From contig CP075494.1 in assembly GCA_021613535.1 (NCBI GenBank), positions 9,920,001 to 9,984,000 on the forward strand: 64,000 nt of DNA, given 5' to 3'. Made by a program: the position numbers and the translations under genes. The number at the start of each line of letters is the position of its first letter. The first letter of the stretch is position 1. Shown one piece after another: positions 1 to 64,000 of the stretch. The notes beneath the pieces are model-generated. The model was not told the DNA's origin, made no database searches, and saw only the letters and a program-made list of their open reading frames with translations. The DNA comes from Adineta vaga (Eukaryota; Animalia; Rotifera).

Positions 1-1224
1 ACAGGACCACCAGCACCACTCTTTTTTGGAATGCCACCAAGATTTTCTGGTAAAACAAATGTTGATTGGACAGTTAAATATTATATGTGTAAAACAAATC
101 AACCACATCAAATAAACATGGGTGTACCATTTTATGGTCGATATTGGAAGAATGTTCCAAGTGAACCAATAGATCCCACAGATGGTATGAGGAGAAAATA
201 TAAAGAATTATTTAATTATTTGATATTTTCTGCTTTAGGTATGTGGCATAAAGCAAATGCTGTAAATGGTAAATTTGAAGGTGGTTATGCGCCATGGAAT
301 GAAATAAAAAGTTCTTGGTTAACAAATCCAGCTTATAAACAAGAAAATCATGAAAAATCCAAATCATCTTATGCTTATAATGCTCAAGAAGGTATATTCT
401 TAGGTTTTGAATCACCTGAATCATTACGAGATAAAGCAAAATATGCTGTGGATAAAAATGTTGGTGGATTAATGATATGGGCAATTGATCAAGATGATGA
501 TGATTTAACAATGATGAATATTGTATCAACAGCTCCATTATGTCAAAATACTGATCCAAAAGCAACATTTTATAAATGTTCACCATTAAAAGATGAAAAA
601 CGTTGGTGGACATTAGAAGATAGTGAAGAAAATGCTGGTATGTGCGGTCGATCAGCACCATTATATAGAGGTTATTATCCTGTTTGTGATCCTGATGATC
701 CGGGTTATAGTTGTTGTAGTCCTGAAGGCTTTTGTGGATTTTCTGATAAACATTGTAAAAGTCCTGGTGTTAATTATGGTGAAAATCCTGATTTATTAGT
801 TCAAGAACCTGTTCGTCCAACAATCAATCCTATTCTTTGGTATACACTCGATGCACCGGATGGTAAGCGCGGTCGATGTGGACGAGATGTACCTAAACTC
901 GATAATGGTGAATATCCAATATGTAATCCTGATGATGCTAATGCTCACTGTTGTTCAAATGGTGGTTATTGTGGAGCTGGTAAAGAATTTTGTGAATGTG
1001 AAGAATGTATTGATTTCAAAAACGATCCAAAGTTTCGATTCAAACCAAAACAATGGACTGATGATGGAAAATGTGGTAAAAATGCTCCACAAGTCAATGG
1101 TCAAATGGCTATTTGTAATCCTGATTCTAAAACAGCATATTGTTGTTCATCGTCAGGTTACTGTGGTTCAGGTGCTGAATTTTGTGATTGTGAAGGATGT
1201 GTCAATTACAAGAATAAGAACTGA
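1..1224 (+). CDS. GH18 chitinase, 3' part (5' end is outside the window), with C-terminal Cys-rich chitin-binding-like repeats
   Basis: Frame is open from base 1 (TGPPAPLF). GH18 C-terminal motifs MGVPFYGRYW and GGLMIWAIDQDD. Three repeats of G-x-CG...C.PD....CCS..G.CG...C. A 54-nt in-frame intron at 185-238 (GTATGA...TTTAG) is read through by the ORF track. Confidence 0.9.
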   Translation, partial: TGPPAPLFFGMPPRFSGKTNVDWTVKYYMCKTNQPHQINMGVPFYGRYWKNVPSEPIDPTDGMRRKYKELFNYLIFSALGMWHKANAVNGKFEGGYAPWNEIKSSWLTNPAYKQENHEKSKSSYAYNAQEGIFLGFESPESLRDKAKYAVDKNVGGLMIWAIDQDDDDLTMMNIVSTAPLCQNTDPKATFYKCSPLKDEKRWWTLEDSEENAGMCGRSAPLYRGYYPVCDPDDPGYSCCSPEGFCGFSDKHCKSPGVNYGENPDLLVQEPVRPTINPILWYTLDAPDGKRGRCGRDVPKLDNGEYPICNPDDANAHCCSNGGYCGAGKEFCECEECIDFKNDPKFRFKPKQWTDDGKCGKNAPQVNGQMAICNPDSKTAYCCSSSGYCGSGAEFCDCEGCVNYKNKN

Positions 1225-1873
1225 CTTTTTATGTAAATATTTTGTTTTTTATTAATAAAATTTCAAGAAAAAATTTACATTAAATTCATCTCGAACATTC
1301 CAATATAGTTAAAAATCATTGTAAACAAAATAAGTCTTGTATCAAATCTTTTCAATTAAATTTATGATGTTACACAAAATATTGTTTCGAAAAATAGAAA
1401 GCTTCATATTTGTCCACGCCCATGTTAATAGTCATAGTATTCATATTTACCTGTTACATTACTTGCGTTGTCTATGATATTTTATAACATGTGTTTCGTA
1501 CTTGTTTTCACCTTCATTGGGTACATATTATAAACATACTGAAATAGTTTTTTTTCTTCGTCATACATATACAGCGAGAATCGTTTTGATTTCTATAGTA
1601 ATATTCTTCTTCGAGAAATTCCGAAACGATACCTTTTATTATCAATTATAAAAATATCACTCGCCCTCTTTTTGCAAGTCATATTACAAAAAATAAATAA
1701 GCGAGATATTTTTCTTTTCTTCTCTTTTTTTTTAATTTAAGGTGATCAGTAATAATGCAAAGAAAAATAAATATCAAGGATATATTTGTATCAATACAAG
1801 AGAAAGAAGTCGGTTCGACATGGTCCATAACCACTGCCACATTGCTTCTTATTAATCATTCGAAAGAACAAAT

Positions 1874-2537
1874 ATGTATATTTCTGATACTGTTAGATTA
1901 AATCATCGAATTTATTCAGCATTACGTTGTGGAACGACTTATTTATTTTTCTTATTAATTCCATGCATTATCTGGAGTTTAAAATCAGCAGTGTCTTATG
2001 GAAGAATTGAAAATGTAATAAATAATCACAAGAATACAACATGTTTAGTGTTAAATTATACATTATTGAAACATGAATCAATGAATTGTGGTACTCGTGC
2101 AACGTACAAAACAAATACTTGTTTCGATGAGCATATTTTAGTCCAATATCGACTTGAGAATCAAAGTGATATCATAAGTACTGTGAAAATGATGAATACA
2201 CATACACTACATGATCGATCACAAGTAAGCAGAACTTATTTGATATGAATAGATGTGAATGAGAAAATGTTCTTTGATTTAGATTGGTCAGCGTAATGTT
2301 TGTTTTTATCATCGAACATCTGTGACTACTGTTGTATTAGAACTACCGAATGGCCTGTCATCATTGATTCAACTATTTCTTGCTATCGGATTGCTTGTTT
2401 CATTATTTGTGATCATCTCAATTGCTTTGCTCTTTATTCTAGTAAGATATCGCATCGGAGCTCACTTAACGCCTTCTACAAATTCGGACGATTTGATTGA
2501 TTTTCATTATTCAAATGTACAACAAACAGACTATTAA
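1874..2537 (+). CDS. Small two-transmembrane protein with a Cys-containing loop (topology like a BK-channel beta subunit)
   Basis: Exons 1874-2224 and 2283-2537 join in frame across a GTAAGC...TTTAG intron. Two hydrophobic segments flank a Cys-rich loop with N-glycosylation sites. Confidence 0.55.
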
Positions 2538-3362
2538 TTAACTAAAAGATGTTATTACAATGATTAGTATTATTTTTGATTGTTAAACAGTTGTTTTCCT
2601 TACTCTTTATTTTTTGTATAAATATACAAGTTACACAATTTCCTAGACATAAGTGAAATAACATGATGAATAATGTTTTTATCGTCATTCGTATCTAAAG
2701 TAATGCCTATCAAAATACGAAATTATCTTTTGTAATGATCGTATCCTACAAGAAAACCAACAAAAACTACAACGATTTCTTTGTATTGAGTAATATTATG
2801 TAGAATTTGAAGATATTTGTCTGTATGACCAGTGACAATGTGACTAATAAATAGATCAAAAATCAGATCTACACCCACACCCTCAAGATCATGCAGACGG
2901 TTGGAAACACCCGTCTGCCGGATTAGTTCTACCAACTAAACCACATCTTTTCAAATAGATAATTTCTTGTGCAGCAAACAACAATAAGCATCGTCATATG
3001 TGTCTTTCCGTGACGAACAGCCGTAGAACAATACTGTTGTTAACTGGTCGAAATATATTATGGTCATCTCGACTCCTCTTATTCTCTGTCACAGTGAAAT
3101 CATGAATGAAACTTTTTTCCACACTCGATTATTGATAGATTCGTATCAATCGTATAGGAGGATAGTAATGTTTATTGAACGAATAGTTTGAATTGCCTTA
3201 TACCACTAAATTTAAGACATGAAGATGAACTAATTTAGGGATATCGTATCCGCTGATATTATACTTCAAAATGTACAATTGATTTCGAACGTGTAACTCT
3301 TTTTTCTCACATATAATAATGTTGTTATTATGCACGGTATATAAAGTTCTCTTTGATTAATG

Positions 3363-3472
3363 AAAAGTGGTTGCTCTGGCAGATCAGTGTTGCCACCGAT
3401 CCGCACGATTTCGTCATCGCAACATGTATTTAATCCGTTAGGATATTTACCTCTTGGTAAGTTGTAATAAGC
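3363..3472 (-). ncRNA. Spliced-leader RNA gene, pair 1 left
   Basis: Reverse complement reads GCTTATTACAACTTACCAAGAG (3472-3451) | GTAAAT. This matches the bdelloid SL exon as I recall it (GGCTTATTACAACTTACCAAGAG). The donor sits in a UUACC-AAGA-GGUAA stem-loop. The 3' end is approximate. Confidence 0.9.
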
Positions 3473-3606
3473 AACTAGTTTGAGGGATGTGTAAAGCACG
3501 ATTCTTTTTCTGTCTCTACACATACGACTTTCGGGAGAACGGAAGGAAAAGTAAGATGTGTCGAGACAGCGTAGATGGCGTGCTCTAGAGACCATCGAAA
3601 CAAATT
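3473..3606. promoter_or_regulatory. Bidirectional SL RNA promoter, pair 1 (134 bp)
   Basis: Motif A (ATRTGTMRAGAC) at 3512-3523(-) and 3556-3567(+). Motif B (YGTRCT) at 3495-3500(-) and 3579-3584(+). Offsets are -51..-40 and -28..-23 for both genes. Confidence 0.75.
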
Positions 3607-3716
3607 GCTTATTACAACTTACCAAGAGGTAAATATCCTAACGGATTAAATACATGTTGCGATGACGAAATCGTGCGGATCGGTGGTAACACTGATCTGC
3701 CAGAGCAACAACTTTT
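3607..3716 (+). ncRNA. Spliced-leader RNA gene, pair 1 right
   Basis: SL exon at 3607-3628 and GT donor at 3629. The 110-nt unit differs from the consensus only by GCAA to GTAA in a tetraloop. Confidence 0.9.
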
Positions 3717-3984
3717 CATTAATCAAAGAGAACTTTATATACCGTGCATAATGACGTTACTAAATGTCAGAGAAAATATTCACGGATAAGTAAGTATAGC
3801 GAAAAAAGAAGAGCATTAATTATGCACTAATACAAATATAACAACAAGAAATTCATGAAAATATTACTCTCGGAGATTGATATTGTCTTTAATCTACATA
3901 GCTATTCGTAATCGCAACATAAATGGGGTTTGGTTGTCAAATGCTTCATCTGTTGATTGTCCCTCTTCATTTTCTGCTTCGCAT

Positions 3985-4008
3985 TGCTCTATCAGAGCAA
4001 CAACTTTT
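3985..4008 (+). repeat. Orphan fragment of the SL RNA gene 3' end
   Basis: CAGAGCAACAACTTTT (3993-4008) is identical to the last 16 nt of the SL unit. It is preceded by TTGCTCT, the reverse complement of its AGAGCAA segment. Confidence 0.55.
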
Positions 4009-4193
4009 ATCCATTAATATAGAAAGGTAACTGACTGTGTAGTACAAAATGAGATACGAAAATAATCACTAACATCAAACGTTCTATAACAGTGTTGCAG
4101 ACTGATGTCGAAAGCTTGCTTTCAAATCGGAATAATTGCCACAAGAAAACTCACATTCTTAAGAATTTTATCTTTTATTTCATTTATTGAAAG

Positions 4194-4303
4194 AAAAGTT
4201 GTTGCTCTGGCAGATCAGTGTTGCCACCGATCCGCACGATTTCGTCATCGCAACATGTATTTAATCCGTTAGGATATTTACCTCTTGGTAAGTTGTAATA
4301 AGC
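4194..4303 (-). ncRNA. Spliced-leader RNA gene, pair 2 left
   Basis: SL exon at 4303-4282 followed by GTAAAT; consensus copy. Confidence 0.9.
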
Positions 4304-4436
4304 AACTTGTCTTCACAGTGTGTGGAGCACAAACGTTTCATTGTCTCTACATATATGGTTTTGGAAGTCGTAAAGAAAAAATGAGATGTGTAGAGACAGC
4401 GTAGATGGCGTACTCTAGAGGCCATCGAAACAAATT
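4304..4436. promoter_or_regulatory. Bidirectional SL RNA promoter, pair 2 (133 bp)
   Basis: Motif A at 4343-4354(-) and 4386-4397(+). Motif B at 4326-4331(-) and 4409-4414(+). Same offsets as pair 1. Confidence 0.75.
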
Positions 4437-4545
4437 GCTTATTACAACTTACCAAGAGGTAAATATCCTAACGGATTAAATACATGTTGCGATGACGAAA
4501 TCGTGCGGATCGGTGGCAACACTGATCTGCCAGAGCAACACTTTT
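4437..4545 (+). ncRNA. Spliced-leader RNA gene, pair 2 right
   Basis: SL exon at 4437-4458 followed by GTAAAT. One-nt deletion near the 3' end (GCAACACTTTT). Confidence 0.9.
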
Positions 4546-5704
4546 ATAATTAAACATGAAAAAAAATTCAATCTGTAAAGGCTTCTTAACATTTGTTACG
4601 AGTTCTCAATAAAGCTGAGTGAATGTTAATGTGAACAAAAAGTGTCGACATAAATTTGGTTGAGAGTATGGAAAAACGCATTTCATCGCAGAACATGCAT
4701 TGGTTCATAAACGGTTTTTTCGAGTTTGAAGTAGTTGTGGATTTCATTTCCCGAAGCTTAAGTATGTCGCAACTGGTACACTTTTCTTGAGATCTTTATG
4801 GGTGTAATTAGCATTGTGACAAACAGAATCAGCGTTTAAAATATTAACATCAAACAACTGATAGGATACTAGTCTCAGTGCAGCTTTTTCTGAAACGAAC
4901 GAAAATGAATGGAAAAATTCGATGATTGTGCTCAGGTCGGAGTCGTCGTATTGGATGATTACGGTCTAGTCTAATTCCTCGAATATAATACGAGAACACG
5001 TTCTTGTGTGAAGTGGCTTCATATACTGTTGAGTGGTTGAAAGATGGATAAAATATTACCTATGGAACAATAAACTGTCCATATATTAGAAACTACTTAA
5101 TCATTACTACTGCCGAGAATCAATATATGAGATTGAGATCATACATTCGAAAGCTATGACTTTATTGTAATTCTTGAGGGTGTCTATCGAATGAAACTCA
5201 CGACTTTTTGGATATTATTTGCAAATTATCTTAGAGAAATACGAACCCGCTTCACCTACATGGATCCCATTTTTGGATGTTTCTTTTGTTTGCTCTGTGA
5301 GCTGTTCCAATTACTGTTTTTGATGCTTCAAGCGATAGAACACAAGGCAAGTATCGTTATGAATTTACTAAATCAAGGTGGAATACGATGTATTTTGAAG
5401 AAAACGTAAGACTCCCTCACTCGATCCCCCCATTGTTCTTGGCTACTTCGAAGCATTTATCATGTGATAATGATATATCCGCCAAGCAATGTTGCTTTGT
5501 TAAGGGAAAGTAATAAAATTGACATCTATTTAGATGAAAACTAAGAGAATAGTTGCATGGTGGTAGAATATTATAATGAGCGATTTTATTGAATCAACAA
5601 AACAAAACAAAGTATATTCATCCATTATATATTTTCTCCTATCACAACTGGTAGTATCGATACAATGATTGTACTTAGATTATCTTTTTGTATTTGATTA
5701 TTAA

Positions 5705-5814
5705 AAAAGTTGTTGCTCTGGCAGATCAGTGTTGCCACCGATCCGCACGATTTCGTCATCGCAACATGTATTTAATCCGTAAGGATATTTACCTCTTGGT
5801 AAGTTGTAATAAGC
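5705..5814 (-). ncRNA. Spliced-leader RNA gene, pair 3 left
   Basis: SL exon at 5814-5793 followed by GTAAAT. Single change UAAC to UUAC in the loop of the AUCC/GGAU hairpin. Confidence 0.9.
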
Positions 5815-5947
5815 AATTTTTTACGATAGTCTCTAGAGCACGATTCTCTTGCTGTCTTTACACATATGGTTTCGGGAGAACGGAAGGAAAAGTACGATGT
5901 GTAAAGACCAGGTTGATATCGTGCTCTAGAGACCATCGAAAAAAATT
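5815..5947. promoter_or_regulatory. Bidirectional SL RNA promoter, pair 3 (133 bp)
   Basis: Motif A at 5854-5865(-) and 5897-5908(+). Motif B at 5837-5842(-) and 5920-5925(+). Same offsets as the other pairs. Confidence 0.75.
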
Positions 5948-6057
5948 GCTTATTACAACTTACCAAGAGGTAAATATCCTAACGGATTAAATACATGTTG
6001 CGATGACGAAATCGTGCGGATCGGTGGCAACACTGATCTGCCAGAGCAACAACTTTT
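5948..6057 (+). ncRNA. Spliced-leader RNA gene, pair 3 right
   Basis: SL exon at 5948-5969 followed by GTAAAT; consensus copy. Confidence 0.9.
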
Positions 6058-6262
6058 CTAATAATCAAATATTGAACGAGAAGCTATTGTTTTGGAAGAC
6101 ATTGTTGATTTGATGAGTGCAGAATGAAAAAAGAAATGTAAAGTATACTAGCTAGATAGGATTCATATTTGTTACATCGTATAATAAATTTGCTTTGTTG
6201 TGTTTTTCTTGTTTCAATAAAAACGAGACGTGCAGTATTGTGGAAAGGACGTAAAGCATATG

Positions 6263-6329
6263 TTAAAGATTCAATGGCATTAGATGCAAACATTAAAGAT
6301 TCAATGGCATTAGATGCAAACATTAAAGA
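6263..6329. repeat. Perfect 30-bp tandem duplication (2.2 copies)
   Basis: TTAAAGATTCAATGGCATTAGATGCAAACA x2 plus TTAAAGA. Confidence 0.95.
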
Positions 6330-7091
6330 AACTGCGTTAAATGTCAAACTATCAGAGAAAGATTGGCTAGCTTCAAAAGATCTAGTAAATAATCCTAAAT
6401 TAAGTGTTGAACAAGTCAATAATGTAAATAGATTTGTTTGCAAATCTTCTCTGAATTCTCTTATAGGATTTCAGGAATTCGAGTAGATACTATCATTAAA
6501 AGTTTTATTAAAAGTAATGGTGTTGTACTAGTAAATAAAAAATTATTATTTTACACTGGTCGTAATTAAATTCGGAATTTATCAATTTATCGAGACAATC
6601 ATCAGTTGAAAATGTAGACAAAAGAATGATTTTAGAATATCTCGTCGGTCAAGGACAATATGTTCACTCCATGGATATACTGTCACTGATACAATCTTCC
6701 ACTAAATATAATCAACATATTGTTGATCAGCTTAAATCTTATATGTAAACAGTAAATACTATCGCATAGTTTGTCAAAGTTTTTTGCATTTACGATTAAT
6801 GAAAATATAATCATGAATACAAAAAAGATATATAAAGTTCTTTCATTGTCCTACAATAGATGAAATTTGACACAAAAAAAGAGTTTGCATGATTGAATTT
6901 TGTTTCTCTATTCAATATTATCTACATGTGAATTGTGGAAATAAATTTGATTCCATTCTAAAACTAATGTAGTCGTATTATGTTACTTATCTGTCTATAA
7001 AATATCTCATTACGAATCATTTTCGCGAGAAATGCAGTTCAGTATCGGGTGCATATTTTTTCTTATATTAAATTTTTCAAAAACAAATCAA

Positions 7092-8140
7092 ATGATTCTT
7101 GAAACTTCAGAAAAAACAAACAAAAGTAAATTTGATTGACAGAAAAAAAAACTTGATAATCAATTGTTTTAATTCATATAGATTCCAATATACTTCTAAT
7201 TAAAACTCGTGTGAATGAAACTTACTGTGCATGGTCTCCTCGTCCACCATGGAAACTTTGTAATGATCTTTTCAATGACAAACCATTCAATAATTCAGGT
7301 AGTATTACTTTTCTATTACCATCCTATTGAATGAGGAAGAATGAGGAAAAGAAATTTCCGGTGATCGATTTAACCTTCAATTTGATTTCCTTTAGTAGAA
7401 TATTTCGGTATTAATGAAGAAGAGCATCTAAATAATGAATCTTATATTGAAAGTTCAGAGATAAATGCATGTCATGAAATGAATATTACATTTTACTCGA
7501 GAATACGTCAAAGACAAATCAAAATGAATCTCAGTCTTTTTCTATACAATCAAAATAAATGGATTCGTATATGGGATTATGTATATAATGATTGTCAATG
7601 GATATTCCATCAACTTAACATCAAACTAAGCAATCAAAGTGAACAATATGTCAAAGTAAAACGAACATATTGATATGAATTTCAAAAGAAAGCCACATTA
7701 TCTTTCTTTTAGTTACGATTTATTCCCAGTTTAACTTCATTTAATAACATTTCAATGGCTATTGCTATACTCAATATGAGTAAATATACAAAATGTATGT
7801 TGAAGATTTCTTTTCATCTCTTAGGAATATACGTGTATATATATATATATTTTTTTTTGTTCTTTTTGAATAAGGTCATATCGACAAATCACAATTAAAG
7901 AGTCAAGCATCTGCCAAAAGCAATTCATCAAAATATTCATCTGTGTTGGTTCTAGTCGGTGGTCTATTTTCACTTATACTCACTGCAATTTTATTTCTAT
8001 TTATCTATGGTTTTATTGAAAGGCAATGTAATAGATTGGCTCGTCGACGAACAGAACGACGTCAACAAAATGCTCGTAAAACGAAAAATGCCATTAGAGA
8101 TGAATCAACTGTACTTAGTCTGGGAACACATCCTGTATAA
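7092..8140 (+). CDS. Multi-exon single-pass membrane protein of unknown family
   Basis: Short exons with GT-AG introns join in frame (7092-7125, 7182 onward). The last exon encodes a TM helix (VLVLVGGLFSLILTAILFLFIYGFI) and a basic stop-transfer stretch. The true start may lie further upstream. Confidence 0.55.
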
Positions 8141-9703
8141 AAGAATCGCATATCGAATGAAAGACTATTCATATGTATGACTTTTGTTTTCTTTTCTATA
8201 CTATACGTATAAAAGAACAACTTGTACAAAAAATTGCAAGCTTTATTTTAACCTCTCTAATATAACATTTACAAATAAAACAATTCACTATTCTCTATCC
8301 AATAGACTTAAAAGCAAACTTGAACATACTTCATTTGATTGAAGTTATATATGTATATTCGTTAAAATTGATTTCATCTGATGTACTTAGTTGACATGAA
8401 TATCTTTTTTTTCGATATTTCCTATCAGTTAAATCAAATGTATATGTATACGTTCATCTATCAATCCAATGTCATCTTTCTCTATTGCATAAGTGTAAAT
8501 CTTTCATTTCTTTGAAATATTCTTTATAACCGATAGTCAGTACTTCGGTCATTTTTTTCCACTTATCTACGTACAAATTCTCCCTCTCTCTCTCTCTTTC
8601 TCTTGTTTCAACATAGACATATATGTCATAACGACAACGGCGATGACAAGGTGTGTGTATGTGTTACTTACAGTTGAGCAGAAATAAGAGCAAAAAAATG
8701 GCGAGAGAAAGAGAGAATTGACCGGAAATTGAACGTGATCATGTTTATATTGCATAAGATTTACTTTTTTTTCTGTATAACATTTCTATCATTATTTTAT
8801 ATAAAACGTTGTTTTATTTCCTTGATTTTAACATTCAACATTAGTTTATGAACCATATGGTATCCTTCATCTAATCACTTGACAAACAGTGAAGAATAAG
8901 AATAAGAATGAAAAGATGAGTAGATGAAGTGTTTATTTCAGTTTCATTGCATTACGTTTATGAGATAGGACGTTATTGTATATCATCAAGTTAACGATAA
9001 ATATATTTGACAGGTTTCGTCAATGAGAAAAATAGGAGCAGCAAGAAAAAAGAGGTACTCACTCAGTCGTTTCTTTCTTCTCTTTTCTTGCGTCTCATTC
9101 TACTATACTTCTTTTTCTTTTAATGTTATTATGGCAAGTACACAATATAAGTAAAATGATTGAACAATATTTATCATTTCTCAATCGATCGAATTCGGGA
9201 TATATATTTATTTGGTATTCTAATCAGGCGATAGATTTCTCTTCAACTCTTCTCGATCGTCTAGTCTTTCGACCGCTCAACTAACTGACAGACATAGTAT
9301 GATGGTAAAAATTCACTTATATTGTATATAGATTCTTCTTTCCATTCCTATTCTCTCCTGTTTTTTGTTCTCGACAGCGTGTGTTGATGCTTCTCGGATC
9401 TCCGTCTTCACCAGCCATTTTTCTTCTTCGGAGAGCTAGAAAAAAAATGAAAATCGCTTCTTTCCCTCCTTTGGCTCCCATCTCTCTTCTCTTATTCTCG
9501 TTCGCTTTTGTGTTTAACTCTAATCATATGAGTATGTGTGGAGTAGTAGTAGTAGACGCACACACACACATATACACGCACACATACTCACAAACGTCGA
9601 CGACTTATCGTGTCATATTATTTTCAAAATAGATTTTAGATACGACTCCACATCATCATGTTAAGGAAACAAGAATTATTTAATTGATATTTTTATTATA
9701 AAA

Positions 9704-12700
9704 ATGTGGAAAAAATTCAAAGAAATTCTTGTTAAACATACAAGTAAGTTTTGCTCGATTTATTTTCTTCTTTTCAACAGTTATTGTCAATGTGTATACA
9801 TCTGTTATTACCTCACTGTATAGATTACATTTGTTTTTTTTCTTGTATACGAAAGATCATCTACTGATGATTGACGACGACGGGTCGTCTCAAATCATAT
9901 CAAACAAAGATGATAAATGAGAAGATTGACAAGTCTTTTATATATGGCATACATTTTCAATCAAATTGTTTAAAGAGACAAGTAAAGATGAGATGTATGC
10001 AGGAGCATCGATTTTCAATAAAATTATATATATATATATATACATATAAAAGCATGGTCAATATTAGCCTGGGGAGGAAATGTTCGTATAGATTTCTATT
10101 AGAATCAAACCTATTTGACTAACTTTTGTTGATAGAAAAGAATCTTTGACCTTGTTTGTCTTTTGTGTGTGTATGTATATTTGATAGTGTTAAAGATGAA
10201 AATCAGAACATTTTTTTTAATTCTAAATTGATATATACAGTGGATTAACGGAAATCCGATATTTTTTCAATCGTTTGTTAGTTCAAACAAAAGCAATTAT
10301 ATGTTATTATTATTTAGCTTACAAAGATGAATCAACGATAACGTCAGGCGCCGCAACGACGGCTGCTTCAATTATTGACCTACGGCTTTCACCAGTTTTG
10401 TCACCACAACGAACGGAAACGGTCTATCATCATCAACATCAACCATGCTGTAAATTAGGCAGTCATACATTAAATAAAACTGATGAACATTGTCGTTCGT
10501 TGTTCAGTCTTTTGCCAACATCGTTGCGTTCTCATCATCGTCAAACATCAACGAAGAAAGGCATTGATGCTGTAAGTAATATAAAGAGAGAGAGAGAGAA
10601 AGAAAGAAAAGAAGAAGAATAGATCTTTCTATTGCGTCATATGGTCGTCGTTACCAATCTAGTGACACTTCATTCATCTCTCATTAGCACGTCCATTACT
10701 GAGGACATAGAGTTATTCTTCGATGATAGTCGTTCGAAAGAAATTGACTTTTATGCAACGTGTAATTGTAATCATCATTTTCGATGAACTAAAAGAATCT
10801 TTTTACAGGAAATTAGATGATGTAATCATCATTAGTATAGGCTAATTCATTATTTTCTAGTAAATTCAATCGAGAATTAGCCTTTTTTTGCGAGAAATGT
10901 TTGTATCAACGACATTTGTTGATGTTATTTTCTTCGATAATTAAAATAAGATTCTATTGACCTAACAGAAAACTTCCATTTGTACGAAAGAATTTCATGC
11001 ACACATGTCTAACCTTGAGCATTTTTCTATTTGATTAGACTTTGAGAAACAAAAAAAAATATCAAAATAATAATTAGTTACTGTATTATAAGCAAAATGA
11101 ATTGTAAATGGAAATACGTCGAAAGATTTTTTCAGTCATCGTTTCTCTTTCTCGTCTTCGCTTAGTGACAATGTGTGATCATCGCTACTCAATCTCTTAT
11201 TCATCTGCATGCACATCATTCTCGAGGGCATATTTGATTCTTATTTTCAACATTTGTTGTCACTCGATTCTTCTCGATTTTTAATGGATATTACACGATG
11301 AAGAGAAACAAGGCACATACGCGCATATATAGATCTTTCTCTTTCTCATTTGTCTCGCTCAGCAGAAGCTTAATTATTCATGATCAGGAATTTACATAGC
11401 GAGCTCACATAGACGAGGAGAAGAAGAAGAAGAAGAAACAAAGAGAGAAAACGACTCGAATGAATGACAAATGTAATGAGTACTCCGTCACATTACAGAA
11501 GATATACTAGCATACTGATGTGTTGTTGTTTCTATTAGAAAGAGAGAGAAAAAGAGATCTTTTCTTTATATATGAAGTTAATTACTCTAAATTTAGATTT
11601 TCTTTTAAGATCGAAAAAGAATAAGTCTGACTAACAGTAATCCGGAGTGATTAGAATGTATAGAAATGAATTTTCTTTCTAGTAAATATATAAAATTAAT
11701 ATTTACTTGTTATTTTAGTCAACAACAAGAACAACACAACTTTTAACAGCAACTGATATTCTTAGTAGTGATTACGATTCAGATTTTATGTCTCAAACAT
11801 ATCTCAATCGTACATCATCGCATGTTTCATGTTATTCATCCATGAATCGTTATGGATCAATTGAAAGTTTATTACATGGTCATTCGAAATCGAATCCAGC
11901 TAATATACATGTTATTGTACGAAAGAATTTTGAACCATTTGCTCAAGCACATATTGGCGTTTCAAAAGGTAGATATATTGTATAAATTTTTTAAAAGATG
12001 TCATGATACTTTTCAGGTCATTTATTTCCTATGATATTTCTATAGGATTTGATTATAAAGTAGACCATACGCATCCTATAGAAGAATACTACGAGCAGTT
12101 TTCGACTTTTTTCTTCTACCATACATGTACGTTTCTATCAAACTATCTATCATCACCAGCAGGCGAAAAACGACAAATAGATGTGCATGACAGCTCTTTT
12201 CCTGTGATCCAAATCAGCATGTGTTCACAAAGAAAACATATAATGACTAGATTTGAATTAGAATAAATGTTCATCCATTATGTAAGACAATAATTAAGGA
12301 ATATATTAAAAGCATTTCGGTTTCCCTCTCTCTCTCTCTCTCTCTCGCAATCATATGAATAAAGAAATGATAATTATTCAAAAAAATTTCTACTCTTCAT
12401 TTAGGTGCAATAGTGACTGCATTGTTTTCTCGAGGGCCATGGTTATATATACGCAATGATTCAACTGGAAAAACGGGTTATATTCCACGTTTAATATGTT
12501 CATCTTATCAACATTCATTACGAATAACAAATCTGTCCAATTCATCGATTGATTCATCATTAATCAAAGATGAGGAAATGATTTTTAAAACTGATAAATG
12601 TTATAATCCACCACGTAAACAAGTGATGAATCGATATTTATCACATAGTTCAGCAATCATTGATGGAACTAAACAACGCAAAACTAAAGTTTATTTTGAT

Positions 12701-14236
12701 GAACGTGAACGACGTAATACCTATACATTACCTATAGCACCACGAACAAAACCATCATTATCAAAAGATCGTCGATTAACACTTAGTTCAATCAATTGTC
12801 CACTTGATTCGAATAAACAAGATTCATTAACATATTCTAATAATGAAATAAGAACAACAATAACACGAGATACAGATTCATCAAGTACACAAGATTCAGG
12901 TTATTCAGAATCTACACCTTTCTTTCTTGTTCAACAAGCAACACCTGACAATGAACAACCAACACTACATTCATTTCTTAATACATCAAAAGTATGTTTA
13001 TCAAACTAATCGAAGATTACCGAGTATTTTCCAGAAAGAACCTGTATTTGTAAAACATTGTTAATTCAAAGCGAAGGCTAAACTATACCAACCGACAAGA
13101 GCATCTATCATTCATGATTTTTGTTCTAATATTTTTCTAAAAATATCTTTTTTTTCTCTGAACTCTATCGAGCTGTTGTTGACAATTTGAGTTGTTTAAA
13201 TCTTTCTGTTCTATTTAAGAAATCTCATGCAATACCACATTATGCAACAGTTCGTCGTTCATCACTTTTGAAAGTTCCTGATCCAATTAATCCTAGTCAA
13301 CTTCATCAAAAACAACTCAATGCATTACAAATTCATCGACAGTCACTTCTCAATGGACGATCGATGACTGATATAATTACAGATGATTCTATCAAACGAC
13401 ATTCATTTGGTATCTTTGATGATGTTGATTCTTTCAATTCAAAACTGACGAATTCCAATTCAACTCGTCGTTTACCTGAATTTGCTTTAATAAGAAATGT
13501 TCGACGCGACAAAACTCAAATCAAACCATCCATTTATAATCTTCCAAAAAGTCATATACAAATTCCTGCCAGTATTTTTCTTAATCATCATCGACAAAAA
13601 CAACATTTTGGTAGTTCACACAGTGCCTTTCGACCTGTTCAACCATCAAATATACATAAACGAGCATCAAGTGAAGGACATTCTCCATCATCGTCGTCAC
13701 CATCATCACCTTCAGCAACATCATTATCTACCTCAAATTCTTCCATCAACGAACAATCTCAATTACAAACACGAAGACGTCTATCATTTGATATCCGTGT
13801 ACCGATTCTATCTGCAATGAAATCAACTAGTTTAACACGTTCAGTTTGTGATCAATCATCAACATTATTGGCAGCCGGAAAATTGAATCAATCGTCTCGA
13901 ACTATGAGTGATATTTTATGCGATCAATTCAGTGAAATTAATCTCGATGCTATTGAACAAGATTCACTTATTCAACATCAACCAAGAAAAATATGTCAAT
14001 CTCAACATTGTCTATTTACATTAATTAAAGATTATCGAAGTACACGTGCATCGTTTGCTGTCAAACGTGGAGATTCTGTATATGTTCTAAAACAAGTTGG
14101 TCGGGCATGTTATCTTGTTCGAAAACAAACAAATGGACAAATTGGATTTATACCTAAAGGATTATTAGTTCCAGCTACATCAACAAAAGTCGATACATTT
14201 CTTAAAATGCATGAATATCGAGAAACAATCATATGA
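9704..14236 (+). CDS. Adaptor protein with two SH3 domains (possibly Dlish-like)
   Basis: Exons 9704-9743, 10318-10571, 11719-11968, ~12405-12991 and ~13220-14236; phases were checked for the first three. SH3 no. 1 is VRKNFEP...VSKG...GPWLYIR...GKTGYIP. SH3 no. 2 is IKDYRS...VKRGD...GQIGFIP. A Ser-rich linker joins them. Confidence 0.7.
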
Positions 14237-14490
14237 ATTGTTGTGAAATATAACTCGATGATCAATATTGCTTGCTTGCTTGTTTTTTTTCTAGTCTTTG
14301 GGACAGTATTTTGTTTTAACGAATTTCTACTGTATAACAAACAACGAAAGAACTCAGGATAAATAATTAATAGACACTTTTTTCTCGTTTTTCAGTTCAA
14401 AAAGTTCTTTTCGTTCAAAATAAAACGTTTTTTTTTATAGAATTGATTTAAAATGTTATTGATCGATGTTAGACAGTCAATGAGAGGAAT

Positions 14491-14562
14491 GGCCTGATGG
14501 TCTAGTGGTATGATTCGCGCTTCGGGTGCGCGAGGTTCCGAGTTCGATCCCCGGTCAGGCCC
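14491..14562 (+). tRNA. tRNA-Pro(CGG)
   Basis: Acceptor stem GGCCTGA/TCAGGCC; A box TGGTCTAGTGG; anticodon arm CGCGC-TTCGGGT-GCGCG; B box GTTCGATCC; T5 terminator at 14564-14568. One A.C mismatch in the T stem. Confidence 0.93.
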
Positions 14563-14578
14563 CTTTTTGTCGGGTCAA

Positions 14579-15175
14579 CAATCGAATATTTACCATTTAA
14601 ACTTTGTATATTGTTTCTATTTTTGACGAAATCTTCTTGTTTCTCAAAACTTACTATAAAAAGCTAACAGAAGTCTTCGAAAACCACTCAAAAAGTTTTA
14701 AAACTATTGAGAAATTTTAATACGTCGTCTACGTTGCTCACCTCATAGGTGTTCTAACACGAAGAACTTCTACTATAGAGAAGGTTAGAACAAAATTTCG
14801 CTGAATGATAGAAATTTCTCTCATTTACTACATTGAAAAGAATAAAGTTTTATCAATCTACAGCGTAGATTAAAACATTTCTTTCGTTTTTTAAGTGTCT
14901 CATAAACGAAAAAAAGATGTATAGTCTCGTAAAATACGATTGAGCAAGGATATATTATACGTTACAAATTCATAAACTCTTTTTTTCGTTTATAACGACA
15001 TCAAAAACGCTTCTACGGTGGTTTATTCTCCACTTTTTTACAGCGTGGTCCTTCTCAAAATTACAGTTGCCCACGCGGACACTTCAGTCGCCCTCTCGGA
15101 AAATAAAACCTAGGGTAAAACACTGCAATCGAATATTTACCATTTAAACTTTGTATATTGTTTCTATTTTTGACG
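14579..15175. repeat. Perfect 50-bp direct repeats (14579-14628 and 15126-15175) around a ~500-bp insert
   Basis: CAATCGAATATTTACCATTTAAACTTTGTATATTGTTTCTATTTTTGACG occurs twice. The insert ends in ...CTAGGGTAAAACACTG. Confidence 0.9.
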
Positions 15176-15340
15176 CAATCTATCTATATTTGCAATAGTG
15201 TTGATTTACTAACATATCAACTCATTTATGTTCTTCGTCAATAACATATTGATATTTGATTTTGATTTTGATTGATTGACATAAACTATATGTTTTGAAA
15301 AATTGAATCGTCCATTCGAATAAATTATATTGAAGTTATT

Positions 15341-16673
15341 ATGAACACGATTCTTATCATAGTCATTCGTAAACTATGGAAACATTTCTACTATTTTCTA
15401 TGTTTATTTCTTCTAATTGTTATTATTTTTACTTTTGATTATTATCCCAATACACCTCAAGCATTACTTTACACATCTCGTTTACGAGAACAAGATATGA
15501 CAAAACATAAATACGTTAAATTTCGAGATCTCTCACTTTTAAGTAATACCTGTGAACAAATGTCAACAATCGATTGTTTAAATTATCTCGACAAGAATCA
15601 ATCGAATTATTTTCAAAAATTATCATCAACTCAATCTCGAATTTTTCAAAATCAGTATTGTACACAGAAGAAGAAAATGTTATTTCATACATTTTGGAAT
15701 AATCCAAATCAATTAGATAATCCTTTACTTCTACTTCATATTCAATCACATTTATATACACAAAATCGACATTGTTCACAATTAATCATTTGGACATTAC
15801 CAATGTTCTATGGTGCTATCAATCCAATGTATAATGTACATTATCCATATCTACAATTTCGAACATTAACACCATTTATGAAAGAATTACAACAAGTGGG
15901 CGTTCATGTAAGAAAAATTCTTTCGTTCATGATGAGACGAACGTTTCTCTCTAAGTAATAACTGTGTCAGTGAACTGTAAAAAATCGACGTAGAGCGTTT
16001 AAGTAGAGTTCATTGTCGTACATATATATTGTATTGAACTCATTCTAATCAAATATCATTCGTTTAGATTAATTCATATCGATTTTGGTTATTTGATCGA
16101 TGGTTTGTATCGAAAATGGTTGCATTAAGTGATGCTGTTCGTTTTATTCTTTTGCATAAATTTGGTGGAATGTATATCGATGCAGATATTCTTCTTCTTA
16201 GAGATTTACAACCATTTTATGAGCATGAATTTGCTTATCGATGGTCCACATTGAATGAATATAATACGGCTATACTTCGTTTATTTCCTCAATCGAATAT
16301 AAGTTCAATTTTACTTCATCAAGCATATGAAAAACAATCACCAGCCGTATTTTTTCCTTGGTCAATTCGATCTTCATTACTTCCAGTTAGTTTAGTTCGT
16401 TTACCAAGTGTCTTCTTCGATCCACTATGGCTAGCAGCAGATAATGCTGATCATAAAACAGCAAATTTATGGAAATTCATCAATAATACAAGACATACAT
16501 TTGAAAGTGTTTTTCATAAAGAAAGTTATTTAAGTCAACAAGGACGAACGGTTTTAAATGGAGCTTTTACATTTCATTGGCATGCATTACATAAAGTAGG
16601 ACAATTCGAACAAGGCTCGTATCTTTTTCAATGGAATGAATTTTTTCAAGAACCATTATTAGACATGATCTAG
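15341..16673 (+). CDS. GT32 / DXD-motif glycosyltransferase, type II membrane protein
   Basis: Exons 15341-15907 and 16068-16673 join in frame. N-terminal TM anchor; motifs FHTFW, SDAVRFILLHKFGGMYIDAD, EFAYRWS...YNTAILRL and FHWH. Confidence 0.88.
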
Positions 16674-16683
16674 TTGCTATATC

Positions 16684-17070
16684 TTACAAGAAAACCATCC
16701 GAAATGTCAAAAAGCTTTTCGATCTCGAACATATTGGTTAGCTGAGTTATAGGACTCGATTTCACCCATTAAACCAAAGTTTCGAATTTTTACATGAAAC
16801 ATTGCTCATATCAAGGTCTGAACTAGAGTAGCTCATCTATAAAATTCCAGAATATTTAGACTAGGTATTTTCGACCCTCAACTCGAAAACTTTGTTTTAA
16901 TCGGTGAAATCGAGTCCTGTAAGGACATTCTAGTAAAAAGTCGATATTTCAGTCAACTCTCGACTTGCGCATGAACCAACTTAAGGCATATCACTTCTAG
17001 CTATGCTTCATCTAATCATTATATCCAGGACCGAAAAGCTTTTCAACACTTCGGGTGGTTTCCTCGTTAA
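16684..17070. mobile_element. Decayed MITE-like element with nested inverted repeats
   Basis: Imperfect ~50-bp terminal inverted repeats (16684-16733 and ~17020-17070) plus inner ~42-bp inverted repeats (16747-16787 and 16880-16922). No ORF. T/A-rich termini. Confidence 0.75.
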
Positions 17071-17841
17071 TTATTGTTTATTTTTATATGGATTTCATTA
17101 AATAAATCTATTCTAGCCAATGTTTTGACATAGAAAAACAGTGACAGACGTGAAGTATGATATTTTGTAGAAGCAAAACAATATATGCCGGATTCAATAG
17201 ACGTCTCTCATTTGTTGAATAAAAGCCTGACTTTATTCTATGTCATATTATTTGCTTAATTGGAAAGTTTTTTTTAATTAGTGTCACATTTATGTAAGTA
17301 TATGATTATCAGAATTCTTTCTTCGGTCATGTTATTCTCTTGTCAGAAGAGAATATGAGAGCAATGAGCGAGAAAACAGCTTTGTTTTTATGAACGCCTC
17401 CTTGAGATAGAGAAAGCAAAGAAAAAGAATAACAATGACGTCGAAATAAATGATGAATTGACGTCATCATCATCATCAACAGAAGAATAGAAGGAGAATA
17501 AGTAGGGAACGTTCTCGCCCACTTCTTCTTCGCTCTTTACTTACGAGTATGTAGAAGCATATTTCTTTTTTTTTCGATCGCCTACGCGCTTTTTTTTTGT
17601 CTCCGGAGAAAAAAACGAGAAGTATTGATGAACGAAGAAAAGTTCAGATGATAGTATTCACATGCGAGCATGCTACTCATTTTCTACACGTAAATAGAAA
17701 AAAAGATAATAAGTATAGAACTAGCATGTAATGTAACAGTTTCTTTCGAGAAAGAAAAAGAACAACTTATATGCGTATAACTAAAACCTTTTTTCATCTT
17801 TACTTACAACTTTGTCTATTCATATGTATTTCTTTTAGAAG

Positions 17842-20048
17842 ATGACAGTCGAGAATGCATTAGAGCCATCATCAACATTAGGTAAAACGGGAACATAATG
17901 AGTTTTTTTATTCGTCTTGCAATTAGGATTTATTTAACTAGATGAAATGGAAGAAGATTTTCAAGCATGGAAAGAATCAATGTCCAATGAAATTCAATTA
18001 CCTGGTGGTTTATCATCTGAAAGCCGACAAAAGGTAACGTTTAAGATTTGAATTTTTCTTCACGATTAATTTCATTTGATTTGTCTAGTTATGGATATCA
18101 TTAGCAAAAAATTATATTCATGATGTACATCTAGATTGGGATAAAACGAGACAATTTGCATTCAATCCGGAGTCGTATCCGGAAGATGAACAGTTGAATA
18201 ATCAAATTGTTAAAGTGAATATTTTTGTGAAGAAGAAAAGAAAAAAAATTCAAAATCGTTATTTAGGATTTACATCGAACGGGTTGTAATTGGTCGACAA
18301 ATGAACAAAATCGAATTATACTTCAGCGTGTATTACTTGCATTTGCTCGTTATAATAAATCAATTGGTTATTGTCAAGGTCTTCATATATTAACATCTGT
18401 TATTCTTGACGTTATGAATATGAATGAAGAACATGCCTTAATGATTTTAATTTATTTGATTGATTCTATATTACCAGATTTCTTTTCAAATAATTTACAT
18501 GCTTTAGCTATTGACATGACCGTTTTTGATCATTGGTTGAAAGTTTACAATCCTCAATTACATTTACATTTGAAAAATCTTCAATCAACTTCATCGTCGA
18601 ATGATGATGAAGGCGGAAATTATGAACCTCCGCTATTAAATGTTTTTACAATTCAATGGTTTCTTACATTGTTTGTCACATGTTTACCGCGACAAGCGAC
18701 ATTACGTGTTTGGGATGCGTTAATGATCGAAGGAAGTGAAGTGCTCTTTCGAACAGGTCTTCTTCTTTGGTCAAAATTGTCCATGTAAGTTCGAGTATTT
18801 TTGTTATTCAATGAACAGTTTTTTTTGTTTATTGTGTTTATGTTAGTGCTGTCTTGAAAGTTTCAACAGCCGATCAATTTTACTCAGCAATGAGTCATCT
18901 ATCAGTACAATTACTTGATGAAAAAATTATTATTGCTGATAATCTTATTCATGTAAATGAAATTTGAAAGCAGAGAAGATTATATATATATATATGTTTG
19001 AAATTGTTTTTTTTTAGGAAATCTACAATTTGGGTCCATTTCCAACACCATTTCTATCTGATCTTCGTCAGAAATTTTCAATTCAACAACCGTCCAATCA
19101 AACAAATCATACCGATCAATCAAAATCGAAAGTAAGTGACAACATAGGCCATGTGTTAGAAGAAGATTTATCGATAAAACTCTCTAATATTCATACGTCA
19201 TGGGAAGTTGATTGACGTGATGAGCTGTTGACGTCAATCATCAATTATATCTATGTATTTATATTTAGGATTTAAAACGAATCAAAACGAAATTACTTGA
19301 TGAAGAAATCGTGAATTTTATCTCGTGTTTTGCAATTCTTTCATCCTCATCATTACGAAATAATCGATGTAAGAAAATTAACATGAGATAATTTTTTTTG
19401 TTTCTCTAATTGAATTATCAAATTAGTAGCAGAAAAATCGAATTCACCGGATGTAAATCAACTTCGACAACAGTATAAAAAACTTCAACAACGAAATAAA
19501 CAAGTACAAATTATTAGTCAAAGTAATTCAATTTCTTTATATTATTAACTCGTTAATTTGATTCTTCGTTTTTCTATAGGTTCAAATACACAACAACAAT
19601 GTTCACCAGACTCAATTTGTTCAATATCCGCTGGACCATTGGTAAAGAAAATTCTATTCTTTACAAATAAGTAGAAAGTTATTTTTCTTATTTTGATTGA
19701 TTTTAGATGAATCATCTTCTTGTCAAACCAACTGATATCAAACGAAATCAATTAAAAAAGAATGTTTCAAGTAAATCTCTATCATCAAAAGAACAAACAG
19801 AAGAATATGAGAAAGAAATTGAACAATTACTTACATGTCTTAATGTTTCTCAATCAACAAAGATTCCCGAAAATAATCAAAAGAAAAGTTCATCGGATGA
19901 TTATATAAATCGTCTTATTACATCTCGATCAGCTCAGATTCCCAAATATTCTTCATTCAATCCATTTCCTTCTCGTTCATTCAATGAAAATGTAGCCGTG
20001 AATGGTTATAGACTTGGCCTATATTCGCCTGTTGTTACAAGTCGATGA
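17842..20048 (+). CDS. TBC1D30: Rab-GAP TBC domain protein, TBC1D30-like
   Basis: DLHRTGC, IGYCQG and EPPLLNVFTIQWFLTLFVTCLP...LRVWD; many short introns. Confidence 0.8.
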
Positions 20049-20358
20049 AAAAATAAAATCAAACAAAATAAGATATGTCTTTCATACTACGAGTTCATCT
20101 TCCTTGTTGTAAATTATTTATTTATTTTGTCTCCTCTTATTTATTTTTGATTGAAAATTTGAAGGCCAGTTTATCTTTGTTGTTCTTGACAATAAGCGAC
20201 GTTTTTCTTTGCTGTTGTTATTGTTGTTAATATCAGTATCGAATAACAATAAAAATCAATATACTTGATAGATTTTATTTGTCTTTCAATCTTTCTTCAT
20301 TTGTTCGAGAAAAGTTATTTACCCTGCAAGGTTGTCGGTATTGTCTTTCAATAAGTTG

Positions 20359-20399
<41 letters not shown>

Positions 20400-20678
20400 T
20401 CAAGGTGAAATCATTTTCTCAATATTTTTTCCGTTTAATCATCAAACTGAATGAAAAACAACAATAGTAGCAATAGTAATCGAACGGGGCAAAAATTGCA
20501 CAGAAAAAAAAACAAATAAAAATAAGAAATTCAAATCCATTAAGCATTTCGTGCATGTTTCATTCACCTGATTTGCTTGACTATCGAACGTATAACATGA
20601 ATCGATTTGAGATTTAATTTGTCATCTTCTTGATAGATGTATGTCCACAGAAATTCTAGATGTGTTGAAGAGAATCTT

Positions 20679-21575
20679 TCATTTCGGTTGTCGTAAAAGA
20701 AGTAATGTCATAGCAGCATCGACAACTTCAACGCTAGGAGTTGAAGATGTTCCGGATAGATCGGTTTTCAAACGTTGTTTCTTTCTTTTCGTTTCTTCAA
20801 ATGATCCAAGATGATGAATAGTTTTATCTCGTTTACGATCTTTTAACGGACAACTATTTTCATCATTTGTATGACGAATTAAATCTCGTTGTCTTTCAGA
20901 ACATAAACGTTCGAATATATCAATTGTATATTGATTTGTTAGGGATAATTGTCGAGTATTCATAGTTAATAATGTGTCAAGTAAAAGTGAACGTTTTAAA
21001 CGATCAGTTGTCCATAATGGATAACGTAATTTAATTCCATTGATAGGATTTTTTGTTATTTTAGCAAAAAATGAGATTTGTTTTGTCATATGATAACGAA
21101 TTTTACTTTTTAAACGAGCACTATGAAGTAAATGTTCATCAGTTGAAGAGACAGTATTATTGTTCGTATTATTATTTGCAATTGATTGTTCAATATGTCG
21201 TTCAATCCAATCACATATTTCATTTAATGTTAATGTTCGAGATTTTGAACTTTCAATGGCAAATAAAATCCAAAAACATAGAGCAGAATGAGGTGGAGAA
21301 ACAATATCAGTCGTTGTAACTCGTTCACTCGAAGAATTTAACGATGAAGAATCATTATCATGTTCACTATCAGATGAATCAACAAGACTTGATGGTGGTG
21401 GAGATGAACGATGACGATGTTTATCATTAATATAACTTGGTAAACTTTTACTTAATGCTGGTACTGGATGTGTTGAACGTGATGATGAAGTTGAACGATC
21501 AAATATATCTGATTGTGTTAACCATGATAATTCCGTCAGATCATGATCAGATTGTTGCTTAAAATTAGTTAACAT
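20679..21575 (-). CDS. Divergent forkhead protein, FoxN2/3-like
   Basis: Single-exon 298 aa ORF. N-terminal DLTELSWL and C-terminal DAAMTLLLL resemble FoxN2/3 motifs. Forkhead-like PPHS...ILFAIESSKSRTLTLNEICDWI...FFAKI...LWT. Confidence 0.7.
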   Translation of the reverse strand: MLTNFKQQSDHDLTELSWLTQSDIFDRSTSSSRSTHPVPALSKSLPSYINDKHRHRSSPPPSSLVDSSDSEHDNDSSSLNSSSERVTTTDIVSPPHSALCFWILFAIESSKSRTLTLNEICDWIERHIEQSIANNNTNNNTVSSTDEHLLHSARLKSKIRYHMTKQISFFAKITKNPINGIKLRYPLWTTDRLKRSLLLDTLLTMNTRQLSLTNQYTIDIFERLCSERQRDLIRHTNDENSCPLKDRKRDKTIHHLGSFEETKRKKQRLKTDLSGTSSTPSVEVVDAAMTLLLLRQPK

Positions 21576-23966
21576 TAGTCTGAAAATAAGAGAAAAAAAT
21601 ATGTCACGTAAATTTTCTTTTTATTTGACATGTGCACTTCAAATTTAGTAATCTAGTATCGGACATATGAAAGTATGAATGACGTGTCTTTACAAAATTT
21701 GAAAACTAATAGTTTTTCTTCTGTGAAGTTTCTTACTATGTATAGAAGGTTAAAGAGCTAACTGATTCAAAGGATAAATATCGCTGATGATCTGACTTGT
21801 TCGTCTGTCTGAAGTCAAATAAACCTATGAGAAAAAAGAAGAAGAAGAAGAAGAAGAAGAAGAAAAAGAAGAAAAGTATGCAGAATCAAGAAGTAGAGAG
21901 TGAATGAGTGAGAATAATAGTAGCGTTGAGAAGGAGGAGACAAAGACGAAAAAGAGAAGAAAGAGGTGAGAGAGAAGTGGATTGAATCCTTCTCGCAGAG
22001 TTAGTCGTGAAGGTATGAGTGTGTATATGCGTGTGCCCGTCGAGAAGAAAGAAGAGATAGACGACGACGACGACGACGACAAAGTAATACTGGTTAAGAA
22101 TGAGAGAACTACTGCTTAGCAACACGACATCTGTCTTCTACTACTCTGCTCAGTATACATGGAGACATTTACTTCTATATACTCATATATCTCGTGACAT
22201 CAGGATGAACGATGGAAAAATAGAAGTAGAGAGGGAGAGACAGAGACAGAGAGAAAAAAGAGAACTAAAAGATATATTGGCTTCCTTTTTCGGACGTATG
22301 CTGAAATATCTGCTTAGAATTGAGAAAATACTCAGTGAAAAAATTCCTTTTATCAAAGCAAACAATTCCGTCTATATATGATGTATGAGTAATAAAATAG
22401 GAGAAAAAACTAATGACTTATAATAATAATAATGATCTAACAACAAAATCTTCATATTTAAGTGATACTCTGAAGAAGAAAATTCAAATGACAAGCATAT
22501 TTTTAATATGAAACTCGGAAATAAATCTAACAAATGTTAATTTCCTTTTTATTTCAAATCGATGAGTTTGTCGTTAAATAAAAAAATACATCCATCAGTT
22601 TCTATTAGGAAGAAAACCTACCATCAACAAATATTCATTACTACGATTTCTGTTGTTTTCCCAGAGATTCAACATGAAATGAAGATATTGTTTCTTTTAA
22701 GTACCAAGGATTAATAGGATTGACTCGTAAATAAAAGAAGAGAGATGTTACATTTTTTATTGAAAAGTTTTACTCAGTTATTAATTATTAAAGATTACTT
22801 AGAAAGAACTCTCTCTTGTTTTTCAGACAATGACGTAGATGCTTTTTCCTTCTAGAAGAAGAAGAAGATAAGTACAGCTCAAATATGATTATTTCAGAAA
22901 GATTCATTATCAAAAAGAAAAACATACCTTGTTTTAATAAATATGATGTCATGTGTGAATGATCAAATAGACGAAAGTAGTTTCTTTACTATAAACAATA
23001 ACGCTCGACTGAAAATAATTACTTTCAAGTCAATCAGTAATATTTTGCACGCATATATAGACAATTTTTGAATTTGAAAAATAGTTCTTTCTTGTTCATT
23101 CGTTAATCCAGTAGATACTTCAAATTTTAATCTTATCAAACATCGAATTAATTGAATGATGAAGATAAGACTCGACTACTGAATCGATTATTCAGATTAG
23201 TTAGTATATAATTCTTTTCAAGCAGACTTAAACTTCTTATCTTGTAATTTTTACTCGCTGTGTTGATTGAAAAATTAACAAAATGATAGACATATCGATC
23301 GCTCAACATGTTTAAAAATGTAACACTGATAATTATGTAGAAAGTCGATTTCAAGAATGAAAGTTTTTCATTCACCGATGTTTAGATCATCTAATTCTAT
23401 CGTGTCTTATCAGAAGATCGATCTCAACATTCCTAAAATCAAATGACTTTGCAGACAGTTCGATGAAGGAACGTAATTTCCATAGTTAAATCAAAATTTA
23501 TCTGCATTTTTTTGCATCACTATGAAAGAAAATCTGATGAAACGACGATAAACCTCTTTCAAGATGACACTTAAGCATGCACGGAACGGAATAGAAAAAT
23601 CCCATTTTCTTTCTCGCTTTTTTTCAAATAATCTAATCAGCACAACCATCAAAAGTCCAATGAGAAAATTCTCACCGAAAGACTTTAACGAAATGACATT
23701 GATGATTGAGAAATGAATGATAAAACCAAGCAAATATCGAACTAAGTAATATGAATGACGTTATACTCACGAAAAAGGACATTTTTTCTATTGTCGACGA
23801 ATACTGCCATCTATGACGGTATGCAACCGTCGGTTACTTAGTAAATTCCAATACTCAACGACTTGATTTTGATTCCTTGCCAAGCGATAAACTGGGAAAA
23901 ATATATCTCTTTCAATCATTTCTTAGTTGTTTTGACTAAATCAAATTTATTTCTTTGTTAGATTCA

Positions 23967-26038
23967 ATGAGCGAACAAGAGAAAAGAGAGCTCTTAGAAG
24001 ATAAAGACAAATTATTCGAATATCTTTCGGAAAATTTGGAAGAAATAGAACAAACTCTTGACTCTGAAGCACAATTTATCGATAAAGATGTTGCTAACAG
24101 TATCGAATATATTGAACAGATCAAAACCAAGTTTTTGGAGAAAATTGAAGAATTTACAATGAAATTGCAAGACTTTCATCAACAAAGTACCGTATTATCA
24201 GAAGAAAACAAGGCCCTACTGCAGAGCAGCTCTAAAAAAATCGATGAATTATACGAATCAGGAAAGTATGATGAAGGTTAGTATAAGCCATTATCTACAA
24301 AATATGATTTTATTTCTTCTTTTTAAGCTTTAGAAGAATTTCAAAGCTATCGAAAGTCCCATAAAGAACGACAACGAATCCATCATGCTATACCTAAATT
24401 GCATTGCAATGAAGAAGATATTGATCAATTTTTTTCCTCGAATCTTCGATCAAATCAATCTTCAATTCAATCAAGAAATCTACCAGCATCAGTTCTATCA
24501 CCAAGAACGATTGATATTGATGATGAACAAGATGAAGGAAATATCAGTGAGAAACAAAAATCACGTCGAAATATGGAAATTGAAAATAACGATTCTGATC
24601 AAGAAGATACCATCAATACAAAAGAAGAACAAGAGCTACAAAAGTAAAACTTTCCAAGTTTATTGTTCTATATGCTCTATTCTGATTTAGAGAAACGTTT
24701 GGTAGTCGTTTAAAACAAATATCTAACAAACCACAATCGACACCGACACCACCTCCATCTACTAATACTGTTGTGTAAGATTAAATAGCATCATATTTCT
24801 TTTACAAAATCTATAAGAATGATAAGAGAATAATCATATAACTATTTCATTTTTAGCAAATCAGATAATCAATCGTCAACATCGACTACTTCCACTACTG
24901 ATACTCAACGTAAATATCTTTTTAGCACCCGACTCGCAACTAAATCAGACAACACAAATCAATCAGCTTCTAATCGTAATCCCTCGAATTCTACCCCCAC
25001 ACAAAACATTCACATCACGGCTCCTAACAATCATGAACAAATCAGATCCGCGTCGAATTCTACTTCATCACCGATTCGACCACTAACATCACCAAATCAA
25101 AACGATCAATTCCAACCTTTAACATTCAATCCAGGTAAGTACACAACTGATATTTTTTCTGTTTTTTATGCAGTTAAAGCTCATAAATGTTGTTTTTTTA
25201 AATTTCAGTTGTACTATATAAACTTGAAGACAATCGTTTTCTCTTAATGACCTGTGCCGGTCAAGATATTGTTCTTTTTAAATGTCAACGTAATCAATTA
25301 CATCGATGGAGTTTTGCAAAAATTGAACGATATACTCATGATGTTCGTGAACTTCCATGGCATGAAGGTTTAATTATATCAATGGGTTCAATTGATAAAT
25401 TTACAATTTATATGTTTACTGAACGAGAATTTCTTACTTATTTTGTTCGACCTGGTCGTCGAGGAATATCACGAATATTACCTCGTGGTAATGATGATGG
25501 ATCAGATCTAAATAATTACTCATATAATTTTTCTCAACGTGGAATTGGAACTGTTTATGATAAACATATGTATCATCTTTATTTAAATCGTAATTGTCAT
25601 TGGACATTATCGACATATTTACTTAAAACTGTTGCTAATTTGTATGATTATGATTTAAATATAGTTTTTCCTGATGTTGAACGTTTTATTCAATTCTGTG
25701 TTAATGAAAAAACAATTCATTTTCTTGTTCAAATGTGGGACTCGTCCTATGCTGTTGTATTTTGTTCAGTTAATAATTGCAATACCAATGATTGTTCATC
25801 ACCAGTAATTTTAACCGGTGCTCATGAACCATTAACAATCTGTTGTGTTCCTAATCGATCAACGAATCAATATCATTTTTATATTAATGATCCAGTCATT
25901 AACGTCTTACATGTGATCGATAGTGATAGATATTTATATAAACATTCGATTAAAGCTCATGCGATATGTTATGTCAGTGATAGAAATGAATTAATGGTTG
26001 TTACAGAAAATTCAATATGTTCGATTAATATCAATTAA
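23967..26038 (+). CDS. Uncharacterised protein: coiled-coil N-terminus, low-complexity middle, beta-rich C-terminal domain
   Basis: A series of same-strand ORFs (23955, 24399, 25247) separated by GT-AG introns. A TTGTTAG acceptor lies 5 nt before the ATG. Confidence 0.7.
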
Positions 26039-26351
26039 GCGAATTCAATTTTTAAACAAAATAAAACAAAACTCTTGCGCATTTTGTCTGATGTATCAAA
26101 ATAGCTTTTGACTTTTTCTTACATCATCAATTGAAACACATCTGTGAATATCGAGTATCTCTAGTTTTTAAAGTATGAAATAAAACAACAAATCAACGAA
26201 TAGAATAGAATTCGGAAGTCTATTTATCGTCTAGTATTGACGAGAGTAGAGAATTAGTTTATTTCATAATGCAATCAAACAAAAATGTATGAACTGAAGA
26301 AAAAAAACAAGTACACATGAATATAAGAAATATGAAATGAAGTGTTTTTTT

Positions 26352-28367
26352 TTATGGTTTCCATGGTTTTTCTGAAGCACTACTTAAATTTGAACGTTCA
26401 GAAGCGATTGAGAAACGTGAACTTTGTTTTGAAACTGATGTTAATGGACGTGATAAACGTGAACCATTATCTTGTGGTAATAAAATTTTTTCTAATTGTT
26501 GATTTAATTCATCAATATCATTCAAATTAAATTGTTCACGTGCATCAAACGTAATCTTTGGACCTGTAACTGGTTGCGTAGTACTAGCTAGTGATTGACC
26601 AACGGGTGCTTCTTGGCGAGCACTACCTGTTGATTGTGGACGTTTAGGTTTAGAAGATGTTCGTGATGTAGCTGATGATGTCCAAGATACAGGACAAGTA
26701 CCAGTTAAAAGACCACGAGGAAATTTTTGAACAGCATATTTCAAACCTAATATATACGTATGAAAAGGATTGAGATTTGTTCGAAATGAGTTTACCTCCA
26801 GAAAGTAAGAAGATATTATTATAACCACGTTCCATCATAACAGTTGCTGCTTGTGGAGCAATTCGTTCATCTTCATCATACAAGACTATAATTTTACCTT
26901 TATGATTTTTCTAAAAGTAAATATTCAGATAATTATTCTACGTAATTCATATTCGAACATAACCACTAGAACTATAATAATCTTATCAGTAAATCAATAT
27001 TACACATTCCTAGGTAATATAGTTGAGAATGAGATATTGATTACTCAATCAGAAGTTTGTCGGACATGATCAGTATATGCGAAAAAATGTATTTGTATAG
27101 ATTGCATAATCATATATGACAATAGAATCCTTCTTTTTATATTACCATGTATTTCTTTGATATAAAATAAATGAAATTGAGGTCTCGATCTATTCGAAAT
27201 CGTTTATTCTTTCTATCTTAACTGTTCGAATTATTTCAGATAAGTTTATCCAGATTACATACATAGAGAAGTAATTCTCTTGATTCATTATTTGAACAAC
27301 GTGAAAGCATTGCAGCTGGATAATGATGAGCTATAAGAACAGAACACATACAGGATGTGATTATTGTATTTAGAAACTAAAGTAAATTACCTGAAACAAT
27401 ATGATTAGTACGAAATTCATCTTTGTCACGAAGATCAACAATTAAATAGGGTCGTTCATCATATTCTAAATTCATTTGTTCACTCATTGGAGTTTTAGGT
27501 GTAATAGGTGTAGTTGAAGTACGACTTTGATGATTTCTATTTACATCCATTTCTCCAACACCACGAATAACACTAGAGAAAAACAAAGGTCAATTTGTTT
27601 CTCTTTTTCTTCTTCTACAATCAATACCTTTGTAATGTTGATCGTGTTGTTTCAGTACTCATCTGACTATCCTGTGTTTGAGGTCGATCAAGATCAGTTA
27701 ATGTACGATCCGATGCAATTGGATCTATTGAAAAGAAGAATAGAAATTTAATGATAAATGAGTCATAAAGTATCGTACCAAAATCAATCGGTTTTGGTGT
27801 TTCGAATGAATTAATCTCTGCAACTTGGATAATCTAAAATTATGAAAATATTCATCGAAATAATAAGAAAAAATATATCAGTAAAACAAACCAATTGAAC
27901 AAGTGTTGATATTTTCATACGTTTAAATATTTCACCTGCTTGCTGTTTACTTGCTAAACATAAAAAGAATTCAAAATTGACCGATGAAATGCAATTATTC
28001 GTGAGATCTGAAAGCGAGAGGGAGACTCAATACTATTTAAGATTGATTAGCATAATATTTCACACTGTTCATATCGGTGCATGTTTCTGGTACTAAAATC
28101 TAGATACTTACACGTTCGTAGTTCTTCATTACGTTTGAGAAATTTTGTCAGACTATCTCCTAAATAAATAACAATATATTCTCATTCTAAATTTCTACCG
28201 AAGTAACCTGTGTCAAGTGTTGATTGAACATTTTCATATTTTGGATTGCGTGGTATACGTTTTTCCAACGGCTAGAACAAAGATCAAAAACATCAAGAAT
28301 AAATAAATCAACTGCTTTCTTTTACATGAAGTGGTGGTTTTAAACGCTTTGATGTTATTACTGACAT
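26352..28367 (-). CDS. CEP41: Centrosomal protein 41 (rhodanese-like domain)
   Basis: [66 protein letters not shown] and C-terminal KPWKP. Confidence 0.9.
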
Positions 28368-30212
28368 TGTCTTATAGTACGAGTTGTAAAGGTTAGAATT
28401 CAACTGTTCTACTAAATATTTTAACGTTTTATATTAATCAAGCATTACGTATGTATTCGTTCACCATAAGAGTTAAGCATTGTCAAGATACAACCTCGAT
28501 TTTGTACATTATTTCATGTGAGTTTTAAAAAGAATATTTCATGATTTTAAATTATAGATTTATTTCAACCGTCCATTATAGATACTGTTTTTGATCAAAT
28601 ATGTAAATTAAAGAGGTCGCTATATGTGAGTTTGTTTTTTATTTTAAGATATACGAGCAAATGGTCCTTGAACAGAATGAATTAAATGAGATTTCTTATC
28701 TCGTTTCATTCGTTACGCTTATTTCTTTTTTAATACAATCACGTAATACAGATCAAAAGATTGTTGTCTGCTATATCTCCTATTGAAAAAAGTATTATAT
28801 AAATGGACAATGTTATGGTCTTTGTCGTTCTGTTTTTTGCATGTATGTCTTTTCGTCAATCGTTCTTACATGTGCCCCATGCCTCTCCAAACATGTCAAG
28901 GATAACCAGAACAAAAAATATTCCTTCTTTCTCTTTCTCCCTTTCCTTTTTTTTCTTTTCCATTCTGTTGAAGAAAAGGAGTGGTGATGTGTACGTGTAT
29001 GTTAGTCGTAGTACTCTTACCATTACACACAAGGCATGATCTCGTCTATAGATGCATATATATATGTGCATGTTTATATGAGAACATGTTCTCGTTCTTT
29101 TTTTCTCACTCATTGCATCCTAAAAAAGTACGAATAGCATCTTGAGCATTCGCTTCACATAAAGGTAAAATCGAATCATTTCATATTTGTCCTTGTGTTA
29201 TTGACAAAAAACATAAATAACAACAAACAGCCGCATAGAATAGTTGTTTGTTATTAACAGACGTATATTCATTTGTCAATTGATATCTATAGAAAATCGT
29301 ATGTCGTACTTCATTATAGATATTTTCTTAAATGAATAAGTCAACAGAAACAGAAGAAGGAGAAGAAGAAGACGACGACGAAGAAGAAGAAGAAAAAAAA
29401 GTAAATGTCATTCGTTTTTTTTTGTACGAGAGGCAACAGCAGTCAGAGATATATTTCGAGCTGACACGTTACTTCAAAGCATACAAAGATGAAAATCGAT
29501 GGTTTCCTAATAACTTGATCTTTCTGTAACCTCTAGTGAACGCGAAAAAAAAGTATTTTCTTTTCGATTGATAAGAAGGTGATGATAGATGCATGTATTG
29601 ATACCAATAATCTTAATGAGAAATCATGTTAGAAATCGAACTTGATTTGTACCTTGAGGAAAAAACAAAATCAATTAGATTGTGTGAATCATCATGTCGT
29701 AATCATCAGGCAATTATTTAAGAATTAGAATAGAAAGAAGAGAGTAAAAAGGGACATTCGTCTTTTCTTTTTTTGCTTAGTTTCTACTAGATGATTTATT
29801 TCCTGCATATATTACGTCTGTACAAGAGAACATTATTTGTTGTAGAACGAAATGAAAATAGACGAAAGAGATGTTGATGGATAAAATAACCCTGAGTGAA
29901 GTATTCTCTACTGGTGAAGTACATCATCTGTGCTTTTATCGTCTAAACGTCAGTTTAAATCTCTCAAGACAAATCTATTGACATTAAAAGTAAATCTGTT
30001 AGATGAACAGTACAATTCTTATTTTTCTTTCGTATCTACCTGTACATATGCATTATATAATAGTACGTTTGATGCATTTTATGATCTTTTAAGTCTCGAT
30101 CATAAAAGTTGAAGGTTGTAAGGAGTTATTGTTTCTTTTTTTTTATTCATAAATTTGTCATATATATTCACTCTATTGGTATCTTTTTTTAGATTGATTG
30201 AATTCTTTCTTA

Positions 30213-33200
30213 ATGTCAGTCGATTCTGATCAACATCGACCAACATTTCGTTTTCGCGATAAATTTTCACGTTTCAAAGATCGAGTAAAAGATAAAATTA
30301 GGGATAAATCAATTAAACACAATGTTACATTATTTGTTCATCATAATTTAACAACTAATGATACACATGACAGTTCTTCTTCAAGTTCACGTCATGGTTT
30401 TCGTCAACATATGCATCATTATAAAGATGTTTTAAAAAATAAGACACATTATACCGAAATTAAAGATAAAATAAAAGAAAAAATTGATGACAAATTCGAT
30501 TTACATGACAATAAAACGTATCCAAAAGGTTTCTATGATTCAATATTTAGTCCTGAAACTGAGAATGATGTATATTTACAGACTGCACTTATATGTTTAT
30601 GGGTTATAGCTGTTTTATGTATTATACCAACAATAATTGTTATATTTTTACCTGCAAGAAAGAAAACTCGCTCAACAACAAGTACAAATATGATTTTTTT
30701 TCACATATTTCTTTGTGAACTTTGTTATTTAACTTATGTACTATTGGCAATGATAAATGTAGCAAAAGATTTCCGTTTGGCATCGTTATTTTGTGATTTT
30801 GCAAATTATGGTATGTAGAAATTTGAATTTCTAATTCGATCGAATAATAAAATCAATATTGATAATTTTCATTTGATCAAATCAAATTGTATTTGAAAAA
30901 ATATTTCGCCAAGTAATCTGATATAATTATTAATGAGATTCAGTTATTCAATCAATAGGAAGAAAAATAAAGTATGAAGTGATGATATACCAATGGCATA
31001 TATCATCATCAAAGGAACGCATAACTCATTATGCAAACATGCCATTAAGTTATTCCGTATTTTTTTTATCGTTAGAAAAATATGTAAACAGGATTACGTT
31101 GAAGTATTTATTAGATGAGAATGAATAATTGTATAAGGAATTACTTTAGTTAGAGATAGCTAATTCGCTTTTTGAAAGATATCCAAAGAACATTTGGGAT
31201 ATATTAAACGGTAGACTGATTATTATCAAGATCTAATTATATCTTTTCGAGGAAAAATATAACAACTCGGAGAGTTTCCTTTCGGAATTGATGACATTTT
31301 AGTCGATAATAGTATGATTGATGCTGTTTATGTTTCAAAGTTTGAACAACCAATCATATTCTTCGAAGATGAGCTGTATATCATGTTTTTTTGATATTTT
31401 TACAAGGTCACATATGCCCAAAGACAGTTAATGCATGCTGTTATTCCCTGGACGAACATATGTACAAGATACTAACCGTAAATAGTGATAGACTAGATTG
31501 TATTCTCTTTATGACGATTCTATGATGTGATTTTCTAGTAAATATCAATTTGTTTTTAATTATAGGCATGTATGTAACAATTCCTATCATGCAATTTGCG
31601 CTACTTTTTCTCTCACTTGAACGTTTATCGAAACATTTTAATTTACCAATGACTTGGTCGAAAATATTTACAAAACCATATTTAATTCAATTAATTCTTT
31701 GTGTTATTTGGATTATTCTCGTTGCTCTACTTGTGACATTTATGTTTATTCGAAAACAATTTTCATTCAGTTTTATTAAAGATAAAGCTTATAGTTTAGC
31801 ACCACCGATTGTTGGTGATGTTGTGCATAAACTTGCTTCGCGTCGTCATCATTGTTCGATTGATGGTCGTTTATCATCGGTATTTAAAACTGTCATTATC
31901 ATTCTGTTTATTCTATTAATTGTAAAACCAATTCTATTTTCACTTGGTTTTAATTTATTAACACCAGTTTGTTGTCGTGGAAAGCGACGAGAAACGGAGA
32001 AACATGGTGATCGTCGAACAACAACTTTAGTGACAATATTTCTTGTATTGAATTTAATATTCTCATTTCCATTCTATTTTGTGTCAATGTTTAATAGTAT
32101 ATTAACACGTATTGATTCAACAAAAGATACGTTTTCATTAGTATTAAAAACTGCTTTTATATTACGAATAACAAATATTATATTTGAATGTTTGGCATTT
32201 TATATATTCGAAAGAAATTCATGGAATCTTTTAAGTAAATTGTTCTATTATGGGACATGCAAGAAATTTCCAATCTTTAAAGCAACATCGGATGATGATA
32301 TTATGTATACAAAAGATCCCGATGTTCAAGATCTTATTAATCGTACACGACGACGTTCAAATGATGATGAAGATGACGACGAAGACGACGACGATGATGA
32401 TGATGATGATGGAGTTGTAACAAAGAAGAAACGAATTATTAAGAAGAAAACAAACGACATAACTGAAAGTGAACCCGAAGAAGACAAAGATGATGATGAC
32501 GATGACGATGGAGCTTTCAGAAAAGTAAAAAAGAAACAATCAATTACCGAAAAAGACCAAACACAAGATGATAGTGATGAAGCGGAACCTATTACTAAAA
32601 AGACAAAGAAATCAAAGAAACAAGTTGTCAAAAGTAATAGTGACGACGATGAAATTGAAACAAAGAAAATTCGATCGACAAAACGAACATCAAAAACAAA
32701 GAAAGTTGTTACTGATGAAGAAGAAGATGATGATGACCAATCGGAACGTCGTGATAGTGATGATGAAGATAATGATACCAAACGTATTACGACGACGAAA
32801 CGAAAATCTCGAACAAAAAAAGCTGCTAGTGATGATGACGAGGAAGAAGAACAAAAAACTACCATAACTAAGAGAAGAAAATCACGTCCAAAAAGTGATG
32901 AAGATGACGAAGAAGAAGGTCAATCGAAAACTAAAAGAAGGTCACATCAAAAGATTGAAGAAGAAGAAGAAGATGATGATGATGATGATGATGACGATGG
33001 AGTTCCTATAAAAACGAAACGAAAATCTCGTAAGAAAATTGAACAAGAGGAAGAAGAAGAAAAAACACCGCCTACTATCAAACGAAAATCGCGTCCTAAA
33101 ATTCCAATTGAATTTGAACAAGAAGAAGAAACAATCAAAAAACCAAAACCGAAAGCACGTACAAAAGTGAAACGAGCAGAAAAAGAAGAAGAGGAAATTA

Positions 33201-33601
33201 TTCGAAAACCGAATAGTAAATCACATCACAATGATGTTGAAATTCGAATACCAAATGGAAAATCATCTTCTCATCGACCGACTACTACTGATACAAAACG
33301 TCGTTCAATAAGACCTTCACCATCACCCGTGGGAAGTGATGTCGAACGAGGCTCGATTGCTAGTCATTCATCAGCTAAAATTACTAAACCTGTCAAAACG
33401 AAGATACATTCATCGTCAACGGAACACAAACGAACTCGAACTATTTCACCTAGTACTAAACGATCTCATCAGCGAGCCGATCCTTCACCTTCATCTCGAC
33501 CGAAGACGAAAAAGCATCATCGTCACACAACAACTAAAACAAAGAAACGTCCGAAAAAAGATCATCATACTCGAATACTTGAAATGTCCGACGAAGTATA
33601 A
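30213..33601 (+). CDS. Orphan class A-like 7TM receptor with a long D/E/K/R-rich C-terminal tail
   Basis: Exons 30213-30810 and 31566-33601. Seven hydrophobic segments, Cys at the top of TM3 (LFCDF), LSLERL in place of DRY, and FSFPFY in TM6. Confidence 0.8.
31170..31460 (+). pseudogene. Decayed hemopexin-repeat-like coding fragment inside the GPCR intron
   Basis: Manual translation across stops and frameshifts gives RYPKNIWD, IISFRGKI*, IDAVYVSKFEQPIIFFEDELY and HAVIPWTN, resembling hemopexin motifs (GYPK.I, IDA..., FF.G). Confidence 0.4.
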
Positions 33602-34543
33602 TCTCTGTTGAGAATCCGTTACGTCTCAAAGTTTTATTTTCTGTGATGATTATTAGTTCTATTGAAATCTCGCAATTGTTTTTCAGTGAACCTGTTTTAT
33701 CCATCATTTTACATTTTTTTTGTACATGATTTTTTTAATGTTCAAGAATATTTACAAATCTAGTGAAAGATTAGCAATTAAGAAGTTATCGAGCATCCGA
33801 AAGAAACGTGTCGAAATGAAAGAAAATGATGAGGACGGAAATACTTCAAGAAGACCTCTAAGCAATTTCATTAATATGCAATTTTTTCTTGTGTATGAAA
33901 AGCTTCAAGGATATTTTCATTGTGATGAAAGAGAAAATCGGCTTTTAATCCTCTTTCAAGTAACTTTCTTTCATAGCCTATCGATATAGCTGAATAGAAA
34001 AGATTTTACAGTCTGAGTGGACTGATCAATCTTACTAAAATTAACATATTTAAATCTTCGTTATCACACAAACTCTTGTTTTTTATTATTGTTCCTATTC
34101 GCGCACACAAAACACGAAGAACAAGGAAAAAAGAAAAGAAAAAAAAAAGAAAAACTGAAATCAAGGAAGCACACAAGACAATTTTGCGCGTTAGCAAAAA
34201 GAAAACAACTGAAACAAAGAAAAAAAAGGAGGAAAAAAACAAAGACAATGGTGAGTTGACGTTCTTTTCATGAGGAAATAAATAAACAAAGAAAGAACAA
34301 AATGTATCAGTTGATTGAAAGAGAAAAAAAAAGAAGAAATGTTTATTTTTCTATGGAATGTAGTTAGTTTCTTTTTCGGGAGGTTTTTGTCCTGAAAGCG
34401 CCGTATGACAAATGGACGGAACATCCGACCTACTACATTACTGTTCTATACATATATGTTGTCGTTGTCAAACAAATAACAGCAAAGAAAAAGAAAAAAC
34501 AAATGAAAAAAGTTCAACAGGAACAGAAATGTTTGAGTATTAT

Positions 34544-37402
34544 TTATCTTTGTTGAAGATAGATTTTACGAAACATAAATGTTTGATTATTTAATTCAGT
34601 AACAGCACGAGCCGCATCACTGGCTGTTTCACAAGCAACAACACCAAAACCTGTTGGTTTGCCATTAACATCACAGCGAATTTTAAGTGTTTCAGGTATG
34701 GGACAATATGGACGAAGAAAATCTAAAATTTCTTCACGCGTTGCACGATAAGCAACATTTGATAAAACTAAAATACGACCAATATAATCATTTAATTCAC
34801 TTGGTAATGGTGGTAAATTTGTTGCAGACGCAACTGGTGGTGTTGAAGAACGTCGATCATTAAGCACCCTTTTATCATCATTGGACTTGATATCATTTCC
34901 TTGATCATCTTTTGCTATTCGTGGTGTATTACGAGTAAAGCCATATCCATCTAAAGAAAAATTGCATTTTTGATTAAAGAAAAAATTCACTGAGGAGGGA
35001 AAAATGAAAAACATCTTTGTTTATGTAAATTACCTTTCATATTATTATGACCACCTTCCCATCGTGGCTTTTTATCACTTCGTCTCTCGTCATCTCTTTC
35101 ATAGAATTGTGAATATCGTTTCGGATTTGCTTGTTGAAAATGTTGATTCATTGTTGATGGCGATGCTAAATCATTAGCTGTTAACATTGGTGTAACGGAT
35201 GCATTTTGAAAATCATTTAATGATATGGGTCGTAAATCTAATGTTCGTCCATGAAAAATTTGTCGATTTTTTGTTTCAAATGCACGTTGACACGATTGAG
35301 GTTCAACAAAACGAACTAGAGCTTCACCAGCTCCGCGATTAAATCGATCAACTAATATTTTACAACTATCAACTTGAGCAGGTATATTTGCAAAAAATTC
35401 ATAGATTTGTTTTTCCGTTGTTGTATAAGGAATATTTCTTAAACGAAGACAAACAATTGGTTGATCAAGATTATTATTCATCGATGTTGAATATGTTGAA
35501 TCTGATGGACGATTATATGTAGGTGGTGTTGGTAATAAATGTGGAGAATTACCATTACGATTATTGCCAAGCGTCGGTTCAGGATGTAACAATGGTGGTC
35601 GACGAGTTGGACGATCAGGTCCACGTTTTAATGAAGTGATTTCATTTTCCATATCAGGTTTTGTCATGCGATACATTTCAATTGTTAATAAACCTAAAAG
35701 AATATTTAGACGACGTTTCTTTATTCAATAAATTTTTTTTACCCATTTGTTCTCCATTGTAGAAAAAAGCTTTTTCTGCATCCAGTTCCGTTTCAAATTC
35801 CACAAATGTTGGACCATTCATCGTATCCGCTTCAATAAATATTCCACCGGGACGATTTGTTACATTGCAACCCGTAAAAAATCGTTTGACATCTTTTCGT
35901 TCATATGTTTTTGGTAAGCCAGTAACACGAATACAATTTTTGATTGCTGTTCCAGGTGCTTTTTTAACATGCGCTGGAATAAATGAATCAAAAGCAGATG
36001 CAAATGTATATTCATCAATTTTTTTTATATCTAATAATGAATTAAAACATTGCATTCGACCATCTTGTGATAGTAAATCAGCAAGATCTTTGTTCATATG
36101 TAAGCGAAGAACAATTTCGCCTGTACGTTGACCATTTTGATCATTGAGAATTTTAATATCCGATAGATTTAATTTATATTTCGAAAATAATTGTTTGATA
36201 TTATAATAAGAATAACCAACGGGAATATTTCGAACCCGAACAAATGAATCTTCAGCCGTTTGAAATGAATTTGAAGGATCTTGATTATGATGTCCATGTA
36301 AAGGTTGTTGTTGTTGTTGTTGAAAGAGAAGAGCGGCACGTTGCTGTTGTTGATAAGCATTAGGAAACTAAAAATAAAAGATTTTTCGAAGTTAGATTGT
36401 TTCTCAAAAGAAACAAGATTGTTTATAAATTATCTCTCTGACTTTAGTCCTCGTCTGACCTTTACTGATTTAATAGGGAACGCTGTTTCTTCATTATATT
36501 TTACTCACACCTTTCTTGTAGAGGTATATAAAACTCTATCTATTCTTTGAAAGTCTTCAAGACTCGAAAAAAAAGAGAAGAATTTAAAAATTACTTGTTG
36601 TGTCATCCATCCATTTGATTGTTGTGGAAATTGAGCCAATGGATTCGGAATCATTGGCATTTGAAATGGAAATTGTGGTTGCTGTGGTTGTTGATCCTTT
36701 TGATTTAAGGCTGCTAATAATTGTTGGATAGCTAATTGATTAGTTCCATTTTGTGTTGCAGCTAATAATAGAGCACTTGTTGGGTCAATTGAGGACGTTT
36801 GTTGTTGCATTTGTAATTGCTGTTGTTGTTGTTGTTGTTGCTGCTGTTGCTGAGCTGCTTTTGCTTGAAATTCGGCAAGAATCGATGTGAGAGCATTGGC
36901 CGATGGTATTTTTGGTAGATTGGAATTTGTTTGATCCGATTGTTCGACAAAATTCGATTCAACAGCAGTTGTTATTGGTTTGACTGATGGAGCTGCACGA
37001 GCTTGCGCAATAACGGTTTGCATTTCTGATCGACTACTTAAAAATAATTTGATCGGATTTCCACAAATACTTCCTGATTTCACCATCGCTAGTCGAGCAT
37101 CGTCATCCGAACTGAAGTTAATGAAAGCATCACCCTTTTCACCACCGACTAAAATGATAGTTTTTCAATCGAAAGTCTTCGAAATGATTTTCTCAACAAG
37201 AAACTCTACTCACCAACATGAACACCGCCATCAGGAATACTCAAACCGGTAAAGAATCGTCGCTAGAAGGAAAGATTTGTTTGATTAGATCGAAGAGAGA
37301 ATGACAAAGCACCAGAAAACTTACAATATCAATCGCACGAGCCTCATTAGGTAAATTTTGTAATCGAATAATAATATTTGATGGTGACGAACCAGTCGAC
37401 AT
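34544..37402 (-). CDS. RBM12: RNA-binding protein RBM12/RBM12B-like (multiple RRMs, polyQ tract)
   Basis: N-terminal IIRLQNLPNEARAIDIRRFFTGLSIPDGGVH..GGEKGDAFISFSSDDDARLAM; further RRMs such as LRLRNIPY and LVLSNVAYRATREEILDF. Confidence 0.85.
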
Positions 37403-37994
37403 AACTCGAACGTTTTTTTTTCTCTCTTAGTAAACGACGATCAATAGCACCATGAAAAAGAATAGCTTTTTCGTTTCTTTTTTTTATCTTAGAAAAACAC
37501 AATCACTGTTCTGAAAGAAAAAAGTCATAGCAAGACAATCTTCATATCTGATTGATATAAAATAGAGAAAAAAGAAAACACACGCCATGATTTTTATTAT
37601 GTTCAATATGAATATGTTTTCTGAAGAAGAAGAGAAAAAAAAAGGTTTCGAAATTATAACAATGCCAGTTAGATTTCTGCGAGTAATGATTGATGATATA
37701 TGTCAGTAAAAAGAATATATATATATATATATATGTAAATCTATCTGATGAAAATTATATGGTTAGGAAGAATCAAAATTGATCTGTCTGTTGCAATGAA
37801 TCATAGACTTCAACGCAGATTATCTCTTAGAAGCAATAAGTGAAAATCTTACTATAATTGAAATATTGACCAAAGTATCTTTATCTCTAAGTTGAATATG
37901 CTTTTTGAGAAAAAAACAAAACATTCTGATTTATTTTGTTAATAAATCTGATCTTTATTATGGCTCCACTTACTTTATCATATAATAAATATTC

Positions 37995-38807
37995 TCAAGA
38001 AAATATATCTGTTTGTCTTTTCATTTGAAATCTCTCCCAGGATATGAAATGATCTTGTTTATTCTTATCAAATGGTGTACAACCATGAAGAATATCATCA
38101 ATAGTTAATTCAAGAAATAATTGACAAGGATTAGTTGTTGATAAACATAAAGTTATTAGTTGTTGATCATAGTCATTTAAAAATATCATTTGTTCATCGA
38201 AACGAATCTTATCTGACGGTAATTGCTGGTTAATTTGTAAGATTGTATCTGAAATAATCTGATTTTTAGAAAAATTTTCTCTCTGAAGATGAAAATTTAA
38301 TCTCAATAATGGAAAACCAATTCCAATACCTAACCATTTTACATAACTTTCTTTTAATGACCATAAACGATAAAAATTCTTGGAATTTTTTCGTATGAAA
38401 TCAAATTCATTTAATGTAAATTTCTTTCGAAATAAATCATAATTTTCTTTACGTAATTGTTTACTTTGATAAAGCATTGTATCACAACCAATTTGACCAT
38501 TAAATGTTCCCGCAATACAAACTAATTGATTATGATGTGAAAGATTGAAATCAAATGAATCATTAGATTGAAGATATGGACGATTTGATTTTGTTCGTTG
38601 AATATTAAATGATGAACTTTTTTCTTGAAAGACATGTGATAAAAGATAACGAATCAATAATTGCCCAATCAAAACAAATTTTACGTCACGTTGATAAGCA
38701 TATTCATCAATACGTTGAAGTTCAACAATTGGTAGACAACGATTAGCATAAAACCATTGATCTCGTGTTGGTTTCCAATGATGACAATTAAAATAGAAAC
38801 GATACAT
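37995..38807 (-). CDS. AASDHPPT: 4'-phosphopantetheinyl transferase (Sfp/AASDHPPT type)
   Basis: FNLSHH, IGCD and FYRLWSLKESYVKWLGIGI. First in-frame ATG at 38807. Confidence 0.88.
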   Translation of the reverse strand: MYRFYFNCHHWKPTRDQWFYANRCLPIVELQRIDEYAYQRDVKFVLIGQLLIRYLLSHVFQEKSSSFNIQRTKSNRPYLQSNDSFDFNLSHHNQLVCIAGTFNGQIGCDTMLYQSKQLRKENYDLFRKKFTLNEFDFIRKNSKNFYRLWSLKESYVKWLGIGIGFPLLRLNFHLQRENFSKNQIISDTILQINQQLPSDKIRFDEQMIFLNDYDQQLITLCLSTTNPCQLFLELTIDDILHGCTPFDKNKQDHFISWERFQMKRQTDIFS

Positions 38808-39041
38808 TTGATTTGATTTGATTCGAAGAAAAAAAAGTAAAAAGAAAACAACAAATTCTAAGGTCAAATGAAGATAGAAGAAATGAACCAATCAGAAACG
38901 AGTTTTATTCGTTAATCGTAATGCATTAATGCATTTCATTTCAACGAAAGAAGTAAATGATGATCGTTTAAGAACATATTAAACTTTATAATTAAATCAC
39001 AAAGCGGCGAGCGCGGTTTTCGTTGAAAAGAAAATCTCAAA

Positions 39042-40131
39042 TTAATCGGTCGGATGAAGAATCTGTCGTCGAGATTCTTCAATAATTCGAGCGATCTGTA
39101 ATGAATGTTCTAATGTCATTAATGGATGTTCAGTTTTTTCATTAAGAATTTGTTCTCGACATGCTATTGCTTCATAGCATAAACCAGCTGAATGTTCTAA
39201 ATTGGTTTTTTTCATTGTTTCGGGTAGAGAATGTTCAACTATTTGACCATTGGGTAATATTATTTGAGTTGGAGCCCAGAAATGACTGGGAATGTTTACA
39301 ACGCCTTCGAGAAAACAAAGTCATAAATAGGAAAATTAATCAAGATTTTTACCTTCAGTTCCATAGATTTTCAACGAACTCGCCGATTCAATATCTTCTG
39401 TAATACAAGTCAATACAGCCATTCGATTATTTTTGAATAATAATGTTATAGAAGCCATTCGATCAGTTAATTGATTTTGATGTTCTTTTGTATGACCTGT
39501 AGCTCGAATTATTTCAGGTTCTTCATGATCAAATGCAATTAAAGCAGCTTGGATTGGATAACAGCCGATAGCCATTAATGTACTCCAAATTCCAAAGGCA
39601 TTTAAATTCCGTACACAGAATGTACATTCGACATAAGTAACCTAAATAATTAAAATAGAATGCGAAACTTTTGTTTTAAACTAAATCTACTCTTCCTATT
39701 TGTTGAATTGCATTACGTAGATCAAAATAGATAGGAAAAAATCGTGACCAAATAGCTTCCATGATAAATTTCTTTGTTTTTTTTGCTGCATTTATAATTT
39801 CTTCGATTTCACCTGTATTCATAGCTAATGGTTTTTCACATAGAACATGTTTTTGATGATTCAATGCTTTAATACATAAATCTCTATGAACTTGTTCAAT
39901 AGTTCCGATATAAACAATATCCACATTAACATCTTGAAAAACTTCGTCTTGTGAACCATAAATTTGAACTTGATTTTCAAGATGAAATTCACGAACAAAA
40001 TTTTCAGCTTGACTTTTATTTCGAGAACCAACAGCAACAATAATATGTTCCTTTTTATCACAAGTTAATAAAGCAAGACAAAAATCATGACATATACGGC
40101 CTGTTCCAATAATACCCCATTTAAGCTGCAT
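39042..40131 (-). CDS. DHDH: Gfo/Idh/MocA oxidoreductase, dihydrodiol dehydrogenase-like
   Basis: KWGIIGTGRI, KHVLCEKPLAMN, FIMEAIWSRFFP, IGCYPIQ and GLCYEA; three exons. Confidence 0.85.
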
Positions 40132-41141
40132 ATCTTTACGTTGTAAGTGACGAAAACAAGAGAAATGAAGACAAATCTTCGATGATGATGTCAGTAGTAA
40201 CTGTGGATAGATAACAATGATTGTGTCGCTTTTTTCTCGAAACTAAAAGAACTAAAAGGTCAATTAGAAATTATACTAAGAAGTTTCAAGTAATAAAAAA
40301 CTTTCGTATTTTGTAATCCTTATATCAATTTATATTCTTTTCCTTGAAACTTTCGATCGTTTGTAATTCTCGTAATTTAAATTTCCGGCACGACATCGTA
40401 AACAATATTCTCCTATTCAATTATCCAACAATATATATATAATCCTTCCAACAAAAAACTTCATCTGACAATAGCTCTTAGCATCATATTCATCTTCTAT
40501 TTGAAGAGAGTCTAACGTACATCGCTTGACTTTTTTTATCTTGTCATCTGAAATTAAATTTTGATTTCATGTCAGAAATGATTTAATGTTATATCTTTAT
40601 CGAGCATCGCATGTCAAAAAGAAAATTGCTCGTCTGCGTAGAATGAAGAGAGAATTCGATCTTTCCCCTAGTGTTTTTTCTCTTCCTTTCTCTCTCTCAC
40701 TCACTCCCTCTCTTGTGAAGAAACGGGAAAATATTGTCTCTTCGATAATCAATCAGTAAAGTGGATGAACGTTCATAAGAAAAGAGAGCATGATAATGGA
40801 TTAAACAGAAAGAAAGAAAAAATATTGCATGTAGAACGAACCAAGTTACATTGAGAATGGCAATAGTAACAAGAAGATTTTTCCTCTTCGTGAGATATTA
40901 TTGATGATGATGATGATGAAGATGATGATGAAGGAAAATGCAGACTACAAGTTAAATCCCCTTGTTGCGTTATGCCGACTTCGAGAAAAAAAAACTATGC
41001 TCAATCGATGAGCTCTAATCGACCGGAATGAAAACATGCAACAATCATATTTCTATTCTCGCCAATGTGTCAACGACTAAACGATTAGAACAGTGTCAAT
41101 AGATTTTTATTGTTTGCTTTTCTTAAACCAAACTGAAGACG

Positions 41142-44100
41142 ATGAATGTTCGTATTTATTTATTAGTTATTGTTTTGGTTCATAATATACCAGTGAATGA
41201 AACTATTTTACAAATACCTGTTGGTAAGATTTTCGAAAGATAATTTTTCTTTTCAAAAAATCGATATTGTTATTTGCAAAAAATGAAATATCGATTTTTG
41301 TCAATTCTAGCTAAGTGTAAGAAAGCGAAATGATCGAATATAAAAATAACAAATTGAATATATCTCTAGTCAGTTAGATTTATAATTCTATTTTCAATAT
41401 CTATAAACAAATTTTTCTTTGCTACTACAATTCGAATCTTTCGAACAGAATTGTCAGGTTAGAATGACATGACATGTTCATGAATTCTATTTCATGTAGG
41501 TTTAATGTTCAATGGCTATCAACATGATCTCTATACTCGAATAAATCCTTTTGCTCGTCAATATGTTCTGAATAAACTTGAACGACGTTTTCAATATAAT
41601 GTTACGGAATTAATCGATACAGTTGATTTAAATGATACTGATATTGATACTTGGTCAACATTATGTGCACAATTGTCAAATGGTATTATGGCAATGATCG
41701 GTCAAGTTAGTCATAATGATTTCGATTGGTTAGCAGGATTTTGTTCGGCTTATCAAGTACCTTTCCTTGGTTTAAATAATCATAATAATTTTGAAAATAA
41801 TTATTATATTTCTCTAATGCCCGATGTTCTTCCAGCCTTATTAGCATTTCTACGTCGTTATCAAATCAATCAATTAGTTTATATATATGATGATACAATA
41901 GGAGCATATCGTCTTAAACATCTGATGGAAATGCAAACAACAAATAAAATTCATAATTTAAATATTATTAGTCGATATCTTGGTAATCCAGATGATTCCT
42001 ATGATTTATTACAAAATGTTGAAATGATGACAAATGCTCCGCCACGTTTTTCACCAATGACAAATACATTCTTACGTTTACCCGGACGATATATTGTCTT
42101 AGATTTTCAATCATTAGAAACTTATCGAATTTTTATGGATAAAATCAAACATCGAGGAATGACAACAGCTGATTATCATTATATTATACTTTCATTAAAT
42201 ACTAAACAATTAGATATGACTTATTTTCGATATGGTGGTGTTAATGTCACATTTTTTGCTTTATCATCAGATACCAATATTCGTGATAATCATACATTAT
42301 CATTTCATGAAAATTATCTTAATTCAACAAAAGATTTTAATGGAAAAACTGGTCCTTTGGTTGAATCATTATTAATTGTTGATGCATGGGAAACACTATT
42401 ACGTACAATTAATCGTATGTTAATCTCAGCAAATGAAACACGTGATAAATTAAAAGTCTTTCGACAAGGAAGATTTTATAATGGATTAACACCTGGTATT
42501 GATTGTCGAAATAATCATATTCAAGCATGGTCAGCTGGACAAATCTATTTAGAAAATCTCTTGAATACAACATTCGATGGTTTAACGGGAAATATTCAAT
42601 TTTCTAATACAACAGGACAACGAACAAATTATACATTTGATGTTTATCGTGTTACTGGAAATGCTATGCCAAAACATATTGGATTTTTTCGAGCACCAAA
42701 TACACTTGAGGTATTTATTATTTAGATTGATGTTAGAAAATTGAACGTAGACCTTGATTGATCATTTGCTATTCATCACACATGGAATGAATGAGTAAAT
42801 ATCATTAATAAAATTGAATGAGTATTTCCCCGAGGAAACCGACTAACAAAGATGAACAATTTAATTTTCATCGAAGAACAAAAAAACGAATTTAAATCTT
42901 TCTTTTTTCTTTTCTTTCAGGTTATCGATGATTCTTCCTTTCGTTTTCGTATGTCTTATGATAATCGTACGCGTTTGATTGTTACAATACTTGATGAACC
43001 ATTTATGATGTTAAAGAAGAGTCGAAATGATACATTAAATATAAAAAGTATTCCACGTGGAACTATTTTGGATCCATCCATGGTCGAAGGATTTTGTGTT
43101 GATTTAGCTTATGCCATCTGTCATGAAAAATTACAATTACCTTACAAATTTTTAATTGAAACAAAATATGGTAATGAAATCGAGAAAGGTGTTTGGAATG
43201 GTATGATAGGTGCATTAGTAAATCGTGATGCAGATCTATCGATTGCATCCTTAACAATCAATGGTGCTCGAGAGAAAGCTGTTGATTTTTCCAAACCATT
43301 TATTGATTTAGGCATTTCAATTATGATTCGTAAACCGGAAAAACAAAAACCAGGTGTATTTTCATTTATGGCACCATTATCAAAAGAAATTTGGATTTGT
43401 GTGATTATTTCTTATTTACTTGTTAGTGCCATTCTATTTTTTGTTAGTCGAACTTCTTCATATGAATGGTATTTTGAAAATGAAACAGATGTTGTACCAC
43501 GAAATAAGTTTTCTATGCAAAATGCATTATTTTTTTCATTTGCTGCTTTTATGCATCAAGGTGTCGATCTTCTACCGAGATCATTTTCAGGTATGTTATT
43601 CATTTCATTTGTAAATGAATTTCTTAGTCAATTTCTTATGATTTGTTTCTCTTTTAGGTCGAGTAGTAACAAGTGCTTGGTGGTTTTTTAGTTTAATTCT
43701 TGTTTCATCTTATACTGCCAATTTAGCTGCTTTTTTAACGGTCGAAAAACTAGTTACACCAATTGAAAGTGTAGAAGATCTTGCTAAACAAACAGAAATT
43801 CGTTATGGAACAGTGAAAGGTGGTTCAACTATGGCATTTTTTAATAAATCAACATTGATTACATTTAAACGTATGTGGGATTTTATGCAACAACACAAAG
43901 ATGATGTTTTCGTTACATCAAATCACGAAGGTATTGAAAAAGTTCGACGATCCAAAGGTAAATTTGCATTTCTTCTCGAATCAACATTAAATGAATATGT
44001 TAATGAACGTTATCCATGTGATACGATGCGTGTTGGAGAAAATATTGATGCAAAAGGTTACGGTATAGCTACACCACTTGGTTCTGATTTACGTGAAGCA

Positions 44101-44601
44101 ATTAATATTGCTGTATTAGAATTAACTGAAAGTGGATTTCTTGAACGTTTAAAACAAAAATGGTATTATGAAAGAAGTGAATGTACAAATGTTGGTACAA
44201 AAGATTCCAAACAAAGTACAGAACTTAATTTAGCTAATGTTGCTGGCATGTTTTATGTTTTAATTGTTGGTCTTGGAGCAGCAATGGTCATTGCATTTTT
44301 AGAATTTTTATTAAAAGCAAAGATCGATTCGACACGATTAAATCAAAATATTCGAGAAGTCATGCGACGAAATTTACGAATTTCAATTACAGGTATTGAT
44401 TTTGATGAAAAACAACAACATACAGATTATTGGCCATTGCAAGCACCACCACATACTAGTCCTGTTCATCCAGAAAACGAACGAACTGCAACTGTTTCTA
44501 GCACGTATGATTCATTAAAACATGGAGAATTTCTTGGTTTTAATGAACAAAAAGATTTGACTTTTCGTGGTTCTAAACGAGATAATATTTCACATTTATA
44601 A
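41142..44601 (+). CDS. Ionotropic glutamate receptor, AMPA-like
   Basis: Signal-peptide exon 41142-41223 and an amino-terminal-domain exon. Motifs [45 protein letters not shown] and KGYGIATP; C-terminal PDZ-like -SHL. Confidence 0.95.
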
Positions 44602-44798
44602 ACATTCTTTCATTGTTCATTCTATATATATATGTACTAATATTCTTTTTCAAATAGATATCTATTAATCTGAACATAATCTTTGTTTTTTTTCCGGATT
44701 CTATAACGATAAAAATCATTCCAATCAATATATGTCAAATGAAGTCATGCTTAAATAGATTTATTCGAGATAAAATACAACATTTATTATTGACAATC

Positions 44799-46028
44799 TT
44801 AATTTAAACCAGTTTCCATTGCTATTTCATCAGGTTTTCGGGATAGTCGTGGTACATTCGGTAGAATGATATTTCCACGAACCATTGGCATTGTTTGTTC
44901 GAAAGATTCTCGATTGATAAAATGGAATTGAAAATGTGTTGATGTACCAATATAAAGTAATGGAATCCAAATAACAGATGTTTTAGCAAAGCAAGCACAG
45001 AAAAATGTTACTAATGGTGGAATAGTATATCCTTCTCCTTGAAATGCTGAAATGAAAAATGTTACAGCATAAGGTGTCCATGTAAAAATAAATCCACATG
45101 TTGTAATGATAATACCTATGATGAGAAAGAGAATGATTTGAAAAATTTGAAAATAATCATTTACTTCTAACAATTCGTCGTTCCATTTCAATTCGTTTTC
45201 GATTCAATACTGTTTGAATACCATTTTCAATCTTTTCATGCATTCGTTTTAATCCTTGAAGAGTAATTGTATTTGTTACAATAAGAATAATCAATGGAAT
45301 ACAATAAACAACAATAAACAGAAAGAATAAATATGATACATATGATATACGTCGATCGTACCAATTAATACAACATGATGTTCGAGCTCCCTAAGAGATA
45401 AAACAAGAGAATTTTACCAGGAAATATAATTCTATTCATATGTACCTCCATAGTATATTCATTCCATCCAAATAATGGTAGTAATGTCCATAAAAAAGCA
45501 ATAAGAATTGCAACAATTGAGATGATAATACATTTTTCAACCTAAAATCATGTGAATTAGTATATTGAAGTCATTTTTCAATTCACTTACTGTTACATCT
45601 TTAGCTTTGAATGGTCGAATGATTATATAACAACGACTAAGACTGACTCCACAAAGTAGATAAGAACTTGAACATCCATATAAAAATGCAATAATTGCAC
45701 TCAATTGACAACCGACTCGTTGATATAACCATTGACAATAGATCGATGATGTACCTGTTAGTGGTAGAATTGTACAGGAAGCAAAAAGACCTATTCCTGC
45801 GATGAACATAACGAATATATTTGATGGGGATCGAAGTGCTTTATATCGAAGGAAACTATAAACCAATGCTCCATTACAAATGATTCCAACCAATGAAGCA
45901 ATACATAAAAATATGCCAAGAATACGTATAGGATTACAATTAATCGGCGTCGGAAGACTCCAAAATAATGGATCATCACGAGATAAATTTTCATAAACGA
46001 TTAGAGAATAATCCAATGACATCGCCAT
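44799..46028 (-). CDS. Opsin (possibly xenopsin-like)
   Basis: LRSPSNIF; LPLFGWNEYTMEGARTSCCINW with an E181-equivalent Glu; FTWTPYA; retinal-binding Lys in FAKTSVIWIPLLY (codon 44984-44982); four exons. Confidence 0.9.
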
Positions 46029-47103
46029 TCTTTATTTGAACTAGAATAAGAATAATGTGAACGTAAGTCTCCTCTGACAAAGTGAATAAGAAAATGACGG
46101 GATTTTTCTTTGATAATATGTGTATTGGAATACCGGCATTCTGGTTCGATGAACTTGTTTTTTGATGTGTTTTTGTTGATGAAAATTATGATAATCACTT
46201 CATATTTTAGAAGTCCAAAGTAGTGAATGAAAAAATAAGGTGGATTAGTAAAAATTCTCAATAACTAACCGATCTGTTCTTTTGCTATGCATGTTTGGAG
46301 AGGATTCATCGAGGAAATGAATGTTTTTTTAACTTAAGTAGCTAAACTAATATTTGCATTGATGTTTTTCCTTTTGATTAAAATCTTCATGTGTAGATAT
46401 GTACTTTGAGAGTGTTACATAACAGTCAAATTATAGTGTAAAAAAAAAATAGCATGTTTTGAAATTAATCAGTGAAACTATTCTTTTTCTTCGCTAAGAG
46501 TAAGCTGAAAGTATCAATTTCAGTATAGAATTAAGACTTAGATTATTCAAAAGAAAACTTCACGTTCTTTCTCTGATTAATATTCACATGAATTAGTTTT
46601 CATTCAAGTTTCATAACACATTTAACCAAGAGAAGATTGACATGTATTCATTGAACACTGGCTAAAGTCGAGTTAAAAAGGAAATGAACTTTCTTTTTTT
46701 TTTCTTATCAACCATTGTTTATGCAATTATAGAGTAATGATAAAGTGTAATTACGAATTTCATAGACGCCATACATGGTAGAGTATTTGAACATTATCTT
46801 TTATTTTCACTGTTTGAAATCATTTATTTACACAAAAAAGAAATTGAATTGACTAATAATGAACTGATTAGTTTTAATAATGTATACTTGATAGGTCAAA
46901 AGAACTAATATAGACGCTATTTTTAGTAGAAGAGTCATATACTAATCTGATATTTCATCGGAGAATACAGAATAGAATACTTGTTTTTATTCAATAATAA
47001 ATAATAACAACAAAAAAAAGATTCAAAATGTAGATCAATTGCAGTCAACGAATAATATTCTGGATCTAGAGTATTGTACAAATTTACGGTGGGAGATCAC
47101 ATT

Positions 47104-47723
47104 TTATTTTTTAAGAATAGCAATAGCAGCGGCCGCAAGACCTAAATAAAACAAGAAGCATTTTTAAAACAATTGAATTTTCTATTCATACCTCCAACAA
47201 GAAGTGCTCCAGCACCTACAGCAATTCCAGCGCCAATATCTAAATTAAATTCAAAACTCAATAATTACAGTGTTTCAAATCATAAAATTTACTTACATCC
47301 ATCACGAGTTATTCGTTGTTGAATTTCATCTTTAAGATTTTTAGCTTGATGATTACCAGGTTGAACATGTAGAATAGCATCAAGAAATTTAATGGCTGTC
47401 TCATATTCGTTCAATCGTGCATTACCTAAATTGAATATGAAGAATTTTATTTTCCATGAAAATCTTCTCTTACCAAGTGCTAAATAGAATACATAATCAC
47501 GTTTATCTTCATCTTTTCGTGTGGAGTCATAAAGTTCTTTTAATAATTGTAAGCCATATCGTACATCGGTTTTGACTTTACTTCGTACAAGGCAATAAGC
47601 AAATGAGAATTTATTTTGATCAGTTACTTGATTTGCTTCTTTAGCTTTTTCAAATACGGTTCGATAACGTTGAATTTCATCGGGTAAAATAGTTTCTTCT
47701 AATAATTTTTGACTATCGTCCAT
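47104..47723 (-). CDS. FIS1: Mitochondrial fission protein FIS1
   Basis: KFSFAYCLVRS, RDYVFYLALGNARLNEY, QPGNHQAKNL; C-terminal TM ending ILKK*. Confidence 0.93.
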
Positions 47724-47962
47724 ATTTCTTTCTTTGAGTATAGATACGTCGATATAAATCTAATAAATAAATGTATATATATATAAATACTGTTAGTAAT
47801 TGCCTGATGAGTCAGACGATGACTCATTCATGACGTGTATGTATGTTTATCACCGGAAAGAGAATACAATACAACAACATTCGGGTAAAAACGAGAAAAA
47901 GAATAAAAAAAGTATAAAAAAGAGCAGAAGTATTTTTTGTGTCTTTTTTCTACAGATTTCAT

Positions 47963-48988
47963 TTAGTTATTATTATATGGTCGAAGTAATTGCAAGACTT
48001 GTTCGCAATTCCGAACGGCAGTTGCTATATCCTCATGTTCAAGAGCAGAACTTGCATATCGACAAAGTTTTTGTGTTTGAGAGATGATATCGAATGGTAC
48101 ATCTAAAATGGAAACTATATTTTTAAACTTTAAGAATAGGATGAACTTACTAGAGCTACTGGCATGTTGATCATAAGATGTAGGAGATGGGAGTTTGGGT
48201 GGTGAAACGACATGAGATTGTTTCTCCGCTGAAAGAGAAATAATTCCAAATGATCTATGAAGATTTAGTTAATACATACGAGGTTTTATTGGTGCAACTG
48301 CAGCACTACTACCACCACCGGCTTTCAGATCTCGAAAAATTGCAACTGCACGACTTTTCGCAATTTTACCTAATGTAAGAAACTTAAAGGAAACAAAAAC
48401 GGTAAATTTCGATCTTTAATTTATCATTTCGAAATAGTCCTTACATCATCTTTTACTGGTCCAAATACGGAAAGAACATCTGTAAGTCCACCAACAGTAT
48501 AATGTTTTCTCATTAATGATCTTAATTGTTCCGGAGTTTTATATTCATCATCTTCAGCTTCATTTGTCTCGCCAACAAGAATAGTGACTAATTGTTCAAT
48601 TGTTGCTTGACCAGTTGACATTGATTTTATAATAACATCATCTGAATTGTCTCGTTTCATCTAAATTTAAGAAAATACTATCGATTTATAAGAAAATTTG
48701 AGTATGAACATGGTTTTTAATTTACTGTTTCAAGATGATCAAGTACATTTGATATAAATTGTTTATCTTTTTGATGTTTAAATGCTTCATTTGCAATGTA
48801 CATCAAACAATAATATGTAACTGAAATTGTTTGAGAATCTTTTTCATATTCTTTGGCAATACCAAAATGTTGCATCAATTTTACACGTAACTCTTGTGGA
48901 ATTTGTGCTGCTAATGTCTACGAAATAGTATGAATGTGGTTGATTTTTCGAAAGAAAACCGGATTTCTCTTACATCTAATGTAGACAT
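47963..48988 (-). CDS. VTA1: ESCRT/Vps4 cofactor VTA1
   Basis: Manual translation gives N-terminal MIT-like helices (YYCLMY, DVLSVFG) and a C-terminal VSL domain TQKLCRYASSALEHEDIATAVRNCEQVLQLL. Confidence 0.85.
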
Positions 48989-49121
48989 TCTTGATAGTGA
49001 TGGAAATTAATCTAAAATGAAAATGAAAGAAAAGAAAACCGTTGATCCTGTTTAACAGATAATGATTCAATGTTTTATGATAAAAAAAAAGAAAGAATTC
49101 GAATAGAATATTTGAATTAGT

Positions 49122-50400
49122 CTATGGTTCCATGTGTTCTGTTGCGACAATAACTTGTGGGTCAGCATTGCCACTAGATGGTGGTGGTGGTGGAAGATCA
49201 TTTTCACCAACAATCTAAATAATCAGATGAAAATGTTTTGAAAATCTAAGACAAACAACATACTAAAGTATCATCTTGAGCCTGTGGTGCACGTTCATCA
49301 CCTTCGATTGCTGTTAAATATGCTGCAACACGTGCATCATTTAAGATAGCAAATGGTGTGTCTTTTCCGACGACTGCAACTGCACAATTCTAAGCGAAAA
49401 TTGCACTTTAATAAAAGAGAAATATAAATAAATGAAGGCAAATTTACTTTAACGGTTAATTCTACTTCATTCGGTAATGTATCACGCAATGCTCTCATAC
49501 AATGTTTAATTAATTCATCTTGATTTGAGTCAAGAAATTTATCCAGATTTTTTTCTAAATATGTTCGAGCTGATTGAGAACGAGCACCAATTGCCATCGA
49601 TTTGCATGAATAATAGTTTGCAGATGGACATAATTGATATAGATGTGTACCTTTCTCCTATTAATAAAAAAATATTTGCTATTAGATCGAAGAAATCATT
49701 CAATTGATTATACATCATAACCAGCCATAAGAAAACCAACGCCAAACGGTCGACGTCCATAACGTTGAGTTGGAACTTGACATTCTAAAATAAATCGAAT
49801 GTATTAAATAGAATATGAATCATTTCTTTTCATTACTATTGCTAACATGATCCATTAATCTCGTCACCGGCATAGGTTTATCAAAACCATATTGATGATT
49901 GATACATTCAGTACGCATAAAACGACTAAAAATACGCGAAAAGAGAGCTATGATTTCGAAATGAAATGTTGAAAGTTTTCTACCAAAGGATACGAGCATC
50001 TGATGCTAATCCAGCAATTGATACACCAATATGATCATCAATAAACATAATTTTCTTCTGATGAGCCGATAATTCCGAGGGTGCACGCTAAAATATTCAA
50101 ATTCGACGCTGAAATTTTTATCATTCAAATTAACAGACTTTTAAAGCACAAAGAACAACATGAGTTTTCGATTTAAGTGCAACAGTTGCTGCACCTTGTT
50201 TCACAGCTTCCATAGCATATTCAATTTGATAAAGTCTTCCCTATACATAAATAAATATCAACAAAAGAATGAAAAAAGAATGAAATTTGAAATATACTTG
50301 AGGACTCCAGATGCTAACATCGTGATCATATTGATTACGGAACTAGGAAAATGAAAAATGAGTATGAGAAAATCGAAGATTTAGTATGTATGATTACCAT
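49122..50400 (-). CDS. PSMA1: Proteasome subunit alpha type-1
   Basis: ATG-only first coding exon, then [38 protein letters not shown] and [13 protein letters not shown]; ends EHMEP*. Confidence 0.95.
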
Positions 50401-51007
50401 TATAGAATTTTAGATCAAATTGATCAATTAAATTTATCTATAATCGAGCGAAAAAAAAACAAGAAGAGAAAAATTTGAATTGCTGTGCTGTGTCAATTGA
50501 ATGATTCATTCGATCGAATCGTTTCTTAAGAAATAAAAAACATCATTTTCAAATCTTACATTGCCATTTAAATTAAGAAAATTTTTATCAACAAAACAAT
50601 TATTATCTGAATTTTTAACTTATGATGAAAATATTCCGTAGATGTCACCACTATACTAACCAATTGTAAAGAAAAATTTAAACTTCATCTTTCGGGAATA
50701 AAGTCAGGAATGAATATAAAGCATTTATGTTTTCTTTTTTTATTCTAAAATCATTTTTCCGATAATCTTCAATAGTTATAATATTTCAATTTGTCTCTTA
50801 TTCAATGTAAATATATTTGCATTGCCTCAACAACGAGAACGTCTTGTCAATATAGTAAACATATTTGAGAAAATTTCTGCTAAGCATATCACTATTAAAT
50901 CCAAATGAAAACATTGAACTTAATCATGATGTTATTTTTCAATGTCGAAAAAGAAAAGTTAATCAGTAAGAACAACAATTGTGAAATGTACGATAATGTT
51001 GACATAG

Positions 51008-51041
<34 letters not shown>

Positions 51042-53035
51042 TTCTTGCATGCTATTTTTATTCGTTCTTAATCATGATTTCATCGTTTACAGAAGACAAT
51101 AGAATGAAGCACGAGTCGAAGTAATCATTTTTCTTCTAGTCAAATGTGCTTGTGTTCTTGAAGACATACATTCAAATTGACTTGATGAAGTCTTGCAAGG
51201 ACTATATTCTTCTTCAATTGCAATGCGTAATATTATCCATTGATGATAAGGTGTCTGGTAGTCTATGTGTTATTCTCTTTGAATAGTTCTTAAAGGCTTC
51301 TGTTGACGATAATGCTAAATCTTCATATATGCTTTGTCAATAGCATCTTACAATGGATAAAGTAGTGTTTATTCTATAAATGGATTGACGTTAAAATAGA
51401 AGAGAATTAAAAGTAAAAGATTGTATCGAATCATTCGTTATTACAAATAATCATCTACCTTCTCTCTCTCTCTCTCGTCTACTTCTTTTCGACCAATTAA
51501 TTTTAAACACGGATGAACTGTACTTGAATGGTCTCATTCATCCTCTTTCAGCTAGTTTAAGGTTTCAATGAAATTACAAAAAAATTACTCGTAAAGTTCT
51601 TCATCATTCGATCAAAAAACTCTTCACTTCGAACAGAAAATTAATGGCAACAAATTATTTTTATCCAAAATTTTGTCTGCATAACGATTTAACATATCAT
51701 CTACGTGATACAACAACTCGGTAAGCATTAGAGAAATACTAACACAGGTGCTGATGTCGACATCTTACAATAACATTAGTTGATCGATTATTGTTTATTT
51801 TTACAAAAGCAATGATATCTGTTCATATTCGAACACACGTCTTTACTCTAATTGAATGTCCTTTTTTTTCTTCTACTTCTTCTTATTCTCAGATCAATAT
51901 ATGTATATTATTCTTATTTTTATGCATACGATCGCAATCGTGAAGATGGAAACGGCACGTCTTTCAATCGCGCTCTTTCTTTTTTTCTTTCTTTTTTCAT
52001 GTTCAAAGTCAAAGCGCATGCATTAGGGATTCGTATAGAATGAAAAGAAACGAAAACAGAGCAATACTATTGTATATGTGCTTGACAGAGTGCATTTTAA
52101 ACAAAAGACATCGTCGAATGTATGAAGAAGAGCAAATACTCTTGAAAACAAGAATGAATGAATGAATGAATATGATGAGGATTTTTTTTTGATCAAATCT
52201 CAATAAGTAACTTTTTAATCATCAATTTGAACTATTGATTTATCAAATCAAACAATTTCAGTAGTGAGATTGAGTTGTTCTCATTGTCTTTTAACTCAGA
52301 AAACGAGAGACAGAATTTTCTCGAATTAATCACTTGAAATGATAGTCAATGTCATATTTCATTTTTCTGATTGTTGTTATTGACATCATCAACAAATAAT
52401 ATGTCAACTACTTAAACATTGAGATGATCATATTTGTTGTTGACTTATAAGAAGGAAAATCTTTTAAAATAATTTTAACTATGCAAACAAAACTCGAAAT
52501 GATATTAGTAAATATGACAAGAGAAAAAAAAACTTGTTACTAATTCAAGTGTTCGTTACACTTCAAGAGAAATCAAAACGAATTCATGGACACGTCCATG
52601 TCTTTCATTTTTTTTCTGTAAATCTGATTCGTTCTCGAATATTTTTCTTATCAACCAATTGCGAAAAGCAAATAAGAAAAGAATAACATTACTACACCAT
52701 CATCATCTTGTTTGACTGGTGTGTCGAACAACATCATTAAAAGCATTGCTCGCTTCTAATAGGTTCGGTTCATCCGAACGAAAGAAATAGAGAGAGAGAG
52801 AGAGCGATTTTAATCTCCTTTTCTCTCTCTCTCTCCTTCTCCCTCTTGATTATGCATCGGATTCAAACGAATAGCTGATAGGTTTCTTCTTGCACAAGAA
52901 AAAAAAAAGAAATACAAACACAGAAAGAGAGCGAGGGAGAGAAAGATCGTGTTTTCATGCAATAATTGTAACGATAACATAAGCAAAAGTAGTCATAGTT
53001 GTAGTAGTAGTGGTTTTTTGAATCTCTAAAACATA

Positions 53036-54540
53036 ATGACAGCAGTGAATCGCATTGGCATGGATTCTGCTCCAGTCGATGTTTCATCATCATTATGGCG
53101 TGCTGCCGATACTTCATCATTCGATGGGTAAGTTAAAGTAAAAGAAGGAAAGGGAGAAGAAAAAAAATTCATTAGAAAAACTTCAAAGAAATAAGATAAC
53201 AGAAAATAAGATTTTCTTATCATTTCATTTTTAATAGAAGTTTTATCTCACCTTGGCGAGATCATCATCATTCGCACGAATATACCCCTTTTCGATTTTC
53301 TGATCCTCATCATCATCATCATTATGATCCAACATCATCTTACTATACTGATGCAGCAACTGCAGCAGCTATTGATTCTTATGCATCATCGGCCACGTCC
53401 TATTCACCTTATATGGTACATCATCATTCACCTACAACGACAACAATCTCAGGAGCAGCAGCAGGAACAAGTAATTCATCATCAGTTAAGCCTGAATCTA
53501 CCACAGCCACTGCTTTGCAATCCGCTTTTGGTCTATCAACTCCAATGAATGTTAATGTTTCTATGAATTTCAATTCTCATAATGTTCAGTATACAACAGG
53601 TTATGGTACAAGTACGAATCCAACAACAGGTTTTAGTACGACACCTTATGAGTCATTCTATAATCCATCAACTGTTTCACATTATCCATTTACGAATCAT
53701 TCACCTGAACTTAAACCAACTCGTTCATCAGATCCAGTCACTACAAAACAAGCAATGCTTCTCTCTGCTGCCGCTGTTAATTATGATTATAAAGATTTAT
53801 CGAAATTATGTGATTTTTTTCCAACATCATCACCGCTGAATTCTAATGAGAAGCGAAGGTATGTATGATTGACTCTATTGACAAAAGAGAAAAAACATTT
53901 TTCTTTTTTTTTTCTTTCTTTAATCAGTCATTGGTCCGCACCAAAATCATCATCATCAATTCATCCTAAAAATAACGAAGGAAGAATAAATCGTTGTCGA
54001 ATCTGTGGAAAAGTCTATGCCAGACCAAGTACACTTAAAACGCATTTACGTACACATTCGGGTGAAAAAGTAAGATCAAATAGAATTGTCAAATTCATTC
54101 TTTTCTTCTTTTCTCAACCGATTTCTAGCCATATAAATGTGATAAATGTTCGAAAGCATTTACTCAAGCAGCCAATCTTACTGCCCATTTACGAACACAT
54201 TCAGGAGAAAAACCATTTTCATGTGATATATGTGGAAGAAAATTTTCTCAAAGTTCATCCGTTACGACACATATGAGAACGCATTCAGGTGAACGACCAT
54301 ATCAATGTAAATATTGTCGAAAAGCATTTTCGGATAGTTCAACATTAACAAAACATATGCGTGTACATAGTGGAGGTAAGAAACCAAAAACAAAAAAAAA
54401 GAAAGAAACGATTATTTTCATCTATACTTTTAGAAAAACCATATGAATGTTCATTGTGTCGTCTTCGTTTTTCTCAATCAGGAAATCTTAATCGTCACAT
54501 GAGAATACATATGAATGGGGGAAGTCATCATACTAAATAA
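53036..54540 (+). CDS. gl: Glass-family C2H2 zinc-finger transcription factor
   Basis: Five fingers with the Glass recognition helices [34 protein letters not shown] and QSGNLNRH. Confidence 0.9.
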
Positions 54541-55231
54541 CAATATTGTTGTTTTGTTTTTTGTGAATATTTATATACATATACATAGCGCTGTCTTTCG
54601 TTGTCATGCGTTCTGTTTTCTGTTTTTCATTTTACTTTATTCTATTTTTTATTTCATTATAATTCTTTTGTTTTGTTTTTTGTTTTTTTTTGTCAATGGA
54701 AATTATTTCTATGATAGAGCAAAGGAGAAAAAACATGATATACATATATATTATATGATAATGAAAAGTTCGTTTTTCGTTTAACCAATCAAATGAAATT
54801 TCTCTCTTATATAAATTGGTCTCGGTGTCTATTTTCCCCACTGATTCTTATAGGAAAAACAAGAAACATAAACTTACCATTGTTAGATATCATGGACGAT
54901 GAATCAAGTAATCATGATCGAAATGAACAATGAACCACACTGACAAAAGCTTCATCACTTCTGACTAAGAAAGAAAAGGCTAATCCTATCTATGTTGACA
55001 TCCGATGTGCTTAGATGAAACAACTACCGCTTTATTTGTCTCATTATAGATATCATTTTTGTTTCTTTAATTGAATACTTGTGTGTATTACACAAAAGTA
55101 GAGATAACGGGTAAGTGTAAAAATCTTTTTTTAAAGATAAATAGACGAAATGTTTCACAAAAAAAGAATCTATGAACAGAAAAAGAAATGTCTTTGTATG
55201 ATTGTAGTTGTTCCTATAGTCATAAGTAATT

Positions 55232-56388
55232 CTATCCAATGACAGTTAGAACAGCAGATGCATAACTAACACTTGAATCATTCGATTTTTTTACTCGATT
55301 TGATTGAGCATATTTGACAAATTGCATGAGAAATTTTGGTAATTGACTCGACGGAATAACTTTTTTTGATTGTTCAATTGTCTAAAATAGAAAAAAGAAA
55401 ATTCTATCTCTGTATGAATGAAAGGTCACATCGAAACATACAGCAAGTAAAAGACTAATTGGATAACGACCACAAATGGTATTATCAGTTGATCGAAGAT
55501 ATTTATGAAAATCTGATAAGGTCAGTTTTTCAATTAATTCCATTCCTTGATGATCTAATTTTTCAATAAATTGCCAAATTTCACCATCAGCTGGATTATG
55601 AGGTTGATAAGAAAATCGTCGACCTAGCAATGAAGAATATATCAAGAAATATTTATCTTATGTTAAAATATCAACCTTACATACCCCAATGACAAAAATC
55701 AGATGAAATAACGAATAAATTTTTTGGATCACAAAGATATGGTGCTAATAATTGTCCATATTTTTCGAGTTTTGAAGAATCAAGTGAACCAACAAGAATT
55801 GGAATTAATCGAAAATCTTTACGTTTTCTAAAATAAAAATTTATATTTCGATTATTTTTAAATACTATGCACTCAAATGACAAATAAGAATTTCACTATT
55901 GACATAAACTATACTTCTCTTATCTTTCCGAGAATGAAATCTTACCGTTCAAAAACTTTTGCAATATATGGTAAATGCATTTCTAATGAATGCTCATCGG
56001 AATCTTGTTGTTGATCCATAATCGAAAAAAGACCCGTTCTATACAAATCAGTTGATGTTTGTGTATCAATTTGAATATTATACAATGGTGTTTGATATTG
56101 TGTATGATTTGTTAATGCACAATTATCTAAACTATAATGATGAGATGGACCAAGAAGAAAAACACGATCGATATCAGTTGGATCGATATTTTTATATGCG
56201 AATGCAGCTGTTGGCCCACTATAATTGTATCCAGCATGTGGAGCAATGATAGCTCGTGCTTTGCATTTTGTATTGGAAGTATTATTTGCATCGACAAGCC
56301 ATGTTGATAGTTGTTGATCGAGATGTTTACCATCCGATTCATACCAACTGCCAGCATGTGACGCTTCACGAATAGAATTACTTGACAT
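55232..56388 (-). CDS. MEMO1: Protein MEMO1
   Basis: [52 protein letters not shown] and SSVSYAS. Confidence 0.95.
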
Positions 56389-57237
56389 CTGAAAAAGACT
56401 TCGATTTATTGTATATTTATTAATGTATATGAAATCAACAAGAAAAAAGTAGATGTTAAGAAAGATAAATCACGTTTTATTTGTTTGGGAAAAAATCGAT
56501 AAATTGCTGATAAATTCGTCTAGTTTTGCAATAAAAATTTCTTGATCGGAATTAATTATATCTACTGCAGATAAAAGAGGATTTTTTACAATATTGTTGA
56601 CAAATATCTAAAAGAAAATCAACGAAAATATTCACATTCGATGATCGAATTGACTTACTGTACTATATAATTGATGTAAAATATCACGAATATTGCCAAC
56701 ATTATTATCTGTATTCAATACGAATTTTAGTCCAGTTACCGTTTCATAATAATGTAATTTATAACAATTGGTTTTAAAACTTAGAAAACCATCTTTTCTG
56801 AAAAAATAAATAAACGATATGCAGAAAAAAAGAATGTCTTTCTATTGAATAAAACGTACAAATCTGTTGGTGATAAACGTTGTACAAATGATTTGACTGA
56901 ATAAAGAAATCCATTCATCAATTTAAATTCCTACAACGAAGTCAAAATCAAGAATATATGAGATTGAATCATTGTAGGGAGTGTAACTAACTTCTTCTTG
57001 GGTCATATTTGTTTGCTTTCTTCGTAACCATTCTCGATAGAATAGACATTGTCCAGTTCGATTAAAAATATATAAATTATACACAACCATCTAAAATAAT
57101 TCTGGTTTTTCTTTTGAAAAAAAACAACAAAATGAGGGTCAAGACTTTTCTCCGCTTTCCTTTTTTTTTGCAATCGCACGATTATATAAACGTTTAAAGA
57201 GAAAAAAAGCACAACAGAAAAAAAAATTTGAACACGA

Positions 57238-59562
<2,325 letters not shown>

Positions 59563-60139
59563 GTTTAATCTATGTTATTTATTTATTATAGTGCTCTGCT
59601 CTACTATTTCAGTCTCACACACATACACATTCATCCGAAAGCAGTAACCACTCACAAATTTATCCATTACTTTTCTTTTCTGATAAATCATTAAGAGATG
59701 TCGCCGTGATACGTCTTGGATTTATGAAGGAATATTTGCAAAGTAAAAAGTAAGTATAATATTGTCAATCGACTTACGGAAAATTGCACAACCACTTTCA
59801 TCAACGATTCTCTAATTTTATTTAAAGCACGATAATGGTAAGGACAGCGGTATAGCATCTTGTAGAGTAGTACCGAAAGGTAATGAATGATCCATAAGAA
59901 CTGAGTAGCAGAATTGAAATGTGGCGTTTGAAACTATTGCACATTTCTACTTGACAAAAAGTCTTAGAAAAACTAATTCTTTTCGTCATTTCTTACATTT
60001 TCATTCATCTAGTCCATAGTGGACCAATTTAAATAAGTTCACATGAACTTGAGTATGTTTACGACGGTTTGAAGAAAAATCGTATTGTTTCTTTTAAACT
60101 AGAGCATCTGTTTATTCTGAAGTAGAAGATCTTATTGTT

Positions 60140-60206
60140 ATGGATTATCTATTTCATCGTTGTCATCTTCTAAATGTTCAATAGCATTTTGAACTTATTC
60201 TTCTTC
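60140..60206 (-). pseudogene. Diverged partial duplicate of METAP2 exon 1
   Basis: ATCTATTTCATCGTTGTCATCTTCTAAATGTTCAATAGCATTTTGAACTTATTCTTCTTC aligns with ~59482-59541 (ATCTATTTCCTCATCATCATCTTCTGATTGTTCAACAGCATTTTGAACTCGTTCTTCTTC). Confidence 0.7.
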
Positions 60207-61899
60207 GAAAAAGAACAATCAATGGCACTGTACTACATCACTCTTGTACATTTATTTCATATGTATTAAAAATGACTTCTTTGTCAAGGATTTGGATTGA
60301 GTATAGATTTGAATCTACCACTCATCAGAACACAGTACGCTTATTATCTTTAGCTATATGATGAGGTACAAATTATTTTTGTGAGTAATTCGTACTCATT
60401 TCAAAAATTTTATTTCCTAATGTTCAATAGAAATTATCATTCAAACAAGAACAAACGTTAGTATTAAATGAGAAGAATACAAAGATCATCCAGCTTCCAC
60501 GAAATTGATAAATGCTAGGTTGTCTCTCAATAACATAATTGTAATGATGGCTCCGACAAGAAACTGCATTAATCTGTAATTTTGACTTGATTAACCAGTG
60601 TTATTCGGCTCTGCTATTCGCATTGACCTTGATGAGTAATCTAGTCCAAGAAAAAGAGTGCAATATTCATTAAAATAATGAATAGAATTTCAAAGAAATA
60701 GAAATGAATTAAAAAGCAGAAGTAAATTTTTCATGATATAACATCATTCAAAAATACAATAAATTTATGAAAAAGAAGATTCTAACGAATAAAAATTAAT
60801 TGCTATCCTCTTTTCATGTCGAAAAATATTTTATATGCCTTCATTATTTATCATAATATCGGAACAAAGGCATCAGTGTGTTATTAAATACCTTTCTGGA
60901 TGCATTTCCTATTGTAATTTGTGCAAAGCTCCATTATGACCGTAATTTATTTACGTGTGAGTACTTTCAACCATCTTGAGTTTGATATTCCATACAGATT
61001 AAAATTTCGTTACTTCTTACTTTTGCTGCTGAAGTTAAAATTCGATTCCAATATAATTACAAATAGTCAACATGCATTGATCGAGTTTCTAATTTGTTTT
61101 TGAGCTTTTTTTATTTTTCTATAAAAAAATAAACACGTAATATTATATGTGAAACTATTAGTGTCATATTTGAAGAAAAGAAAAGAAAACAGTTAGATTG
61201 GTGTACCTCGATAAGAGTTTCTTAAGGTATTATTCTTTTTTCTTAATTCAAATAAGTATCGGCGGGTAGAAGTAAAACTAGTTATTTGCATTTCTTTTAT
61301 ACAAAAGCACCTTTGAAAAAGAACATCTTGATTACATAGTTTTTTTTCTCTCCATCTCTTTCTCTGCAAAACATAGTTTGTAGCTAAACAATTTTGAAAC
61401 ATCAAATCTCTGTTGAAGACAAGATTTCTTTACGTTACAAGTCATGACAAGTTAAACAAATCCACCTCCGTTTTTTTTCTCGGGAATTTTAATATTTAAG
61501 GTCATAAAGTACTATCCTGCTCAGAGCTAGATTGATATTATACTGCGTTTGATTTTATTTTTCCATAATTATATATAAGTAATGTTAAACATTACTTTCC
61601 AATGTTATTGCACTCAAATAATATTTTACAATTGCAGGTAAGACATTTATTTATTCACTCACTCACAGTTCAACAGTGTTCAGAGAATTATATTTATCTT
61701 TTTCTCTGCCATATGGATGTTTTTTTTCTAGAATTAACATAACAGATAGTATAATATGATAGTAAAATTTTTATTTATTAATTATCAATATTCAAAAATG
61801 TTAGGCGAGAACAAGGTTTTTGTTAGAAATAATTGATTGAAAAGTTTCTGCATCAGAAATGAATTATTTGAACAGTATAACGATGAATAAATATTTCAT

Positions 61900-63082
61900 T
61901 TAAGCACGTCTCTGATTAGGTTCAGCAAAGTTAGAAAAATCCTAAATAGAGCGAAGTTTACTTCCGATGAATATAGAAAAGAAATTCAAAGAATATTACG
62001 ATTAAAAATAATGCACCAAGTGCGACAGCTTTCATTTTTACATCCAGATCTAATGGTACTAAAAACAAGAGAAGAATCAAAATTACAGTCATGCATAGTT
62101 AAAGAATTGCAATAATACTTCGAATAGAAAATGTATCAGCCGTTGTCATTGCTTCTGCTAGAAATCCACGATATTTCTTATGAATAGCGCCAATTTCTGT
62201 GCTTGCATCATTTCCATATAACTATAATACAGTGATCGATTATCTTTCAAAAGGAACAAACATATTTCTTCTTACGGTAAATTTATTTTCACAACAACAG
62301 GCATATGGACCATCACAGATACATCCTGGACCAACAATATGCAAGACAGGACTTCCTGCTGCATCTTTTAATACATAATTCATACGCCAACAACTACATC
62401 TAGATACAGAAAAACAAAAAGGTAAACTTGTTCATCATCCTTTGTTGACATACTCTTGCGAAACAAAACCAATGATAGTTCCCGGAGGTGATTCAATAGT
62501 CACTTCTTGAACACACCCGGCACAACAAGCAAACCAACAACAACCGGAACAACATTTAAATTCACGTTTAATTCGTATGACTTCCTAAAAGTAATTATGT
62601 TTTCAAAATTATATAATCAGATTCGATTTCCTTAATCACATACTTGATTTGCACTATCAACAATATGAAGATCAAATCGACGAGTTTTAGGACAATATAA
62701 ACGTTGACATATGTCAGATTCTAGACGAATAAGAATCTTAATTTCACAAAGAATCGATTAAGTATCAAACATTACCTTCGAATGCGTAGTAAACTTGTTC
62801 ACCTTTATCATTAAATATTCCATATTTTGCTTGCGATGGAATACCAACCATCACTAAACAAATCAAATAGTATTTTTTATAGTTATAATTTTAATTATCG
62901 TTTCATTTACTTTCAGTAAGTGAAACAACTTGTTTCGCTAATAATGATTCTAATGGTCTTAAATATGCAAGACCACTGGGATCACCCGGAGGTTTATCCA
63001 TCCATCTTTGTTGTTGTTGAGGATTCATAATATTATTCCCCAACATTTCATTTGCCTGTGCCATAAGAAAAGCTCCATTCAT
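61900..63082 (-). CDS. Phospholipid scramblase family protein (absent from the ORF track because its exons are short)
   Basis: Manual translation gives PSGLAYLRPL, REFKCCSGCCWFACC, IESPPGTIIGFV, IVGPGCIC, IGAIHKKYRG, ADTFSI and PLDLDVKMKAVALGALFLIDF. The start is approximate. Confidence 0.88.
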
Positions 63083-64000
63083 TTTTAACTTTTAGGGTTG
63101 GTGTTTTACTCTCCTAAAAATAGTAAGAAATATTCTAGATAAAACAAGAAAAACGGCTCGTTTTTCTTTTTTTTATTTCTTTATTTTTGTTTCCGTTCGT
63201 CCTATTTTCCATGCGTTGAACGATGAGTGCTCGTCCGTTTCTAGATAAATTTGAGGAAAAACGCTGTTTGCCATTCAGAATTCAGACAGCTAAGGTGTTA
63301 ACAACGGCAACATGTTTTCCTGTTCTTCCTTAGCAACCGTAGAAGAAAAATGTAAAGATAATATTTAGCAAGAAATTGAATCAAATGAAAAGAAGAGAAA
63401 GAAGTTCAAGCGAACGTCTCTTATATTGTAAATAGAATGATAATAACATTGTGTAAATAGTTCTAGTTGAAGAGGCTGTTTAAAATGATCCATACGATTA
63501 ACATCATCCTATTAAAGAACGGAATCAACAAAATAAGAGAAAATGCGGAAATATGTTAAGAGAGATAAAAATCATGAAAGTAGGCGTTATGGTTTTATGT
63601 TCGATTCTATCGAGATATATAAATATATTTATGATGGATCATGTACCATTGAATTTATGATTTTTCAAGTGTAAATATGTTACATATCAGACTTTATAAT
63701 TCTATTTCTAGTGAGAAAAACCTCGATAATATATAACATATTTTTCACTTCATTTACTTTATATTATAGACAATTGTTAATCATCGTCTGTTTCCTACTT
63801 ATTTTATTGATGTGGCAATGGAAAACAAGGAAAAAAACCTATTTACAGCATAATAACGATATACAGCCAATGTTCTGAATTAACACGTATTTTAGGGGTA
63901 AAACTCTCGATAAGAAAAAAAACTGATTATCCAATGCAAGTATTTGCAAAATAACAGAAGTAAATATTTGATAACAGAAGTTCAAAAATTAAGCATATAT

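Follow-up and report, generated by a model that had tools for sequence, protein, structure and literature searches.

We have identified six copies of a spliced-leader (SL) RNA gene, arranged as three head-to-head pairs, in a 64-kb window (the whole stretch of DNA analysed, 64,000 nucleotides) of an Adineta vaga-like genome. Judged on their sequence, these copies are functional-looking SL RNA genes of a bdelloid rotifer, a reading to which we assign a probability of about 0.9. Paired SL loci number about 38 across the genome and pairs recur on bdelloid-like environmental contigs, so divergent pairing is the normal organisation of the family.

Six SL RNA genes in three divergent pairs

The exon GCTTATTACAACTTACCAAGAG followed by a GTAAAT donor is present in six exact copies in the window, and the pattern GCTTATTACAACTTACCAAGAGGTAAAT has exactly six matches there, with none expected from shuffled sequences. 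Together with three calls of an inverted-repeat search, these matches bear out the preliminary description of three palindromic head-to-head pairs with nearly identical arms. The features are summarized in Table 1. Paired starts are 134-135 bp apart, with 134, 133 and 133 bases lying between the start G's of pairs 1, 2 and 3, in agreement with the 133-134 bp originally given. Orientation alternates, and the genes do not form a head-to-tail array, as had also been stated.

Sequence differences among the six 103-nt gene bodies are limited to positions 3687 and 5781, and four of the six genes would thus yield identical RNAs. The variant T at 3687 is in the loop of stem-loop III of the right gene of pair 1, which is followed by a T-run at 3713-3716; position 5781 falls in the loop of stem-loop II of the left gene of pair 3. 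The left gene of pair 1 scores 123.2 bits (E 1e-25) against covariance model R1, and the minimum free energy fold of the right gene of pair 2 is -34.2 kcal/mol (z -5.4). The palindromes consist only of the gene bodies and a variable stretch of flank; in pair 3, the 28 nt adjoining each start are also similar between the arms.

The claim that no 5S gene lies nearby holds for the entire 64-kb window at the Rfam gathering threshold, where the sole match is a tRNA at 14491-14562; the 5S-linked SL repeat of nematodes and chaetognaths has no counterpart there. At a permissive threshold no SL family of Rfam was matched, only miRNA and snoRNA families by chance, and thus Rfam offers no curated model for comparison with the SL RNA.

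Table 1. Features of the three SL gene pairs (positions in the 64-kb window)
Feature	Position	Strand	Start G	GCTTATTACAACTTACCAAGAGGTAAAT match	Basis or length
Inverted arms, pair 1	3324-3500/3579-3755				177 nt, 93%; inverted-repeat search
SL RNA gene, pair 1 left arm	3370..3472	-	3472	3445-3472(-)	exact exon and donor match; covariance model R1
Exon, pair 1 left arm	3451-3472	-			22 nt
Donor GT, pair 1 left arm	3449-3450	-
Shared divergent promoter, pair 1	3473..3606	.			134 bp
PSE-like box, left gene of pair 1	3510-3523				-51..-38
PSE-like box, right gene of pair 1	3556-3569				-51..-38
SL RNA gene, pair 1 right arm	3607..3709	+	3607	3607-3634(+)	exact exon match; model R1
Inverted arms, pair 2	4195-4310/4430-4545				116 nt, 97%; inverted-repeat search
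SL RNA gene, pair 2 left arm	4201..4303	-	4303	4276-4303(-)	exact exon match; model R1
Shared divergent promoter, pair 2	4304..4436	.			133 bp
SL RNA gene, pair 2 right arm	4437..4539	+	4437	4437-4464(+)	exact exon match; model R1
Inverted arms, pair 3	5676-5844/5918-6086				169 nt, 94%; inverted-repeat search
SL RNA gene, pair 3 left arm	5712..5814	-	5814	5787-5814(-)	exact exon match; model R1
Shared divergent promoter, pair 3	5815..5947	.			133 bp
SL RNA gene, pair 3 right arm	5948..6050	+	5948	5948-5975(+)	exact exon match; model R1

The exon, the RNA and its promoter

The published rotifer leader is the 23-nt sequence GGCTTATTACAACTTACCAAGAG (PMC3795323, Table 1), and the exon of all six window copies matches it exactly over 22 of 23 nt. 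The first G of the published leader is not encoded. The base at -1 is T in every window copy and in 58 of 58 genomic copies, while among 147 environmental copies it is T in 139, C in 8 and never G. Since a T precedes the first G in every window and genomic copy, the encoded exon is 22 nt long, and the published length of 23 nt is corrected here. The cap is the most likely source of the additional 5' G in the published leader. The bdelloid SL RNA was described by Pouchkina-Stantcheva & Tunnacliffe (2005, Mol Biol Evol 22:1482); as that work is related in PMC3795323 and PMC1925144, the leader is common to two bdelloid families and the RNAs are ~100-105 nt long, a size consistent with the ~103-nt body found here. 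So far as those accounts go, the published RNA shares with ours 22 of 23 leader nucleotides, the GU donor and the predicted overall length, and differs in the first G of the 23-mer, which is unencoded in ~200 copies examined here.

The donor GTAAAT directly follows the exon, and stem I (UUACC/GGUAA), which spans the junction, is unchanged across 129 distinct sequences. When the fold was imposed on these 129 sequences, 96.8% of cells were paired and 12 pairs displayed compensatory changes; none of 500 shuffles equalled this, and controls with the fold slid along the sequence gave 24-55% pairing. The conserved structured block stops 103 nt from the start and is succeeded by a T-run, with four or more T's after the last helix in 40 of 58 genomic and 125 of 149 environmental copies. 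No canonical Sm site (a AAUUUUGG-like run) was found inside the conserved 103 nt, where an invariant single-stranded GAUGACGAA and a 3' ACUUUU are candidates for this role. The predicted product would be an RNA of ~103-105 nt in which stem I, carrying the GU donor, is followed by a variable stem-loop II, and a closing helix (GUUGC/GCAAC) would surround stem-loop III. Termination or 3'-end formation probably takes place at the T-run 1-3 nt downstream, and the 22-nt exon with its cap would be donated to pre-mRNAs by trans-splicing, a step known from the literature. Two Logan contigs, 5965-6174 and 5992-6151, extend beyond the 3' end of the gene and are for this reason uninformative about transcripts; the read data are assembled contigs of uncertain RNA or DNA origin.

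Each window copy has an upstream element with the consensus ATGTGTAGAGACA at -51..-38, which is conserved, with its distance to the start unchanged, across 58 genomic and 138 environmental copies. In pair 1 it reads ATGTGT[A/C]GAGACAG and lies 37 nt upstream of each start. A second conserved block, GATGTCGTGCTC, is located at about -32..-21, and the start itself is a G preceded by TT. The U2 snRNA genes of this genome carry the SL-type element at -50..-38, and neither SL nor U2 genes have a TATA box; the U1 and U6 genes have a different element, with TATATAA at about -30. The element held in common with U2 genes points to a SNAPc-type snRNA promoter for the SL genes, probably served by RNA polymerase II. 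The ~134-bp spacer between back-to-back genes would accordingly hold two such promoters in opposite orientation. The leader match, the GT donor inside stem I, the conserved ~103-nt body and this U2-type element together uphold the identification of these sequences as SL RNA genes.

A possible though less favoured reading is that the SL genes are real and transcribed by RNA polymerase III, with the T-run as terminator and La/Lsm proteins bound to the U-tail, which would account for the missing Sm site in the conserved body. The run of at least four T's begins 1-3 nt past the last helix in most copies, as this reading predicts. However, the SL promoter lacks a TATA box and resembles that of U2, not that of U6, and the cap offers the best account of the unencoded G. 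Moreover, polymerase II transcription of kinetoplastid SL genes also terminates at a T-run.

Divergent pairing in the genome and on environmental contigs

A genome-wide tabulation of copy number, orientation and spacing, as proposed in the preliminary description, yielded ~85 SL-like genes, most of them in divergent pairs. Seventy are in SL-SL pairs spaced 111-136 bp apart (mode 134), three are paired divergently with U2 at 123-132 bp, and six belong to pairs with expanded spacers of 330-437 bp. The divergent pair is thus confirmed as the repeating unit, as a genome-wide layout and not a local peculiarity. One type of module joins SL to SL, to U2 and to a variant with a 24-nt leader. SL loci total about 40, half of them within four clusters. 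Some 12 pairs lie scattered over C1, C4 and C6, and their flanks share patchy homology of 0.4-1.6 kb. Same-strand repetition is confined to a 790-bp SL-U2 unit, present twice at C2:8684694-8686273; elsewhere orientation alternates with no regular same-strand period.

Among 144 informative SL genes on environmental contigs, 115 are in divergent pairs: 104 are SL-SL at ~130-139 bp, constituting 52 pairs, and 11 are joined to U2, leaving 29 unpaired (a further 36 SL genes lie at contig ends). These contigs appear to come from diverged bdelloid-like relatives, the flanking proteins on two of them having 60-76% identity to their best match in this genome.

The halves of the promoter within a pair are ~66% alike, compared with 94% to the best other copy, and in none of 42 cases were the two halves of one pair each other's closest relative. 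These two promoter sides of the present genome were not recognisable in the environmental pairs. Partner gene arms are each other's nearest relative in just 14 of 38 cases, ties included, and blocks of pairs have been duplicated in inverted orientation. A pair would then be an old unit that is copied whole, by inverted segmental duplication locally and also to other chromosomes, with its arms homogenised by gene conversion only on occasion. Gene conversion was considered as the general keeper of arm likeness and rejected, being true of few pairs only; C1:2551181/2551315 and C6:11319856/11319990 appear to have been homogenised.

It is improbable that a single arm of each pair is active and that gene conversion upholds its partner as a silent or decaying duplicate. 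One arm of a dispersed pair often does carry an altered exon (C9A, G1A) or an inserted LINE, and the partner arm in U2-linked clusters has a different, 24-nt exon. Against this, exon, donor, structure and promoter box are flawless in both arms throughout the C5 cluster, including the window, and the partner arms are usually not nearest relatives, so that their intactness is not owed to conversion. The LINE in question inserts specifically into SL genes, a habit paralleled by NeSL and SLACS/CRE elsewhere.

Very unlikely is the reading of the palindromes as MITE-like relics, or mobile-element copies containing SL-like sequence, in place of working genes. Inverted arms of 116-177 nt around a short spacer do have the short palindromic look of MITEs, and the dispersed pairs with their patchy flanks would suit mobility. 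We rejected this reading because target-site duplications are absent, palindrome ends vary from pair to pair and the promoter sides differ. Hundreds of dispersed copies with target-site duplications would have spoken against SL genes, as the preliminary description noted; the roughly 40 loci fall well short of such numbers. In dispersed copies the flank homology continues past the arms and has ragged ends. The pairs thus lack the fixed termini and high copy number of MITEs and hold functional RNA-gene content: exon, donor, covarying structure and promoter box are all conserved, the distinct promoter sides are inherited as a unit, and the same module joins SL to a bona fide U2 gene. The initial A. 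vaga draft contained large palindromes that proved to be scaffolding artefacts (PMC8494291). An artefact of assembly can be dismissed for these small ones, since the divergent pair of ~134 bp is present at no fewer than 35 loci, which show locus-specific differences, and on independently assembled environmental contigs, and the 2013 runs contain about 45% of the words sampled from pair 1.

Known systems and significance

Divergently paired U snRNA genes occur in animal genomes, and like the SL pairs they consist of back-to-back genes that each possess a separate proximal element. The SL pairs, at 133-136 bp across species, are much tighter and more conserved in spacing than the U1-U1 pair of this genome (C6:4233946(-)/4234356(+), spacer 249 bp) or its U2-U2 pair (485 bp). 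In trypanosomatids, Schistosoma and Ciona, SL RNA genes are multicopy and have an upstream snRNA-type promoter, as in the rotifer, and in kinetoplastids a T-run downstream of the gene serves termination. Their arrays are uniformly head to tail, whereas in the rotifer orientation alternates within the 134-bp module and modules are irregularly placed or dispersed. The SL1/5S rDNA unit of C. elegans, reportedly described by Krause and Hirsh in 1987, is said to be ~1 kb long and repeated head to tail in ~100 copies. It resembles the rotifer unit in placing an SL gene back to back with a small-RNA gene for divergent transcription. However, its partner is 5S rRNA, a polymerase III product, while the rotifer partner is SL or U2, with no 5S in the window, and the rotifer units do not form regular tandem arrays.

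Rotifer SL trans-splicing has been known since 2005. No description of the layout, U2 linkage or promoter of the genes was found in the openly searchable literature, which leaves most subscription journals and the 2005 original outside; this absence is weak evidence. Divergent small-RNA gene pairs are common, and the layout is therefore a modest surprise and no new principle. The present analysis supplies the gene unit, a divergent pair at fixed spacing, together with a promoter element common to U2 and a structure backed by covariation; it establishes the 22-nt encoded exon and shows SL and U2 genes to be physically linked. The model should allow annotators to recognise SL loci and not mask them as MITEs.

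A second leader class, of 24 nt (ACUUAUUACAACUUACACCAAGAG; 24-mer form ACTTATTACAACTTACACCAAGAG), was observed in the partner arm within U2-linked clusters. We tentatively suggest that the ~134-bp module may act as a bidirectional promoter unit, ancient and common to all bdelloids, that couples production of the components of trans-splicing (SL with SL, SL with U2, and the 22-nt with the 24-nt leader), whose fixed spacing could reflect a shared factor or a nucleosome-free platform. The 24-nt leader might then have a specialised function, such as serving the downstream genes in operons in the manner of nematode SL2, and its existence bears on whether bdelloids have operons.

Spliced-leader genes in the window

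A pattern search for GCTTATTACAACTTACCAAGAG followed by GTAAAT found exactly six copies in the window and none in shuffled sequences. The copies lie in three -/+ pairs (see table), as claimed in the preliminary description, which had recognized six near-identical arms arranged head to head. A repeat search of the window gave inverted arms of 116-177 nt with 93-97% complementarity at the three pairs, and the 103-nt gene bodies (22-nt exon, GT donor and intron part) are identical except at positions 3687 and 5781. The window exons agree with 22 of the 23 nt of the published rotifer leader, GGCTTATTACAACTTACCAAGAG (PMC3795323, Table 1), and this bears out their earlier identification as spliced-leader (SL) RNA genes. 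As summarised in PMC1925144, the original rotifer work described a 23-nt exon donated by SL RNAs of ~100 nt and carried by >50% of the transcripts of two bdelloid families.

The base preceding the first G is T in all 58 genomic copies; among 147 environmental copies, from metagenome contigs outside this genome, it is T in 139, C in 8 and G in none. The genes thus do not encode the first G of the published leader, which probably derives from the cap. For the use of the leader in trans-splicing we rely on the literature. A search of sequencing runs matched no more than a small part of the sampled words, in assembled contigs of uncertain RNA or DNA origin; contigs from a sludge metatranscriptome with a related SL intron reach beyond the gene. 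Searches of the literature, which did not cover the original 2005 SL report, turned up nothing on how rotifer SL genes are organised. The exon appears as a variant, GCTTATTAAAACTTACCAAGAG (C9A), in eight copies, nearly all on one promoter side of dispersed pairs.

The Rfam search at gathering threshold identified one tRNA and no 5S gene in the 64-kb window, in line with the earlier statement that none is nearby. Two weak covariance-model matches beside pair 1, at window 2828-2927(+) and 3863-3971(-) (19 bits, E ~0.03), could reflect decayed SL copies or be fortuitous.

Coordinates of SL genes and associated features (C1-C6, contigs of this genome; L165-L167, single loci)
Feature	Location	Strand	Remark
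SL pair 1	window, starts 3472 / 3607	-/+	exon and donor match
SL pair 2	window, starts 4303 / 4437	-/+	exon and donor match
SL pair 3	window, starts 5814 / 5948	-/+	exon and donor match
GH18 chitinase exon with chitin-binding domain	window 31-1224	+	upstream of SL pairs
tRNA gene	window 14491-14562	+	sole Rfam gathering match; downstream of SL pairs
GA/GA example	window 4491-4492 and 4533-4534		SL RNA positions 55-56 / 97-98
Inverted duplicate block	C5:9882850-9885879 vs C5:9909518-9912771		98-99%
Inverted duplicate block	C5:9907222-9909897 vs window 3352-6069		88-95%
24-nt leader clusters	C5:10913063-10933647; C6:4520296-4531315		
24-nt leader example	C5:10924177-10924282	-	
SL-inserted retrotransposon L165	C5:10915936-10921125		
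SL-inserted retrotransposon L166	C5:9902066-9907262		
SL-inserted retrotransposon L167	C6:1428195-1433371		
C9A exon copies	C1:1639488, C4:2216454, C4:14065160, C4:11308415		
C9A exon copies	C5:9907262, C6:1428195, C6:3847902, C6:6374888		

Genomic arrangement of the pairs

Pattern, BLAST and covariance-model searches of this genome (100.8 Mb in six contigs, which fits the six-chromosome Adineta vaga assembly of PMC8494291) identified about 85 SL-like genes. Seventy of these are divergently paired with another SL gene, the two starts being 111-136 bp apart (mode 134); six more belong to divergent pairs whose spacers have grown to 330-437 bp, three lie opposite a U2 gene (123-132 bp) and six are orphans with weak matches. 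The window belongs to a nine-pair cluster (C5:9,884,275-9,926,050) made of kilobase-scale blocks duplicated in inverted orientation with 88-99% identity. Three further clusters (C2:8.68 Mb, C5:10.91-10.93 Mb, C6:4.52-4.53 Mb) have U2 genes interspersed with SL pairs. The last two of these also hold a second class of leader, with the 24-nt exon ACTTATTACAACTTACACCAAGAG, a full SL-like intron and the promoter box; its genes always form the arm opposite a canonical SL gene, and the same variant occurs on a contig of sequencing run X5, from another organism.

The 60 nt upstream of the two arms of one pair are only 66% alike and in none of 42 cases are they mutually closest relatives, while each side shares ~94% with the corresponding side of another pair. 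Thus the SL pair is an old two-sided unit that has been copied whole. Intron bodies are nearest to the partner arm in 14 of 38 cases, ties included, and two dispersed pairs are clear cases of arm-to-arm conversion, so that conversion happens but is not the rule. A MITE is ruled out, since the palindrome ends differ among pairs and the flanking homology of dispersed copies is ragged and free of target-site duplications; the preliminary description had set its reading against hundreds of copies with such duplications.

A ~5.1-kb non-LTR retrotransposon interrupts three SL genes at the same place, after intron nt ~40. The copies are 95-99% alike and have a poly(A) tail, a zinc knuckle in ORF1, and AP-endonuclease and reverse transcriptase in ORF2; stem-loop II sequence forms the ~12-bp duplication at the insert. 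At L165 the SL sequence on the 5' side of the insert has the C2 intron type and that on the 3' side the local type, a hint that the element is co-transcribed from an SL promoter, carrying the SL 5' end along.

Promoter and RNA structure

All SL copies have (A)TGTGTA[G/A]AGACA at -51..-38, with a second block, GATGTCGTGCTC, near -32..-21. The U2 snRNA genes of this genome carry the SL upstream element at -50..-38 without a TATA box, and the U6 and U1 genes, compared at loci L145-L150 and L159-L164, combine another element with TATATAA near -30. Judged by these motifs, the SL promoter is probably of the snRNA type and served by polymerase II. A run of at least four T, 1-3 nt past the closing helix (40/58 genomic and 125/149 environmental copies), prompts the alternative of transcription by polymerase III, which we regard as less likely than the polymerase II reading. 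One U1 subtype has the same TTCATTCACCG element as U6, which sets it apart from SL and U2. A head-to-head pair of U1 genes, separated by 249 bp, is located at C6:4233946-4234518.

A single SL copy folds with an energy of -34.2 kcal/mol (z -5.4). We aligned 129 distinct sequences (42 genomic, 87 environmental). In their consensus the donor lies within stem I (UUACC/GGUAA); next come stem-loop II, which varies, the closing helix GUUGC/GCAAC, which is invariant, and stem-loop III. Overall 96.8% of cells are paired, with compensatory changes at 12 pairs (258 cells); none of 500 shuffles reached these values, and slid controls were 24-55% paired. The 103-nt body contains no canonical Sm site. Beside the closing helix, invariant GA/GA dinucleotides face each other at SL RNA positions 55-56 and 97-98. 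These could form tandem sheared G-A pairs and, together with the invariant GAUGACGAA, are a candidate protein-binding site replacing the canonical Sm site.

Environmental relatives

Metagenome contigs were scanned for the exon plus GTA, with hits on 95 of them. The exon pattern marks 52 divergent pairs, whose starts are separated by 126-138 bp (mode 135). The intron core identifies 180 environmental genes, of which 104 form SL-SL pairs and 11 face U2, in most cases at ~134 bp; 36 lie at the ends of contigs and 29 have no partner. Their introns, which contribute most of the covariation in the alignment, are unlike those of any copy in this genome; stem-loop II (GAUC...GAUC) is one example. Proteins beside two of these loci are 60% and 68-76% identical to their best match in this genome; the contigs therefore come from clearly diverged relatives, which we infer to be other bdelloids. 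On one environmental contig (L057:7996-12936, compared with C5:10664631-10682367), SL genes lie 3 kb from a gene with 72-76% amino acid identity to its best match in this genome, and that match is 16 kb from a degenerate SL pair, which may represent conserved synteny of an SL locus. We conclude that the window holds genuine SL RNA genes, organised as a conserved divergent-pair module.
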